Shown here: one piece after another, positions 1-64,000 of the stretch | Layout: each line of letters starts with the position of its first letter | Numbering within the stretch: position 1 is the first letter of the stretch | DNA from: Dictyostelium discoideum | Taxonomy: Eukaryota | Assembly (NCBI GenBank): GCA_000004695.1 | Contig: CM000150.2 | Coordinates: forward strand, 3,520,001 to 3,584,000 | Reading direction: 5' to 3' | Length of the DNA: 64,000 bases | Made by a program: the position numbers and the translations under genes | The notes under the pieces: generated by a model | What the model was told of the DNA's origin: nothing | Databases searched by the model: none | Seen by the model: the letters and a program-made list of their open reading frames with translations, nothing else

Positions 1-579
1 CGGTTATTACTATTTATTATTATTGTGATTATTATTTTTATTATTATTTTTATTATTATGGGATGTTTTCAATCAAAATTTAATGGCCTGTCTATTACCA
101 GAAGGTGTTCAAGTTTTTTATTTTTGTGATAATAAACAAGAATACAGGAACCCAATAAAGACTGTATTTTTATAAGATAGATTCATTCAAATTAAAAAAA
201 AAACAGGGTGCACTATTACTAAAAAAAAAAAAAAAAAAACAAAAATAAAAAATAAAGGTGAAAAGATTTTTTTTTTATCGTTTGTAGATTTGTATTTTAA
301 ATTTTTTTTTATTTTTTTTCTTGATTTGGTTTGGTTGGTGGGTTTTGAGATAACAATAAATTAATAGGTTTAAAAGTTGAATTTTATTTTAGGATGTGAA
401 AAAAAATTTTCAAAATAATTATTATAATAATTCCTCACTCCTGATTTTTGGTTGGAAAGTTGATTTTTTTTTTTTTGGGTTATAATTCTTTGTTGATTTT
501 TAATATTTTTTATTTAATGATTTAAATAAAATAAAATCCATTTATTAAGAAATGCGAAATAGAAAAAAAATAAAAATAA

Positions 580-613
<34 letters not shown>

Positions 614-869
614 AATTGATAATTAAAAATAAAAAAATAAAAATTAAGTAATGAAAAATTAAATAATATAATTTAAATTTAATTAAAAAAGAAATTTTGT
701 TTTTTTTTTTTGATGAAAGAATGATTCTTCACCTTCTTTGATCCTTTTAATCAAACTTAAAGTTTTAATAAAAAAAAATTAAAAAAATGAAATTCATTAA
801 TTTTCTTTTAGTGTTTTTTAATTTTTTAATTTTTTGTTTTTTTTTTTTTTTTTTTTTAAAACTTTAAGT

Positions 870-904
<35 letters not shown>

Positions 905-959
905 CTTTTTCTCACCATTGTCAGTAAGATCTTAGATTTCTATATATATACATTTAACA

Positions 960-2817
960 ATGATCAAAGCATTAGCAGCAGTTAAAAAACAAATTGAAGA
1001 AATAAATGAATGTAAGTTTTTATTTTTTATATTTTATTTTTTATTTTTTATTTTTTTTTTTCTTTATTAGTATCATCAAGTGACACTAATAATAAATTTT
1101 ATTATTTTTTTTTTAATTTTTTAATTTTTTTAATTTTTTTTATTTATTTTCTAAAATTAAAAAAGATGAAAAAAGAATTGGACCAGATTGTAATTTATCA
1201 CAATTCCAAGTAACATTAGAGAATTTTAATAAATTAAGACAAGCACAAAATGCAGTTATATTAGCTAAACAAAGTAAAGCAAATAGTGGTAAGATAGTTG
1301 AACCAACCGAAGCACAATTGGTAGCCAATTTCATTGAATGGTTAAAGGGTAAAGGATTTGATGAAAGTAAATGTAAAGTAAAGATTGATAGAAACACATC
1401 AGAGGGTACTGGTTTAGTTGCAACTCAAGACATTAAAGAGGGAGAGGATTTTGTAGAGATACCAAGCAACCTTTTCATTACGACTGCAGTAGCATTCCAG
1501 GGATTGGGAAAACCACCAATTTTAGAGAATGACCGTTTAATTCAATCGATTCCAGGTATTTTATTATCAATTTTTTTAGTTAAGGAATTGTCCAACCCAA
1601 CCTCTGAATGGGGACCATATATAAAACTATTACCAAAACAATACAACACCGTCTATTATTGGGGTCTCAAGGAGTTTACCCAATTCAGAGGCTCACCAAA
1701 TTTAGAGTATGCCATGAGATATGTTCGTGGTGCCATGCGTCAATATTGTTATCTCTACTCAATGATTGATCGTACTCAAAGTAATATTATGCCAATTTCA
1801 TCATTTACATGGGATGCCTTTGTTTGGGCCATTTCAACCGTTCAATCACGTCAAAATCCAGTCTATGCAGGTAATGGTAATGGTAGTATTATGGCTTTGA
1901 TTCCATTTTGGGATTTCTGTAATCACTCAAGCACCGGTAGCAAAATCACCTCATTCTATCACATGGATTCCAATTGTATGACCAGTGGCGCCATAAAGGA
2001 TTTTAAAAAGGGTGAGCAAGTTTACATGTTCTATGGACCACGTGATAACACTCAATTGTTAATGCATGCTGGTTTCGCAACTAAAACCAATCTCCATGAT
2101 TCTTATCCATTCGAATTACATTTGTTAGAAGGTAATCATGAAATTCGTCATGATAAAGTTCATCTCCTCGAAGAACGTGGTATTAGAGATGGTGTCGTTG
2201 TAAACTTAAATCAAAATCCAACCTCAAATGAACTCCCACTCGAATTGATTCCATTCTATCGTATCTATGCCCTCAGTGAACAAGAAACTCGTGCAATCGC
2301 ACCACCACAAGTACCTGGTGAACATAATCATCATCATGGCCATCAACTCGAACTTAAACCATTGGCTTTCAAAATTATCACTCAAGAGAATGAAGAGAAA
2401 GCTTATTCAAATTTGGTTCAAGCACTCAAAGGTAAACTTGCTTCTTATCCAACCACTTTAGAAGAGGATGAACAAGAATTGAAAAAGAATCCACCTGCAA
2501 ATCAAAGATTCATTTTATACACTAAAATCAATGAAAAGAAAATTTTAGATAGAAATATCAAATATCTTGAATCTTTAATTAAAAAAGGTGTTATGAATGT
2601 TACCTTCAAATTACCAGAATTAGTTGAACATACTGAACATGCTAATCATGATCATGAACATGGTGATAATTGTAATCATGAAGATCATGGTAGTCATGGT
2701 CATTCTCATGGTGGTGATGATAGTCATGGTCACTCTCATGGTGGTAATGATAATCATAATCATTCACATGGTGGTCATGGTCATTCACATCAACATGGTG
2801 CAAATTGTAACCATTAA
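960..2817 (+). CDS. SET-domain protein, SETD3-like (actin-histidine N-methyltransferase family) with His-rich C-terminal tail; 2 exons 960..1011 and 1166..2817
   Basis: ATG at 960, donor GTAAGT at 1012, acceptor AG at 1164-1165, with phase 1 conserved across the junction. The protein aligns from memory with SETD3: GTGLVATQDIKEGEDFVEIP, LIPFWDFCNHS, GEQVYMFYGPRDNTQLLMHAGF. It ends in HGHSHGG/HNHSHGG repeats before the stop at 2815-2817. Confidence 0.8.
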
Positions 2818-3264
2818 ATAAACAATCAAAAAAAAGTTAAAGAAAAGGAAAAAAAAAAAAAAAATATTAGAATACAATACAAATAATATATGTTTAGAAT
2901 TATCAAATGTAAAGGATCGAATAAATTCTATTTAAATAATTAAAAACTTTTCAAATTAATCAAATTATTGTGAAAATATCAAACTAATTTTCAAGATAAT
3001 TAATTTCTTTTTTTTTTTTTTTTATTCAAAAATTTTCTTTTTTATAATTTTTTTTTTTTTTCTTTTTTTTTTTTTTTTATGTTTATTAATATGCTAATTA
3101 AAAATAAATAGTACTATTATTTTTTTTATTGTTATTAATGTTATTATTTTATTATTATTATTATTATTAATTCCTTTGATGGTTTTTTTTTTTTTTTTTT
3201 TTTTTTTTCTTCTTTTTTTTTTTCTTCTTTTTTTTTTTTTTTTTATGCACCTATATGTATTATT

Positions 3265-3694
3265 TTATAAAGTATATCCTCTACTTTGAAGAAATTTTGT
3301 TGCTTCATCAACTAAATCAACATCCATTTTATCAATTGTTTGAATATAAGATTTAGCTTCGTCGACTTCATTATCTTTGAAACCAAATAGTTTCAAAGTA
3401 TTTACAACTTCAATGATTAATTCATCTTTTCTTGAACGGAAATCTCCAGAGAGGAAAATGGATTCACCTTCTTTTGACATAATTCTATCCCAAATGATAT
3501 TGTTTTCTCTTTCATAACCTACATCTGATACTAAAATATGTAAATATCCATCATGTTTGGTCATGGTAGCAAAGTGATTGTTTCTAAAAAATACACATAG
3601 TTCATCTTCTTTTAAGTGTTCTTGGATTAATGACAAACCATAATCTGTTAATTGATTACTATTTGCGAAATCATTAACTTTTTATTTATTTATT

Positions 3695-3732
<38 letters not shown>

Positions 3733-4099
3733 ATAAAATAAAAGTGTTAGAATTAGTACTCTATTTTTTTATTATTAAATATTATTAATGAAACTATACT
3801 TTTTTGTTGTAACTCTGGTTTTGCATTTGGAAAACTTTGATCGAAAGTAACAATCTTTGGAACTAAATCGTTATAATTTAAGTGGCCAATAAGTTGCTTG
3901 ACCTCTTTTTGATTTGGATCTACAATCCAACCATGAACCAATTTAATATTTAAATAATCAAAAATTTGGCATGGTTCAGTCTTTTCAAATCCTTGAATAC
4001 TGTCAAAGTATATATTTACAATTAAACCCTTCTCTAAACTTGGTAAAACATTTTTATTATAATCTTCTAATATTTCTAATACATCTTGATTCTAAGGAA

Positions 4100-4152
<53 letters not shown>

Positions 4153-4185
4153 AAAAAAAAGTTAATATTTAAAGTTTAGTGATAA

Positions 4186-4224
<39 letters not shown>

Positions 4225-4869
4225 ATATACATACTTCTTTATAAAGGCTTTTAGCATGTTTCATAATTAAATCACCAAGTTTTTTAATTGTAACAAATTG
4301 AATATCAGGATCTAAATAAATTTTTTGAGAGAGTAATAAAACATTTGCAATTGAAATCAATGGACATGGTCCATTCTCATTTTGAAGGATAATTGAAACT
4401 TCTTTCTTAAGGTAAGTGATTCTCTTTACTCTATATCTATTTTCAGTTGGTCCAATTGGTTCGTCATCGATAAGTTGAACACTTAATTTAAATACCAATG
4501 ACTCGTAATCTTTGCCATTATCCCAATATGATGCACCTTCGTCACCTTCTATATGGAACCATAAATTATTTTCATAAACTCCAATCACTTTTTATTATTT
4601 TAATTATTTTAATTAAAAAAATAAAAAAATAAAAAAATAAAAAAATTAAAAGAAAAAAAAAAAAAAAAAAAAATGAAGTTAGTAATGACATAACATTTTT
4701 TAATAAACATTAACACTATAATAAAATTGATGTAATTACCTGTTCCAGCACCTTTTGGTGTCATTACTCTTGATCCTGCAAAAAAACCATACCTTTCACA
4801 TGAGGGTCTTGAAACATCAAAATCGATCAATTTTCCATCTTTTGATTTATATTGAAAAGTATCTGCCAT
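3265..4869 (-). CDS. MINDY (FAM63/DUF544) K48-type deubiquitinase; 4 exons complement(4740..4869, 4235..4587, 3800..4091, 3265..3677)
   Basis: Four minus-strand ORF-track segments join with GT...AG introns and consistent phases. The catalytic motif QNENGPCPLISIANVLLL matches the MINDY-1 cysteine motif. Confidence 0.75.
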
Positions 4870-4946
4870 AATTTAATATATCTGTTTATTATTGTATTAA
4901 AAAGTTGTTGTTGTGTAGTGGTGGGGATGAGACAGGGGTTGTGTGG

Positions 4947-4979
<33 letters not shown>

Positions 4980-5132
4980 AAAAAAAAAAAAAAAAAAAAA
5001 ATAATAAATTTTTTAAAATAACAAATAAAAAAATAAAAAAAGTTGAATGAGTTTTCTCTAAATTTAAATTTGGTGATATATAAAGGGAATATTATTATTA
5101 TTAATCTTTATATTTTTGAGTATCCAATTTTG

Positions 5133-5179
<47 letters not shown>

Positions 5180-5817
5180 AAAAAATTAAAAAATTAAAAA
5201 ATTAAAAAAAAAAGTTTTTTTAAATTAAAAATTTAAAAAAAAAAATAAAATAAAAAAAAATTAAAAAAAAATTTTTGTCAACAAATTGAAACTATAATTT
5301 TAATAAAAAAAAAAAAAAAAATTGATATGGGTTATTAAAATCCAATTTTTAAAATTGATCCTGTTTGAGGAATAATTAAAAAATTGGAAGTTCACCAAAT
5401 TAATATGTCACAAATAGAAAAAATAAAAAATTAATAAAAAAAAAAAAATAAAATAAAAATAAAAATAAAAAAAATGGAAAAAAAAAAAAAAAAAATTTAA
5501 AATTTTTTTTTATTTTTTTTTTTTTTTTTTTTAATATTTTTGTCAACTTCATCAAAAAATTTTTTAAATTAAATTTTTTTTTTTTTTATTTTTTATTTTT
5601 TATTTTTTTTTTTTTTTCATAAAATATTTGTAGTTAATTAAATAACATATATAAATTTATTAAACTTAGATTAATTAGGTGTAATAGTTTATAATAGTAA
5701 CAATATATAAAAAATCACACTTGTAAATAATAATAATAAATAAATCAATCAATCAATCAATCAATCAAAAAACACTTTTAATATTTAAAAGTAGCACATA
5801 TATATATATACTCAAAA

Positions 5818-6079
5818 ATGTCGATTATGGCTTATAATGGTGGTGCTTGCATCGTAATGGTTGGAAAGAATTGTGTTGCAATTGCATCAGATTTAAGATT
5901 TGGTATTCAACAACAAACTATTTCAAATGATTTCCCAAAAGTTTATAGAATTAATGATAAATGTTTTGTTGGTATTTCTGGTTTAGTCACTGATGCACAA
6001 ACTTTGTATGTATTCAATAAATAATAAATAATAATAATAATAATAATAATAATAGTTTATTAAATGAATAAAATAACTA

Positions 6080-6124
<45 letters not shown>

Positions 6125-6839
6125 TATAATAATTATAATTATTATTATTTATTTTTTTATATATAGATATCAAAAACTTGTATTTAGACATAACTTATAT
6201 AAACTTAGAGAAGAGAGAGATATGTCACCAAGAGTTGTTTCAAATTTACTCACAAATATGTTATATGAAAAAAGATTTGGACCATACTTTACTGAACCTT
6301 TAATTTGTGGTTTGGAAGGTCCAGATAATACACCTTTCATTAGTGGTATGGATCTCATTGGTGCTAGCGTTGCAACTGATGATTTTTTAGTTGTTGGTAC
6401 TATGACTCCTGCAATGTATGGTGTTTGTGAAACTTTATACAAAAAAGATATGGTATGTTATTTTTTTATTTTTTTATTTTATTCTCAAAAATAAAATTCA
6501 ATAATGTATCGCGCGAGATTAAACTAACAATCATCATTTTTTTTATTTTATTTTTTTTATTTTTAGAATGAAGATGATCTTTTTGAAACTATTTCACAAT
6601 GTATGTTAGCAAGTTTAGATAGAGATGCTCTTTCTGGTTGGGGTGCCATTGTTCATGTAATGTAAAGTATTTTAGTTTATTAAATTATATTTTGTTTATT
6701 CTTATGTTGCCATTGCTTAAACCAATATTAATTATTTTTATTTTTTTATTTATTCTATTTTATAAAAAAAAAAAAAAAAAAAAAAAAAAGTACTCCAACT
6801 CAAGTTATCACAAAGAAATTATTAGGTCGTCAAGATTAA
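5818..6839 (+). CDS. psmB3: proteasome subunit beta type-3 (PSMB3); 4 exons 5818..6005, 6167..6452, 6567..6661, 6791..6839
   Basis: [34 protein letters not shown]...[13 protein letters not shown]...[28 protein letters not shown] matches PSMB3 almost residue for residue. Phases are consistent across the three introns. The third donor is GTAAAG, which is non-canonical. Confidence 0.85.
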
Positions 6840-7141
6840 ACAAAACAAATACTAAAAATAAAAATAAAAAGAATAAAAAAAAAATTAAAAAATAAAAAAA
6901 AAAAATAAAAAAAAAAAATTTATTTTTAAAATACAAAAAAAAAAAAAAAAAAAAAAAAAACAAAACAAAAAAGAAATGATTGAGTCTACAAACACATACA
7001 CCCTTTGAAATAATTTTTCATACTTTTTTTTTGTAATTTTATTTTATTTTATTTTATTTTTTTTTCTATTGATTTTTCAACACACCAAATTTTTTTTTTT
7101 TTTTTTTTATTACACACAATAAACAAGCTTAACAAATAAAA

Positions 7142-8263
<1,122 letters not shown>

Positions 8264-8358
8264 AAATAAAAAAAAATAAATAAAAAAAATAAAAAAAATA
8301 AAAAATTAAAAGTAATTTATTTAATTATTGTTTATAATAATGATTAATTAAAATATTA

Positions 8359-9764
8359 TTATTTTTTTAATTTGAATGTGATTTTAGGTTTATCGTTTCT
8401 ATTACCACTGCTATTCGGATTTGTGCTAGTTGTTGTATTATTATTGTTATTATTGTCGTTGCTACTATTTTGTTTTAAAACTTTATTTACAGATGTGGTT
8501 GTTGTTGTTGTTGTTGTTGATGATGTGTGATCAACAGTTGAATTTTGTTTCATTGTATCATATAATTCTTTAAATATTGTTGGATTCTTTTCTTCCAAAG
8601 CTATCATTTTCTGTTCAATTAATTTAACACGTTGGTAGATGTCAATGGGTACGGGTGGTACAACCAATTTTAAATGATTCTCTAATATTGATAATCTATC
8701 ATCAATGAAGGGCTGCTGAATGGTAGATGATGAAATATTATCCAATGGGCCCGTTAAATTATAGGTTTTGGTTATTTTCATTTTAGATGGTGGGACAGCT
8801 GAACATCTTGATGTGTTATTATTATTATTTGCATCACTACTGCCACTGCTATTATTATTACTACCAGCAGCATTAACACCATTACTACTATTTTCAGAAT
8901 CATCAATAAATTCAACGATATTGTATTTACCATTTTCTAACTTCTTTGAGGTGGTAAATGTTTTAACACGTTTTTCAATATCTTCTTTTGGTGCTGTAAC
9001 TTGAACTATCTCGCTATGTATTGTAGGTATATCGAATTTAGGTTCCTCTAATACCTTTTTAAACCTTTTTATTCTATATGCATCTTTATTATTTTTATTA
9101 TTTACAATACTATCTTTTGAATTAATTTTATGATATAGCGACTTTTTTTTTTTTTTAAAAAAAAAATTAAGTATTAATAATATAATTATTTATTTGGATT
9201 ATTTATTTATTTAACTATTTTACATACAACTGTTTCTGATAAAAATGTTTGTGTATTTTTTACATATTCATTATCAATATTTAAAGTTTGATTTATTGAT
9301 ATGGTTTTATTATTACTATTGTTTTTGCTTTCTTTATTATTTTTATCATCAATTTGATTTGAAATAATTAAATTTATGTCTTCATTTAAAAGTTGAATTA
9401 ATTCTTTATTTACATTTATCTAAAAAAAATTGAGAAATGGAATAAAAAATTAAAATAAAAATTTAAAAAAAAAAAAATGAAAAAAAAAAAATTAAAATTA
9501 ATTTTTAGTTTTTGTGAAATTTCTAAAATCGGAAAAAAAAAAAATAAAATAAAAAAATGAAATAAAAAAAAAAAAACTTACTCTATTTAGATATTTAATT
9601 AATGAATCTTTTTGTGATAATAATAGTGATAGTTTAATTTCTTTATTTAATTGAACTTCTGTAAGAAATGCTTCGCTATTTTTGGGTGCAATAGGTGGGT
9701 CAACTATATCAATATCAACATCTATATCATCTTCATCTTCAAAATATTCATCATCACTTCCCAT
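8359..9764 (-). CDS. hypothetical protein, acidic N-terminus and S/T/N-rich C-terminus; 3 exons complement(9582..9764, 9228..9419, 8359..9141)
   Basis: Donor GTAAGT and acceptor TTTTTTTTAG, phase 0, with an open frame across the joins. Contains RLSILENHLKLVVPPVPIDIYQRVKLIEQKMIALEE. No confident family assignment. Confidence 0.5.
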
Positions 9765-10129
9765 TATTTTATTATTATTTAAATGTAGAAACCTTTTTTT
9801 AATTTTTTGTGTGTTGAAATAAAATGAAAAATGAAAAAATAAAAAAAATAAAAAAAAAATAAAAAAATTAAAAAAAATAAAAAATAAAAAAAATAAAAAA
9901 TAAAAATAAAAAATATAAATATTATTAAATATTTTAATAATAAAAGAGTCTGAAAATATCTTATTTTTATTTTTTATTTTTATTATTATTATTTATTTTT
10001 TTATTACTATAATTATAAAAAAAAAAAAAAAAATTTCTTTTTATTTTTCTCTTTTCTTAACACTTTTGAACCTGACCATTTTTATTTTTAATTTTTTTTT
10101 TTTTTTTTTTTTTTTCAATTTTTTTTTTT

Positions 10130-10169
<40 letters not shown>

Positions 10170-10458
10170 AATTTTTCAAAATTTTATAGATTTTTTTTTT
10201 TATTTAAAAAAATAACAACAAAACTTAACTAATACTCTTTTTTTTTTTGGGTTTGTTTTGTATTCGTGTTTTTTTAAACCCTTTTTTTCCTTTTTGTTTT
10301 TTTTTTTTTATATTATATATATATATATTATTTATATATTCCAAATTTCGGATTGCGTTAATTATTCTAAAATAACAGCCAATCCTCATCTTCTCAAATC
10401 TATCATTTTAGATCTAACTCCCAACATACAATTTTAAAAAAAACATTAAACAATCAAA

Positions 10459-10907
10459 ATGCAATCACTCCAACAACAACAACAACAACAATTCAATCAA
10501 CTCGGTGGTTTCACTGTTTTCGTTGGCCATATTCCATCTTCAATGAATGAAGAAGGTGTCTCTCAAATCTTTAATAAATTTGGTAATATCCTCGATATTA
10601 CTATAATTAAAGATAAAAGAACAAATGTCTCAAAAGGTAATTATACACAACATCACATCATTTTTTAAAAAAAAACATTCCTTTAAAAAAAAAAAAAAAA
10701 AAAAAACATTCCTTAAAAAAAAAAAAAAAAAAAAAAACACCACACCACACAAACCATATTATTACTTTTCCAAATTTAAAAGGGGGGTTTATTTTCATAT
10801 TATGAAATTTTATCTCTAACAATATATTTTTTATTATTATTATTTTTATTTTTTTTTTACTAATAATTCAAATTAATTTGTATGTTCACGTAATTTCTTC
10901 CTTTTTT

Positions 10908-10956
<49 letters not shown>

Positions 10957-11772
10957 ATAACAGGTTGCGCTTTTATTACATTCTCAACTAAAGAAGAAGC
11001 TGATAATGCATTAAATACCACAAACGAAAGTGGAACTTTCCTCGAAAATGTAAGTTTATACTTTTTTTTTTTTTTTTTTTTTTTTAATTTTTTTTTTAAA
11101 AAACTAAATTAAATTTATACTTATAAAAAATGTTTATTATTATCTTTTATTTATTTATTTTTTAGATGAATAAACCATTACAAGTTAAATATTCAGATAA
11201 TGAAATTGAAAAGATGGAAAGAAAATTATTCATTGGTATGTTAGGTACCTCCGATGAAGATCAAATTCGTATTTTGTTTGGAAACTATGGTATTATTGAA
11301 GATTTGAACATTGTTAGAGAAAAGGATGGTAAACCAAAGGGTTATGGTTTCATTAAATACTCAACCAGAGATGAATCTGAAAATGCCTTAAGAGAAATCG
11401 ATGGTAAACATACTCTTCCAGGTTCAAATCTTCCAATCATCGTTAAATTCGCCGATACTGAAAGACAAAAGAGAAAGAAGTTACTCGGTAATCAACAACC
11501 ACCACAAAACCCTTTCAATTTCTATCAACAAAATCAACAACAACAACAACAACAGCAACAACAACAACAACAACAAAATCAATACCAACCATTCTTCTAT
11601 GGTCAAAACTCTCAAATGTCACAAGCTATGGGTAATAATGGTTATCGTGGTTATCAACAACAACCAAATGTTAATTTTGGTATGATGCAAGGTAACCAAG
11701 CTTTTGATTGTATGTAATTTAAATATTTTATTTATTTTTATAATATTTTTTATTTTATTTAATTAATTAATG

Positions 11773-11803
<31 letters not shown>

Positions 11804-12109
11804 AATTTAGATAATCAACAACAACAACAACAGCAACAACAACAACAACCAAACGAATCAAATGATTTATTCATTTATTACCTCCCATTCACTTATGGTG
11901 ATGAAGAATTAAAACAACTTTTTGCTCCATATGGTAATGTAATAAGCTCAAAAGTTTTCATTGATAAAAATACTCAACAATCTAAATGTTTTGGTTTTGT
12001 ATCTTATGATAACACTCAATCAGCCATTGCTGCAATTCAAGAATTAAATGGTCGTGCTATCGAAGGTAAAAAACTCAAGGTTAATTTCAAGAGAGAAAAA
12101 CAATTTTAA
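10459..12109 (+). CDS. CELF/Bruno-like RNA-binding protein with 3 RRMs and a Q-rich linker; 4 exons 10459..10636, 10964..11049, 11166..11709, 11811..12109
   Basis: RRM1 is [12 protein letters not shown]...[21 protein letters not shown]2 is [12 protein letters not shown]...[21 protein letters not shown]3 is [50 protein letters not shown]. Phases check out. A (CAA)n linker sits between RRM2 and RRM3. Confidence 0.75.
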
Positions 12110-12424
12110 GTTAAAATAATAATAATAAAAAAAATAAAAAAATAAAAAAAAAAATAATAAAATTACAAAAAAAAAAAAATAAAAAAAAAAAATAAAAAAA
12201 AAGAAATAATTTTTTTAAAACTAAACAAATACCAACAAATACATACACCATAAAATAATAATAAAAAAAAAAAAAAAATAAAAAAGAATTAAAAAAAAAA
12301 AAATCCTTTTTATATAATATAGTCTTAATGTATTATTAAATAACCAAATAAAAATAATAAAAATAAAAATGATAATAATAAAATAAAAAAATTAAATAAT
12401 TAAATAAATAATTTAATAAACTGG

Positions 12425-12457
<33 letters not shown>

Positions 12458-12827
12458 ATATTTTTCAAAAAGTGTGTGTGCAATTATGATTTTCCAGAAA
12501 AATTAAATCTAAAAATAATTTTGATTAGACAGTTTTTTCTAATAAAAAACAGTGTTTTGGTAAATATGTTGTATGAAATGTTTAATTATTATAATTAATT
12601 GTTTTTTTTATTTTTTTATTTATAATAATCAATTATTTGAAAATGGTCTCGTGGTGATGGTAGAAGTAGCAAAGTGTTTGATTTGAGATTTGTTGATTAA
12701 AAATGATCAGTTGGAGAGCTATATTGTCATTAGTTTATTTCAAATTTTTTTTTTTTTTTTTTTTTTCCTAAAAAAAATATACATTATTGTAAATTGTGCA
12801 TGTCCTATTTTATTTTTTTTTTTTTTT

Positions 12828-12858
<31 letters not shown>

Positions 12859-13171
12859 TTTTTTTTTTTTTTTTTTTTTGTAATATTTTAATTTGAAGAT
12901 TTCAATTTAATAGATTTCATTTAGATTTCTTTAATGTATTGTTTAATATTAATTAGTTTTTTTTTTTTTTTTTTTTTTTTGGACCTTTTTCAAATTAATT
13001 ATTTTTCAGACTCATAATCTAATCGGTTAGACTTTTTTTTTTTTTTTTTTCAAAATAATTATCATTTCTATTAATTCAAATAATTTTAAATTTAGGTTTT
13101 TAATAATTATTCAATTTTAATTATAATTTAATATTTAAAATTAATTTAAATTTAAATAAATTAAATTGTTT

Positions 13172-13231
<60 letters not shown>

Positions 13232-14467
13232 CAAACTGACAGTTTCCAAAAATAAAATCCTAACTGTAAAATTAGTAATATGAAAAGACGAAAAAAAAGG
13301 GAAGAGAATATATTCGAATGTCTGAGAATGAAAAAAAAATAAAAAAAAATAAAATAAATTAAAAATAAAATAAAATGAAAAAAAACTAACTTCTCTTTAG
13401 TTTAATATATATTGGAAATGTACACACACAATATTTTAAAGAGATTAGTTAAATTAAAAAAAAATATGAAAAACCATAGATTTTACTTTTTTGAAATTTG
13501 ATATGTAACTGCTTGCTTTGCTGTTTCAATTATCTTAATAATCTTTTATGTGCAGGGCATCTGAAAATTAATTTTAAAATAAAATTACTTTTACTAACAA
13601 TCAAAACATATCACAACAGTACTTTTTTTTAAAACGTTTTATTTAAACAATTTATTTTATTTTTATTTTTATTATTTTTATTATTTTTATTATTTTTTTT
13701 TTTTTTTTAAAAAATAAAAAAATAAAACTATAAAATAAAAAAAAAAAAAAAAAATATATTTTATTATTATTTCATTATTTTTATTATCTCTCTCTTTCTC
13801 TCTTTTTTATATTTTTTTTATTTTTATTAATTAATATTAACATTATAAAAACACACTTGTATATATATTATTTGTTTATTTAAAATTAATAATTAAATAA
13901 ATTATTTAAAAAAAAAAAAAAAAAAAAAGCTTTTTTGATTTTTTTTTTTTTTTTTTTTTTTTTCGTTGTGTTTTTTTGTGTTCAGTATCTAATTTTGTAA
14001 TATTTATTATTTTTCCAAAAACCCACACTTTCTACATGTTATAAAATTAGAATATATTGGTTAATCAATTGTAAAATTACTTTTAAAAACAATGGTTTTT
14101 ATTTTTTCATACTTTAATTATTTTTGTGTAAGTTTTTTTTTTTTTTTATATATTTTTTTAATTAAAAAAAAAAAAAATAAAAAAAAAAAATTAAAAGATC
14201 TAAAATAAAAATAATAAAATTAAAAATAAAATAAAAAAATAAAAAAAAATAAAAAATTAAAAATAAAATCTATTTTTAAAAATAAATTCTATTTTTAAAA
14301 ATAAATTCTATTTTTAAAATTAAAAAATAATTTAAAATATTAATCTAATATATATATATATATTTTTTTTTTTTAAAAAATTTTATTATTTTTTTTATTT
14401 TTTAATATAGATTAATTATAGGCTCTTTTTAAAAGAAAGAGATAACAAAAGAAGATATTATTTTAGA

Positions 14468-17400
14468 ATGAAAAATTTAATATTAATATTTTTTATTTTT
14501 TTATTTATTTCAAATGGTAAGTTTTTTTTTATTTTTTTTATTTTTAGAATTAAAAATTAACTATTATTATTCATTTCTTTTATTTTTTTTTTTTTTTTTT
14601 CCAATTTCCAATTTTTTCAATTATTTTTTAATTAACACTTTTTTTTTTTTTTTTTTTTTTTTCTTATTCTTTAAAAATAAAAAGTATATTCATATGTATC
14701 AACATGTAATGGACCTGATTCATATACAGCAAATTTAAAACCATGGAGTTATGGAAGTAGTTGGATTTCAGGTAAAATTCCAGTAACTGGAGATAAAGTA
14801 GAAATTCCATCAGGATATAGTATATTATTAGATGTATCAACACCAAGATTAACCCAAATTTGGATTCAAAGTGGTGGTCAATTAGTTATTAGTTCAAAAC
14901 ATGGACCATTGGAAATTATAACCGATGGTATATTAATTGAAGGTAGAATGGATGTTGGTGATGAAAATTGTAAATTTAATGAATCATTTACAGTTACACT
15001 TACTGGTATTGAAGGACAAGGATATATTGAAAAAAAGAGTGATATGCTCCAAAAGTATATTGGTGTTTTACCAGGTGGTTCATTGGAAGTTCATGGTTAT
15101 CTTAGTTATCCAATTCCAACATGGACTAAATTAAATAAAACAATCACTGGTGGAAGTACAATGATTATTAATGTTGCCGATGACGTTAGTATGTGGCCAG
15201 TTGGCTCAACAATTGTATTGGGTAGTACCGATTTTGATATGTACCAATCTGAAGAGGTTATAACTCTTTCATGTCCAGAATGTTCGGCTTATCAATTGAA
15301 AATCAATGGTTCAAAATATTATCATTTTGGTGCAATCACTTTTGGCGTCGATGAAAGGGCCGAAGTGGGTCTATTAACTAAAAATATTGTAGTACGTGGT
15401 GAAATGCAGCCAACTTGTAACGGTTCAAGAATTTGCGATTATTTCAATTTCGATGGGTTTGGTGGACATATTAAATTTGTTAAAGGCTTTGCAAATGGTC
15501 ATCTCGAGGGTATGGAAGTCTACAATATGGGTCAAACCTATAATGTTGGTTATTATCCAATTCATTTTCATATGTGTGGTGATGTAGATACAGGTTCCTA
15601 TGCAAATTGGCCAAGCTATGTAAAAGATGTTTCAATTCATCATACAAAGTCAAGATGTTTAACAATTCATGGTACAAGTGGTTTGGTTGTAGTGAATAAC
15701 TTTGCCTATGATCATTATGGACATTGTTATTTCTTTGAGGACGGTAGTGAACAAAGAAATTATTTAGATTCAAATGTTGGTTTAGTAACTCGTTATGGTT
15801 ACCTTTTACCATCAGATAGAGATGGAGATGTTTGTATCTTTGCCAATCCAACCGATTACAATGGAAATGCAATTGATATTGGAACATGTCAAGCGGTGGC
15901 CACTTTTTGGATTACAAACCCAAATAATTATTTAAAGAATAACGTTGCTGGTGGTTCTGCAAATACTGGTTTTTGGTTCCTTTTCCCCGAGGCAGTAAGT
16001 GGCATTTCATCTTATATTTCCGCTTATGACAATGTTTATCCACCATATATTCCAATTGGTAGTTTTGTAAATAACAAGGCCCATTCAAATGTTTTGCAAG
16101 GAATGAACATTGATCAATCTCATCAGATTCAACAACAAAGTGCAGATTATCCAAATCCTCATCTTTCAATGACCTATGGTCGTTATAAACCAAGAGTTGA
16201 CCCAACCAATCCATCTTCAGCACGTGCAACCTCTTTGATTTATCAATTTACAGCTTATAAAAATAAATGGAGAGGTTTATGGGCTAGAGGAGGTGATCTT
16301 GTTTTCCATTCATGTATTTTCTCAGAGAATGCAATCGGTGCAACTTTAGCAGCAGAGGGTGTAATGCAAGCAGATATGGGTTCAACTCAACAATGTATTG
16401 GTTGTACTTTTATTTTGGAAACAGAGAATGTTGGTCAAGCAACAAATGGTTTAAATACCTATGGTGGTGTTACACTTCCAGCCTACTATCAATTCAGTCA
16501 AAGAGGTATTGAAATTTATGATGGTCCTGTTATACTTCAATATTGTACCTTTATTGGATTCAATACCGATGGATCAAGAAATACAAGTGCAATTGGTTGG
16601 TTCCTTTATGATGATTGGATTTTCTCTACCACAAATCAATTGATTGGTTCAACTTTTATTAATTCAAATCTACGTGTATTAAATATACCATCCAATTATG
16701 ATGGTGCTAAACAACAAATTTTCCTTGATGCCGATGGTTCAGTCACTGGTACCAAGAATTCCTATGTTGTCCCAAGTGTTCCATACTTTTATTCAAGTAA
16801 AAGTGTTATAAATACCGCATGGAATATGTCAATCTCCACAGAGAAATTTGCATCACTCTATGTCTATAATAAAGATGTCGCAGGTAGTAATATACCAGAT
16901 TCAGCAGGAATTATCATGGTAAGAGATGAATATTCATATTATCGTCATATCCTTCAAGGCGTACCAAATGGATCACCAAGAAATACATTTTTACCAACAG
17001 TTATGCTTGGAAAGAGTTATACAATGCATTTCCCACATGCAACACCACCACATCTTCAAGTTCAATTAACAAATTTCGATCAAAGTGATCAAGTTATCGT
17101 TGGTATTTGTTATCCAACTTGGGGTGTCACTTTTGAAATCACTAAAAATGTTATTATCAACAATTGGAATGCTGTCGTTGAATCAGTGAAAATGGTTGAC
17201 TCATTGGATCAAGTTAAAAATGACACCAAAGGTTTATCAGCATACTATGATTCAGTGACAGGTTTATTATTCTTAAATGCAATTCAAGAAAGAACTCGTC
17301 AATGGAATTATTTTTGTCCAGATGTTGGTTGTGAAACTTTTGATATCCAAATAACTGGTTTGGGTGTAAACACAAATACTGGTTATTGTTCAAGCTCTTA

Positions 17401-17639
17401 TCCAAAATATTCCAAACTATCATTGGCAACAAGAGGTGGTTGTAATGGTGATCCAAATTTAGTATATGATATATGTGGCGTTTGTGGTGGTGATGGTTCA
17501 ACTTGCGGTGCTACCACAAATAAATTGGTAAATGAATTGGGTTTATCAAATTCAAATTCTGCAATTTCAATTAATTTATTACCATTTAATTTTATTTCAA
17601 TAACATTTTTAATTTTTTCAATAATAATAATTTTATTAT

Positions 17640-17641
<2 letters not shown>
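14468..17641 (+). CDS. secreted G8-domain / right-handed beta-helix protein (CEMIP/TMEM2-like) with hydrophobic C-terminal tail (probable GPI signal); 2 exons 14468..14516 and 14685..17641
   Basis: Exon 1 is a signal peptide MKNLILIFFIFLFISN, joined in phase 1 to exon 2. A G8-like segment WSYGSSWISGKIPVTGDKVEIPSGYSILLDVSTPRLTQIWIQSGGQLVISS follows. Many G/N-rich beta-helix-like repeats come next. The C-terminus LLPFNFISITFLIFSIIIILL is hydrophobic. Confidence 0.7.
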
Positions 17642-17670
<29 letters not shown>

Positions 17671-17790
17671 TTATATAAATAAATTAATAAATAAAAATAT
17701 ATTTAATATATTTTATTTATAATTTAAAAAAAAAAAATGTTTTGTTTTGTTTTATTTTTAGGTGCCAATTTTTGTTCTAAAATTAAATTT

Positions 17791-17828
<38 letters not shown>

Positions 17829-17959
17829 CAAAAAATTTCATAAATGAAAAATTGTTTCGTTATTTTCTCATATTTATTTTTTTTTTTTTTTTAACTTTAA
17901 ATAAAAAATAAATATCTTTTTTTTTTTTTTTTTTTTTTTAACTTTATATATAAAAAATA

Positions 17960-19386
17960 ATGTCACATAAAGATAGACGTGGAAATTCATCAAATGATGG
18001 AAGTTCTTGTAAATTTTCTTTTTTTTTTTTTTTTTATCAATTTAACAAATAAAATAAAAATACTAATTTTTGGAATAAAATAATAATAAAAATAATAATA
18101 ATATTAATAGTTAAGTTAAATGAAACTTTTACATCAAGTGAAGTTGAAGTTAAACCAACATTTGAATCAATGGGATTACGTGAAGAATTATTAAGAGGTA
18201 TTTTTAATTATGGATTTGAAAAACCATCAGCAATTCAACAACGTGCAATTTTACCAATTATTAAAGGTAGGGATACGATCGCACAAGCACAATCAGGTAC
18301 AGGTAAAACAGCAACATTTTCAATTGGAGCATTACAATGTGTAGAAGTGAATGTAAGATCACCTCAAGTTTTAATATTATCACCAACAAGAGAGTTAGCA
18401 CAACAAATTCAAAAGGTAGCATTGGCATTATCAGAGTTTATGAATATTCAAGTCCACGCATGTGTTGGTGGAAAGAATTTAAGTGATGATGTTAAGAAAT
18501 TAGAGACTGGTGTTCACATTGTTAGTGGTACACCAGGTCGTGTATTAGATATGATCACTCGTAAATCACTTCCAACTCGTCATATTAAAATGATGATTTT
18601 AGATGAGGCCGATGAGATGCTTTCATTGGGTTTTCAACAACAAATTAATGATGTATATAGATATTTACCAAATGGTACTCAAATCGTATTAGTATCAGCT
18701 ACTCTAACACAAGATGTAGTTTCAATGACTGAAAAATTTATGACAAAACCAGTTCGTATCCTATTGAAACGTGATGAACTCACTTTGGATGGTATCAAAC
18801 AATTCTTTGTATCTGTAGAGAAAGAAGATTGGAAATTCGGTACACTTTGCGATATCTACGATAGTCTTACAATCACTCAAGCTGTAATTTTTTGTAATAC
18901 TAAAAAGAAAGTAGATCAATTAACTGAACAAATGCGTGATGCTAATTTCACTGTAGCCTCAATGCATGGTGATATGGTACAAAAAGAAAGAGAAGAAATT
19001 ATTAAATCATTTAGATCTGGTGAAAAGTTTGGATTTTTTTTTTTTTTTTTTTTTTTTCTTCTTCAAAAAATCATAATTTCTGTTAATTAATTGATTCATA
19101 TACTAATTATTATTTTATTTTATTATTATTTAGTCGTGTTTTAATTACAACAGATATTTTAGCTAGAGGTATTGATGTTCAACAAGTTTCATTAGTTATA
19201 AATTATGATTTACCAATAGATCGTGAAAATTACATTCACAGAATAGGTAGATCCGGTAGATTTGGTCGTAAGGGTGTTGCAATTAATTTCGTTAAAAACT
19301 CTGACATTAGAATTTTAAGAGATATTGAACAATTTTATTCTACTCAAATTGATGAAATGCCTGTAAATTTTGCTTCAATCATTTAA
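17960..19386 (+). CDS. eIF4A-family DEAD-box helicase, closest to eIF4A-III; 3 exons 17960..18008, 18111..19026, 19134..19386
   Basis: Contains [38 protein letters not shown] and SAT. The C-terminus [42 protein letters not shown] favours the eIF4A3-like form. The second donor is a weak GTTTGG. Confidence 0.7.
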
Positions 19387-19580
19387 AAAAAAAAATAAAT
19401 AAAAAATTAATAAATAAATGGAAATATATTGAAATAAAATTATAAATATTATTTTTTTTATAAAATTATAATTTAATTATTATTAATTATTTATTTTTTA
19501 CAATTAATATAATAATAATAATAATAATTTTATTTTATTTATTCATTTTTTTTTAATATTACTTTATATTTTATTTTTTT

Positions 19581-21510
19581 TTACTTTTTAGCATTCATTA
19601 CTTCAAGTTTTGTTGAATTTTTAGGTTCTAATAAAATTGATTGTTCATAAGTATCATCTTCAAATTTTTTCTTATCACTCATATGAGGTAATTCACAAAG
19701 GAAACCTAATACTGAAGGTTTTGGTTTAATTGTATAACCTTGTTGTTGATATTGTTGGATTTCCAAAATGGTATTAAAGATCATTTCTCTCTTTTTAAAG
19801 TTAATTAAACCTTTGATTTCATCTTGATTTCCATCTTCAATAAAGGTTAAATCGGTTAAATAGATACCCAAGTATGGTATTAATGGTGGACATGTTGAAT
19901 GAATTATATCACGATATACTTTATGAGATTTTTTGGTATCCAGGAATTTACATAGGAAATCGAATTTCTTTTGATACTGTTTTGAGATTAATGATTTGGT
20001 ATGATTTAAACGATAAACTCCACTTGCCATTAAACCACTTAAGCCAGCTAATAGTCCATTGAAATTTGAAAGTTTATAAAGTGCATAACAAATCTTTATC
20101 ATTTTTAACATCATTTTCGATCTTTGTTTAATATCGTTCTCTCTAAGTATTGCCCAAGAAACAAATGAACTAAAACTATTGAATCTATTGACCATCGAAG
20201 CAATATTTGGTGTATTGGTTTTTTGATCAGGTTTTGACCAAGCTTGATTCAATAATTCAATCTCTTCAATGGATTTATAGGAATCGAAATCTAACAAAGT
20301 TAATTGTTCAGCAATATCAGTTGAACTTTGTGAGAAAATAAACTCTGTTGAATATTTCATCCAAAATATCTTTGCCTTTGGTATACCTTGGCCATTATTT
20401 ATTATTGGTAATTGTAATCTATCTTTTTGTTTTTGTTGTTTAAATTTCTTTAATATTAAATCACTATATTGGCCATGTCCATTTCTTCTTGTTGAATTTA
20501 AAAATGCTGTTAACATTTTAAATAATGATGGTTGTTGTATTGTGCTATTTTGTAAATTCGTACTTTGTTGTAATTGAGGTTGAGGTTGTTGTGGTTGAGG
20601 TTGTGGTTGTGGTTGTGTCGTTGAGTTTTGTATTGGCTGAGTTGATTGTGTTGTAATTTGTGGTGGTTGTTGGAAATCACTTGGATATTGTTCTATCCAT
20701 AATCTTAAAACATTTAAAACTCTTAATTGTATTGGAATTTGAATTTTTTGAACAAATTGATATGGTACAATATTCTTTAGATTTGGTGTAAAATAACGTT
20801 GAATTAATTTCATTAAGAATATATCACCTGTTGTAAATGATCTATAAGTTGTGATAAAAGTTTTTGTGAATCTTAATTCGGTATTTGATTCACATGTTAA
20901 CTTTAAAATCAATTGATTCAACGAAGCATATTTAATTGATCTATAGAATTTATCATCAATATTGGTATTGTTTATATAGTAAACGTTTATGTCTTCCTTT
21001 TCTTCTTCTAACCAAATAGAAGTATCAACTTTATCTTTACTAGTTAAATGATTGTAAACCTCCATAAAACTTTCAATTGCATATTGTAATTGATTCTCTT
21101 CGAATGATGATGATCTCGATTGCAATCCACCAACAATACCACCATTACCAACACTCAATGTTGTACCTAATCCACCGCCACCACTTCCACCAATACCATT
21201 TGAAGGCATTATTGGTTGAGGTTGTGAGAAATTACCAGTTGAAAATGATTTACCAATACTTCTATTATTTATCATTACATTATTTGAACTTGAACTTAAT
21301 AAATGGTGATGACTATGATTATATTCACGATTATGATTATGAAATTGGTGTGGTGGTAATAATAGATTTGGTGTTGATGAATTTGGTGAATTTGTTGATG
21401 ATACATTTGCTAAATCACCAATTGTTGTTGAACTTGATAATGTTGATGTTGATGAATTATTATAATTATGACCACTTTTATTTGTTTCATTTTTATTTTC
21501 ATTTTTATTT

Positions 21511-21584
<74 letters not shown>

Positions 21585-21818
21585 GGGATTGTTGGCATTG
21601 TTTGTATTGCTATTTTGACCTTCTTTTCCCATTAATGAATTTAATATATCCATTGTATTTAATTGAAAGGTTGGTGTTGATTCAGCAGAGTTATTATTTT
21701 GATTTACAACACCAAACTTTCCACCAGTAGCATTATAAACTAACATTGATGTAGGCGAGATTGAGGAATAGTGTGGTTTTCTATTTAATTGTTGTTGTTG
21801 TTGAGATTGAGATTGTAT

Positions 21819-21915
<97 letters not shown>

Positions 21916-21938
21916 GATTGAGATTGTATTTGTTGTGG

Positions 21939-21993
<55 letters not shown>

Positions 21994-23220
21994 AAAATTT
22001 GTTGAATATGATGTTGTGAGGCAGCAGATGATGGAGTTTGAGTTGAGGATGAAAATGATAGGGAAGCTGATGAAGAAACAGGTGTTGTATAAGAACTTGT
22101 ACTTGCACTACTTCCACTTGAGGTATTTCTTTTTACATAAGTCATTGGTGAATCGGTAGATAAAGAATGTGATAGAAATAAACCACATTTCGGAGATGAT
22201 ACTGATTCATTATTATTACCACTGTCAACATAATAATTTGAACTTAAATTATTACCAATTAATTTTGTATATTCTTTTGAAAATGTATCCAATTTCGATA
22301 AAACTTTATTTATTGTTAAAACAATATCATCATCTTTTGATGACGAGTATGAAGATGATAGCAAAGAGGAATGAGAAGATTTAATTGTATTTGATGGATT
22401 AGTTGTAGTGTTTGTAGTGGTTGTGGTGGTGGTAGTAGTGGTTGTAGTATTATTATTTGTAAAAATATCCATTTCAATGAAATCCAAATGATCACTAATT
22501 GAAGGGAATAATTGTTGGGTAGAATAAAACAATTGGTTTGAAACTTCACTTAATTCTTTACTTTTCTTTCTTGTATCTGTTAAATCAATTAATTGAACTT
22601 GGTATAAGAAATCATTTGAATTCTTTATTAGAGATATGAATATTTCTTGTGCTATACAATAGGATGTATTATTTTCAAATAGTATTGAAATATCTTTATT
22701 ATTATTATTATTATTATTATTAATATATTCTTCATCAGTTAGATAAGTATCCAATAGCTCATATAAATAATTTTGAATTTTTTTACATTGATCCATAATT
22801 TCCAAATAAACTTCTTGAATTAATTGAATTTTAAATGATGGAGATTTCATCATTTTCAAAGCAGGTTTTTTATATGGTACATTATTGTTATTATTATTTG
22901 TATTGTTATTATTGTTATTATTATATACATTTAGATTATTTCCATAAGTAGTTGTTGTAGTTGTTGTGGTAGTTGTTGAATTGGTATTTGTTGTATTTGT
23001 ACAGTCAGTGTAATTACTCATTGTATCATCACAATCGATATAACATGATGATGATTGAGTTGGACTATTAATTACACTATTATTACCAGTTTTACTGACA
23101 TTAATACTTATATTATTTGAATTATTACTATTATTATTATTATTATTACTACTATTGGATATATTTGAATTATTGTTACTATTATTATTATTATTAGAGT
23201 TAATAATGCTATTATTATTA

Positions 23221-23257
<37 letters not shown>

Positions 23258-24525
23258 TATTATTATTATTATTGTTATTATTACTAAATGTTAAAGTATT
23301 AATATTATTATATGAAGAATTACTTGGTGATGAAATCGATGGAAATGAAGAAAGTGATAAATTTAAATCGTTCGGTGAATTAATTTCCTCACTACTTATA
23401 CTATCATTACTGTCTGTCATATCGATATTCGAACCACTATTTAAAATTAAATTTGGATTATTCCAAAAATGGATTTTCAAAAACTTTTTTAATTGCTGAA
23501 ATAATTCTATCCTTTTTATATTTATATCACCTGTTTATTTTTTAAAATTAAATTATTTTTTTATAAAAAAAATGTTAATAATACTCACATTTATGAAAAT
23601 TAAAAATAGAAAAAAAAAGTGAATATAATAAACATACCATGATAAAATTCAAATTTAATTTCTTTTAATAAAAATTTTACAGATTTTACAACACTATATT
23701 TTATAGATGGATTTATTAAATTTGATTGTTTTAATAAATTTTTACAATCTTTTTCTAATTGAATAATTGATTCTTTAAAATCCTATAAATTTTTAAAAAA
23801 AAAAAAAAAAAAAAAAAAGATAAAAAAAAATTATATATATTAATATTAATATATATATAAATCTATATATATAAATCTATATCTATCTATATGAAAAATT
23901 AAAATAATTAGTTTTTAAAATATAATTTACAATTAAATTTGTTTTATATTTTCTATCAGTTTGTTCAGTTGTATTTGATTTTAAATTTACTAAATTTGAA
24001 AGTTGTTTTTCTATATTTGATATTATTTCTAATGTTGAAATTCCAATAAATTCTTCACATTTAATAAATTGTTTTAAAATTGGAAATTTTCCAAGATAAT
24101 CAATTTCTTCAATTAGAAAAGTTTCATTATCACTCTCTACTATTATAATACCTTTATTCAGATTAAAATATTGTGATCCCATTGAAGAATTTATAATTAT
24201 ACCATTGTTATTAATATTACTACCATTTCCATTATTATTATTATTATCCCTATAATTATCCATCCTTCTACCTATTAAATTCGATATATTATATATTTTC
24301 TGTTGTTTTTCATTTTCTAAAATCTATAATTATTATTATAATTTTTTTTTATAATAAATTAAATTTTAATAAATTATTTTTGTTTTTTTTTTTTTTTATT
24401 TGGAGAGAAAGTCTTTCTCTTACTTTTAAATATAATTTTTTATTTTCTTCTATAAAGTCGAAAGAAATTACTTGATCTAAGGTATTGAATCTATTTTCAT
24501 TCCAACCCCATAAAATTACAACCAT
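19581..24525 (-). CDS. RasGEF (REM + CDC25 catalytic domain) with long polyN/polyQ/polyT tracts; exons complement(24424..24525, 23931..24323, 23638..23782, 19581..23530)
   Basis: The RasGEF N-terminal motif is LILKLTCESNTELRFTKTFITTYRSFTTGDIFLMKLIQRY. The CDC25-domain motifs are DIAEQLTLLDFDSYKSI and LIPYLGIYLTDLTFIEDGN. Three upstream exons were found by donor/acceptor and phase checks and extend the start to ATG at 24525. Confidence 0.75.
21790..21995. repeat. (CAA)n/(TTG)n coding repeat (polyQ) within RasGEF; flanked by (AAT)n polyN at 21485-21585
   Basis: Seen directly. It explains the spurious plus-strand polyV/polyL ORFs in the track. Confidence 0.95.
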
Positions 24526-24932
24526 TTTATTGATTTCTATAATTTCTTTCCTCAAGAGGAAATTTTTTTTCTTTTTTTATTACTTTTTTTTTATTTCTGT
24601 TTGTTTTGTTTTGTTTTTTTTATTTTTTGTTTTTTTTATTATTATTTTTTTTTTTTTTTTATTCTTTTTTTATTCTTTTTTTTAAAAATAATCTCTTTAA
24701 AGTGTTTTCACATGTGCTCTTAATTTTCAACTAAATTTAATCTATTCTAAATTAATTTATTTGGCAATGCTATTTTTAATTTTATCGAATTATTTTTAAA
24801 ACTCTACAAAATGGGAAATTTGAAATAAATAAAATACTATAATCCTGTTATAATAATAATAATAAATAAAAAATAAAATAATAATAAAAATAATAAAAAT
24901 AATAATAATAAACCTTTTGATTGTATTTTGAT

Positions 24933-24986
<54 letters not shown>

Positions 24987-25374
24987 TATTTATTTTTTTT
25001 TTTTTTAATTAAAAAAATTATAAATTATTTATTTATTATATATAACTATTTATTTATATTTTAGGGAGCTTGTTGTACATAAGTTTTTTATTATTATTAT
25101 TATTTTTATTATTATTATTATTATTATTAATATGTGTGTGCTAGTGGTGGTTGTTGTTATTATTTGGATTTTTTATTTTTACAATACAATTATTGGTGGA
25201 TTTGATTGATTAATGATAACTATTATTAATTTAATTATTTTTATTTATTATTATTTTATTGTTAATATTAAAAAAAATAAATAAATAAATAAAAAAATAG
25301 AAAATAAAAAAAATAAAAAAAATAAAAATAAAAAAAAAAAAAGAAAAATTTAATAATGAGCTCTTATTTTGTGT

Positions 25375-25425
25375 GAATGTGTGTGTGTGTGAGTGTGTGT
25401 GAGTGTGTGTTGTTTTGAGTGTGGT
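25375..25425. promoter_or_regulatory. GT-rich (GTGTGTGAGTGTGTG) element, G-box/CA-rich-element-like, in the divergent intergenic region upstream of the RasGEF
   Basis: A GC-containing simple motif that stands out in a region of more than 85% AT. It resembles GBF-type G-box or CAE elements of developmental promoters. This is inference only. Confidence 0.3.
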
Positions 25426-25673
25426 ATCCACATATATAAAAAAGAGTGTGCTAGTAATTTTGATTAAAAAAATACACCACAGAAGCTTACCATTACCTTT
25501 TATTCTCAACTTTTTTTTTTTTTTTTTTTATTTTTATTTTTATTTTTTCCAATTATTATTATATTTTGTTTCTGTACTAAAATTTATGTTGTGATTAAAA
25601 AGGACTGTTATTATCATTATTATTAACATGTTAATATTATTATTATTATTAATTTAATAATGAATTTTAAAAA

Positions 25674-25708
<35 letters not shown>

Positions 25709-26329
25709 CTTTAAAATACAAAATATTCATATTGCTAAATTTATATAAAAAAGCTATTTTTATACAATCACAATCAATTCTCCTATTAGATTTTCAACAC
25801 ACAAGCACACCCCATGCAAATTTTAATTTATATATACATATTTTTATATATATTTATATACAAGTTGTCAAAATAATCAGATCTTTTATTTTTTATTTTT
25901 TATTTTTTTTTATTTTTTATTTTTTATTTTTATCTGGGTTATTTTCAATAATAAATAAAAATAGAAAAAAACAAAACTATTATTAATTTAATTTTAATTT
26001 TTTTTTTAATTTTTTTTGTTTTTTTAATTTTTTTTTTTTTTTTTTTTTTTCCAACAGTTAAAAAAAAAACAATAATAATAAAAACAATAAAAATAATAAT
26101 AATAAAAATAATAATAAATAAAAAATATTAAAACCATAGTTATATATAAAAGAGAGGTTAATGAATGACACTAAACAATTAATCCAATAACCTGCATGCA
26201 TTCATACAGATAAAAACTACTAGTTAATATTTCATCTTTGAAATTTCCACACACTCACTCACAAAAAATTTGAGTACACTAAACAAGATTCAAAGAGATT
26301 AATTAAATAAATTGGAGATGGGTGAATGA

Positions 26330-26371
<42 letters not shown>

Positions 26372-26582
26372 TAATTTAAACAATTTTTATTATAATCTAA
26401 ATGTTGATTGTTTTTGATTTAAATCTAAAAATAATTTTTGAAGTGCATGGTGGTGTTTTAAAAAGGAAATTTATTTTTTTTTAAAAAAAAAAAGGAATGA
26501 AAAATAAAATTAAAAATTAAAATTAAAATAAAAATGAAACAATTATAAAAAAATAAATAAAATTATAAATTATAAAATTATA

Positions 26583-26613
<31 letters not shown>

Positions 26614-26767
26614 GTTGAACAAAATTTTAAAATAAATTTAAAAATATAAAAATAATAATGGTATTTAAAGTTTTTTTAATGATTTTGATGTGATCAAAAA
26701 TAAACAAAAAAAAAAAAAAATAAAAAAAAAATAAAAAAATAAAAAAAAAAAAAATTAAAAAAACTCA

Positions 26768-26804
<37 letters not shown>

Positions 26805-26899
26805 ACTTATTTTATATATTATTTACACAAATTCACCTTTCTCACACAAACTCACTTAACTCACCCCAAACCAAAATAACCTATTGTATATAAATTGAT

Positions 26900-27013
26900 A
26901 AACGTATTATTAAATACTCACTTTCACTCACTTCACTCTCACTCTCACTCCCACTGCATTCTTCACCTCCAAAACAAAACTATAAATACTTATTTATTTA
27001 TTTAATAAAACAC

Positions 27014-27055
<42 letters not shown>

Positions 27056-27170
27056 GCAAATTTGTTAATAGTAAAAGCAACCCACACTCACTCACTCACT
27101 CACACACAAAACATTAAAAAACAGAAAATATAGAATATAATATAAATATAGACACACACTCACCCTCACT
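26900..27170. promoter_or_regulatory. cluster of CACTCAC / CTCACT C-rich repeats upstream of CNOT9 (likely promoter or 5'UTR elements)
   Basis: cactttcactcacttcactctcactctcactcccactg and cccacactcactcactcactcacacac lie 100-350 bp upstream of the ATG at 27267. Confidence 0.3.
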
Positions 27171-27266
27171 CATATATATACAACATACATTTAAGTACAA
27201 AGAAAGACAAAAACAATAATAATAAATAATAATAATAAATAATAATAATAACAATAACTGATTTAA

Positions 27267-28768
<1,502 letters not shown>

Positions 28769-29386
28769 TTAGTGTATCATTAATCAAACCTAAAATAAAA
28801 AAAAAAAACTAAAAATAAACAAAAAAAAAATAAAAATAAAAAAAAAAATCTAAAAATAAACAAAAAAAAAAATAAAAAATAAAATAAAAAAAAAAAAATT
28901 TTAAAATAAATAAATAAATTTTAATAATAAAAAATAAAATATAAAGAAAAAAAATAAAAAAAGGAATAATTACTTAGCAATTTTTGCTTTTTATTTTATT
29001 TTTTTATATTATTATACATAAACAAATTATAATTTCGGATAAATGATAAGGATTTATCTTATTGTCGGGGACATTAAATGTAATATGATATTTTAATTAT
29101 TATTTTTTTTTTTTTTTTTAATTTTTTATTTTTTTTTTTTTTTTTTTATTTTTTTTAATTTTTGAAATTTTTTTTTTTATTTTTTTAATGTTGTTCAGAC
29201 TTTTTTTTTATTTTTTATTTTTTATTTTTTATTTTTTATTTTTTTTATTATTTATTTTTTATATATATTAAAAAAGAAATCAATAGCAATAAAATATTTA
29301 TACAATAAAAAAAAAAAAAAAAAGTTTATTAGAGTTGTTGTCCATTATTATTATTTTTTAAACTTTTTTTTTTTTATAAAAAAAGA

Positions 29387-33055
<3,669 letters not shown>

Positions 33056-33191
33056 AGTACCTTAAATAAAAAAAAATAAAAAAAAAAAGAAAAAAAAAAA
33101 AAAAAAAAAGAATTAAAAAGGTTTTATAATCCATTTTTTTTTTGATTTTTTTTTTTAGGTTTAAAAAAATAATAACAAATAATTAACAATA

Positions 33192-33260
<69 letters not shown>

Positions 33261-33342
33261 CAATAAAGTATTAAATAATAACTTTTTTTTCTTTTAATCT
33301 ATTTTTAGAAATTGTATTGTTTTTTTTTTTTTTTTTTAAATT

Positions 33343-34182
33343 TTATTTATTTTTAGATCTTAAATATTTTTTATATTTTCCTGATTGTTTTAATTTTTCC
33401 ATACGTTCAATGGATTTCTTTTTATGATATTCCCAATCTTCTTTAGTATAACCCATTTTTAATCTATATTCCTCTTCTTTCTCTTCGTCAGTTTTTTGAA
33501 TGAATTTAAATTTATTGATGAAAATAAAAGTGTATATCGATTTTAAGATTTTAAATGGAAAGATAAAAAATAGTTGTATAATGAATAAACTGGATATGGT
33601 GGGTTTATCAGCACCTTGAATTACTAATTGAATTTCATCTTCATCACCATCCAATTGTGCTAAACGTTTCTTATATTGATCAGTTTGTTTTGCCCTTTTA
33701 ATCATTGAATGATGTTTATTATATTGATAGACGAATTTACCAATGGTGATCACTATTATTAAGCCCAATAGCACATGACGAAGATCGTGGCTTATACCGG
33801 TATAACGATAGGCATACTTGCCATAATAATTCTCATGCCAAGGGATACCGTTGACTAAAAGCTCGTCATACTCTTTTCTAGTTTCGTCAGTGGTTAATAC
33901 TGAATGTGCTTGATTCAGCAGAATGTATAATGAATGTGACGATTTCTCAACATTTCTATCTGGATGATGTTTTAATGATAATTTTCGAAAACTTTTTTTA
34001 ATTTCTGAATAGGTTGAATCCTTTGTAACATTTAGTATTTTATAATAATCAATTCCTTTTTCATAATCATTAAGTATTGAATAATAAAGTGATGATTTAC
34101 ATTCAACAACTTGATTAATCGTTAAAATAAATAATGTTATTAATATTGAAATAATTTTAATTTTATTTTTAACTTGAATCAT
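33343..34182 (-). CDS. DnaJ (J-domain) membrane protein, DNAJC25-like; single exon
   Basis: Signal-like MIQVKNKIKIISILITLFILTINQVVEC, then the J-domain DYYKILNVTKDSTYSEIKKSFRKLSLKHHPDRN, then hydrophobic segments. The upstream part of the track ORF (polyK from a poly-A run) is treated as 5'UTR. Confidence 0.7.
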   Translation of the reverse strand: MIQVKNKIKIISILITLFILTINQVVECKSSLYYSILNDYEKGIDYYKILNVTKDSTYSEIKKSFRKLSLKHHPDRNVEKSSHSLYILLNQAHSVLTTDETRKEYDELLVNGIPWHENYYGKYAYRYTGISHDLRHVLLGLIIVITIGKFVYQYNKHHSMIKRAKQTDQYKKRLAQLDGDEDEIQLVIQGADKPTISSLFIIQLFFIFPFKILKSIYTFIFINKFKFIQKTDEEKEEEYRLKMGYTKEDWEYHKKKSIERMEKLKQSGKYKKYLRSKNK

Positions 34183-34407
34183 AATTCTTTGGTTTTTTTT
34201 TTTTTTTTTTTTTTTTATTGGTGTGGTCAAATAAATGCAAAACAAAAAAGAAAAATGAAAAAAAAAAAAATAACAAAACAAAATTGTTTTTTTTTTCATA
34301 TATAAATTGATGCAAAACACTAAATAAAAAATTTTTTAAATAAAAAATCTAGCAAATATTCATTTTAATCTTCAAAGATTCTATCTTTTATTTTTATTTG
34401 TAGTTTT

Positions 34408-34443
<36 letters not shown>

Positions 34444-35036
34444 AATAAAAATTCTATTGAATATCGATGGTATTATTTTGTAATTGTTGAAATGTAATTT
34501 GAATTTGATTTGTATTATCTTTATCCATAAAATTCTTTAATTGTACTCAAGTTAATGAATCACTATAAAAAAATATCTGTACTTCTGATATACTATTTTC
34601 ACCACCATTATTAAATTAAAATGAAATCCTATCTTTCAAGAGTTGATGTTCCTAATGATAATAATCTTTACATCCAAACAAAACTATAAATACTTACCAA
34701 ATCTATAAATTTTTGAAAAGAAAAAAAAAGGAAAAAAAATTATTAAAAATTTATTTTTTTATTTATTCATTTATTTATTTATTCATTTATTCATTCATTC
34801 ATTCATTTATTTATTTATTTATTTATACCATTAGACTATAAAAAAAAAAAATAATAACAGATTATAAATTAAACAAAAAACATGGCCTAATTATTTGTCA
34901 AAATTTTAACAACATTTGACTTTAAAAAAAAAATAGTTAATCCCTTCAAATAAAAAAATAATAATAATAAGCACTATGTGACAATTAAAAAAAAATAAAA
35001 ATAGAAAATAATAAAAATTAATAATCGCAATGAGAC

Positions 35037-35078
<42 letters not shown>

Positions 35079-35281
35079 TTTTTAAAAAATTTAAATTGCA
35101 ATTAACAAAAAAAAAAAAAAAAAAAAAATATTCAAATATTACTTTTTTTTTTTTTTCAATAAAACATAAACAATAATAAAAAGGTAACAATTAAAATTGT
35201 AAATAAGGCAACCCTTTTTAAACAAAAAAAAAAAATAAAAAAATAAAAAAAAATAAAAAAATAAAAAAAAAATAAAAAATC

Positions 35282-36079
<798 letters not shown>

Positions 36080-36447
36080 TAACTAATTAAAATAACCATT
36101 GGTAATAATTTTTTTTTTTTTTTTTTTTTTTTTTTATTTGGGGCGCTTTAATGTTTTGCTAACCAATTATTTCCTAAAAAAAATTGTTAAGAAAAATAAA
36201 AGAATTGTTTAAAAAAAACAAGAAACAAAAAATAATTATTCTTTTATATTTTTAGATTGAAATTAAAAACATACCAAAAGCAAGTGATTATCAAGAAATT
36301 AAATTCTCATTGTATTTATATATTGAAAAAGATCAGTAGAAAAAAAAAAAAGGTGGAAATTTATAATTATTAAATAAATCTCAAATTATTTTTTTTTTTT
36401 ATTTTTTGAAATTTTGTTTTTTTAAAATTTTTTTTTTTGAAATTTTT

Positions 36448-36493
<46 letters not shown>

Positions 36494-36677
36494 TACAACT
36501 AAACTATTAATAAAGCTTTTTTTTTTTTTTTCAAAACAAACTCTTTTTATGTGTTTTGTTTTATTTATTAATAAATAATAAAACTAATCTATAAATATTT
36601 TTCAAAACCACCCTAATTTGTGAAAACACAAAAATAAAAAAAAGTTAAAAAAACAAAAAAACAAAACAAAAGCAAAA

Positions 36678-37288
36678 ATGGTATTATATTTTAAGCTCAT
36701 TGGTATGTTTATTTTATTTCTTTGTATGGGAATAAATTAAAAATTATATAATACTAATATTAAATGATAAATAAATAAATAAATAAATAGATCCAGAATA
36801 TATTTGTTATATGGGTATTGATAAATTTGAGAATGAAGATTTAATTAAATATGGATGGCCAGAGGATGTTTGGTTTCATGTTAATGATTTATCATCAGCT
36901 CATGTTTATTTAAGATTAAGAAAGGGAGAAACATGGAATGATATTCCAGCAAATATTTTAGAAGAATGTTGTCAATTAGTTAAACAAAACTCTATTCAAG
37001 GTTGTAAAGAAGCATCAGTTGATATCGTCTATACACCATGGGCAAACTTAAAGAAAACAGCTGGTATGGAAGCTGGTCAAGTTTTATATCACAATGAAAG
37101 AGAGGTAAAATATGTTAGAAATGTTAGAAAAGACTCTAAAATTATCAATCGTATTGAAAAAACTAGAGAAAAGAGAGAAGTTGATTTAATGCATGAAAGA
37201 GATTCAAGAGATAAATCTGAAAGACATGAAAAAAGAAAAGAACAAGAAGAAAAGGTAAATTTATTTTATATATATAAATTATATATAT

Positions 37289-37331
<43 letters not shown>

Positions 37332-37509
37332 CTCTCAATTAACACTTTAACATTCTAATTTATTAAATTAATTTTAGAGAAGAGCAGAAAAGAAAGCATA
37401 TGAAGAAAAACAAAAAATGGAGGATATTAAAAAATATACATCAATTATGAAAACTGATAACATGAAATTTAATAAATACAATCCAACTGATGAAGATGAT
37501 TTTATGTAA
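36678..37509 (+). CDS. CCDC25 (coiled-coil domain-containing protein 25, NFACT-R/DUF814-like); 3 exons 36678..36702, 36791..37254, 37378..37509
   Basis: [37 protein letters not shown]...NSIQGCK...[13 protein letters not shown] is near-identical in pattern to human CCDC25. Confidence 0.85.
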
Positions 37510-37554
37510 TCAAATTCATTTTAAAATTTTCTTAAATTTTCTAATTAATTTTAC

Positions 37555-37591
<37 letters not shown>

Positions 37592-37996
37592 AAAATAAAT
37601 TTTTTTTTTTTTTTTTTTTTTCAAATCGCTCATGTTTCATTTTATTTGGAATGGGAAATCCTTGGGAGGAAAAAAAAAAAAAAAAAAAATGAAAAAATAG
37701 GCGAAAAAAAAAAAAATAAAAAAAAAATAAAATAAAAAACAAACCCAATCACGAATGATTGGTGGAATTTCTTATAAAAAAGAGTCAGTTCATTTTTTTT
37801 TTTTTCTTTTTTTTTTTAAAAAAAAAAAAATAAAAAATAAAAATAAAAATAAAAAAAAAAAACATACTAAGATTTTTTTTTTCTAAAAAAAAATTTTTTT
37901 TTTTTTTTTTTTTTTTTTTAATCAGTTCCCGCTCTCGCACATAAAAAAAAAAAAAATACGTATTGATCGCGTAGTTTAGTATTTATTTATATCATT

Positions 37997-38070
37997 TGTA
38001 TATATTAGTATTATATTTAAATTAAATAATTTTCGAGATAAGAACCCTTATTTTCATATATTATTATTTA
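37997..38070. promoter_or_regulatory. conserved promoter block of MSMO1 paralog A (tatattagtatta...TCGAGATAAGAaccCTTATTTTCAT); partner copy at 39527..39600
   Basis: An ~75-bp block 60-90 bp upstream of each MSMO1 ATG is conserved between the paralogs. It contains a GATA-type AGATAAG core. Confidence 0.5.
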
Positions 38071-38145
38071 TAAAAATAAATTAGTTTGTGGAAATCAAAA
38101 AAAAAAAAAAAAAAACAAAAAAAAAAACAAAAATAAAATAAAATA

Positions 38146-38395
38146 ATGGAATCACTTTCATTAAAATTTATTGAACCATATTGGTTCAAATTTGTAGATT
38201 ATTATGGTGAAGACTTTCTTATTACCTATGGTACATTCATTGCCCACGAAGTCTTTTACTTTGGTTCATTCATTCCATTCTTTTTATGTGATTTTATGCC
38301 ATTCCTTCAAAAATATAAAATCCAACCAGTAAGTTTTTTTTTTTAAAAAAAAAATTATATATATATATATAAATAATAATATTTCTAAAACTAAT

Positions 38396-38431
<36 letters not shown>

Positions 38432-39074
38432 TATTATTTTATAGACAAAAAAAAATGAATGGAAAACTCAATTTAATTGTATTTTCAAAGTTTTAATGAC
38501 ACATATTTTTGTTCAATTACCAATGATGTATATCTTTGATCCAGCAATTAAAGCAATTGGTTTATCAGCAAGAGCACCATTACCATCAATTCCTTATTTA
38601 ATTTTCACAATCGCATGTTGTTTCCTTATTGAAGATTTCTATTTCTATTGGGTACATAGAGCATTACATCACGGATTTTGGTATAAACATATTCATAAGG
38701 TACATCATGATCATGCTGCACCATTTGGTATGACTGCTGAATACGCTCATCCATTAGAAACCGTTATTTTAGGTGTTGGTACAGTCATTGGTCCATTCCT
38801 TTTCTCACGTGATCTTTTCACTCTTTGGGTTTGGTTAGGTACTCGTCTCTTCCAAACTGTTGAATGTCATTCAGGTTATGATTTCCCATGGAATCCAACA
38901 AAATTAATTCCATTTTGGGGTGGTTCTCATTTCCATGATTTCCATCATGAAACTTTTGTTGGTAATTACTCTTCAACCTTTACTTATTTAGATAAAATTT
39001 TTGGTACATCTGATAAATATTATTCAAGAAAACAAATTAGAGATTCTAAACTTGCTGCTGGTAAATCTGAATAA
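38146..39074 (+). CDS. methylsterol monooxygenase (C-4 sterol methyl oxidase, ERG25/MSMO1) paralog A; 2 exons 38146..38328 and 38445..39074
   Basis: Histidine boxes HRALHH and HKVHHDH, plus FGMTAEYAHPLE and HDFHHETFVGNYSSTFTYLDKIFGT, match MSMO1. Confidence 0.85.
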
Positions 39075-39526
39075 AAAAATAAAAAAAATAATAAAATAAA
39101 ATAATAAAAAAATAAAAAAAAATAAAAAAATAAAAAAAATTAAAAAAACAATTGCACACACTAAAAAAAAAAAATTTTAAAATTTAAGATTTGATCAGAA
39201 ATTGATTTTTTGGAACATGCAACGTGTTCTATTTACAAAACGAAATATTATCAAAATAAATATAAAATAAAAAATAAAAAAAAAAAAAATGAAAAACAAA
39301 AAACAAAAATAAAAACCAAAACAGATGGAGGTGACACATTTATTAGCCGTCAACCTTAGAATTTTATTTTTTTTATTTTTTTTTTTTTTATTTTTTTTAT
39401 ACCATTTTTTTTTATTTTTTTTATACCATTTTTTTTTATTTTTTTTAATTTTTTTTTTTTTTTTTTTTTTTTTCTTTTTTGGAATCAATAATAATAAAAA
39501 TAATATTTATTTATATATTTAAAAAC

Positions 39527-39600
39527 TATATATTAGTATTATTTAAAAAATAATTATCGAGATAAGATCATCTTATTTTCATTTATTATTTTATTTATTA
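39527..39600. promoter_or_regulatory. conserved promoter block of MSMO1 paralog B (second copy)
   Basis: See the entry at 37997..38070. Confidence 0.5.
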
Positions 39601-39642
39601 ATTATTTATTTTTTTTGAAAAAAAAAAAAAAAAAAAAAAAAA

Positions 39643-39833
39643 ATGGAATCACTTTCATTAAAATTTATTGAACCATATTGGTTTAAATTTGTAGATTATT
39701 ATGGTGAAGAATTTTTACTCACCTATGGTACTTTTATTGCTCATCAAGTTTTTTATTTTGGATGTTTCATTCCATTCTTAATAGCCGATTTTATTCCTTT
39801 CTTTAGAAAATATAAAATTCAACAAGTAAAGTA

Positions 39834-39879
<46 letters not shown>

Positions 39880-40529
39880 TAATAATGATTAAAAATAAAA
39901 AAAAAAAGACTAAAGAGAATGATTGGAAATCTCAAACATATTGTGCAATTAAAGTTATATTGACACAAGTACTTATTCAATTACCAATGATGTATATATT
40001 TGATCCAGCAATTAAAGCAATTGGTTTATCAGCAAGAGCACCATTACCATCAATTCCTTATTTACTATTGACACTTGTATCAAGTTTTATTATTGAAGAT
40101 TTTTATTTCTATTGGGCACATAGAGCATTACATCATGGTATTTGGTATAAATATATTCATAAGGTACATCACGATTATGCATCACCATTTGGTATTACAG
40201 CTGAATACGCTCACCCATTGGAAACCATTATTTTGGGTGTTGGCACTGTTATTGGTCCATTCCTTTTCTCACGTGATCTTTTCACTCTTTGGGTTTGGTT
40301 AGGTGTTAGATTATATCAAACTGTTGAATGTCATTCAGGTTATGATTTCCCATGGAGTTTTACAAATTTAATTCCATTTTGGGGTGGTGCTCCTTTCCAT
40401 GATTATCATCATGAAGTATTTATTGGAAATTATGCTTCAACTTTTACTTATTTAGATAAAATTTTTGGAACTTCTGGAAAATCTTATTACTCTAGAATTG
40501 AAAAAAAATCAATTAATAAATCTGAATAA
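39643..40529 (+). CDS. methylsterol monooxygenase (ERG25/MSMO1) paralog B, tandem duplicate; 2 exons 39643..39825 and 39909..40529
   Basis: About 85% identical to paralog A at the protein level, with the same intron position and phase. Confidence 0.85.
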
Positions 40530-41058
40530 TTTAATATGATTTATTATTTTAAATTATTTCATTTTATTTATTTAATATTAAATTAAATAGATCACTTTAT
40601 AAATTTATTAAAAAAAACTTATCCTTTTTTTTTTATTTTTTTTTTATTTATCCACCCATCCTTATTTTTTTACAAATTTCCGAACTTATATTATATTTGG
40701 TTGTGAATATTTTAAACATAAATTATAATTTGTTTTATTTTTTTTATGTTTAAAATATTTTGTTTTTTTTTTTTTTAAGATTTATGATTTTTTTTGATCA
40801 TGATTTTTTTTTTTTTTTTTTTTGTCTTCTGCTATCCATTTTTTTTTTTTTTTTTTTTTTTTCATAAAATATCAAATAATTTTTTTTCTTAATGAGGTAA
40901 AAAACACTACAAATTACCTTTTTTTTTATTTATTTTTTTTTTTTCACTTTTTTTTAATTTTTTGTTTTTGCATTTTTTTTAATTTTTTTTATTTATTTTT
41001 TATTTTTTTTTTTTTTTCTTTACTTAATTTAAAATCAAAAAATTAAATTTCAACACAA

Positions 41059-41960
41059 ATGAGCTCAATAGAAGAGATTGACACTGATGAAACATTCACA
41101 TCAGATTATGTGAGTGCTAGAAAAGATGAAGTTGATGATATTATAACAGCAACTACAATTGCACAAAAAAAAATGGAGAATTCAATTTTGGAAAAATTAA
41201 ATTCAACTGAAAATGGGTATGTATATTATAATATAATAATAATTATTAAATATTAAATATTAATAGATTTAATTTTTTTTTTTTTTAAAAAAAAAAGTAA
41301 TATAATTGAAAAAAAAAAGATATTAAATTTTTTAATGAATGGTATTGAAAAAATACCAATGTCACATCAAGGTTTAGATTCAAGTAAAGTTTGGATATCA
41401 TTTTGGATATTGAATGGTATGGATATGTTGGATAGTTTAGATAGTTATCCAAATATATCAAGTAGGGCAAGTAAATATTTATCAATATTACAAAATGATG
41501 ATAATAATGGTAATAATAATAATAGGGAGAATAATCAAAATGGTGGTGGATTTGGTGGTGGTAATTCACATACAAGTCATGTGGTCAGTACATTTGCAGC
41601 GGTTTCAGCACTTTATGTAATTGGTACAGAGGAATCTTATAAAACTATTGACCGTGAAGCAATGTATAAATTTTTAATGAGGATGAAAACAAAAGAGGGT
41701 GCATTCACAAGTGAGGATGGTGGTGAGTATGATTCTAGAACAACCTACTGTGCAATTGCAGTTGCCTCAATGTTAAATATTTTAACAGCAGAGCTTGAAA
41801 GAGGTGTTGTCGATTTCTTATTATCTTGTCAAACTTATGAGGGTGGTTTTGGTGCTTATCCATTCAACGAAGCTCATGGCGGTTATACATTTTGTTCAGT
41901 TGCTGCATTATCAATTTTAAATAGTTTACATAAAATCGATATGAATTCTTTACATGTAAG

Positions 41961-42019
<59 letters not shown>

Positions 42020-42716
42020 TTAATATTAAATATAAATATATATATATTAATTATTTTATTATATTTTATAGAGATGGATTACATATAGACAATCAAATGA
42101 TGGTGGATTTGAGGGTAGAACTAATAAATTAGTTGATACTTGTTATTCATATTGGCAAGGTGCTGTTTATATTATAATTCAATCTTATTTTAATTATTAT
42201 AAAAAACAACAACAAGATGATGGTGATGGTAAGGAAGGTGATCAACAAGAAGAGGGTTTATTATTTAATCAAGCTAAATTACAAGAATATGTAATTAGAT
42301 TTTGCCAACAAAGTGATAAGAAGTATAGTGGTTTTTCTGATCACCCTCATAGAGGCAAAGATTATTATCATACTTGTTATGGTTTATCAGGTATCTCTTT
42401 ATCACAATATAATGAAATTGGAAAAGCTATTCAATCACTTAATACCTTTACAAATACTTTTGAACAGCCATCACCACCAATAAATAAAAAATCTACAAAT
42501 GTTTTTACAATTTCAAATAATAATAATAATAATAATAATAAAAATAATAATAGTGATGATAATAATAATAATAGTAATAATAATAATAATAATAGTGAGA
42601 ATCAATTAGTTGAACCAGTTCACCCGATTTATAATATTAAATTATCAAAATGTGAAAAAGGGTTAAAATATTTTTATTCATTAAATTCTATAAATAGCAA
42701 TAATGGAACTAAATAA
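41059..42716 (+). CDS. protein farnesyltransferase beta subunit (FNTB-like prenyltransferase alpha-alpha toroid); 3 exons 41059..41216, 41298..41955, 42072..42716
   Basis: GGFGGGN, EGGFGAYPFNEAHGGYTFCSVAALSIL and RWITYRQSNDGGFEGRTNKLVDTCYSYWQ match FTase-beta repeats. Intron 2 carries (TA)n. The C-terminus has a polyN insert. Confidence 0.8.
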
Positions 42717-43351
42717 AAAAAAAAAAGCTTGTGTTAAATATTTTTTTTTTTTTTTAAGTTTTGAAATAGATTTATTCCTTTTCCAAAAGGAATTTAAAGA
42801 TGCTTCTGTATCTTTGGGTACTTTATTTTTTTATGCTAAATTCATATTAAAATAAAAAAATAAAATAATTGATTGCTAAAAAAAAAAAAAAAAAAAAATA
42901 AAATAATTTTGAGATTTTTTTTTTTTTTTTTGTTTATATAAATTAAATTATTATTATATTTTTTTTTTTTTTATTTTTTTGTTAATATAAATTAAATTTT
43001 ATAAATTTAGGTTAAAATGAAAAAGAAAAAAACTAATTTTAAAAGAAACCATTAATTTCGGAATTGAATGAATTATTGTAAAATTTATTTAGTTTTCCGA
43101 TGTGATGGGATTGTCATTTTAATTATTTTTTTTTTTTTCATAATTTTTTTTTTTTTGGGTTTAAAAAAAAAAAGGCCAGGTTCGGGGAAAATTTTTATTT
43201 AAATTTAAAATTTTTTTTTATTTTTTTATTGGTATCTTTACCCTGGGAACTTATTTTAGTGACGGGAAAGTTTGGTTTCCACAAACGATTTTTTTAAAAA
43301 TTTTTTTACTGCAGATATTTTTTCATTTTTTTTTTTGTAGTTTTTATTCAT

Positions 43352-43401
<50 letters not shown>

Positions 43402-43595
43402 GAAAAATTAAAAAAATTAATCATTTTAAAATTTAATCACACACAAAAAAGAAAAATAAATAAAAAAAAAAAAGTAATATCAAAAACTTATTTTGTTTGG
43501 ATAAAATTTTTTTTTATTTTTTTTTTATTTTTTTATTTTTTTTTTTTTTTTTATTTGGTAGTGTGTTAAAAATATAAACTAAAACTAAAAAAAAA

Positions 43596-44188
43596 ATGAA
43601 ACTTTTGTCTTCATTAATTATTTTTTTTGTTATTGTATTATTTTGTGTTGTTGGATCATTATCAGCATCATTATGTAAATATCCAGGTTATTCAACTCAA
43701 GGTGTTACAAAAACAAATAATGGTTATGAGGCAACACTTAACCTTATTTCAGCAGGTCCATATGGTAACGATATAGAACAATTAAATTTTCAATTAACTT
43801 TTGAAACTAGTCAAATTTTTAGAGTTAGAATTACTGACCCAAATAATCAAAGATGGGAAGGTAAGATTTTAAATTTAAATTAAAATAATAATATATTAAT
43901 GAATAATTATTTTTAAATAATAAATAATAAATAATAAATAATAAATAATAAATAATAAATAATAATTTTTTTTTTTTTAATAGTCCCACCAACTGTTAAT
44001 CAATTAGTTGGAGAAAATCCAGATTCAACTGATTATATAATTGAATTTACAAATAATCCATTTGGTTTTGCAGCAACTCGTATTTCAACTGGTGAAGTTT
44101 TATTTAATACAACTCAACCAAGTGATTGTTCATTTAATGGTTTAATTGTTTGTTATTATTTATTTATTTATTAATATTAAAAATTTTA

Positions 44189-44223
<35 letters not shown>

Positions 44224-46431
44224 CTTCTTTTATTAATCTTTTTTTTTTTTTATTAGTATTCAAATTATTATTTAGAATTAAGTACATCATTCACAGAGAG
44301 TAATCCAAATATTTATGGTTTAGGAGAACGTACAAGTCAATTAAGATTATTTAATAATTTTACATATACTTTATTTGCAAAAGATCAAGGTACAGCAAGT
44401 ATACCAAATATTAATTTATATGGTTCACATCCATTTTATTTACAACTTTCATCAAGTTCAGGTAATGCAAATGGTGTATTTCTATTGAACTCCAATGCAA
44501 TGGATGTTCAATTACAACCAAATTCATTAACATATAAAGTTGTTGGTGGTATTTTCGATTTATTCTTTTTCACAGGACCAACACCATTATCAGTGATTCA
44601 ACAATATTCCCAAGTCATTGGTACAACTCATATGCCATCCTATTGGTCACTCGGATATCATAATTGTAGATGGGGTTATCATTCAATTGCAGAGACTGCT
44701 CAAGTGGTTGCAAACTATTCAAAATATAATATTCCATTAGAGACCATGTGGAATGATATCGATTATATGGATAGCTTTAGAGATTTCACAACTGATCCAG
44801 TTAATTTCGCCGCTTCAGATTATAAGACATTCATCGATGGTCTTCATGCAAATAATCAACATTATATTATGATTGTTGATCCTGGTATTTCAAATATTGA
44901 ACCAATCTATCAAAGTCACATTGATTTAATGGAATCTGGTGCCTACATTAAAGCTGGTGGTACAGATGGTGAACCATTGGTTGGTTCAGTTTGGCCAGGT
45001 TATGTTAATTTCCCAGATTTCCTTCATCCAAATGGTACCGAATTTTGGACTCAACAATTTCAACGTTTCTATGAAACCGTTCAATTCGATGGTGTTTGGA
45101 TCGATATGAATGAGATTTCAAACTTTTGTGATGGTAATTGTTTCAACAATACTGATACTCCAATGCCACCACCACAATTTGATCCAAACTATCCACCATA
45201 CATTCCAGGTGGTGTACCATTATATTCAAAAACCATCAATATGACCTCTCTTCAATATAATAATACCTTGGTTTATAATTCACACAGTCTCTATGGTTAC
45301 ACTGAAGGTTTAGCAACTCAATTAGCAGTTCAATCCATTTTAGGTACCCGTTCAACCATTATTTCAAGAAGTACTTTCCCAGGTACTGGTGCTCATTTTG
45401 CCCATTGGTTAGGTGATAATAAAAGTACTTTTACCGATATGTATTACTCGATTCCAGGTATGTTAGCAATGAATATGTTTGGTATTCCAATGGTTGGTGC
45501 TGATATTTGTGGTTTCAATGGTGATTCAAATGCTGAACTCTGTGGTAGATGGCTTCAATTGGGTTGTTTCTATCCATTCACTCGTAATCATAATACATTT
45601 TTAGGTGCACCACAAGAGCCTTGGGTATTTGGTCAAGAGGTTGTCGATATTTCAATCAAAGCAATCAATGGTAAATTAACTTTGTTACCATTCTATTACA
45701 CATTGTTCCATATTTCTCATGTTTCTGGTGATCCAGTTGTTAGACCATTATTCTTTGAATATCCATCAGATCCAAATACTTTTGCAATTGATCAACAATT
45801 TTTAGTTGGTACAGGTTTAATGGTATCACCAGTTCTCACTCAAGGTGCTACCACAGTGAATGCTTACTTCCCAAATGATATCTGGTATGAATATGGTAAT
45901 GGTTCATTGGTTCAATCAGTTGGTACCCATCAAACTTTAAATGCTCCATTCGATGTAATCAACGTTCATATGCGTGGTGGTAATATCATTCCAACTCAAC
46001 CAACCTCCTCATATGTTACACCAGTTGATGGTATTCCAATTACCACTAAAATCTCTAGAACTTTACCATTTGAATTGATTATTGCCTTGGATTCTTCATT
46101 ACAAGCAACTGGTCAATTATTCTTGGATGATGGTGAATCAATTCAAACCTATGTTGATAATAAATACTCTTTCATTCAATTCGATGTTGTCTCCTCACCA
46201 TCTTCATCTGCCTACAAATTACAATCAACCATTCTCAATAACAATTATAATGGTACCGCTTCTTTAATCATTAATTCTATCCAAATCTACGGTTCGCCAT
46301 CAGTTCAACAAGTCATTGTTAATGGTAGCCCAATCAATTCATTTAATGCTGTTTCTGATTCAACTCTCTCTGTTTCAAATTTACAACTTGCTTTAGATGA
46401 ATCCTTTGAAGTTGATTTTGTATTATATTAA
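43596..46431 (+). CDS. GH31 alpha-glucosidase (lysosomal acid alpha-glucosidase GAA-like), secreted; 3 exons 43596..43860, 43984..44147, 44257..46431
   Basis: Signal peptide, then LYGSHPFYL, then the GH31 catalytic motif DGVWIDMNEISNF, then GAHFAHWLGDN. The donor of intron 2 is GTTTGT. Confidence 0.8.
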
Positions 46432-46559
46432 AAATTATCAACAAATAAAATTAAAATTAGTTATATTTTTTTTAAATTAAAAAAAAAAAAAATAAAAAAA
46501 ATAAATTATTTATTAAATTTTTAATTATATTAAATAATATTGGATTATTTTCATTTAAT

Positions 46560-46601
46560 AATCGATTTACTACTTGTTTTACTTTTATTATTGTTATTAT
46601 A

Positions 46602-46655
<54 letters not shown>

Positions 46656-46695
46656 GCTATTGTTATTATTATTATAATCATTATTATAATCATTA
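46560..46695. repeat. (ATT)n microsatellite, intergenic
   Basis: Seen directly. Confidence 0.95.
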
Positions 46696-47418
46696 TTAGA
46701 AAAGTGAACAAATTAATTTTTTTAAATTCTATTAAAAAATGTAACAGAAGTGGTATACTCTAGAAAGACTAATAATTATTTATATTTTATTTGTATTTAA
46801 TTAATATTTATATTTTATTTATTTATTTAATACTATATTTAATTTTTTTATCTTTAATTTAATTTATTTTAATTTAATTTAATATTTATTTTATTTATTT
46901 TAATAATATATTTATTTTTTTAATTTAATTATAACATATTTTCTTTAAGAGTGATAAGATAATCAAACTCAAATAAATTTTCTTTTTCATTTTATACTAA
47001 ATAAAATGAGTTGACATAATATACTAAAAGAGAATAATTAAAATAATATATCAAATTTGTAAATAATTAATTTATATTAATTATTGAAAACACTAAAAAA
47101 ATAATATATATAGAAACAATTGATTATAATAATAAAATGAATAATACTAAATAATAATTATAGTAAAAAATAACAACTGGTTTAAGTGCAAAAAAAGAAA
47201 ATTCCAAAAGATTAACAAAAACCTTTTTTTTTTTTAATAACATCACTCAATTTGAGTGTGTTCTAGGAGAGTTTATTTGGTTTTTTTTTTTTTTTTTTTT
47301 TTTTTTTTCTTTTTTTCTTGTTATTCTTATTTTTTTTTATTATTATTATTATTATATTATTATTATTATTATTATATTATTATTATTATTATATTATTAT
47401 TATTATTATTATTGTTAT

Positions 47419-47456
<38 letters not shown>

Positions 47457-47461
<5 letters not shown>

Positions 47462-50400
47462 AGTAGTTGGTGTTATATGAGCAGTATGGTATGAAGTGTT
47501 CCGGGATGTTTATGGTCATGAGTTTCGAGTTCCAGTTGTGGCTGAATTTTTCGAGTCTTCTTTTTATTGATGCGGTCCGATTGATTGACTCTCGGTTATC
47601 AGTGCATCTTAGTTCTTGACGTAGTTGTTTTTCTACTATCTTTCTTGTTCTATCCCATTCGGCATCTCTCGCTTTTTTGATTTTATGAATTATTTGGTTC
47701 TCTGTTATTATTGTAGTGTTATCGTTGAATTTTATTTGATTTCTTCTGTACCATATCGATTCCATAATGGCTCCTATCAGATTTGATGAGAATGGTGTGA
47801 GTAGTTTTCCGAGAACTTTTTCGCTCCATGGACCGTGGTAAGTGTTGTTGGAGTCTTTACAGACCTTTTGATAGATTGAGTCGATATTCTGTTTTATTGA
47901 TTTGCATTCGAAGAAGATGTGCATAGACGATTCTTCTTCTTTACATGAGTGGCAATTCTCCCCATGGTGTTTTGGAAGTGCCTTGAGTAGATATCTCCAT
48001 GCTAAGTCTCTTCCTTTGATAGTTGTGATTGATCTGGCTTCTCTGAATGGTAGAATTGGGTGATTAATGTTCTTTTGAATCAGTTTTTGACCTGTTGTTG
48101 GCTGGTGTTTGTTCCATCCCTTGTATTTGATATCCATCATGTTTCTATAGATTACTTTTAATTTTTGTTTGTTTTCGTATTTGGGTTTGACTTGGTTTAG
48201 TTTGAGAGTTATTCGCTCTCTTGGGTGGTGCAACAACTTCCAGGCTTTCCAGCATTTGATGTGAATCCTTGATAGTGAGTTTTCTTTTTCCGACTTCCAG
48301 ACTTCCATATGTGGAGGGCAGTTCTGGTCGTCTTTTTCTCTGAGGTATTGTTCGTATATCCATGCTTTCTGGGCATTGGATCTGGTTGCCATATTCCAGA
48401 GTTCCAGGCCTCCAATTTCATAGTCTCTTCTGCTCCTTTCTTTTGAGATAGCCCACCTGTCCCCTTTGAATAACATGTTGGCATTAACGTTCTCCAGTTT
48501 CTTTATGTCATTTATTTCGTTGATGTATAGTTGGAATGTTAGTTGGGACAGCAGGTATGATTTGAGGATTGTGATTCTACCTTTTAGCGTTGATGACACG
48601 CTCGAATAACATTTTGTGAGGTTTTCCAGTTTGTTCACCGTATCATCTACTTTGCTTATTACACCTTTGCGGTTGAAGAAAAAGCCAAGATATCTTTCTT
48701 CTTCTTTCGCCCCAATTGTCTTATATTTGGTCTTTATCTTTGGGTTTTTAGTGATGCACACACATTTATTATCGTTTATTTTTGCTGCTGTGGCTTGGCA
48801 AAATTTTATAACTTTCATATCCATTTTATCTGCGTCATCTATGTTACTGGCTAGTGTGACTGTGTCGTCTGCATATTGTCCAATCTTCATCGAATTGTTC
48901 TGATTGAGTTTTATGCCTATTATGGTATTGTCTTTTCTTATTGATGTTGATAAGCATTCACATACTATAGCGAAGAGAGTTGGTGAAATTGGGTCGCCCT
49001 GTTTTGTACCTCTTCCTGCTCTGAAGGATTCAGAGAGTTGTCCATTTACCATGACCCTTATGTTGGTGTTCGTTAACATGCTTAGTATTGTGTTTGTTAT
49101 TTTCCGAGGGAACTTTAGATGGTTTAGAGTCCTTATTAACGCTTTATGAGATATTGAATCGAAGGCTTTTTCGAAGTCATAAAAGGTGATTATCGTGTTT
49201 CTATCACTTTTTTCCATTGCTAAATCCAAAGCTATAATGTTGTTGTGGAGTAGCCTTCCTGGTATAAAACCGTTCTGGTACTTTGAGATTATGTTTGGCA
49301 GGATTTTTAGTATTCTATTGTTGATTATTTTTGAGTAGATTTTGTAGTCTACGTTGAGTAACGTTATTGGTCTTCTGTTTGAGATTTCCAAGACATCCCC
49401 TTTACCTTTGTATATTGATGTAAGGATACCGTTCTTGAATTCTGTTGGAATTTCATTGTTTAAAAAGAAGTTGAATAGTTCTGTGAGGATTGGAATTAGT
49501 TTGTGTTGGTGGATTTTATAGAATGAAGATGTTATTCCATCTTCTCCTGGTGATTTACCTTCTGCTATCTTTTCTATTGCTAGCTTAACCTCATATTCTT
49601 CGATTCTGTCTTCCATCTCTGTTAATTTTTTTTTATCTATTGGTGGGTTCCAGGTGCTTAGAAGTTCTGTATGTGTTTCTTGGTCGCATTCTTTCTCTTT
49701 GAAGAGTGTCTCGTAATATTTTCTGAAGCAATCTGTTATTTCTTTTTGTTCTGTTTCGATTTCTCCATTGGATGGGTTCTTTATTCTGTGAATCTGGGAG
49801 CTCGAGTCTCTTTTTTTAAGAATAGATGTAAGGAGATTTGATGCTATTTCTTTATTGTTGATGTAGTTGATTGAGCTTTTGATCATTCTGTCTATTCTTT
49901 CTTCTTCTTGAAGTATTGTTATTTCGTTCGATATTGTTTCTTTTTCATATTTGTTTTTTGTTTTTGTGTGTTCATTTGCTAGATTTGATAGCGTTTTTTT
50001 TCTCTCTAGTATTCTTTTCTTTTCTGTTGTAATGCATTGTTTTTTTATTTTTTTTTTGAACTTAATCCAGTATTCCGTTATGTTAATGTTTTTTCTTTTG
50101 GTTTCCTGGTAGTGGTCGATTATTTTTTCTATCTTTTTTATTGTTTTATCTTCTTTAATTATTATTGAGTTCATTTTCCATAGGGGTGATTTGTATATTT
50201 TTGTGAAATTTGGTATTTTGAAATCCATCACTACTATGTTATGGTCTGATTTGTTTATTTTATCTATTATCTTGTACGAGTGATTGAGTTGGTGCATCTT
50301 TGTTGATAAGAATGTTCTATCGATTAGTTTATCTTTGAAGGTTGTTTTAGTTGTTGAATTTGGTAGTATTTCGGTGAGTCCTACTTCCATCATTAGGAAT

Positions 50401-50888
50401 TCTATTGTTTCATTTTCTGTGAATTTTCTCTTATCGGATGATCCATCTTTGAACTTGATTTTTGCATATTTGTTGATGTTAAAGTCACCAGTAACTATGT
50501 CTGCCTGTTCTAGATCTTCAAGGGAAATATTGTTTGAAAACCATCCTTTTCTTCTGTCATATGAGGCTGGTGCATAGATGCAAATTATGTTGATTTCCAT
50601 ATTGTTTAGAATTGCAGTAAATTTTAAGATTCTGCCTTCTTTTTCTTCCAAGTTTTTAATTTCTATTTGTTCTAGGTGATTTATTGCCATTACTCCTTTT
50701 CCTCTTGCTTCTTTTCCTTTTCCTCCTGTTGAGTAATGGTTTTTGATTTGCGCTAGATTTTGATCCTTTTTTAGATTTGTTTCTGTTAGTATTGATATAT
50801 CAGGTTTTATTAGGTTAATTGTATTTTTTGTCTGATTCATGCTTTTGATTGTTGAGCAACCTTGGCAATTCCAGGTCATTATTTTTAT

Positions 50889-50891
<3 letters not shown>
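47457..50891 (-). CDS. non-LTR retrotransposon ORF2: AP endonuclease + reverse transcriptase + C-terminal Cys/His motif
   Basis: The N-terminus MIKIMTWNCQGC...ILTETNL is an exo-endo-phosphatase. The RT blocks are RPITLLNVDYKIYSKII, FYDFEKAFDSISH and QYADDTVTLA. The HHGENCHSCKEEESSMHIFFEC motif follows. Confidence 0.85.
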
Positions 50892-50974
<83 letters not shown>

Positions 50975-50980
<6 letters not shown>

Positions 50981-51119
50981 AAATGAGACAGATGGAAGTA
51001 TGTCTTGGAGTACTTTGGGCAATTTGTCTCTTAGTGCTGCTTCCATTAGATCTGATTCTTCCTTTGTTATTTTAGTTGGAGTTTTGTAAGGTGTTGATAT
51101 TTCTTGGTGATTAGTTGTT
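50975..51119 (-). pseudogene. C-terminal 47 codons of TRE5-like ORF1, separated from the rest of ORF1 by the nested LTR element
   Basis: With the nested element and one TSD copy removed, 58117..59341 reads in frame into 51119..50975 and ends at TAA (rc of 50975-50977). Confidence 0.7.
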
Positions 51120-51509
51120 TGTTAGAGACTCAAAACTAAATTAATTTAAAGTTAGTATGAGCTCAACAACGTAACAAATTCGCGCATCTCCATGTAAAAA
51201 TATTTCATTTAATTTTTATTTTTATTTTTTAATTTTTTATTTTTTCAGTCAAAAAATAAAAAATTAAATTAAAAAAAATTAAATTAAATTAAAATTTAAA
51301 AAAATAATAAAAATTCTGATTTTTCGGTTTAGTTGGAATAACGCCCTTACTTTTAATTATCTCTTTTATGTATGTTTACTTTTATGATATTAGTCTTTCA
51401 CTCTTTCTATCCTTCATATTAAAAAACATTACTTTAAAGATTGGACTGTTTGATAAAAGATTGAACAAATGTGACAATGGATTGAAGATTAGTGTGAGTG
51501 ACTTTTACA
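51120..51509 (+). repeat. 5' LTR (390 bp)
   Basis: Identical to 57727..58116 over its full length by eye. It starts TGTTAGAG and ends TTTTACA. Confidence 0.85.
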
Positions 51510-51811
51510 CTTTTTTTTTTCTAATTTTAACATAAAACAAATACATTAAAACAAATAATTAGATACAATCCTTATATTTCGTATACAATGACACCTCATG
51601 ATGAAGAAGTCGACTCTTCAGATTAGAGGAATAACAGTAGTATTTAAAACAAAATAAAAATGCATTACAATGGCCCTTCTGTTTGCAAGATTAACGCTGT
51701 ACTGCTTAGGCGGTACAACGACACTTCCTACTCACATTGTAAACATGCATCTTTTATAAAGTAATATAAAACAAGATTGTATCAATTAATTTAATAATAA
51801 TGCTCAAATAC

Positions 51812-52085
51812 AAAGACACCACAATATAAATTATTAGTGGAATAACAGTTAAACAAAGACACCACAATATAAATTATTAGTGGAATAACAGTTAAATAAA
51901 GACACCACAATATAAATTATTAGTGGAATAACAGTTAAATAAAGACACCACAATATAAATTATTAGTGGAATAACAGTTATATTGATGCATTGTTATAAT
52001 TAAAATAATTTAAGATAATATTTATTATCAATTAAATAATATAAAGACACCACAATAAAAATATATTAGTGGAATAACAGTTAAC
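51812..52085 (+). repeat. tandem ~43-bp repeat (aaagacaccacaatataaattattagtggaataacagttaaa) x4 plus one degenerate copy in the LTR-element leader
   Basis: Seen directly, between the 5' LTR and the gag start. Confidence 0.9.
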
Positions 52086-52235
52086 ATATATTAATACTTA
52101 TATTTAATTATTTAATTAAAAATTAAATTAAATTAAATTAAATAAATTAAATTAAATTATATAATTAAATTATGTAAATTAAATAAAAAAATTAAATTAT
52201 AAAATTAAATTATATTTAATAAATTTTATATATAA

Positions 52236-53399
52236 TTGTTGGTGAAAGTCATGTCATCAACTACTACTCATTCAAAGAAAGCCATCCGTAAAGCCAAAGT
52301 GTCTTCCACCGCCAAACGTGCCGCTGAAGTGACAACTGCCTCCGATGATGCTATTACTGTTCAAGTAAAATCAAAAAAGACTCTTCGTCCCACTGAAGTT
52401 GATGATGAAATTTATTCAACTGAAAGCACTGATGTATCCGACGTCGAAGTCAGAGAGAAAGTGCCAAAGAAATCAAAGACCAATTCGATTGAAGCTAAAA
52501 CCATTGACGCTTTAAAAAATGCTGCCACTGCTGTCATCTTCATGAATCTCTTTACCATCCACTGCTCCCAGAATGGTGTTGAACCAACCTTGAAGACCAT
52601 TATGGACAATGGTGCTGCATCAAATGAATTATTTCAATTGCTTCAACCTACCCACAATGAATCAGTTAAGAACAACGATAAAATTGAAGGTGAAACATTA
52701 AAGAAGCTAATCCACCGTAACTTTAGATCCAAGACTTTGGTTCCATTCAAAACTGACTACGAAGCTGCCAACACTAAAGTAGTCGAAGCTATTAACCATC
52801 GTAACTGCTACTCAGCCCAAGATGTTATAAAAAACATCGAAGCCATTATGAGTTACCACAATGTAATTAATCCGGTGTATCTCATCCATGGTACTGCTGA
52901 AGTTCAATTAGAGTATCTAAGATCAATTTTAGATAATAATATCCTTGCTTTGTTAAAGATGGTCGTACCAGACTGGTTACAAACTGATGTTGCAATCAAA
53001 CTCAACACTCAAACCGATATCACCGAGTGTCGTGAAGCCATCACCGAGTTGGTTCTTAACAATGCTGATAAGTTCTCGAGAAGAAGACCTTCCGATTCTG
53101 CATCGAATACTGATGAGAAGTTTCTATTAAAAAAGAATCATGCTACTCCAAATCATAACTCTCATAACAGGAATTCCTTTGATGCTCAAGCTGATAAGAT
53201 TAGAGCTGCAATATTACCCGAAATAAGAAAAGACTCTAAGGTAGACCTCAAAAAGATAAGAAGCAGTTTCATCGTTTACCGTCAAAACAAAGGCTACTGT
53301 CTCAATTGTGGTAAATCAAATCACTCCACATCTACATGTAGAATTGATCCGGTCGATGCCAAAGCCAATCCAGGTCCATCAGCCAAAAAGCAACAATGA
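52236..53399 (+). CDS. retrotransposon Gag with CCHC zinc knuckle (CLNCGKSNHSTSTC)
   Basis: The ORF-track product is basic near its C-terminus and carries a CX2CX4HX4C knuckle. It ends at TGA 53397-53399. Confidence 0.8.
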   Translation: MLVKVMSSTTTHSKKAIRKAKVSSTAKRAAEVTTASDDAITVQVKSKKTLRPTEVDDEIYSTESTDVSDVEVREKVPKKSKTNSIEAKTIDALKNAATAVIFMNLFTIHCSQNGVEPTLKTIMDNGAASNELFQLLQPTHNESVKNNDKIEGETLKKLIHRNFRSKTLVPFKTDYEAANTKVVEAINHRNCYSAQDVIKNIEAIMSYHNVINPVYLIHGTAEVQLEYLRSILDNNILALLKMVVPDWLQTDVAIKLNTQTDITECREAITELVLNNADKFSRRRPSDSASNTDEKFLLKKNHATPNHNSHNRNSFDAQADKIRAAILPEIRKDSKVDLKKIRSSFIVYRQNKGYCLNCGKSNHSTSTCRIDPVDAKANPGPSAKKQQ

Positions 53400-56300
53400 C
53401 TCGATGAAGGTGATGAGTCCAAGTCAAAGATTTTAAATAAAAATTATAAAATTTCACAATATCATCACCTTGAGGATAATGATTACCCAGTGAACAAAGA
53501 TTCACTTTATACTCTTAACTCTTTTTATAATCAAAACATTGTTAAACAGTTACATCAACAAAGCCAGCAACATGATGTTCATAAAAACATCAACAAACTT
53601 AAAGAATACGTCAAAGACTCATATGGTATAAAACTAGTTCCTGATACAACCGTTCCAATTCCAAAAGCTGTTGAATCAGAGATGAAGTATAAACCACAGA
53701 AGATTGAATTTAATACTCCAACAGAGTTAACAAATGTTCAAGATAAAAACTATACTGTTAACATATTCAATCGTCCAAAGATATTAAATTCTAGTAAAGA
53801 ATTAATTAATGATGAAGAAGATGAATTGCTTTACACAATTAAATTCGATAAAGAAACAAACAAACCAATCATCTCATTATTACATAGTACTGGTACAAGT
53901 GATACTGCTCTCATTCCGACTCTAAAATGTTTAATCGTTCCAAACAGAGAAAACATGGATAAACCCAAGATTATAATTAACTCTCATTCCAAAGAAAAAC
54001 AATTCAAATTAATTCTCGATACTGGAAGTAATGTTAGTTTAATCAATAAGAGGTTGATTTCAAAAGATATGAAGAACCACGTTCACAAAACGAAAGCCAA
54101 GATTAACTTCCCGCTACTAGACGTCAAAGAAGAGTTTGTTGAACAAATCAATATACAAGTTAACAATGAAATTCATAACTTCTTTATTATAGAATTGGAT
54201 ATCATTGATGTACTTTTCGGTAATGATATCCTTAAGGACTCTATCATTAACCAAAAAGATAAAATAATCAAGTTGAATAACAGTACATACAAAATTAATT
54301 ATCAACAGTCGAATCAATTACATTGTAATGTAAAAGCTCCAAGAAAACATGTTACCGTATCCAATGATAATCAGTCACAGTCACATAATCTACTAGATGA
54401 TGATGAAGATATCAAAGAACAAGTTACAAAGTTTGTTGAAAGCATCCCATCACAACTTTGTGATATACTGGTTAAAACTAATCCAGAAGAAGAAGAGATA
54501 CAAGCAGTACGTGATTTCATTAATGATTCATTCGAAGATGTTATAGTAGATAAACTTCCTGATATTCCAGATCAGATTAACAATTCCAGAAGAGGTAATA
54601 TCATACATAATATCATAATAAAGAAAGATCAAGATGTTGAACCAACAAAGAAACAAATCTATTATTCAACAGATGATCATAAGAGACATGTCGAAGAAAT
54701 GGTTATCAAATTTATAGATTTAGGTATTATCAAAAGATCAGAATCAAATTACTCATCTCCAATCATGTTATTAAAGAAGAGAGATTCATGGTGTGTAGTC
54801 CACGACTATCGTCAACTAAATAAAGTCACTGTTAGAGACGATCATCCATTCACTCCGGTTGATAGTCTTTTAAATCAATGTAAAGATTCAAAGCTTTTCT
54901 CAAAGTTTGACATGATTATGGGTTATTTCCAAGTGTTAATTAATCCAGAACACGCAAAGTACACCGCTTTCATTACACATATTGGTAAATTTGAATATAC
55001 TAGAATGCCACAAGGTTTAGTCAACTCTCCATCCACATTCGCCAGATTGATGGTCGAAATATTTGGAAAAATCAAAAGTTTATTACAATACTTTGATGAT
55101 CTTTTGGTTCATTCAAAACTCGACTACATGGTACATTTCATTGAAATAATTAGAATGCTTCTATATTGTAGAAAGTACCTATTATTCATTTCAAGAGAAA
55201 AGAGTGAAATGTTAAAGACTGAAGTAGATTTCCTTGGTTTCCACATTCATAAAGATGGTATATCTCCAAGAGCTGCAAAGGTTAGAGCTATCTCTGAGTT
55301 ACCTGAACCAAGAAACGCCAAAGAAGCTGAAGCTGCATTAGGTCTTTTTGGATTCTTCAGGAGACACATTGAAAATTACGCTGAAAAAACCTATCACCTT
55401 TCCAAAGAATCAAAAGGAAAAAACAAGAAAACACTTTCTGATGAATCACTCAAAGAATTCAATAATCTAAAGAAAGAGTTTGAAGGTGAAAATATTGTCG
55501 CTATTCCAATTGAACAAGATAACTCCATACCAATAGATATCGAAAAGGTTAAAGCATCAACAGACATGCCAATCCATTCAGATAATAATAATCTAAACAA
55601 TGGTAGTTTTCACTTGTATTGTGATGTTAGTGATAAAGCATTATCAGGTGTATTATATCAAATTCAAGGTAATAAATTCAAAGTCATTTGGTTTCACAGT
55701 AGAAAACTTACTGATACTCAAAAGAGGTACAGCATAGGTGATAGAGAGTTCCTTTCAATCATTGATTCTCTAAAGAAGTTTCAACATTTATTAATTGGTA
55801 AAAAGGTTTCAATCTACACTGATCACCAAAATCTTACATATATTATCAATAAGTCAAACGATAAACCGTTCACAAAGAGACAAGATAATTATATGAAATA
55901 TATTAAAGAATTTGATTATGAATTAAGACATATAAGTGGTAAAAAGAATGGTATAGCTGATTTTTTATCTCGTAAATATGATAATTTCCAATGGGATGAA
56001 TCGTTTTTAAATAAAATTAAGGAAGAACAAATCAATTCTCAATGGCTATTAGAGATGAAAAAGAATCCAAATTTATGCATTGAAGAAATTAATGATATCT
56101 GTTACCTTAGTGAAGATGGGTTCAAGAAATTAATCATCATAGATAAAGAAACTATTCATACCGTCATTAGAGAATATCACGATACCAAATATAGTGGTCA
56201 TCACGCTTTAGATATCACATACAATAATATAAGACAAGATTACTATTTCAAAGAAATGTTTTCTATTATCAAGAGGTACATAAAGTCTTGTGCAACATGT

Positions 56301-57683
56301 CAATTGAACATTAACCGTAAAGATAATGGTATACTCCAAAGTTTAGAAATTCCCTTTGAAGTTTGGAGAGATATATCAATCGATTTCTTATCGCTACCAA
56401 AAACAATGTATGCAATAAACGGATTTACAGTTGAAGTCGATCAAGTTTGTGTCATTGTTTGTAGATTATCTAAAATGGTTCATATAGTTCCATGTCATAA
56501 GACAATAGATGCCCAACATACCGCTCAATTATTGTTGAATCATGTGTTCAGACTCCATGGTTATCCAAGAACAATCGTCTCCGATAGAGATCCAAGATTC
56601 CTTTCAGAAATATGGGAGAGATGGGCAAAGACGATGGATTCTAAACTCAAGATGACTGTGGCACACAGAGCACAAGCTGATGGTCAAACTGAAAGAATGA
56701 ATAGAGAAATTATTAGAATATTAACTAAAGCCTCAACAGAGTATGGGGAGAATTGGTCAGATATCATTCCACTTATTGAATTTGCAATGAACTCATCAAT
56801 GAGCAAGTCTACAAAGATGTCACCATTCCAAATCGTTTATGGATTCAATCCACCAACTCCCGTTAATCATTTCAATTCATTAACAAAGACTCGTATACCA
56901 ATGAGCAACATCAAAAAGATTGTCCGTGATAATATACTAGATGCTCAAATCAATGCTCAAAAGTATTACAACCGAGGTCGTGGTGATGTTATCTTCGTAG
57001 TCGGAGAAAAGGTGATGGTTAAAAGAAAATTCTTCCAAACTAATCTTTCAAAAGATCTAATCTCTCACAAACTTGAATCCAAGAATTGTGGACCATTCAT
57101 AATCACTGCCGTTCATGGTAATAATGTAACACTCGATTTAGTAGGTTATCCAAAGAAACACAATGTGTTCAACAAAGATCAAATCGTAAAACTATACGAG
57201 GACAGTGAGTGGTTAAGAGAAGAGATATCGATGCCGGAACCTGAGGAGATGGACGAAGCAAGTTACGAAGTTGAAAGTATTCTCAATCACGATAAAGTCA
57301 AAAAGATGTACCTAGTGAAGTTCAAAGGTTACCCAGAACCTGAATGGATCAAAGAAGTCGATACAGACTGTGAAGAGTTAGTCAGAGAGTATTGGAATAA
57401 CGTGCAGAAGAAACAATTGAACTCAAGAAGAGAAAGAGAGAATGTAACTACAGAAGCCGTTGAGCCAATTGTGTCACCTCCACTCTCCCAAGAAGTTCAA
57501 AGTTCTCAAACATTGCAACCAATTACTCCAAGACAACAAAACTCCATCTCAAATCAAAGAAACCAATCAAAGAAAAGAAAATCAAGAAATCAAAATACTT
57601 CAAGTGATGATGATGAACTTGATCTTAGTTTACAAATTAAAACAACTAGATCAGGAAGAAAAGTTACACCCAAGAGTTTATAG
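53400..57683 (+). CDS. retrotransposon Pol (aspartic protease LILDTGSNVSLIN, RT, RNase H, integrase HHCC + DDE, C-terminal chromodomain), same frame as gag behind a TGA
   Basis: RT motifs YFDDLLVHS; integrase motifs HHALDITYNNIRQDYYFKEMFSIIKRYIKSCATCQ and VSDRDPRFLSEIWERW; chromodomain YEVESILNHDKVKKMYLVKFKGYPEPEWIKE. No ATG follows the TGA. The first alternative start is GTG at 53490. Confidence 0.8.
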   Translation, partial: LDEGDESKSKILNKNYKISQYHHLEDNDYPVNKDSLYTLNSFYNQNIVKQLHQQSQQHDVHKNINKLKEYVKDSYGIKLVPDTTVPIPKAVESEMKYKPQKIEFNTPTELTNVQDKNYTVNIFNRPKILNSSKELINDEEDELLYTIKFDKETNKPIISLLHSTGTSDTALIPTLKCLIVPNRENMDKPKIIINSHSKEKQFKLILDTGSNVSLINKRLISKDMKNHVHKTKAKINFPLLDVKEEFVEQINIQVNNEIHNFFIIELDIIDVLFGNDILKDSIINQKDKIIKLNNSTYKINYQQSNQLHCNVKAPRKHVTVSNDNQSQSHNLLDDDEDIKEQVTKFVESIPSQLCDILVKTNPEEEEIQAVRDFINDSFEDVIVDKLPDIPDQINNSRRGNIIHNIIIKKDQDVEPTKKQIYYSTDDHKRHVEEMVIKFIDLGIIKRSESNYSSPIMLLKKRDSWCVVHDYRQLNKVTVRDDHPFTPVDSLLNQCKDSKLFSKFDMIMGYFQVLINPEHAKYTAFITHIGKFEYTRMPQGLVNSPSTFARLMVEIFGKIKSLLQYFDDLLVHSKLDYMVHFIEIIRMLLYCRKYLLFISREKSEMLKTEVDFLGFHIHKDGISPRAAKVRAISELPEPRNAKEAEAALGLFGFFRRHIENYAEKTYHLSKESKGKNKKTLSDESLKEFNNLKKEFEGENIVAIPIEQDNSIPIDIEKVKASTDMPIHSDNNNLNNGSFHLYCDVSDKALSGVLYQIQGNKFKVIWFHSRKLTDTQKRYSIGDREFLSIIDSLKKFQHLLIGKKVSIYTDHQNLTYIINKSNDKPFTKRQDNYMKYIKEFDYELRHISGKKNGIADFLSRKYDNFQWDESFLNKIKEEQINSQWLLEMKKNPNLCIEEINDICYLSEDGFKKLIIIDKETIHTVIREYHDTKYSGHHALDITYNNIRQDYYFKEMFSIIKRYIKSCATCQLNINRKDNGILQSLEIPFEVWRDISIDFLSLPKTMYAINGFTVEVDQVCVIVCRLSKMVHIVPCHKTIDAQHTAQLLLNHVFRLHGYPRTIVSDRDPRFLSEIWERWAKTMDSKLKMTVAHRAQADGQTERMNREIIRILTKASTEYGENWSDIIPLIEFAMNSSMSKSTKMSPFQIVYGFNPPTPVNHFNSLTKTRIPMSNIKKIVRDNILDAQINAQKYYNRGRGDVIFVVGEKVMVKRKFFQTNLSKDLISHKLESKNCGPFIITAVHGNNVTLDLVGYPKKHNVFNKDQIVKLYEDSEWLREEISMPEPEEMDEASYEVESILNHDKVKKMYLVKFKGYPEPEWIKEVDTDCEELVREYWNNVQKKQLNSRRERENVTTEAVEPIVSPPLSQEVQSSQTLQPITPRQQNSISNQRNQSKKRKSRNQNTSSDDDELDLSLQIKTTRSGRKVTPKSL

Positions 57684-57707
57684 TCCACCTCTGAGCCATA
57701 GCTAGCC

Positions 57708-57726
57708 TAAAGAAGGAAGGGGAAGG
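57708..57726 (+). promoter_or_regulatory. polypurine tract (AAAGAAGGAAGGGGAAGG) abutting the 3' LTR
   Basis: Seen directly, immediately 5' of the LTR start at 57727. Confidence 0.8.
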
Positions 57727-58116
57727 TGTTAGAGACTCAAAACTAAATTAATTTAAAGTTAGTATGAGCTCAACAACGTAACAAATTCGCGCATCTCCAT
57801 GTAAAAATATTTCATTTAATTTTTATTTTTATTTTTTAATTTTTTATTTTTTCAGTCAAAAAATAAAAAATTAAATTAAAAAAAATTAAATTAAATTAAA
57901 ATTTAAAAAAATAATAAAAATTCTGATTTTTCGGTTTAGTTGGAATAACGCCCTTACTTTTAATTATCTCTTTTATGTATGTTTACTTTTATGATATTAG
58001 TCTTTCACTCTTTCTATCCTTCATATTAAAAAACATTACTTTAAAGATTGGACTGTTTGATAAAAGATTGAACAAATGTGACAATGGATTGAAGATTAGT
58101 GTGAGTGACTTTTACA
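57727..58116 (+). repeat. 3' LTR (390 bp)
   Basis: A copy of 51120..51509. Confidence 0.85.
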
Positions 58117-59341
58117 TTGTTGGGTTTGGAGATGAGTTGGATCTTTTTCTTTTTACTGTCTCTGGGGTTGCTGGAGATTCTGGATTTTGGATAGGTGACA
58201 TTGTTTGTCTTTTTTTGATTGAGGCTAACCTTGGGGTTTCCTTCTTTTTTTGGTTATTTATTTTTTCTTCAAAAATTCTGTTCTCTTCTTCATTTTCGAA
58301 CATCTTTCTTACCACTTCTAATGCTTCTTCATCTTCAGTTAACTCCATTTTCCTTTTCTCTTTGCTGTCAACACTATATGTTACTGTTATTGGTGGGACA
58401 CGAAGTACTTTTCTCTTTTCAATATTGTTTATTGTGTTTGTCGTTTCTGTCGTTGTGGTTGTTGTAGTTGCTCTAATTGTTGTGGGTTTTTTATTTTCAA
58501 TTTCGTTTTCCTTTACTTTTTCGTTTTTGCTCTTGTCTTTGATGTTGTCATTATTGATTTCTTTATTATTTTCTTTTCTGTTTTCTATTTTGTTTTTGTT
58601 GTTATTTTTTGATTCGCTAGTGTTTTTATGATTGGATTCTTCTTTTGATTTTATGTTTATTCTTGTGTTTTCCTTTATCTCGGGATTTGGTAGTTCCGTG
58701 ATTTTTGAATTTTCTGAGATTTCGTCTTCGATTTCCTTATTTGTTTTTCTTTGATTTTTTGTTTCTTCTGTTGTAGTGAGGAATAGTATTGTTATGTGTT
58801 TACAATGTATTAGCTGGTCTTTGTGCTCTGGACTGATAATTGAGTTGAATGAGTGTATTATCAGGTTTTCACCTAAATTATCTAATTTGATTATTTCCAG
58901 TCCTTCTTCATGCAATGTTTTTTCTACTATGTCCATTGATTTTTCCCAGTTGAATGTTTTGAAGATCTTTTTTGGTTTTATTATTGCTCTGTGAACTCCT
59001 TTTAGTACTCCGTTGAAAACGTTAGAGTACTTGATTACTTGAGTTCTGCAGTCAGTGAGGATTTTGAATTTATTCTTACTTATTATTATCTTATCATCTC
59101 CTTGTAAATGAATTTCCAATTCTGCTTTTAAGTTGTTGGAAATCTCATCTGGGATATTGATCATGAATTTATATTGTTTTAGTTCAATTTGAGTGTGGTA
59201 TATTGCTTCGCTTATTTTATCAAGTGTTCTGTACGTATTTTTTAAATATTTGAACTTTGTTCTGAGTTCATTTGATTTCTTGATTTTATCTGCCAATGTT
59301 TCTGTTGATTCTGTCATTATTGTATTTGCCAATTTATTCAT
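58117..59341 (-). CDS. TRE5-like ORF1 (N-terminal 409 codons); truncated by the LTR-element insertion so the present frame runs 2 codons into LTR/TSD sequence before a stop
   Basis: The track ORF 58112..59341 is K/E/N/T-rich, typical of non-LTR ORF1. Its last two codons are encoded by the LTR end and TSD. Confidence 0.7.
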
Positions 59342-59419
59342 TTCTTTTTTTTTCTTTAAAATCTTTATTCGACTTTAAAAATTTAAAATTCTGGAAATTC
59401 CCTGAAAGAATGTTTTCGG

Positions 59420-59469
<50 letters not shown>

Positions 59470-59472
<3 letters not shown>

Positions 59473-59523
59473 TCTTTTTTTTATATGAAAAATGAAATAA
59501 TCAAATAAAAAAAGTGTTGTTGT
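59470..59523. repeat. 54-bp direct repeat copy 1 (aagtcttttttttatatgaaaaatgaaataatcaaataaaaaaagtgttgttgtt); copy 2 at 59669..59722
   Basis: Two identical copies 199 bp apart in the 5' region of the TRE5-like element (A-module-like duplication). Confidence 0.85.
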
Positions 59524-59770
59524 TGATGTTTTTTCTCTTACTGATTATTTTTTCCTTTTTTTTTCAATTTTGCTTCGCAAAATTTTCAAAAAAAAGAAAA
59601 AAATAAATTACAATAAAATAAAGAAATAAAGTAGTTTACTCTAAGTGTATTTTATTTTATTTTTTTTAAGTCTTTTTTTTATATGAAAAATGAAATAATC
59701 AAATAAAAAAAGTGTTGTTGTTCTCACAAAAACCGGATAAAGCAAATTTAAGTTGTATCTCATCAAAAGT

Positions 59771-59843
59771 GCCTGGATGGCTCAGTAGGCAGAGCGAGCG
59801 GCTGTTAACCGCTAGGTCCATGGTTCGATCCCATGTCTAGGCG
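59771..59843 (+). tRNA. tRNA-Asn (anticodon GTT), 73 nt
   Basis: Acceptor stem GCCTGGA/TCTAGGC with one G-U pair. D-arm GCTCAGTAGGCAGAGC. Anticodon stem-loop AGCGG-CTGTTAA-CCGCT with U33 and GTT at positions 34-36. The T-arm CATGG-TTCGATC-CCATG is the B box. A T-run follows. Confidence 0.9.
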
Positions 59844-59853
59844 ATTCTTTTTA
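59844..59853 (+). terminator. Pol III terminator T-run (ATTCTTTTT) after the tRNA
   Basis: Seen directly. Confidence 0.6.
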
Positions 59854-60947
59854 AAGAAACTTAAATAGATCAAGGGATCGATGTCGATTTCAGAAAATAA
59901 TTTGGTTAAAAAAAAAAAAGTTTTTATTTTGAAGATGGTATAAATTTTTTTCTTTGCTAAAAAATCTTTTAAAAATTATCATGTTAATTTTCAAATATGT
60001 TTTATTCCAAAAAAATTCACATTATATTATAAAAATAATTTCATTAATGAATTTTCTATAAATTAACTTTATAGTACAAATGAATAACCAGTAAAAATTA
60101 TTTTAATAAAAAGAATGTTAAATAATGGTGGTAATTTTTTATAATTTTTTTATAAAAGAAAAAAATTAAGTTTTAAACTAAAGTCAATTTTTATTAATTT
60201 ATAATTTTTTTTTATAGCATCAACTTCATTTCTATATTTTTAATGTAAATATAAAAACCAATGGAAATTTCTTTTCTAAAAATCAAAAAAAAAAAAAAAA
60301 CAATTCCCATTCTCTCTACAACATATTCAGAATTATCTTAGTATGAAGAGATTATTCAAACACATACACACCACACCACACATTGTTAAAGATTAATCAC
60401 ATAAGGTTATTATTTTGGTACAATATAGAATTTTTTTTTAATATATATATATTGTATGTGTGTTTGATTTTTATTTATAAATAATAAAAAACACAGTCTG
60501 AATATATTATTCTTTGTTTTTGAGAGTGTGTTTGATTTTTAAAAAATTATTTTTCTATTTTTAATTTTTGTTCGTTTGAAGGAATGTGTGGGTTACCTTT
60601 TTGAATGTGGTTATATCTCATATATTTTCTTGTGAGAAAAGACAACCATTTTTTAAACATTCCACCCAACAAAAACAATACAAGTAAAAAAAACAATATA
60701 TTAAATTATTTTTTTTATTTTTGTTTTTATTTTTTATTTTTTAATTTTATTATTTTATTTTTTTTATTTTTTTTTTTTACAATGTAAATATTAATTTATT
60801 TATTTATTTGATTTTTATTCATTTATTAAAAAAATTGTGTAAAATAAAAATAAAGAGTTATAATTCATTTTTATATCTTGTAAAAATTTAATACTGTATT
60901 TTAATAACAATAATAAAAAAAAAAAAAAAAAAAAAAAAATAAATAAA

Positions 60948-61715
60948 ATGTATCAACCAAGAATTAATAATAACTATATATTATATCCAACATCACCACC
61001 ATTATTAAGTGAATGTTTTAGTGTTAGTTATCCACCTCCACCATTTTTAAATTGTAATAATAATAGTAATAATAGTTCACCGATAAATTCACCAAAAAGT
61101 TTCAATAATAATAATCATAGTAGTAATAATTTTAATATTACAAATGTAAACAATTTTTATTTTAATAATAATTTAAATAATAGTGGTAGTGGTAGTACTA
61201 GTAGTGGTGGTAATAGTGGTACACCACCATCACCAATTCAAATACCAATAATTTGTACAACAACTATAATAGTTAACCAATCATCTCCACAACCATTACC
61301 AATTCAATATCCACAAATTCAATTAGAAAAATTTAATTTATCACCAAATTCCAATTTATCAAATCAATTAAGCGATCATTTTAATAACAATAATAATAAC
61401 CATCAAAAAAAGAAACATAGATTATCTTGGAAAGAAATTAAAAAAGATTTTAATATTAAACATGAAATGGAAAAAGAAAAAAAGAAATGGAAAAAATTTG
61501 AAGAGAAAATTAAAGAAGAATTAACAAAAGATAAAATTAAAATGAAAAAAAATGAAATTAAAATGAAAAAAGAGTTGGAAATTGAAAATTGGAAAAAAAT
61601 AGAAATTAAATTTAAATCATTCTACTCTGAAGCTGAATGGAAATCATTTGAAACTAAATATCGAGATCAATTAAATCCTGAATTACTGGATACAATTTTA
61701 GATTTAATATTTTAA
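60948..61715 (+). CDS. hypothetical protein: N-terminal N/S/P-rich low-complexity region and C-terminal K/E-rich coiled coil
   Basis: A single 255-aa ORF with codon usage like the neighbouring genes. No recognisable domain. Confidence 0.45.
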   Translation: MYQPRINNNYILYPTSPPLLSECFSVSYPPPPFLNCNNNSNNSSPINSPKSFNNNNHSSNNFNITNVNNFYFNNNLNNSGSGSTSSGGNSGTPPSPIQIPIICTTTIIVNQSSPQPLPIQYPQIQLEKFNLSPNSNLSNQLSDHFNNNNNNHQKKKHRLSWKEIKKDFNIKHEMEKEKKKWKKFEEKIKEELTKDKIKMKKNEIKMKKELEIENWKKIEIKFKSFYSEAEWKSFETKYRDQLNPELLDTILDLIF

Positions 61716-61898
61716 AATAAAATATATTTTTTTTTTTTTTTTGTTTTTGTTTTTTTTTTTTTTTATAAATAATTAATATTATTTAATTCTTTTATTTAAT
61801 TTATTTATTTTTTTTATTTTTTATTTTTTATTTTTTTTATTTTTTTTATTATTTATTATTATTTATTATTATTATTATTTTTTTTTTTTTATAATATA

Positions 61899-64000
61899 TT
61901 ATTTTGATTGTAATAATTCTTGAATTCTTAAAGTTCTTTCATAAGAAGTTTTTAAGAAAGGATTTAAACCAGAGATGAAAGCATTACCAGATTGAAATTT
62001 ATCTAAAATTCTTAAGAGTTGACAAGTTGCATAACGTACTTCATCAGATTTATGGAAAAGACCAACAGCGACAGGGAATAAGCCACCATGTGATTTTGGA
62101 AGGTAAGAGAGGAACTCGGTTACTTGTTCTTCAGTTTTAATTGAATTTAAAAAGGAATGATAAATTTTTAAGACTTCTTTCTCTGGAATATGTTTTTTCT
62201 TACGAAGTTTACGAATTGAGGAGAGAATGGTATGATCTCTAATGGCACTAGTTCGTTTTGTATTTTCTTTATCAAAGAGATAGGTTGAGAATGTCTTTGT
62301 TTTCGTCCAAGCTTCAATACGTTGATGATTTGCATCGATTGCCAATTGACGTTGTTGATCATCCAAGAACTCTTCTTCATCCAATGCCATATCTACAATG
62401 TGTTGAGTATATTCTTGAAAGAGGGATTTAATTTTATCCTCACCATAGTGAGCAGAGATATTATAGTTTACCTCTGCCATGAAATCATTATCGTATTGTT
62501 GGAATTTATCAGGAATTTCAGTGACCAATGATGGATTCAATATAACCTTACCAGTACCAATATTACAAAGGATATCCCACCATTCTGAACGCTCTTCAAA
62601 CACTGGATTCGAAACACCCAATATAACACCAGTACTTGGTGGTAATTTATCGATTAAAATTTGATGATGTAAATTAATATTTGGGAAACATCTCTCCCTT
62701 GTTCCTTTCAATGGTGGACATACCATTGAACATGCTGCTAATACATAATTACAAATTTCATCAGCTCCACATCCATATCCTAAAAATATAATTCTCTTTT
62801 GTGATAATACACCATTAAATATTTTCATTACATCATTACCAAATTTTTGAACTAATCCAATAACTTTATACTAAAAATAAAAAAAATATAAATATTAATA
62901 ATTTTACTTTTTTTTTTTTTTATGAAAATTCTAAAGTACTTACATCACCAACTTCATCAGGGAAATATGTGATTGGTATATATAATGGCATTTTATTACC
63001 TAAATAAGTTATAGTGGTTGCATGAATATGTTTATTACGATCTGGTGATGAACGTAAAATATGTTTTTGAATATCGTTTAATTGTGGTACAGTTGTCATA
63101 TCTAAACTATTTAAAGAATTATATAATTCAACAATAACATCCAATGAAGGATTACTAAAATATTTTTGCATTGCTAATACAATAAATGGCTAAAAAAAAA
63201 AAAAAATATAAAAAAAAAAAAAAATCATTAATTATCTATATTATTATTATTACATCGATTTCTAGTAATGTAATGCTGATTCACTACTAATACTAATCCT
63301 AATATTAATTCTAATAATAATGCCAATCCTAATGCTAATGCTAATCCTAAAACTTAAACTAAAATTAAATAATGATTATCGTACTTTAAATATACTTATG
63401 AAAGGATGAGTCGTACAAATAGCCATCGATTTAACTACGGCACCTCTTTTAACTGTATCATCTTTTTGATTATTCATAAAGCTAAGACAATATAAGAAAT
63501 CTTTACATTTTTGATCCTCTGGTGTTTCTGAGATTGATGGATCTTTTGAATCTTTTGAATCTTTAGTTGTGTTATTTTCACCCTCTGTAGTTGTTGTATT
63601 GGTTGGTTGTATATTTTCAGTAGTTGTTGCTGTTGTTGTTGTTGTTGTAGTAGTAGTAGTATTGGTGTTGGTGTTGGTGTTGGTGTTGGTGTTGGTGTTG
63701 GTTGATGTATTAGTGGTTGGATCGATAGTTGTATTTTCTTCAGTAGTTGTTGATGGGTTTGTAGTAGTTGGTGAAGTTTCAGGTGATTCAGATTTATTAC
63801 TACCATTTTGTTGTTCTGCTTGAACCTCTGATATCATTCTAGTAAGATGTTCTAAAAATATCTTTTCTTCTGATAACTCTAAAAATCTAATACCTAAAGC
63901 TGTACTTGAATCTGTTAAAACACAATCAAATAATGGTTCAAGTTGTGTAAATTCTAAATCTGCATGTTTTTCACTAATTATAAATAAATAAACAAATAAA
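61899..64000 (-). CDS. DENN/AVL9-like protein (partial; N-terminus beyond the window end); exons complement(>64000..~63390, 62943..63189, 61899..62870)
   Basis: Donor GTAAGT at 62937-62942 and acceptors TTTAG at 62871-62875 and TTTTTTAG at 63190-63197, all in frame. KRIIFLGYGCGADEICNYVLAACSMVCPPL is a cDENN-like block. A (TN)n coding repeat from (ACACCA)n sits at 63661-63710. Confidence 0.5.

Follow-up and report, generated by a model that had tools for sequence, protein, structure and literature searches.

The gene at positions 14468..17641 (+ strand) of the window, i.e., the whole 64-kb stretch of Dictyostelium discoideum DNA that was analysed, is best explained as coding for a β-helix protein of the spore and cup-cell surface that would bind or cleave a spore-coat or sorus polysaccharide. 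We put the probability of this overall reading at roughly 0.6. The gene is DDB_G0270636 (Q55D62; identifier taken from a published supplement) on chromosome 1, and its product is 100% identical to XP_646269.1 of D. discoideum AX4. It is already catalogued and annotated, under the database name "transmembrane protein", and is an ordinary member of the CEMIP/TMEM2 family. When the literature was searched by gene identifiers and accessions, DDB_G0270636 and its paralogue DDB_G0287365 had zero mentions. No paralogue was found inside the 64-kb window by tblastn.

The product consists of a signal peptide, a β-helix core, and domain X, then a Cys-rich knot, a flexible linker of Ser and Asn, and a C-terminal signal for which a GPI anchor is most likely substituted. 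According to the proposed mechanism, it would be located on the outside of the plasma membrane of spores or cup cells, where it would bind an extracellular polysaccharide belonging to the spore coat or to the matrix of the sorus. The glycan would be bound along one helix sheet, on which a Trp ladder and a cluster of His, Glu, and Asp residues are conserved. The bound glycan, which on this reading is not hyaluronan, would most likely be cleaved or remodelled.

Gene structure

Splicing and translation of the coding region gave two exons and an in-frame CDS of 3006 nt for a protein of 1001 amino acids. All features described here lie on the + strand. Exon 1 (14468..14516, 49 nt) starts with the ATG at 14468 and encodes MKNLILIFFIFLFISN plus one base, i.e., most of the signal peptide, as the first-pass annotation of this DNA had claimed. 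It is followed by a phase 1 intron of 168 nt (14517..14684; GTAAGT...AAAG, 9.5% GC) and by exon 2 (14685..17641; 33.7% GC), for which the stop codon is TAA.

The GenBank model is longer (1032 aa). It includes an additional region at 14093..14467, made up of a 5′ exon (14093..14128), an intron (14129..14410), and a 57-nt extension, and in this model MVFIFSYFNYFCINYRLFLKERDNKRRYYFR precedes MKNL. The orthologues (D. purpureum, D. firmibasis, T. lacteum, and others) have no such N-terminal extension; they share a Met start followed by a hydrophobic stretch. Since their starts coincide with the signal peptide, the upstream exon and extension are probably non-coding.

Domains and fold

Both domains that had been proposed earlier from the sequence were found by Pfam searches. 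The G8 domain (PF10162, E 3.7e-29, full model length) covers residues 42–167 (14759..15136), and the CEMIP-type β-helix core (PF24606, CEMIP_beta-hel, E 1.8e-82, full-length match) covers residues 274–490 (15455..16105). In the AF2 model (pLDDT 87.6, pTM 0.86), unbroken β rungs extend from residue ~34 to ~700, and the strands of the G8 domain form the first turns of the helix. G8 has been described as part of a continuous helix in TMEM2 as well (Niu 2023). The fold is a right-handed parallel β-helix, superimposable overall on the TMEM2 ectodomain. The generic Pfam Beta_helix model gave no match to the product, in which glycine is the commonest residue (9.6%).

Two long loops have equivalents in TMEM2 (Niu 2023). 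The first, residues 387–421 (15794..15898), carries a conserved PSDR motif and the Cys400/Cys418 pair and corresponds to TMEM2 loop 627–662, and the second, residues 494–516 (16115..16183), corresponds to TMEM2 loop 733–756. The CEMIP domain X β-sandwich (PF24605, E 3.4e-31), also aligned to TMEM2, is at residues 754–925 (16895..17410). It is followed by a small Cys-rich module, residues 936–957 (17441..17506), with the pattern C..G.P.L..D.CG[VI]CGG[DN]G..C, conserved in all clade-A orthologues. The sole Pfam match of this module, to ADAMTS_CR_3, was non-significant (E 0.37).

Absence of the GG domains

Animal proteins carry a GG-1 insertion of ~165 residues at the junction that corresponds to residues ~168–175 (15137..15160), and nothing is inserted here. 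On alignment to the TMEM2 chain, query residue 172 matches chain residue 167 and query residue 177 matches chain residue 335; TMEM2 residues 250–415 have no counterpart. A search with the model for GG-1 (FAM3/ILEI/POMGNT1-like lectin domain, PF15711) gave no match in the product at E up to 1, while the Lingula homologue, serving as positive control, did match. A C-terminal counterpart of GG-2 was not seen either, the alignment to TMEM2 stopping at residue ~931; the last 70 residues consist of the Cys-rich knot, linker, and tail. The resemblance to CEMIP/TMEM2 claimed in the first-pass annotation is therefore borne out for the core of G8, β-helix, and domain X, and fails for both GG domains. 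Because both of these lectin domains are missing, the "hyaluronidase family" label is not transferable as a function.

An identity of 36% to TMEM2 over 900 residues, along with the database names of many homologues, would speak for genuine hyaluronidase activity of the kind ascribed to mouse TMEM2 or CEMIP. However, the changes R265C, D273N, and D286N, reported to abolish hyaluronan degradation by human TMEM2, map to GG-1 (Niu 2023), and the His248/Ala303 pair, reported to be indispensable for hyaluronan degradation by mouse TMEM2, is not retained. Four of these five residues belong to the insertion that is absent here; at its boundary, His248 is aligned with an unrelated Thr171, and Ala303 is without a counterpart. 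The GG-less core is, moreover, common in soil and hot-spring bacteria, and Dictyostelium is not known to produce hyaluronan. It is thus extremely unlikely that the product is a hyaluronidase.

The enzyme status of CEMIP/TMEM2 and the location of the active site are themselves disputed in the literature. Hyaluronan depolymerization by CEMIP depends on living cells and on the GG-1 residues His169/Ala225. For the closest relative, human TMEM2, the purified ectodomain exhibited no hyaluronidase activity and the active site was left unassigned (Niu 2023); other groups disagree. No mutants or active site were reported by Narita 2023, and a literature search for the active site of CEMIP gave nothing useful.

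Signal peptide and membrane anchoring

By a rule-based reading, the signal peptide comprises residues 1–19, whose core is hydrophobic and which include a VYS motif for cleavage, and ends at 14692 in exon 2; it is conserved in the orthologues. Cleavage is predicted after VYS(19) by the −3/−1 rule, which would leave YVSTCNGPD... as the mature end. The peptide WSYGSSWISGK... (residues 37–86), previously quoted as the mature N-terminus, is instead the start of the G8 match, and the predicted mature end lies 17 residues upstream of it.

When the product was scanned for hydropathy (Kyte–Doolittle, 19-residue span), values of at least 1.6 were obtained for two segments only, the signal peptide and residues 975/979–1001, and no internal transmembrane segment was detected. 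The second segment is the uncharged, GPI-attachment-signal-like C-terminal tail, residues 979–1001 (17570..17638), that runs to the last residue. It is preceded by a flexible linker rich in Ser, Asn, Ala, and Gly, residues 958–978 (17507..17569), and pLDDT is below 50 at residues 958–986 of the AF2 model. The hydrophobic tail noted in the first-pass annotation was thus recovered, with GPI-type properties in ten orthologues. Neither a lack of G8 or β-helix HMM matches nor an internal transmembrane segment, the two results that would have been at odds with that annotation, emerged from the Pfam and hydropathy checks.

All ten dictyostelid orthologues end in an uncharged tail of 12–19 residues behind a stretch of small residues, and across the ten the properties of the tail are kept but its sequence is not. 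A heuristic, rule-based omega scan picked N974-S-A as the candidate site in the linker and found candidates in 9 of the 10 orthologues. On these rules, the product is probably GPI-anchored.

We consider it unlikely that the product is an integral membrane protein, be it a type I protein fixed through its C-terminal helix or a signal-anchored one, as the 1032-aa "transmembrane protein" model would have it. A tail of 16–23 residues could span a membrane, and the AF2 model shows it as a helix (982–1000), but it is terminal in 10/10 orthologues. With zero residues beyond it, there is no positive-inside cytoplasmic stub, and a small-residue, omega-like stretch lies 5–11 residues upstream. As for the signal anchor, the 1032-aa model does place 31 residues, including KERDNKRRYYFR, ahead of the first hydrophobic stretch, but the orthologues lack this extension.

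Expression

Transcription of DDB_G0270636 is nearly confined to the spores and cup cells of terminal differentiation. In published RNA-seq data, its raw reads numbered 2–18 per sample at 3–20 h of development, 15 and 116 at 22 h, and 1928 and 767 at 24 h. The level was 142 TPM in spores (150/215/62) and 68 TPM in cup cells (63/82/58), compared with 3 TPM (2–4) in the stalk and 0.7 TPM (0.6–0.8) in vegetative cells. The prespore and prestalk fractions gave 5.0 and 2.9, respectively.

The developmental expression, a check named in the first-pass annotation, bears directly on the targets suggested there. Remodelling of the slime sheath during slug migration, one of these targets, is not in keeping with the 2–18 reads at 3–20 h, a period spanning aggregation to slug, nor with the values for the prespore and prestalk fractions. 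Polysaccharide of the spore or sorus wall, on the other hand, fits the induction at 22–24 h and the levels in spores and cup cells as against the stalk. Degradation of the polysaccharide of bacterial prey during feeding might be suggested by the phage capsule depolymerases among the structural neighbours, but vegetative expression is 0.6–0.8 TPM (in data that are not from growth on bacteria). Both slime-sheath and feeding roles are very improbable.

The protein was found only in a fruiting-body sample, in a single replicate and at low abundance. The transcript found in spores could be kept for use at germination and not during sporulation. A transient and unexplained peak of DDB_G0270636 was present at 1 h (89 and 180 reads).

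Conserved residues and function

At sixty positions, conservation is 90% or higher within the dictyostelid, the animal, and the bacterial group alike. They include H278, H310, H312, H345, H363, E368, D369, E372, D394, W425, W549, and R551. The best-conserved rungs, residues 276–375 (15461..15760), carry GGH, E..MGQ, YPIHFH, SRC.T.HGT, and GHCYF.EDG.E.RN. The residues H278, H310, H312, H345, H363, E368, D369, and E372 are equivalent to H519, H550, H552, H585, H603, E608, D609, and E612 of TMEM2. Judging from the register in the AF2 strand list, the conserved residues would occupy the first strand in one rung after another. The conservation of this His/Glu/Asp/Trp set from bacteria through amoebae to animals suggests a conserved glycan-processing site.

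Whether the function may be catalytic, and not purely binding, is in our judgement an evenly balanced question. A non-catalytic surface protein, with a β-helix that acts on spores and cup cells purely as a scaffold for glycan binding, adhesion, or signalling, has been argued for by some groups in the case of human TMEM2, and it is a possible, though rather less favoured, explanation here. Against it, a polar His/Glu/Asp set conserved at 90% or more from bacteria to animals is what one would sooner expect of a catalytic or metal-binding site than of a binding surface, and the high-scoring structural neighbours are mostly glycan-cleaving enzymes.

More tentatively still, the GG-less, lipid-anchored core seen in this protein and its bacterial relatives might represent the ancestral state of the CEMIP/TMEM2 family, capable of catalysis and acting on a non-hyaluronan polysaccharide (here, spore-coat or sorus glycan). 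The His/Glu/Asp/Trp ladder would then be the active site of the animal proteins, with H550, H552, H585, H603, E608, D609, E612, W666, and W788 as its TMEM2 equivalents, and GG-1 would be a later animal addition conferring only the targeting to hyaluronan.

A stripped-down β-helix, available in a tractable organism and in hundreds of bacteria, offers a simple way to probe the conserved core, and the conserved polar residues listed above are direct targets for mutagenesis. The terminal-differentiation programme of Dictyostelium also gains a candidate spore and cup-cell surface factor for glycan processing.

Comparison with known systems

Right-handed β-helix enzymes (GH87 α-1,3-glucanase, PL6 alginate lyases, AlgE4/AlgG epimerases, and phage capsule depolymerases) show only 5–14% identity to the product. 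When a profile of 24 homologues was run against the PDB, a CAZy-type signature (GH28/GH87/PL1/PL6-like) was absent; only TMEM2 and, via the animal rows, the GG domains of FAM3/POMGNT1 were matched. By this comparison, the catalytic residues of the known β-helix polysaccharide enzymes are not transferable to the product.

More than 423 bacterial loci encode G8 plus CEMIP-β-helix proteins that are likewise GG-less and share the His/Glu/Asp/Trp motifs, with 29–35% identity over residues ~37–712 (up to 900). Their hosts are Meiothermus, Truepera, Acidimicrobiia, Acidobacteriota, Steroidobacteraceae, and Chloroflexota. Many are lipid-tethered at the surface via a lipobox Cys. They differ from the Dictyostelium product in having no Pfam domain X match and in lacking the Cys400–Cys418 loop and segment 317–327. 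The genes are often in tandem arrays, without conserved neighbours; the neighbourhoods gave no clue to substrate, the commonest neighbour family being present in 7 of 79 loci. No NCBIfam model matched the bacterial relatives or the DDB_G0270636 product.

The shared architecture and the number of bacterial loci might point to a recent horizontal acquisition from bacteria, which we nevertheless regard as highly unlikely. Identity to the animal proteins is higher (36–40%), and the Pfam domain X and the Cys400–Cys418 loop are common to animals but not to bacteria. In a neighbour-joining tree (no bootstrap), the eukaryotic sequences group together, apart from the bacteria, and the dictyostelid clades join the animals. 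The intron and composition, too, are typical of Dictyostelium, and two paralogous clades are kept in all dictyostelid groups. The product is the amoebozoan counterpart of the animal CEMIP/TMEM2 core. Readings as a hyaluronidase, a slime-sheath or prey-capsule enzyme, or a recent bacterial transfer were rejected on the absence of GG-1, the timing of expression, and the features shared with animals.

The second dictyostelid clade (DDB_G0287365, T. lacteum DLAC_07369), conserved across Dictyostelia and uncharacterized, has the same GG-less arrangement of G8, β-helix, and domain X at 37–38% identity. Its members are longer (~1076–1109 aa), with an additional C-terminal domain and no hydrophobic tail, and because they lack the tail they are probably secreted and not anchored.

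CEMIP (KIAA1199/HYBID) is similarly a secreted protein with signal peptide, G8, CEMIP β-helix, and domain X, and is 36–39% identical over ~75% of the query; it contains two copies of the GG domain (PF15711), and many members also carry PF13330, neither of which occurs in the DDB_G0270636 product. TMEM2/CEMIP2 (human ectodomain, PDB 8C6I) has an N-terminal cytoplasmic tail, a type II transmembrane segment, the GG-1 insertion, a C-terminal GG-2, and a final helix, all missing from the Dictyostelium protein. Unlike TMEM2/CEMIP2, the latter is predicted to begin with a signal peptide that is cleaved off and to have the Cys-rich knot and the GPI-type tail.

Gene model and neighbouring genes

DDB_G0270636 lies on the forward strand in AT-rich Dictyostelium DNA (23.6% GC for the window). 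Its ATG at 14468 opens a 49-nt first exon that codes for MKNLILIFFIFLFISN plus one base; this is followed by a 168-nt intron (14517–14684, GTAAGT...AAAG, 9.5% GC) and by a single long second exon that extends from 14685 through the TAA at 17639–17641. Splicing and translation yielded a CDS of 3006 nt and a protein of 1001 amino acids, and both the coordinates and the peptide quoted in the first-pass annotation were found to be right. WSYGSS..., taken there as the mature N-terminus, marks where the G8 match begins (residue 37 onward); the −3/−1 rule puts the end of the signal peptide at VYS(19). The protein matches D. discoideum AX4 XP_646269.1/EAL72668.1/UniProt Q55D62, named ‘transmembrane protein’ in the database, at 100% identity, and its locus is on the 4.92-Mb chromosome 1. 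The gene id was taken from a proteomics supplement. The literature searched mentions neither the gene or its accessions nor its paralogue.

The GenBank/UniProt model has 1032 amino acids, compared to 1001 here. The additional 5′ part (14093–14467) comprises a 36-nt exon (14093–14128), an intron of 282 nt, and then 57 nt leading up to the ATG at 14468, so that 31 residues precede, and bury, the signal peptide. The orthologues of D. purpureum, D. firmibasis, T. lacteum, P. violaceum, and C. fasciculata each open with the Met preceding the hydrophobic stretch. Since these orthologues lack the extension and start at the signal-peptide Met, the extension is probably an annotation artefact, and 14468 the better start. 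The upstream intron is possibly a 5′-UTR intron. At 14257–14325, about 145–210 bp upstream of the start codon, 3.6 copies of a 19-bp unit, TTAAAAATAAAATCTATTT, stand in tandem (94% matches); this repeat could be a promoter element of the late spore/cup gene DDB_G0270636.

The upstream neighbour (11166–11717, + strand) encodes an RRM protein, listed as DDB_G0270634 beside DDB_G0270636 in a supplement table. Automated models fuse the RRM and G8 genes in D. citrinum (P0121, 1334 aa) and in another dictyostelid (P0008, 1165 aa), which suggests that the synteny of the two is conserved. Downstream lies an eIF4A-type DEAD-box helicase gene (18170–19090, + strand; DEAD, E 4e-46; Helicase_C), whose first exon likely starts from an ATG at 17961; its ORF enters a poly-Phe stretch, indicating an intron near 19040. 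A large RasGEF gene (19581–23480, − strand) follows, with RasGEF_N and RasGEF domains and very long Asn/Gln/Thr homopolymer tracts.

Domain content and C-terminal tail

Pfam searches of Q55D62 detected a G8 domain (residues 42–167, E 3.7e-29), a CEMIP beta-helix (274–490, E 1.8e-82), and CEMIP domain X (754–925, E 3.4e-31). Together with a C-terminal tail whose properties are kept in orthologues, these support the architecture proposed in the first-pass annotation, namely a secreted G8 plus beta-helix protein with a GPI-type tail. DDB_G0270636 is an already catalogued CEMIP/TMEM2 family member, ordinary in kind. PF15711 (ILEI/GG), the lectin-like domain of the animal proteins, gave no match in Q55D62 by Pfam search, while a control Lingula homologue matched. 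Judged from its sequence, Q55D62 belongs to the family by its core and lacks the GG-domain features. The name hyaluronidase should not be carried over to it, because R265C, D273N, and D286N, which reportedly abolish the activity of TMEM2 (Niu 2023), map to the missing lectin-like domain GG-1, and His248/Ala303, indispensable for hyaluronan degradation according to the literature, are likewise described as residues of GG-1.

Only two hydrophobic segments were found on the Kyte–Doolittle scale, residues 1–24 and 975–1001. The latter overlaps a disordered linker (residues 958–986 in the AlphaFold2 model), just upstream of which is a small, conserved Cys-rich module, CG[VI]CGG[DN]G..C; against Pfam, this module gave only a non-significant, ADAMTS-like match. 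In ten dictyostelid orthologues the tail has diverged in sequence and kept its properties, with 12–19 uncharged hydrophobic residues running to the last residue in each. Before each tail comes a stretch rich in Ser, Asn, Ala, and Gly, in which a rule-based scan points to candidate omega triplets (N974-S-A in Q55D62). A type I anchor normally leaves a charged cytoplasmic stub. The tail fits the pattern of a GPI signal, and we hold GPI anchoring to be probable rather than certain, because the test was rule-based.

Expression

In the filter-development series of Rosengarten 2015, raw reads per replicate were 11 and 2 at 0 h, 2–18 throughout from 3 to 20 h, 15 and 116 at 22 h, and 1928 and 767 at 24 h. 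After 1 h of starvation there was a transient peak (89 and 180), which had subsided to 21 and 32 by 2 h, well ahead of the main induction at 24 h. In the Parikh time course, as tabulated in Kin 2018, values were likewise 0.3–2.6 up to 20 h, reaching 56.9 at 24 h, and TPM values in the same work were 150/215/62 for spore, 63/82/58 for cup, 3.4/2.4/3.9 for stalk, and 0.75/0.56 for vegetative cells. In a 2026 life-cycle proteome the protein appeared in one fruiting-body replicate only, at low abundance. This timing and cell type place the gene in the terminal-differentiation programme of spores and cup cells. Late spore/cup expression argues against roles in the slime sheath or in axenic growth; the slime-sheath target suggested earlier is disfavoured by the counts from 3 to 20 h. 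The expression is compatible with action on the spore coat or sorus matrix, or with a message stored for germination. Among the components of the spore coat are cellulose and a Gal/GalNAc polysaccharide; hyaluronan is not known to be made by Dictyostelium.

Relatives in dictyostelids, bacteria, and animals

Dictyostelia have at least two conserved clades, the GPI-tailed one of DDB_G0270636 and one represented by D. discoideum DDB_G0287365; the latter differs in having an extra C-terminal domain and no tail. When one genome per species was scanned, more than 423 prokaryotic loci coded for relatives, with 29–35% identity over residues about 37–712, up to 900. These came from Deinococcota (Meiothermus, Truepera), Acidimicrobiia, Acidobacteriota, Steroidobacteraceae, Chloroflexota, and others; examples are L010 (Meiothermus rufus DSM 22234, 7980–10526), L022, L024, L058, L076, and L078. 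The bacterial proteins have G8 and the CEMIP beta-helix without a GG domain, and 15 of 90, Deinococcota among them, carry a lipoprotein lipobox. Their genes are often in tandem arrays, with 2–3 paralogues frequent in Acidobacteriota, Gammaproteobacteria, and Chloroflexota. No conserved neighbours were found around the 79 loci L001–L079, and no NCBIfam model matched. They form a large uncharacterised family.

A crude neighbour-joining tree placed the dictyostelid clades with animals, apart from all bacteria. Domain X and the Cys400–Cys418 loop are common to dictyostelids and animals and absent in bacteria. Within loop 387–421 (window 15794–15898), the part bracketed by these cysteines is deleted in the bacterial homologues, as is the DVDTGSY segment (residues 317–327, window 15584–15616); both are present in the other two groups. 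On the simplest reading of these sequences, DDB_G0270636 would be an old eukaryotic gene, the GG lectin domains having been added later in the animal lineage. No discussion of the GG-less architecture with a GPI-type tail, of the spore/cup expression at 22–24 h, or of the wide bacterial kinship was found in the literature searched.

Conserved residues

Sixty positions reached 90% conservation or more in dictyostelids, in animals, and in bacteria alike. The motifs they make up are RAEVG, GGH, E..MGQ, YP[IV]H[FW]H, SRC.T.HGT, GHC[YF]F.EDG.E..N, P[ST]D, STFWI.NP.N, N.AHSN, YKN...G.W.RG, RG.E.YDGP, and D.DGS.TG. In the strand list of the AlphaFold2 model (24 homologues; pLDDT 87.6, pTM 0.86), the first strand of consecutive rungs bears or adjoins H278, H310/H312, T343/H345, F366/E368, W425, W447, and W549/R551. 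This register suggests that a Trp ladder and a His/Glu/Asp cluster line one sheet of the modelled beta-helix. Because the polar set is conserved from bacteria to mammals, a candidate catalytic or metal-binding site, working independently of GG-1, is favoured. We know of no proven activity for any family member without GG-1. That the minimal GG-less core acts as a glycanase on something other than hyaluronan, and that its conserved residues mark the active site of the family, is a tentative proposal to which we give about one chance in four.

Comparison with TMEM2

The sole solved relative by sequence was the human TMEM2 ectodomain (8C6I, E 1.7e-161). In the alignment the chain jumps from 167 to 335 while Q55D62 goes only from 172 to 177, and in the multiple alignment residues 250–415 of mouse-type TMEM2, its N-terminal cytoplasmic/TM region, and its C-terminal GG-2 region have no counterpart in Q55D62. 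In TMEM2 the G8 domain makes up the initial turns of a single continuous helix (Niu et al.), and it does likewise in Q55D62. Two long loops cover the centre of the TMEM2 concave face (Niu et al.); these, 627–662 and 733–756, correspond to residues 387–421, where the universally conserved Asp394 sits, and 494–516 of Q55D62, and are kept almost residue for residue.

Follow-up and report, generated by a model that had tools for sequence, protein, structure and literature searches.

Two neighbouring genes of one family, each preceded by a similar stretch of non-coding DNA, raise the question of what that DNA is: a promoter element kept by both copies, a remnant of the event that produced them, or a signal of another kind. 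The pair considered here lies in a window of 64,000 nucleotides, a region of chromosome 1 of Dictyostelium discoideum AX4, and consists of the tandem paralogues DDB_G0269788 (copy 1) and DDB_G0270946 (copy 2), both of the ERG25/MSMO1/SMO type (table 1). The encoded proteins are identical to the database entries (P0128 / Q55D54 for copy 1, Q55D52 for copy 2). A preliminary description had placed two two-exon paralogues 1.5 kb apart with the same intron position and phase. The starts are indeed separated by 1497 nt, with 568 nt between the copy 1 stop codon and the copy 2 ATG, and both introns run GT..AG in phase 0 after codon 61, measuring 116 nt in copy 1 and 83 nt in copy 2. Its figure of about 85% protein identity needs correction: the proteins share 79% (210/266 aligned residues), and it is the coding DNA that is 84.6% identical. 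The tandem duplication of an ERG25/MSMO1-type gene is confirmed by adjacency, a common strand, the shared exon–intron structure and single-copy outgroups. Dictyostelium purpureum, Polysphondylium violaceum and Tieghemostelium lacteum carry one SMO copy each, with no second tblastn match within those loci, and an NFACT-R gene lies upstream of the SMO locus in all species compared. The duplication itself is ordinary, already annotated and known.

Table 1. Positions of the paralogous genes and their upstream features, numbered within the window.
Feature	Positions (strand)	Details
Copy 1, DDB_G0269788	38146..39074 (+)	exon 1 38146-38328, intron 38329-38444, exon 2 38445-39074; 270 aa
Copy 2, DDB_G0270946	39643..40529 (+)	exon 1 39643-39825, intron 39826-39908, exon 2 39909-40529; 267 aa
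Upstream block, copy 1	37976..38074 (+)	about 100 nt in common with copy 2; hardly varies within the D. discoideum species complex
Upstream block, copy 2	39500..39601 (+)	in common with copy 1
Hairpin core, copy 1, CGAGATAAGAACCCTTATTTTC	38034..38055 (+)	5' arm 38035-38042, loop 38043-38046 (AACC), 3' arm 38047-38054
Hairpin core, copy 2, CGAGATAAGATCATCTTATTTTC	39558..39580 (+)	5' arm 39559-39567, loop 39568-39570 (TCA), 3' arm 39571-39579
Putative 5' leader, copy 1	37920..38145 (+)	predicted; directly after T-run 37894-37919; no ATG
Putative 5' leader, copy 2	39481..39642 (+)	predicted; after T-run 39450-39480; no ATG

Judged by sequence, both copies are putative C-4 methylsterol oxidases of the ERG25/SMO type. 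The fatty-acid hydroxylase domain PF04116 is found in copy 1 (E 1.4e-26, residues 118-249) and is precomputed for all homologues. The three histidine boxes (HX3H, HX2HH, HX2HH) are present as HRALHH at 132, HKVHH at 145 and, at 225, HDFHH in copy 1 and HDYHH in copy 2. Domain and boxes are shared with ERG25, MSMO1 and plant SMO proteins of the PF04116 superfamily. Full-length matches, 45-59% identical, come from oomycetes, fungi and red algae, and their automatic names are methylsterol monooxygenase or C-4 sterol methyl oxidase; UniProt labels both Dictyostelium copies 'putative methylsterol monooxygenase'. Searches of PDB and NCBIfam with both proteins gave no match and no sequence-related solved structure. 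A literature search by gene identifiers returned a single relevant mention, a table of putative sphingolipid enzymes in which the two genes are listed, from BLAST only, as the putative sphingolipid hydroxylases LhsA and LhsB (PMC11402645). Plants likewise have more than one C-4 methyl oxidase gene in a cycloartenol-using organism, the SMO1 and SMO2 pairs (PMC2817430). Unlike that ancient split, the Dictyostelium pair is young, lineage-specific, tandem and 79% identical.

The non-coding similarity between the copies is concentrated in an upstream block. The preliminary description had located it at 37997..38070 and 39527..39600; the location stands, and the block proves larger, extending over the intervals given in table 1. 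Within it, TATATATTAGTATTAT begins at 37999 and 39527, TCGAGATAAGA at 38033 and 39557, and CTTATTTTCAT follows in each case. Alignment of the two 5' regions, which that description had proposed, gives a local score of 107 against a control maximum of 51 over 2106 window segments (z = 13). Nor is the motif commonplace in the surrounding A/T-rich DNA, a possibility raised at the same time: within the window, the two blocks are the only places where the 11-mer, the 16-mer and the spaced pattern GATAAG-N3-6-CTTAT are found.

One account of such a block is that it is a functionless remnant of the duplication or a tract of gene conversion. Silent-site divergence between the copies is moderate (dS 0.29-0.75, with dN 0.10-0.12, the ranges being method-dependent), so some non-coding similarity could survive. 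Codons for identical residues are also identical as triplets in 175 of 210 cases, and the coding sequence nearest the block is closer still, with the same codon at 19 of the first 20 positions. Set against this, neither the introns past their first ~27 nt nor the 3' flanks, which offer a neutral yardstick, can still be aligned between the copies. Copy-specific differences within the block are fixed across four species, which argues that no recent conversion has taken place. The core of the block also precedes the single-copy orthologues, whose dS from D. discoideum ranges from 0.55 to more than 3 depending on the method. Silent divergence was used for dating because the protein neighbour-joining tree places D. 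purpureum unstably (66% with copy 2, 27% with copy 1, 6% with the copies as sisters). A neutral remnant is contradicted by this cross-species conservation and is, in our judgement, highly improbable.

The core is deeply conserved. Described as CGAGATAA-N6-17-TTATTTTC, it has 13 matches in 160.8 kb made up of the window and related loci, every one of them in sense orientation and beginning 66-193 nt ahead of the ATG of an SMO orthologue. They comprise both copies in D. discoideum, D. firmibasis, D. dimigraforme and two D. citrinum assemblies, and single sites in D. purpureum, P. violaceum and T. lacteum. Since the last three species have single-copy orthologues, the core predates the duplication and is under constraint. 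In the D. discoideum complex, substitutions within the element are confined to the loop, where both copies show C/T. A covariance model scores the 13 sites and the environmental mRNA contig L010 at 37-46 bits (38.9 for copy 1, 44.1 for copy 2), and the next best match reaches 17.9 bits. The element was not found in the C. fasciculata, H. album or A. subglobosum loci. Two candidates there, TCGAGATA reversed at -10 in H. album and GAGAGATAAG...TTATTATTAC in A. subglobosum, were rejected as too weak and were missed by the covariance model. Because a constrained core is present in each D. discoideum copy, the earlier suggestion that the two genes keep a common regulation is a fair one.

How such a core would be read is a separate matter. 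GATA-type factors are numerous in D. discoideum. The first half of the core contains AGATAA(G), a perfect and invariant match to the WGATAR consensus of GATA sites (AGATAAG at 38036 and 39560), as the preliminary description had pointed out, and neither upstream region has another WGATAR on the sense strand. A GATA zinc-finger protein might therefore bind the DNA at AGATAA, with the same or a second factor on TTATTTTC, and the whole would drive both paralogues from a proximal promoter or leader position. Full invariance of both 8-mers, as seen in all lineages, is typical of protein–DNA recognition, and a GATA-like motif has been recovered by GtaC ChIP-seq in Dictyostelium (PMC4506546). The consensus match alone carries no statistical weight, however, as the window contains the heptamer AGATAAG no more often than expected (4 seen against 7.2 expected). 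The halves are separated by anything from 6 to 17 nt, a variability uncommon among dimeric or composite sites and one that the consensus match does not explain. Binding at AGATAA also fails to account for the invariance of the second half TTATTTTC, for the way in which the halves stay complementary through compensatory changes, and for the G·T positions that are conserved. The orientation is strictly sense (13/13), and the element is transcribed in a related species. We regard this DNA-level reading as possible but unlikely.

The features that a GATA site leaves aside are those of a hairpin. The two halves of the core form an inverted repeat. Its lower stem, GAGAUAA/UUAUUUU with two G·U pairs, is invariant, as are the C residues that flank it. 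The upper stem varies in sequence by lineage and keeps its complementarity: pair 13-29, for example, is GC in four sequences, AU in two, UA in two and broken in none, and in three pairs both partners have changed. Pairing holds for 97.4% of the helix; shifting the 3' partner by 1-3 columns lowers this to 50-64%. The shifted versions have a covariation score of at most 0.043, compared with 0.254 for the helix itself, a value reached by none of 500 shuffles; this signal draws on about four independent lineages. Folded as RNA, the sense strand reaches -4.5 to -6.0 kcal/mol, compared with -1.5 to -2.9 for the antisense strand, an approximately twofold advantage that is due to the two G·U pairs conserved in the stem. 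For the sense strand at 22 C the range is -7.4 to -10.0 kcal/mol (z -2.8 to -4.2). The copy 1 hairpin gives -4.6 kcal/mol at 37 C and -7.4 at 22 C, with z about -3, and copy 2 gives -5.2 and -8.4. The P. violaceum clade folds with 3-4 further pairs beyond a one-base bulge.

A metagenomic null for the near-identical pattern CGAGATAA-N6-17-TTATTTTCA shows how often inner pairing arises in unrelated DNA. Among the 120 unrelated matches listed, at least two inner Watson–Crick pairs occur in 8 and at least four in 1; the same count, read from the alignment, is at least four in D. purpureum, five in T. lacteum and two in the P. violaceum clade. Among the matches listed (at least 120 loci), tblastn finds no SMO homologue and none looks dictyostelid by composition or context; the known mRNA contigs are also absent from them. 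RNAalifold proposed an additional outer helix, AAAUAAU/AUUAUUU, in the D. discoideum complex, which was dropped because it is absent from D. purpureum, P. violaceum and T. lacteum. The stem of the hairpin is weak and A/U-rich, and A/T-rich DNA is prone to chance self-complementarity. Invariance of a lower stem fits a DNA-binding site equally well. The hairpin has no Rfam family and no published description in the literature searched; an Rfam scan of 37400-41100 yielded only poly-A/T low-complexity noise far under the gathering scores.

The position of the element relative to transcription bears directly on its function. Contigs L010-L015 are spliced environmental mRNAs from a relative of P. 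violaceum (90% protein identity): the 76-nt intron present in L004 is missing from them, and they have a common 3' end. Their leaders, 330-421 nt long and free of ATG, terminate 5' at low-complexity runs and contain the element at -133. In this relative, therefore, the element lies within the mRNA leader. In D. discoideum, transcription start after an oligo-dT run is the classical arrangement, and the conserved island begins immediately past a long T-run in both copies. In copy 1 it includes conserved GC-containing elements specific to that copy (37920-37978). Across five lineages, the 150 nt upstream of the hairpin contain 1 ATG against 11 expected (Poisson P about 2e-4). This avoidance of ATG, with the position after the T-run, suggests that the D. 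discoideum element is probably also part of the 5' leader, and an additional transcription start may lie downstream of it. The term promoter element, used in the preliminary description, is thus probably not apt in the sense of DNA upstream of the transcription start, given the location inside spliced mRNA of the P. violaceum relative and the ATG avoidance.

Another reading is that of a core promoter, in which GATAA would serve as a non-canonical TATA-like box and TTATTTTCA as an initiator, and the block would mark a (possibly alternative) transcription start. The orientation is fixed, GATAAAT of D. purpureum and T. lacteum is one base from TATAAAT, TCA is compatible with an initiator-like YYA motif, and GATAA and CA are 25-28 nt apart in D. 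purpureum, P. violaceum and T. lacteum. In D. discoideum, however, that distance is just 19-20 nt. In the P. violaceum relative, ~200-290 nt of mRNA contig sequence precede the element, ATG avoidance persists upstream of it, and the covarying inner stem finds no place in such a scheme. We consider a core promoter improbable.

The account we favour, with confidence about evenly balanced, is that of a protein-bound 5'-leader hairpin controlling translation or mRNA stability. The proposed mechanism can be set out as follows. (i) The core of the block would form a small stem–loop within the 5' leader of the C-4 methylsterol oxidase mRNA and would act as RNA. (ii) The invariant lower stem, with its two G·U pairs, and the flanking C residues would be the most likely recognition surface for a trans-acting factor, probably a protein. 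(iii) The upper stem and loop would be needed solely to keep the hairpin closed. (iv) Translation of the mRNA, or its stability, would be set by the hairpin. (v) It would already have been present in the common ancestor of dictyostelid groups 3 and 4 and would have been copied along with the gene at the tandem duplication in the D. discoideum lineage. As hairpin and gene would have been duplicated together, both paralogues would be under the same post-transcriptional control.

Known types of regulation offer comparison. The iron-responsive element (IRE), a 5'-UTR hairpin bound by IRP, may serve as an analogy: both would be short (~30 nt), weak, sequence-specific leader hairpins on the mRNA of a metal-dependent enzyme, and the Dictyostelium hairpin, too, is presumably read by a protein. 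Unlike the IRE, it has neither the CAGUGN apical loop nor the C bulge, its loop is unconserved (AACC, UCA, AUAU, GUAU, ACA), and recognition would need the G·U-containing lower stem. Membership of the IRE family was rejected, as no Rfam family, IRE included, matched at E of 5 or less. A plain GATA site, such as those targeted by GtaC, differs from the Dictyostelium element in another way, for here the consensus match has a complementary half at variable distance, is always in sense and is transcribed in a related species. In fungi and animals, ERG25 or MSMO1 is controlled by SREBP/Sre1 through the SRE and by Upc2 through TCGTATA, so a conserved cis element at an SMO gene is expected in principle. 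Motifs of this fungal or metazoan kind, searched by consensus sequence, are present in neither upstream region, and the Dictyostelium element, unlike SREBP or Upc2 elements, is a hairpin rather than an E-box-like or zinc-cluster site. A Pfam survey of the window identified no other sterol gene. Sterol genes of Dictyostelium are regulated, for example rising on bacteria (PMC2443395), and sterol-related proteins change under hypoxia, where an SREBP-like response has been called unclear (PMC12750705).

The literature searched contains no definition of a cis element for amoebozoan sterol synthesis. A short element that is conserved in dictyostelid groups 3 and 4 and kept by both young paralogues provides a concrete handle on sterol regulation, located at a rate-relevant, oxygen- and iron-dependent step of the pathway. 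It can be used for mutation, as bait for factors and in genome searches for co-regulated mRNAs. It also illustrates how, where DNA is very rich in A and T, what looks like a GATA site can belong to a hairpin as one of its arms. A more speculative proposal, to which we assign a low probability, is a post-transcriptional switch specific to groups 3 and 4, in which an RNA-binding protein would read the G·U lower stem and couple the translation or stability of SMO mRNA to sterol, oxygen or iron status. If this were true, sterol synthesis in Amoebozoa would follow an IRE-like logic, and other mRNAs might belong to the same regulon.

In sequence, the two predicted proteins exactly match D. discoideum AX4 DDB_G0269788 (copy 1; UniProt Q55D54) and DDB_G0270946 (copy 2; Q55D52); UniProt names both 'putative methylsterol monooxygenase'. 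Both have a PF04116 domain and three histidine boxes, and show 45–59% full-length identity to proteins of other eukaryotes named methylsterol monooxygenase or C-4 sterol methyl oxidase. Annotations at 38146-40529 are in conflict: UniProt, NCBI and homologue names indicate a C-4 methylsterol oxidase, whereas one paper, relying on BLAST only, places the two copies among putative sphingolipid hydroxylases, as LhsA and LhsB (PMC11402645). The putative sterol assignment is better supported than the sphingolipid one, but unproven. As first described, the paralogues share the position and phase of their intron (GT..AG, phase 0, after codon 61 in both). The position is also common to D. purpureum, P. 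violaceum, D. firmibasis, C. fasciculata and H. album. Protein identity, initially put at about 85%, is 79% (210/266); identity of the coding sequences is 84.6%, with dN of 0.10–0.12 and dS of 0.29–0.75 depending on the method. The window has a G+C content of 23.6%.

Features of the sterol oxidase locus and its surroundings
Feature	Position	Strand	Details
Inverted repeat	37745-37762		CCAATCA-CGAA-TGATTGG, perfect, 7 bp
Copy-1-specific GC-containing elements	37920-37978		AATCAGTTCCCGCTCTCGCACAT, TACGTATTGATCGCGTAGTT
Upstream block, copy 1	37976-38074		hairpin at 38034-38055
Copy 1 CDS	38146-38328, 38445-39074	+	270 aa
Spacer island 1	39211-39231		GGAACATGCAACGTGTTCT
Spacer island 2	39336-39362		GACAC..TTAGCCGTCAACCTTAG
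24-nt direct repeat	39381-39445		TTTTTTTTTATTTTTTTTATACCA
Upstream block, copy 2	39500-39601		hairpin at 39558-39580
Copy 2 CDS	39643-39825, 39909-40529	+	267 aa
Prenyltransferase beta-subunit-like gene	41059-41964 and onward	+	PF00432
Retrotransposon ORF	47457-50891	-	RVT_1 domain only, 1144 aa
Retrotransposon ORF	53490-57683	+	RT, RNase H, integrase domains, 1397 aa
tRNA-Asn(GTT) gene	59770-59844	+	adjoins both retrotransposon ORFs

D. citrinum (two assemblies), D. dimigraforme and D. firmibasis likewise have the tandem pair in syntenic position, following an NFACT-R gene; a single copy occupies this position in D. purpureum, P. violaceum and T. lacteum. Because dS between the paralogues (0.41 by NG86, 0.75 by ML) is below that to D. 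purpureum of either copy 1 (0.70 and 1.14) or copy 2 (1.13 and 2.26), the duplication is placed after or near the divergence from D. purpureum and ahead of the radiation that gave the D. discoideum complex. A protein NJ tree leaves its timing relative to D. purpureum undecided, since amino-acid change accelerated post-duplication. Between D. discoideum and D. firmibasis, dS is about twofold higher for copy 2 (0.40 versus 0.20) and dN is also higher (0.024 versus 0.016). From this faster evolution and the lower GC3 of copy 2 (0.131 versus 0.178), we infer that copy 1 is the more highly expressed and more ancestral-like gene. Codons 1–22 and approximately 85–113 are nearly codon-identical between the paralogues; these stretches may be old conversion tracts or reflect strong constraint.

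The shared block reported upstream of each gene is present as described and extends further, to about 100 nt of alignable sequence. Block against block, the local-alignment score is 107; the maximum among 2106 control segments from the window is 51 (z = 13). No alignment between the copies remains in the introns past the first approximately 27 nt, or in the 3' flanks. Within the window, TCGAGATAAGA, TATATATTAGTATTAT and GATAAG-N3-6-CTTAT occur solely at the two upstream sites; on its own, the AGATAAG heptamer shows no enrichment in the window (4 found, 7.2 expected). An island of about 110 nt in each upstream region is near-perfectly conserved throughout the D. discoideum complex and is flanked by poly-A/T tracts full of indels. 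Substitutions within the element, the core of the block, are confined to its loop. Copy-specific differences within the island are fixed in 4/4 species, which rules out recent gene conversion.

The core, CGAGATAA-N6-17-TTATTTTC, also precedes the single-copy genes, sense-oriented in each case: at L005:4808 in D. purpureum, L004:4870 in P. violaceum and L007:4935 in T. lacteum. All 13 occurrences of the bipartite pattern in 160.8 kb (window plus loci) are at a sterol oxidase gene; the only two other CGAGATAA octamers are inside long ORFs and lack a partner half. A covariance model derived from these 13 sites and related ones at the gene gives the sites 37–46 bits, and the best other match 17.9 bits. 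Upstream of the C. fasciculata, H. album and A. subglobosum genes the model finds nothing. These comparisons indicate that the upstream block predates the duplication. Present in groups 3 and 4 and not found in those three species, the element seems to have arisen on the group 3 + 4 branch of Dictyostelia. Such deep conservation contradicts a neutral remnant of duplication. In H. album, TCGAGATA on the minus strand precedes the ATG by 10 nt (L009:2985-2991), and A. subglobosum has GAGAGATAAG-N21-TTATTATTAC at -156 (L016:2843-2884). Neither is detected by the model, and they may be degenerate group 2 relatives or chance.

The halves of the core are complementary when G·U is allowed: GAGAUAA pairs with UUAUUUU, including two G·U pairs. 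The inner complementary bases differ from lineage to lineage. They are G...C (loop AACC) in D. discoideum copy 1, GA...UC (loop UCA) in copy 2, AUUA...UAAU in D. purpureum, AUAAU...AUUAU in T. lacteum, and UA...UA followed by a second short helix in the P. violaceum clade. In an alignment of eight sequences, representing few independent lineages, the ten-pair helix is 97.4% paired, versus 50–64% in slid controls, and the observed covariation score is reached by 0/500 shuffles. Three pairs have changes on both sides; pair 13-29 is GC in four sequences, AU in two and UA in two, and is broken in none. Among 120 unrelated metagenomic matches listed for a near-identical pattern ending in TTATTTTCA, which served as an outside control, eight have two or more inner Watson–Crick pairs and one has four or more. 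This hairpin is the minimum-energy fold in every lineage (-4.5 to -6.0 kcal/mol at 37 C; -7.4 to -10.0 kcal/mol, z -2.8 to -4.2, at the growth temperature of 22 C). The antisense strand reaches only -1.5 to -2.9 kcal/mol. A DNA-level GATA-factor site, for which the AGATAA consensus and the sequence invariance both speak, is a doubtful alternative, as all remaining features would require extra assumptions.

Evidence for transcription comes from a protein with 90% identity to the P. violaceum enzyme (P0127), encoded on twelve environmental contigs. The P. violaceum gene has a 76-nt intron that is missing from the six examined (L010-L015); these also have a common 3' end site and thus represent spliced mRNAs. 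Their leaders, 330–421 nt long and homologous to P. violaceum upstream DNA, are free of ATG and have the hairpin at -133. In five lineages pooled, the 150 nt upstream of the hairpin contain one ATG versus 11 expected from the other A+T+G trinucleotide permutations in this fixed window (P about 2e-4). Such depletion agrees with a scanned leader. Each D. discoideum copy has its conserved island immediately behind a long T-run (last base 37919 or 39480), the classical position of a Dictyostelium start site, and we infer that the hairpin lies inside the leader there. A TATA-like box with an initiator has suitable spacing in three lineages; it is improbable given its misfit with D. discoideum, the long leaders and the covariation. 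The element may well be a protein-recognized stem-loop in the 5' leader, which would control translation or stability of the mRNA. This one hypothesis covers the invariant halves, variable spacing, compensatory inner pairs and conserved G·U positions, as well as the sense-strand bias, fixed orientation and transcription evidence.

The copy-1-specific elements directly after the T-run have no counterpart in copy 2; D. firmibasis and D. dimigraforme keep them, D. citrinum in part. Together with a CATCAGT motif also found upstream of the D. purpureum gene (L005, about 4719), their conservation suggests that copy 1 retains the ancestral leader. Both spacer islands are conserved in the D. discoideum complex. 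The first, a 9-bp hairpin or palindrome (-8.4 kcal/mol, z -2.6), lies 137 nt beyond the stop codon of copy 1. The islands could be copy 1 3'-end signals or copy 2 upstream regulatory sites. The direct repeat (two copies and a third, degenerate one), in a T-rich tract upstream of copy 2, is absent from the other four genomes aligned. The inverted repeat, which precedes the ATG of copy 1 by about 390 nt, has no consistent alignment across related species. Downstream, the prenyltransferase-like neighbour is shared with T. lacteum (L007:6066-7591), so that an isoprenoid-related gene adjoins the sterol oxidase genes. Both retrotransposon ORFs lie beside a tRNA gene, as is usual for insertions of Dictyostelium retroelements.

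For the hairpin of a putative di-iron, O2-dependent sterol enzyme, plausible candidate signals are sterol, oxygen and iron. No match to SRE-like consensus sequences is present, and the hairpin differs from an IRE, whose features are absent here. No Rfam family matches it. No description of the upstream element was found in papers naming the two genes or in work on Dictyostelium GATA motifs, SREBP/sterol synthesis or sterol-gene regulation. Existing annotation already covers both genes and their tandem duplication. The hairpin, for which neither a published description nor an Rfam family was found, seems to be a new case of a conserved leader stem-loop.

Follow-up and report, generated by a model that had tools for sequence, protein, structure and literature searches.

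The locus considered here raises the question of how a structurally complete LTR retrotransposon came to lie within a non-LTR element beside a tRNA gene, and of what stood at the site beforehand. The stretch of DNA analyzed (hereafter the window; 64,000 nt of chromosome 1 of Dictyostelium discoideum AX4, GenBank assembly GCA_000004695.1, CM000150.2, positions 3,520,001–3,584,000) holds, as we conclude with high confidence, a complete Skipper-1 nested in TRE5-B beside tRNA-Asn, the product of two successive retrotransposition events. A preliminary description had recognized an LTR chromovirus within ORF1 of a tRNA-Asn-associated TRE5-type element, which was borne out by the Pfam domains, the chromodomain and a tRNA gene 48 bp from the host end; its "Skipper-like" insert was sharpened to Skipper-1 itself by features given in PMC5006619 (Spaller et al. 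2016), and its "TRE5-like" host to TRE5-B, not the better-known TRE5-A. Both names rest on published descriptions of the families. The TRE families, TRE5-B included, were reportedly defined by Glockner et al. in 2001, and Skipper-1 of D. discoideum is said to go back to Leng et al. in 1998.

The Skipper-1 insert occupies positions 51120–58116 (6997 bp). Its 5′ and 3′ LTRs (51120–51509 and 57727–58116, both on the plus strand) are 390 bp long, have TG...CA ends and are identical at 390/390 positions, just as had been described; the identity ends exactly at the LTR borders and extends not one base further on either side. The previously noted TTGTT flanks were found at 51115–51119 and 58117–58121, and this sequence is single in intact TRE5-B copies. 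Directly after the 5′ LTR, the polypyrimidine tract CTTTTTTTTTTCT (51510–51522, plus strand) replaces the tRNA primer-binding site; the leader contains a 43-bp tandem repeat (51769–52026, plus strand; three near-identical and two partial units, repeat families D7 and D9), and the polypurine tract AAAGAAGGAAGGGGAAGG (57709–57726, plus strand) adjoins the 3′ LTR. The gag gene (52251–53399, plus strand) encodes 382 aa with the zinc knuckle CLNCGKSNHSTSTC (CX2CX4HX4C) and ends in TGA followed by C; an identical 382-aa Gag was called in the separate assembly GCA_054883475.1. The pro-pol region (53400–57683, plus strand; 1427 codons), parted from gag by this single TGA and lying in the same frame, carries a protease (DTG), a reverse transcriptase (YFDD), RNase H, an integrase and a chromodomain, so the gag and pol frames are both open, as claimed earlier. 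Pfam matches in pol were RVT_1, RT_RNaseH, Integrase_H2C2 and rve, with a weak match to Chromo, below the curated cut-off. The chromodomain, which follows the integrase (about 57261–57426, plus strand), was aligned with Swi6 (E = 7e-6) and HP1 (E = 2e-5) and has Y/F/Y aromatics at the HP1 cage positions Y24/W45/Y48, which makes it a canonical (group I), HP1-type chromodomain.

Published Dd-Skipper-1 is 6998 bp long with a 390-bp LTR (PMC5006619, Table 1), and Skipper has a polypyrimidine tract with a flanking C in place of the TGG primer-binding site (PMC5006619). Judged from its sequence, the insert is Skipper-1 itself and not merely Skipper-like, given that its overall size, the length of its LTRs, the polypyrimidine tract and the canonical chromodomain all fit that description. 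Its pol shares 99% identity with the Skipper pol proteins annotated in AX4 and has three amino acid differences each from DDB_G0281535 and DDB_G0267356. Two substitutions are private, L436I and R465C in the numbering of the post-gag frame; at the position of the R-to-C change in the reverse transcriptase, three other Skipper pol proteins of D. discoideum keep the arginine, and the open frames are therefore no proof of the competence of this Skipper-1.

The host spans positions 47225–59722, since intact copies align with the window at 99% from 59722 down to 47224/5; the start at 47283 given earlier therefore clips the 3′ end of TRE5-B. The host is 5496 bp long compared with 5971 bp for the published TRE5-B consensus, a gap that may be explained by the variable number of 198-bp modules and by poly(A) length. 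It is bounded by the 9-mer ACAAAAACC, of which the left copy (47216–47224) adjoins the oligo(A) tail (T13 on the plus strand) and the right copy (59726–59734) is preceded by three extra nucleotides (CTC, 59723–59725). The 5′ UTR (59342–59722, minus strand; repeat family D8) comprises one full 198-bp module (59525–59722), the first 73 nt of a second (59452–59524) and a poly(A) run; other TRE5-B copies have 3–5 such modules, 2–4 more than the window copy. The 5′ part of ORF1 (58117–59341, minus strand) contains codons 1 to about 408 and now stops within the LTR at 58112 (409 aa), and its severed 3′ end (50975–51119, minus strand) contains the last ~47 codons and the TAA. A poly(A) spacer of variable length (50892–50974, minus strand; 26 nt shorter in GCA_054883475.1) separates it from ORF2 (47457–50891, minus strand; gene DDB_G0270950), which is intact, encodes 1144 aa with AP-endonuclease, reverse transcriptase and CCHC zinc finger, and exactly matches AX4 XP_646282.1. 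In this product, Pfam detected RVT_1 (E = 5e-37) and Exo_endo_phos (E = 0.0018, weak and below the curated cut-off), and the CCHC motif CHSCKEEESSMHIFFEC lies at residue 980. The 3′ UTR (47225–47456, minus strand), only 232 nt from the ORF2 stop to the 3′ end, is mostly poly(A) and (AAT)n: it consists of an A13 tail and a unique end of ~45 nt that includes the hairpin CACTCAA/TTGAGTG, together with two runs of poly(A) and one of (AAT)n. The target tRNA-Asn(GUU) gene (59771–59843, plus strand) lies 48 nt from the TRE5-B 5′ end, head to head with it; ARAGORN placed tRNA-Asn(GTT) at 59770–59844, the mature gene was delimited from the acceptor stem, and the published AsnGUU primer matches exactly at 59796–59819.

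Deletion of 51120–58121 restores a minus-strand ORF running from the ATG at 59341 to the TAA at 50975–50977, with 454 codons plus a stop, in agreement with the ORF1 of about 455 codons predicted earlier. The duplicated 5 bp fall in codons 407–409, with ~47 codons beyond the break, which is where the preliminary description had placed it. Over 100% of its length, the restored protein matches the product of an annotated intact gene (DDB_G0293632, 454 aa; P0001) with 100% identity. At the DNA level, four intact copies of the host element (L001–L004), in which the two parts of ORF1 are contiguous, read ...CAAACCC AACAA CTAATCACC..., AACAA occurring just once at the site, and the empty-site check that had been set beforehand was thus passed. 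AX4 gene model DDB_G0270638 (429 aa) agrees with the ORF1 of the window as far as ...SSPNPT and ends in 21 further residues foreign to TRE5-B ORF1, from which it diverges at the Skipper junction. In the sibling lineage D. cf. discoideum (L008), the tRNA-Asn orthologue is flanked by the same genes, and both elements are absent; for a flanking gene of 255 aa, orthologues were obtained from D. cf. discoideum, D. citrinum and D. firmibasis only. L006 (from P0155), considered as a possible unoccupied allele of a wild D. discoideum isolate, was rejected, being a different TRE5-B-like copy (86–91% identical) at a tRNA-Ser locus.

TRE5-B was therefore in place before Skipper-1 arrived, and both junctions and the pre-insertion sequence are resolved. 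By target-primed reverse transcription, TRE5-B would have inserted itself 48 bp upstream of tRNA-Asn(GUU), with its 5′ end toward the tRNA gene, leaving behind an oligo(A) tail together with a target-site duplication of 9 bp. Skipper-1, a Ty3/gypsy chromovirus, would then have entered codons 407–409 of TRE5-B ORF1 by means of its own integrase, in the orientation opposite to that of TRE5-B, with duplication of 5 bp (TTGTT). The last ~47 codons of ORF1 having been severed, a copy with an intact ORF2 is unable to make the full-length ORF1 protein. The nearest end of Skipper-1 is 1.65 kb from the tRNA gene, on its upstream side; Skipper-1 here is not itself tRNA-targeted and is near the tRNA gene only because its TRE5-B host is.

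The choice of this site by Skipper-1 was considered in a survey of six Skipper insertion loci. In GCA_054883475.1, all three loci encoding the exact window Gag are a Skipper-1 inside TRE5-B. It is possible, if on balance unlikely, that the site is not incidental and that on chromosome arms Skipper-1 prefers TRE5-B, or transposon chromatin generally: the three insertions occupy distinct TRE5-B positions (nt 408–412, 1602–1606 and 2645–2649) with 5-bp target-site duplications of their own and in both orientations, and TRE5-B has only about 25 copies. However, the three loci were chosen by exact Gag identity and so give no denominator; three other Skipper copies, more divergent and from wild isolates, do not adjoin TRE5-B, and survivorship alone favors insertions within other transposons. 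Landing at the present site may have been drawn by transposon chromatin through the chromodomain of Skipper-1. The wider proposal that outside centromeres Skipper-1 integrates non-randomly, preferring TRE5-B or more broadly silenced transposon chromatin at tRNA loci, strikes us as rather doubtful; if true, arm copies of Skipper-1 would naturally report on chromodomain-guided integration. To our knowledge, the integration mechanism of the Skipper-1 family has never been experimentally tested, and the association of all three loci with TRE5-B, if upheld by a full census, would provide a way of testing chromodomain-directed targeting in Dictyostelium.

The insertion had also been called recent. 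This is reasonable, but the recency is only weakly constrained, since the identity of LTRs says little about age in this case. Two further Skipper-1 copies, later disrupted by a 5.56-kb insertion in one case and by a 759-bp inverted-repeat element in the other, each retain two LTRs that are identical to one another; across the three copies, the LTRs are the same at 390/390 aligned positions, and the insertion is common to two assemblies. It could accordingly be held that the insertion is not particularly recent and that its LTR identity reflects a low mutation rate of this genome or LTR–LTR gene conversion instead of youth. This we regard as fairly improbable in view of the open gag and pol frames, a pol only 3 aa from those of two other copies, and a sibling-lineage site without either element; Skipper-1 probably entered the locus recently. 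The 5.56-kb element that splits Skipper at L012 showed only 13-bp tandem repeats near one end in a repeat scan.

With regard to the host family, the general features of TRE5 elements are present: there are two ORFs, the second with AP-endonuclease, reverse transcriptase and zinc finger, and the element lies ~50 bp upstream of a tRNA gene with the 5′ ends facing. TRE5-A, the abundant and active TRE5 of D. discoideum, was initially assumed on account of the repeated ~200-bp 5′ module, which resembles the TRE5-A A-module; its placement and orientation with respect to the tRNA gene are likewise shared, as is the two-ORF layout. This assignment is already contradicted, having been ruled out by primer matching and ORF1 identity, and we consider it very improbable. 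At up to 6 mismatches, the host contains no match for the TRE5-A ORF1 primers Rep-108/109, the ORF2 primers Rep-75/176 or the endogenous primer Rep-190, and its ORF1 is only 26% identical to P0167, taken as TRE5-A-type since it carries the TRE5-A primer-encoded peptides DTIIELDNL and SFSPTY; the published TRE5-A versus TRE5-B identity in ORF1 is 25% (PMC3159450). TRE5-A has the layout AB-ORF1/ORF2-BC, with a 290-bp B-module of which the 3′ UTR holds a duplicate and a 134–137-bp C-module at the 3′ end, whereas the 232-nt 3′ UTR of the host lacks the duplicated B-module and the 134-bp C-module, and neither the 5′ UTR nor the ORF1 start is repeated there. TRE5-C has no full-length form in D. discoideum. 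By elimination and by agreement with published descriptions, the host is most probably TRE5-B.

An assembly artefact in a repeat-rich region is hardly credible as the source of the nesting or of the perfect LTR identity: repeats were hard to resolve in the Sanger-era AX4 assembly (PMC2665215), but GCA_054883475.1, made up of megabase contigs, shows this compound structure too, with 0 differences within Skipper and, over 15.9 kb, only homopolymer-length changes and 3 SNPs relative to the window, and both junctions are precise and accompanied by a target-site duplication. Nor is there any real likelihood that the LTR element is Skipper-2 or DGLT-A, relatives known to target tRNA genes that would have chosen the site for the nearby tRNA gene, a reading already contradicted by the features tested: Skipper-2 has 208-bp LTRs and a group II chromodomain and lies 8–23 bp downstream of tRNA genes, and DGLT-A carries just one ORF, a 265-bp LTR, a TGG primer-binding site 2 bp past the LTR and no chromodomain and lies 13–33 bp upstream (PMC5006619), whereas the insert has a 390-bp LTR, two ORFs, a polypyrimidine tract replacing the TGG site and aromatics at 3/3 chromodomain cage positions, 1.65 kb upstream of the tRNA gene.

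Thus, the nested insertion is real and cleanly resolved, yet ordinary, because Skipper-1 and TRE5-B are both well-known families in an annotated reference genome. The locus mainly validates the approach of the preliminary description, by which a nested insertion was correctly rebuilt from raw sequence. It is also a clean worked example of transposons stacking in "safe" sites of a gene-dense haploid genome, where TRE5-B uses the tRNA gene and Skipper-1 uses TRE5-B. Two gene models of AX4, DDB_G0270638 and DDB_G0270950, represent ORFs of transposons. The window Skipper-1 may be among the few intact copies of its family and, because it is structurally complete, is a candidate source copy on a chromosome arm.

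Comparison with known systems places both elements within familiar patterns. Relative to the Skipper-1 of PMC5006619, the window copy shares the length, the LTR, the polypyrimidine tract, the CX2CX4HX4C Gag, the protease–RT–RNase H–integrase order and the HP1-like chromodomain, and nothing structural differs; Skipper-1 copies, however, lie mostly in centromeric clusters, whereas this one is on a chromosome arm inside TRE5-B. The host shares with TRE5-B as published (PMC3159450; PMC5006619) the head-to-head site ~50 bp upstream of the tRNA gene, the two ORFs, the lack of a 3′ B- or C-module and an ORF1 ~25% identical to that of TRE5-A, and differs in its length (5496 bp against the 5971-bp consensus) and interrupted ORF1, the comparison being with the published description and not with a named reference sequence. 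TRE5-A (DRE) shares the target site, orientation, overall layout and repeated ~200-bp 5′ module, but differs in the primer sequences, in ORF1 (26% identical) and in having the BC-module 3′ end. In nested LTR-in-LINE insertions generally, such as those of maize or Drosophila heterochromatin and of the Dictyostelium centromeric clusters, a younger element likewise breaks an older one, and the target-site duplication together with in silico excision rebuilds the host; unlike those nests, the present locus is a simple two-layer nest in a gene-dense arm, and both of its junctions are therefore exact.

The two long terminal repeats (LTRs) of the Skipper-1 insert, at 51120–51509 and 57727–58116, were identical and exactly 390 bp long according to a repeat scan and base-by-base comparison; both start with TG and end with CA, and identity ceases at either boundary. 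The sequence TTGTT lies directly outside each LTR, at 51115–51119 and 58117–58121. On the minus strand, the host ORF1 now begins with the ATG at 59341, reads into the LTR and reaches a stop after 409 codons. Excision of 51120–58121 in silico gave an ORF1 of 454 codons with TAA at 50975–50977, in which the TTGTT duplication falls within codons 407–409 and about 47 codons lie downstream of the break. Consequently, the identical 390-bp LTRs, the 5-bp target-site duplication (TSD) and the ORF1 of about 455 codons broken 47 codons before its stop, all put forward in the preliminary description, were recovered from the sequence. The restored ORF1 matched the intact protein DDB_G0293632 of D. discoideum AX4 (454 aa) at 100% identity along its entire length. 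The comparison with empty sites, which the same description had named as decisive, was made at the DNA level using the four GCA_054883475.1 loci encoding this protein (L001–L004): in each of them the site reads ...CAAACCC AACAA CTAATCACC..., AACAA being present only once, with a continuous ORF1 and an exact match to both flanks of the insert in the window.

Because the TRE5-B ORF1 is the interrupted sequence, TRE5-B preceded Skipper-1 at this locus, and no subsequent recombination has occurred there, since the flanks are contiguous in the intact copies. TRE5-B first inserted beside the tRNA gene, and Skipper-1 then entered it, in the orientation opposite to its host and with a 5-bp duplication. 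Skipper integrates via its integrase. For TRE5 elements, integration proceeds by target-primed reverse transcription at the transcription complexes of RNA polymerase III (PMC3159450). The nearest end of Skipper is 1.65 kb from the tRNA gene, and because of this distance its proximity to that gene would be due only to the position of its host. The insertion probably disabled a TRE5-B copy whose two ORFs are otherwise open; only one fully intact TRE5-B has been counted in AX4 (PMC5006619). The corresponding D. cf. discoideum locus, L008, has the same flanking genes around tRNA-Asn and contains neither TRE5-B nor Skipper; therefore, both elements inserted in the D. discoideum lineage. Among wild isolates of D. 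discoideum, a search did not recover the locus.

The exact Gag of the window is encoded at three loci of GCA_054883475.1, and in all three Skipper-1 lies within TRE5-B and has its own 5-bp TSD. The copy of the window (equivalent to L011; TTGTT, TRE5-B nt 1602–1606) is opposite to its host and shows no later disruption. Two further copies have the same orientation as their hosts: that of L012 (537–13127; GGAAT, nt 2645–2649) is split by a 5.56-kb element, and that of L009 (8101–15874; GACAG, nt 408–412) has a 759-bp inverted-repeat element interrupting its 5′ LTR. Were all of the approximately 25 TRE5-B copies full length, they would make up no more than 0.44% of the genome (34 Mb); with the comparison limited to TRE sequence, which occupies 3.6% of it, the chance of two further insertions into TRE5-B was about 0.015. 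Outside centromeres, Skipper accounts for 0.9% of the sequence (PMC2665215). It should be noted that this three-locus sample was chosen by exact Gag identity, and that, in wild isolates, none of three Skipper copies of greater divergence adjoins TRE5-B, their neighbors being DDE transposase genes (two of the three) and another gypsy-type integrase gene (one of the three). Survivorship, too, favors insertions within other transposons. A real preference of Skipper-1 for TRE5-B is considered possible but rather unlikely.

The 5.56-kb insertion in L012 (4353–9914) cuts Skipper-1 at nt 3800, resulting in a three-layer nest; 13-bp tandem repeats lie close to one of its ends, and two genes, for products of 256 and 816 aa, are called on the minus strand. 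In L009, the 759-bp element, which looks MITE-like, is present in two copies, 98% identical (8267–9025 and 15910–16668), and has tRNA-like fragments between its terminal inverted repeats (CACAGCAAAGAAAAA...TTTTTCTTTGCTGTG); one copy splits the Skipper 5′ LTR, and the other is located at an internal deletion of TRE5-B (from about nt 442 to about nt 4590). Both of these later-struck Skipper-1 copies retain identical LTR pairs, and the LTRs of the three copies agreed at 390 of 390 aligned positions, single 8-bp and 15-bp indels being the sole differences. The identical LTRs, the open frames and the near-identity to other copies fit the young insertion suggested earlier, but its age is only weakly constrained, given that disrupted copies also have identical LTR pairs.

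The only tRNA that ARAGORN detected in the window was tRNA-Asn(GTT), on the plus strand at 59770–59844; read from the acceptor stem, the mature gene would correspond to 59771–59843. The host element spans 47225–59722, over which intact copies align at 99% (from 59722 to 47224/5). Its left boundary was the only coordinate of the preliminary description to need correction, as 47283 misses the final ~58 nt of the host, including its A13 tail. A 9-bp duplication, ACAAAAACC, borders the host at 47216–47224 and 59726–59734, with three additional bases at the 5′ junction. The host and the tRNA gene are arranged head to head, with 48 nt between the gene and the 5′ end of the host, in agreement with the description of TRE5 elements. 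ORF2 is intact (1144 aa; AP-endonuclease with a weak Pfam match, RT and CCHC finger), and its product exactly matches XP_646282.1 (DDB_G0270950). The tRNA-Asn-associated TRE5-type host proposed previously was thus confirmed and could be refined to TRE5-B. TRE5-A, first suspected from a 198-bp 5′ repeat, failed three tests. None of its five published endogenous primers (Rep-108, -109, -75, -176 and -190) matched the host at up to six mismatches. An exhaustive HMMER search with ORF1 yielded a protein (P0167) carrying the primer-encoded TRE5-A peptides DTIIELDNL and SFSPTY and therefore representing a TRE5-A-type ORF1, to which the host ORF1 was 26% identical; the published TRE5-B versus TRE5-A identity is 25% (PMC3159450). 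The 232-nt 3′ UTR consists of poly(A) and (AAT)n and terminates in a short unique hairpin, and in it the duplicated B-module and the 134-bp C-module, whose absence defines TRE5-B, were not present. Since the TRE5-A tests failed and no full-length TRE5-C exists in D. discoideum, the host would be TRE5-B by elimination.

Excluding Skipper, the host is 5496 bp long, shorter than the published TRE5-B consensus (5971 bp), and the shortfall is attributed, presumably, to varying module and poly(A) numbers. The 198-bp 5′ module is present in 1.4 copies in the window (59452–59722) and in three to five elsewhere (L001–L004 and L009), paralleling the promoter repeats that the A-module forms in TRE5-A. 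TRE5-B also contains long internal poly(A) stretches, located between the ORFs and in both UTRs (50892–50974, 59423–59470, 47282–47320 and 47417–47458); two of these, to which the alignment with the second assembly extended, differed in length between the assemblies, by 26 nt (inter-ORF) and 8 nt (5′ UTR). A TRE5-B-like element (L006, 8184–13495) with two open ORFs, of 468 and 1144 aa, lies at a tRNA-Ser locus of a wild D. discoideum isolate; it is only 86–91% identical to the AX4 copies, indicating that TRE5-B lineages differ substantially among isolates. Regarding gene annotation, the AX4 model DDB_G0270638 (429 aa) follows the broken ORF1 (58112–59341) up to ...SSPNPT, and its last 21 residues are not TRE5-B ORF1 sequence; Skipper pol gene models lack the 11 residues GNIIHNIIIKK, apparently owing to a spurious intron.

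Within the insert, on the plus strand, a polypyrimidine tract, CTTTTTTTTTTCT, lies immediately 3′ of the 5′ LTR, replacing the primer-binding site as in Skipper, and a polypurine tract adjoins the 3′ LTR. Upstream of gag, the leader that follows the 5′ LTR contains a 43-bp tandem repeat (51769–52026; three near-identical and two partial units). The gag and pol frames are open, as claimed: gag encodes 382 aa with the zinc knuckle CLNCGKSNHSTSTC, and a single TGA with C as the next base separates it from an in-phase frame of 1427 codons. The pol frame (53400–57683) encodes protease (DTG), RT (YFDD), RNase H, the zinc-binding and core domains of integrase, an SH3-like domain and a chromodomain. 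Compared with DDB_G0281535, Pol shows three residue differences, and the same number compared with DDB_G0267356; two of these, L436I and R465C, numbered in the post-gag frame, are private to the window copy relative to the other two AX4 copies. The arginine replaced in R465C is shared by three other Skipper pol proteins of D. discoideum (KKRDSW[R]VVHDYRQLN), and the open frames may therefore not denote an active copy. DGLT-A was ruled out as the insert, being a single-ORF element that carries a TGG primer-binding site and is located 13–33 bp upstream of tRNA genes, as was Skipper-2, which has a 208-bp LTR and sits downstream of tRNA genes. An assembly artefact was ruled out by the presence of the same compound locus in GCA_054883475.1 (L005, L007 and L011), where four homopolymer-length changes and three SNPs were found over 15.9 kb, none of them within Skipper.

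The structures and targets of the Skipper-1 and TRE5-B families are already published, and the locus belongs to the annotated AX4 reference; the nested insertion is correct and neatly resolved, yet ordinary. The insert is 6997 bp long, compared with 6998 bp in the Dd-Skipper-1 consensus, and the LTRs are 390 bp in both (PMC5006619, Table 1). The Pfam Chromo match was under the cut-off; the segment matched the Swi6 and HP1 chromodomains with E-values of 7e-6 and 2e-5, respectively, and its three cage positions are aromatic (Y, F and Y). Length, LTR, polypyrimidine tract, zinc knuckle and chromodomain identify the Skipper-like chromovirus of the preliminary description as Skipper-1, the canonical chromodomain with an aromatic cage being of the type that separates Skipper-1 from Skipper-2.

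Follow-up and report, generated by a model that had tools for sequence, protein, structure and literature searches.

The gag/pol junction of an intact, recent copy of the Dictyostelium discoideum retrotransposon Skipper-1 is interrupted by a single in-frame UGA, and Pol is probably made by readthrough of this codon. The copy lies in the 64,000-nt stretch of D. discoideum DNA analysed here (the window). Translation of the full-length RNA would start at the gag AUG, and at the UGA most ribosomes would terminate and release the 382-residue Gag, while in a minority a near-cognate tRNA would decode the UGA and translation would continue in the same frame, yielding a Gag-PR-RT-RH-IN-chromodomain fusion of ~1,810 residues. 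Readthrough would in this way set a low Pol:Gag ratio, and the Gag part of the fusion would bring Pol into the particle. The event is probably favoured by the UGA itself, by the flanking bases (AA on the 5' side, CU on the 3' side) and by a 10-bp stem 7 nt downstream. The gag-UGA-pol layout, though correctly recognised in a first, sequence-only reading of this DNA, has been known since 1998, when it was published and explained by stop-codon readthrough, so that the observation is not new; what is added here is modest new comparative detail. The comparative data provide, as far as we know, the first evolutionary support for translation past the stop and for maintenance of the TGA across species, and delimit a small candidate signal at 53394-53471. 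To our knowledge, programmed readthrough has scarcely been studied in D. discoideum, and we know of no experimental demonstration of Skipper readthrough.

The element is an intact copy of Skipper-1, a Ty3/gypsy chromovirus, occupying 51120-58116 (6,997 bp) between the two copies of a 5-bp target duplication (Table 1). It is identified by its size, which is near that of the published Dd-Skipper-1 consensus (6,998 bp, with an LTR of 390 bp; Spaller et al. 2016, PMC5006619), and by a Gag 100% identical to the AX4 protein named Gag. A polypyrimidine tract replaces the primer-binding site (TGG) after the 5' LTR, as described for Skipper-1 (Spaller 2016, PMC5006619), and the domain order in pol, PR-RT-RH-IN-Chromo, is also that of Skipper-1, the Pfam match to the chromodomain being weak (19.2 bits vs a cut-off of 25.1). 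At a paralogous, uninterrupted site in L002, the overlap is exactly the 5 nt TTGTT. Since the LTRs are 100% identical and the target duplication is perfect, the insertion is recent. No further Skipper copies were found within the 64,000-nt window.

Table 1. Features of the Skipper-1 copy and its gag/pol junction (positions in the window)
Feature	Positions	Strand	Evidence or remark
Target-site duplication TTGTT, left copy	51115..51119	+	TTGTT again at 58117-58121
5' LTR, 390 bp, TG...CA	51120..51509	+	100% identity to 57727-58116
Polypyrimidine tract CTTTTTTTTTTC, where tRNA primer-binding site expected	51510..51521	+	Sequence inspection
43-bp unit, four tandem copies, in 5' untranslated leader	51810..51980	+	Tandem Repeats Finder: 99% matches, score 328
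gag ORF, 382 codons + TGA	52251..53399	+	100% identical to D. discoideum AX4 'Gag' DDB_G0267358
Gag zinc knuckle CLNCGKSNHSTSTC, CX2CX4HX4C	53298..53339	+	Motif known for Skipper Gag (PMC5006619)
Stop-codon context CAA TGA CTC GAT	53394..53405	+	CAACAATGACTCG invariant in 7/7 D. discoideum-complex copies examined
In-frame TGA between gag and PR-pol, proposed readthrough codon	53397..53399	+	Frame analysis
PR-RT-RNaseH-IN-chromodomain ORF, 1,427 codons + TAG	53400..57683	+	99% identical to AX4 DDB_G0281535
94 codons without ATG, purifying selection	53400..53681	+	dN/dS 0.13-0.21
Candidate stem, 5' arm AAGGUGAUGA	53407..53416	+	7 nt past UGA; in minimum-energy and centroid folds
Candidate stem, 3' arm UCAUCACCUU	53462..53471	+	Duplex -13.5 kcal/mol
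Protease active-site motif LILDTGS	54009..54029	+	DTGS invariant in all three species
RVT_1	54774..55247	+	Pfam
RNase H	55605..55913	+	Pfam
Integrase_H2C2	56139..56309	+	Pfam
rve	56445..56669	+	Pfam
SH3_Tf2-1	57003..57188	+	Pfam
Chromo	57264..57398	+	Pfam
Polypurine tract AAGAAGGAAGGGGAAGG	57710..57726	+	Directly 5' of 3' LTR
3' LTR, 390 bp	57727..58116	+	Identical to 5' LTR
Target-site duplication TTGTT, right copy	58117..58121	+	

Gag and pol share one reading frame. As the sequence-only reading had stated, the gag ORF lies in frame 0 (position mod 3) and ends at the TGA at 53397-53399, with pol following in the same frame; the gag ATG (52251), the TGA and the downstream ORF all agree in this, and from 52236 to the TAG at 57681-83 (1,816 codons) the TGA is the sole stop in frame. 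Past it, the pol frame stays open for 1,427 codons, in which ~109 stops would be expected among random codons of the ORF's base composition; none is present (P ~1e-49), so the open frame is not due to chance. Between 53200 and 54100 the other two frames contain 18 (+1) and 41 (+2) stops. A frameshift between gag and pol is rejected, since the two share a frame and both other frames are closed, and the earlier preference for readthrough over frameshifting is supported by these closed frames, by the conservation of the TGA and by purifying selection directly past the stop. The same reading was right that the codons after the stop are CTC GAT GAA and that GTG at 53490 is the first alternative start (first of any ATG, GTG or TTG in frame), and was slightly off on two distances: the first in-frame ATG, which it placed deep in pol, is codon +95 (53682), in the spacer 5' of the protease, and LILDTGS, put at about 190 codons downstream, begins at codon +204 (54009).

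The TGA is conserved well beyond this copy. An independent D. discoideum assembly has it with an identical junction at three loci, one being the same locus and two being other insertions, and it is kept in L001-3, L011, L008, L007, L009, L006, L005, L012 and L004. Counting that of the window, it occurs in five D. discoideum-complex lineages, the four further ones being diverged, with gag identity down to 62%. A homologous TGA is found in two D. firmibasis copies (~38% identity over the alignable gag C-terminal stretch) and D. purpureum probably has one at the corresponding place, although its only available copy has a damaged gag (zinc-knuckle deletion), so that the frame relation is not provable there. 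At least 26 distinct clusters of Gag proteins terminate at this site. Used as the query for a metagenome scan, the alignment of the post-stop/protease region turned up no relatives. A sequencing error is excluded by the recurrence of the TGA in the independent assembly, where it is seen at other insertions too, and in all the diverged relatives that were examined. The wider notion that the TGA is a defect, whether an inactivating mutation or an assembly error, which leaves this copy unable to make Pol, can draw on the state of the family, most of whose genomic copies are degenerate (2 of the 60 in D. discoideum are full length; PMC5006619) and in which L008, L009 and L007 contain frameshifts or additional stops. 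It is nonetheless barely credible for a copy with identical LTRs, a perfect target duplication and no other stop in 1,816 codons, the more so as an identical TGA is found across independent assemblies, lineages and species and is replaced, by GGA, only in the decayed copy P0175, the sole stop loss among the copies examined.

Selection at the protein level continues directly past the TGA. Over codons +1 to +94, dN/dS is on a level with the values for gag (0.22-0.24) and PR-RT (0.13-0.19), and this region has protein-level homology in both D. firmibasis and D. purpureum. Because these codons contain no ATG and yet have a dN/dS like that of gag and pol, they appear to be translated, which supports readthrough. 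Production of Pol apart from Gag, by internal initiation (at AUG 53682, at a non-AUG codon or through an IRES) or from a pol-only RNA transcribed from a promoter in the junction, is unlikely. The AUG at codon +95, 5' of the protease, is retained in D. discoideum-complex lineages and would suit such a scheme, as would the treatment of ORF2 as a separate gene by annotators and the weak promoter within the gag-pol junction of Tca2 (PMC2194720); however, D. firmibasis and D. purpureum lack this AUG, and the 94 codons 5' of it are constrained as gag and pol are and conserved across species. Separate expression also leaves unexplained why every lineage keeps pol in exactly the frame of gag, with one TGA between them. 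Free Pol would, moreover, be without the Gag part that normally carries Pol into particles.

Splicing of a TGA-bearing intron from part of the transcripts, which would likewise join gag to pol in frame, is very improbable. Gene predictors remove 25-34 codons around the stop as an intron in other assemblies and in AX4 DDB_G0294144, and 96 formal in-frame GT..AG pairs span the TGA in the window, one of them with a reasonable donor (GTAAAT at 53311, with AG at 53409). The candidate introns are, however, 51-70% A+T, similar to the coding sequence (66%), whereas genuine Dictyostelium introns are much richer in A+T; the predicted introns vary from copy to copy, the best candidate would remove half the conserved zinc knuckle, and purifying selection on the protein acts on the supposed intron both 5' and 3' of the stop. 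The Skipper sequence of Leng et al. (1998) was reportedly derived mostly from cDNA, with the stop still present. Splicing is poorly supported, and the introns invented in several new D. discoideum assemblies and in one AX4 gene model should give way to a readthrough or two-ORF model.

Readthrough at the UGA would probably be helped by what surrounds it. A comparison of the stop context with known readthrough signals and a search for a stem-loop, both suggested by the sequence-only reading, returned an AA-UGA-CU that matches known leaky contexts, in which AA precedes the stop and UGA is followed by C or CU (bioRxiv 10.1101/2022.12.06.519325; PMC3159437), and a candidate stem at the spacing given above. 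The bases after UGA are CUC in the window, CUA in D. purpureum and UGC in D. firmibasis (UGA-U, not UGA-C). The arms of the candidate stem pair over 10 bp and enclose a 45-nt A/U-rich loop, making it the most stable uninterrupted helix (loop <=80 nt) in the 5,433-nt ORF; a helix this stable beginning 5-12 nt past a given point has a chance of ~0.003. The junction stem of lineage C is likewise the most stable uninterrupted helix, and in D. firmibasis an equivalent helix lies in a shifted register, 9 nt past the stop; the stem is absent in D. purpureum. The 3' arm does not vary among the four intact lineages, and the stem differs at one base alone, where L011 has G for A in the 5' arm and pairing is kept as G.U. 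The folding z-scores of the stem are modest (-1.9 to -2.5), and a covariation test found no compensatory double substitutions in the main stem. Its arms encode the conserved residues GD and YHH, the preferred codons of which would pair in part anyway. Seven consecutive codons at the 3' arm are invariant, while 38% of comparable codons vary overall, which is no more than suggestive; with four lineages, synonymous-site conservation in the stem arms does not reach statistical significance.

Other downstream structures fared less well. A pseudoknot was rejected, helices between the loop and downstream sequence being weak A/U pairings (-3.4 kcal/mol or weaker), none of them present in all four D. 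discoideum-complex lineages. Neither the junction nor the 7-kb element as a whole matched any Rfam family, gag/pol readthrough knots included, and for the element this held at E values up to 1. D. discoideum possesses selenoprotein machinery, for which UGA is the codon, and the UGA might be imagined to be read as selenocysteine via a SECIS element; with no SECIS among the Rfam results for the element and a post-stop stem whose 45-nt loop is without SECIS-like features, this is hardly conceivable.

The 1998 description of Skipper by Leng and colleagues reportedly placed an in-frame stop between gag and protease and proposed its suppression; it is also said to have included a separate pro ORF, a +1 frameshift to pol and a 'potential pseudoknot' past the stop. 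In contrast to that description, PR and RT-IN form one ORF here, and the junction has a long-range stem-loop and no convincing pseudoknot. The single PR-RT-IN ORF agrees with later two-ORF descriptions of Skipper (PMC5006619). Skipper (Leng et al. 1998) is listed among retroelements with programmed readthrough of an in-frame stop in a 2022 preprint (bioRxiv 10.1101/2022.12.06.519325), which bears out the statement of the sequence-only reading that such a mechanism had been proposed for Skipper; the element proves to be Skipper-1 itself. That reading had called the arrangement rare among Ty3/gypsy elements; uncommon it is, but not unique, since the fission-yeast chromoviruses Tj1, Tcry1 and Tosmo1-3 share the layout, with Gag and PR-RT-IN parted by a TGA in frame (the same preprint; Guo et al. 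2015). Their conserved GAA-TGA-CT, as given there, agrees with the CAA-TGA-CT of Skipper at 7 of 8 bases, and for Tj1 the stop is described as essential for transposition (bioRxiv 10.1101/2022.12.06.519325). In the accessible part of that source a downstream stem is not reported for these elements, whereas Skipper has a candidate stem, and the D. firmibasis Skipper breaks the CT rule stated there. In sequence these elements are distant from Skipper, the nearest fungal match to Skipper Pol being 29% identical.

Tca2 of Candida albicans, a Ty1/copia element where Skipper belongs to the Ty3/gypsy superfamily, is likewise a retrotransposon of a unicellular eukaryote with an in-frame gag-UGA-pol and a predicted downstream structure, in its case a pseudoknot, and gave no readthrough in reporters (Forbes et al. 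2007, PMC2194720). For Skipper, the data show the structure and identity of the element, the conservation of the TGA and protein-level selection just past it; that the UGA is bypassed by readthrough, how efficiently, with which amino acid and with what part, if any, played by the stem is what we infer from sequence, and Tca2 shows that such inference alone can mislead. Less likely than the type II signal considered below is that local sequence is insufficient in Skipper too and that the UGA is bypassed in a non-canonical manner. A further comparison is the gammaretrovirus MuLV (type III), which like Skipper has gag and pol in one frame with one stop, serving a low Gag-Pol:Gag ratio (PMC3159437), and which has an RNA structure ~8 nt past the stop, against 7 nt for the Skipper candidate stem. 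Skipper differs from type III in having UGA-C, not UAG-G, and in that neither a compact H-type pseudoknot nor an Rfam match was found.

The predicted junction signal resembles the alphavirus type more closely than a compact pseudoknot. Alphavirus-type signals (Beier and Grimm type II) combine UGA-CUA or UGA-CGG with an extended 3' stem-loop (Firth et al. 2011, PMC3159437), the alphavirus stimulators placing a stem of 11-12 bp, with a long loop (101 nt in VEEV), after a spacer of 7-9 nt (PMC3159437). Skipper is partly similar, in following UGA with C and in having a candidate stem of ~10 bp 7 nt downstream that closes a long, less conserved loop; it is unlike type II in its triplet, CUC in place of CUA or CGG (+4 C and +5 U match, and D. 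purpureum Skipper has CUA), in a loop of 45 nt as against 101 nt in VEEV, and in a stem without covariation. It is a tentative suggestion, with less than an even chance, that the Skipper signal is a type II module like that of alphaviruses, made up of UGA-CU and a long-range stem of 10 bp with a 45-nt loop, and not the compact pseudoknot reportedly suggested in 1998; on this view the D. discoideum complex would have kept the stem, and D. firmibasis would have formed it anew in another register. If the type II reading is true, Skipper would provide an amoebozoan retrotransposon example of extended-stem-loop readthrough stimulators.

The element at 51120-58116 (6,997 bp) is an intact Skipper-1, an identification that follows from its LTRs and target duplication, its domain order, its protein identity with AX4 and its fit to published Dd-Skipper-1. 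The downstream ORF carries RVT_1, RNase H, Integrase_H2C2, rve, a Tf2-type SH3 domain and a weakly matched chromodomain, in that order (Pfam), and is 99% identical to D. discoideum AX4 DDB_G0281535; Gag, with the zinc knuckle CLNCGKSNHSTSTC, is 100% identical to AX4 DDB_G0267358 (UniRef name: Gag). Published Dd-Skipper-1 measures 6,998 bp against 6,997 bp here, with LTRs of 390 bp in both; its Gag carries CX2CX4HX4C, a polypyrimidine tract stands in for the primer-binding site, and 2 of its 60 copies are full length (Spaller et al. 2016, PMC5006619). Downstream of the 5' LTR and ahead of gag, the leader holds a 43-bp unit, ACAAAGACACCACAATATAAATTATTAGTGGAATAACAGTTAA, in four nearly perfect tandem copies (51810-51980), with a diverged fifth near 52045-52085.

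Features of the Skipper-1 copy and of the element that hosts it (window positions)
Feature	Position	Strand	Remark
LTR pair, 390 bp each, direct	51120-51509 and 57727-58116	+	100% identical; TG start, CA end
Target duplication TTGTT	flanks both LTRs		sequence reading
Polypyrimidine run	directly after 5' LTR
Polypurine tract	directly before 3' LTR
gag ORF	ATG 52251 to TGA 53397-99	+	sequence reading
Host element, ORF1-like ORF	59341..58112	-
Host element, ORF2 with RVT_1 domain	50891..47457	-
tRNA-Asn(GUU) gene	59770-59844	+

The copy is nested in a minus-strand non-LTR retrotransposon (47457-51119 and 58117-59722), with its 5' end some 48 bp upstream of the tRNA gene, a placement typical of TRE5 elements. 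Being nested in a tRNA-adjacent element, this Skipper copy does not belong to a centromeric Skipper/DIRS cluster. L002, a locus from an independent D. discoideum assembly, holds an uninterrupted paralogous insertion site, the overlap being exactly the 5-bp duplication. Near its 5' end the host element carries AAGTCTTTTTTTTATATGAAAAATGAAATAATCAAATAAAAAAAGTGTTGTTGTT, about 55 bp long, twice (59470-59525 and 59669-59722), adjoining a long T run at 59426-59470.

The junction (53385-53495) reads ...AAA AAG CAA CAA TGA CTC GAT GAA GGT GAT GAG..., and single-frame translation of 52236-57683 yields 1,816 codons with this TGA as the only internal stop, as the sequence-only reading had claimed; random expectation over 1,427 codons at the ORF's composition is about 109 stops. 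The other two frames contain 18 and 41 stops in 53200-54100, so a -1 or +1 shift, likewise discounted beforehand, is unable to link gag to pol. The alternative start proposed at GTG 53490 coincides with the start of the next mechanically listed ORF, which ends at 57683 in the gag frame. Two details needed correction: the first in-frame ATG, placed deep in pol, is codon +95 after the TGA (53682), upstream of the protease, and LILDTGS, put about 190 codons downstream, starts at codon +204 (54009).

The junction is identical at three loci of the independent assembly, L003 (the same locus as the window copy) and the other insertions L001 and L002. Among diverged relatives, retrieved via their Gag or Pol proteins, it reads ...SAKKQQ TGA LDKGDESK in lineage B (L007, L009), ...SAKKQQ TGA LDEGGESK in lineage C (L011, L008), ...NSKKQQ TGA LVEGDESK in lineage D (L006, Gag identity 62%), ...FKRMTK TGA C(H/Q)ADDG in two D. 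firmibasis copies (L005, L012) and ...NSKKFKS TGA LSNPD in D. purpureum (L004), where a damaged zinc knuckle leaves the gag frame not confirmable. Wherever a lineage has intact copies, the frame is open from the TGA to the protease. This site is also where Gag terminates in at least 26 distinct clusters, and a sense codon (GGA) occurs in one protein only, P0175, from a decayed copy. Dictyostelium genes end mostly in TAA, TGA is the leakiest stop and the genome is A+T-rich; retention of TGA is in itself suggestive. A defect or sequencing error at the TGA was excluded and has virtually no probability: the LTRs are identical, nothing else interrupts the 1,816 codons of the frame, and the stop is conserved. 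Decoding of UGA as selenocysteine has just as negligible a chance, since an Rfam search of the element found no SECIS, nor any other match to junction or element.

Evidence for translation past the stop comes from dN/dS (Nei-Gojobori, window against L007 and L006), which is 0.13-0.21 for the ATG-less codons +1 to +94 and 0.09-0.30 for codons +1 to +30 alone, compared with 0.22-0.24 for the last 300 gag codons and 0.13-0.19 for PR-RT. The post-stop protein aligns in all three species, e.g. at YHH(L/I)ED and NKNINK(L/I)K, and the ATG at +95 is not kept in D. firmibasis or D. purpureum. Such selection and alignment upstream of a non-conserved ATG imply that ribosomes enter from upstream in the gag frame, the pattern expected of readthrough. 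Separate Pol synthesis, by its own initiation or from a promoter at the junction, has a parallel in a minor activity of this kind in the Candida albicans Ty1/copia element Tca2 (PMC2194720), but is unlikely, as it leaves unexplained both the selection on codons +1 to +94 and the strict upkeep of a single in-frame TGA, and its ATG is not conserved. Splicing out a short intron containing the TGA would also join gag to pol; gene predictors in other D. discoideum assemblies excise 25-34 codons around the stop to fuse the two, and 96 in-frame GT..AG pairs formally span it. However, all candidate introns are 51-70% A+T, like coding sequence, and the 'intron' is under protein-level selection. Because their boundaries vary from copy to copy, the predicted introns look like annotation artefacts, and splicing is very unlikely. 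Fused models lacking the TGA include P0002, P0003, P0004, P0012, P0014, P0016, P0023 and P0153, among others. Readthrough, the route to Pol favoured by the sequence-only reading, is thus supported by TGA conservation and post-stop constraint and is the probable bypass of the stop on this comparative evidence; confidence is kept from rising higher mainly by Tca2, whose gag-UGA-pol junction gave no readthrough in reporters.

Candidate signals lie on both sides of the stop. CAACAA-TGA-CTCG is unchanged in 7/7 D. discoideum-complex copies, and in other eukaryotes readthrough is favoured by AA ahead of a stop and by C or CU following UGA (10.1101/2022.12.06.519325; PMC3159437); fission-yeast chromoviruses keep GAA-TGA-CT at the gag/pol stop (10.1101/2022.12.06.519325). 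The D. purpureum context, UGA-CUA, is one of the two triplets, with UGA-CGG, that define type II readthrough (PMC3159437). D. firmibasis is the exception, with UGA-UGC (L005:4443-4448 and L012), T rather than C at +4; readthrough there, if operating, would lack the classical +4 C.

In minimum-energy and centroid folds alike, AAGGUGAUGA (53407-16) and UCAUCACCUU (53462-71) form a stem that closes an A/U-rich 45-nt loop and is predicted to be extendable by four pairs, back to the CUCG directly after the stop. Folding z-scores are modest (-1.9 to -2.5). Among the uninterrupted helices with a loop of at most 80 nt in the entire 5,433-nt ORF, just two reach -10 kcal/mol or better, the post-stop stem being best (-13.5); the chance of such a helix beginning 5-12 nt past a chosen point is about 0.003. 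The second most stable, GGAUAUCAUUG/UAAUGAUAUCC in the protease region (54197-54231; 11 bp, -12.1 kcal/mol), also occurs in lineage C (L011:2950-2984). In lineage C the post-stop stem likewise ranks first, with an A-to-G change that preserves pairing as G.U; D. firmibasis has a GAUGAUGGU/ACUAUCAUC helix in shifted register with a 9-nt spacer, eighth of 18 helices (P ~0.014), and folds and helix search found no comparable one in D. purpureum. No double compensatory change appears in the lineages compared, the invariant-codon run at the 3' arm falls short of significance across four lineages, and the arms encode GD and YHH, residues whose preferred codons are partly complementary anyway. A search for helices between loop and downstream sequence gave no convincing pseudoknot. 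In L009, a decayed lineage-B copy from D. cf. discoideum, the segment of about 45-55 nt between the arms (L009:2589-2644) has the opposite orientation to that in every other copy, which would fit a flip between the inverted-repeat arms GGTGATGA and TCATCACC.

The element is known Skipper, and readthrough is a proposal already made for it. Leng et al. 1998, working from cDNA, reportedly described gag followed by a single stop with a potential pseudoknot, a separate pro ORF, and a +1 frameshift from pro into pol. In the window copy, by contrast, protease and RT-IN form one continuous ORF (53400-57683), single-frame translation showing no sign of such a frameshift, which was probably clone-specific or a sequencing error; later papers also give Skipper two ORFs (e.g. 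Spaller et al. 2016 for Dd-Skipper-1, PMC5006619). The gag-TGA-pol observation is confirmed and its readthrough interpretation supported, as a finding already known; new are the conservation of the TGA across lineages, the dN/dS evidence for post-stop translation, a stem-loop description replacing the pseudoknot, and the artefact of predictors splicing out the stop. In the 2022 S. osmophilus genome paper, Leng et al. 1998 is cited for one of the retroelements with readthrough of an in-frame stop, in agreement with the proposal named in the sequence-only reading, and the same layout is listed for Tj1, Tcry1 and Tosmo1-3 (10.1101/2022.12.06.519325), so its supposed rarity among Ty3/gypsy elements is fair, though not absolute. 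In geometry the predicted Skipper stem appears nearest to the alphavirus-type extended stem-loop, with a loop of 45 nt against 101 nt in VEEV, whose structure has a spacer of 8-9 nt and a stem of 11-12 bp and raises readthrough about 10-fold (PMC3159437).
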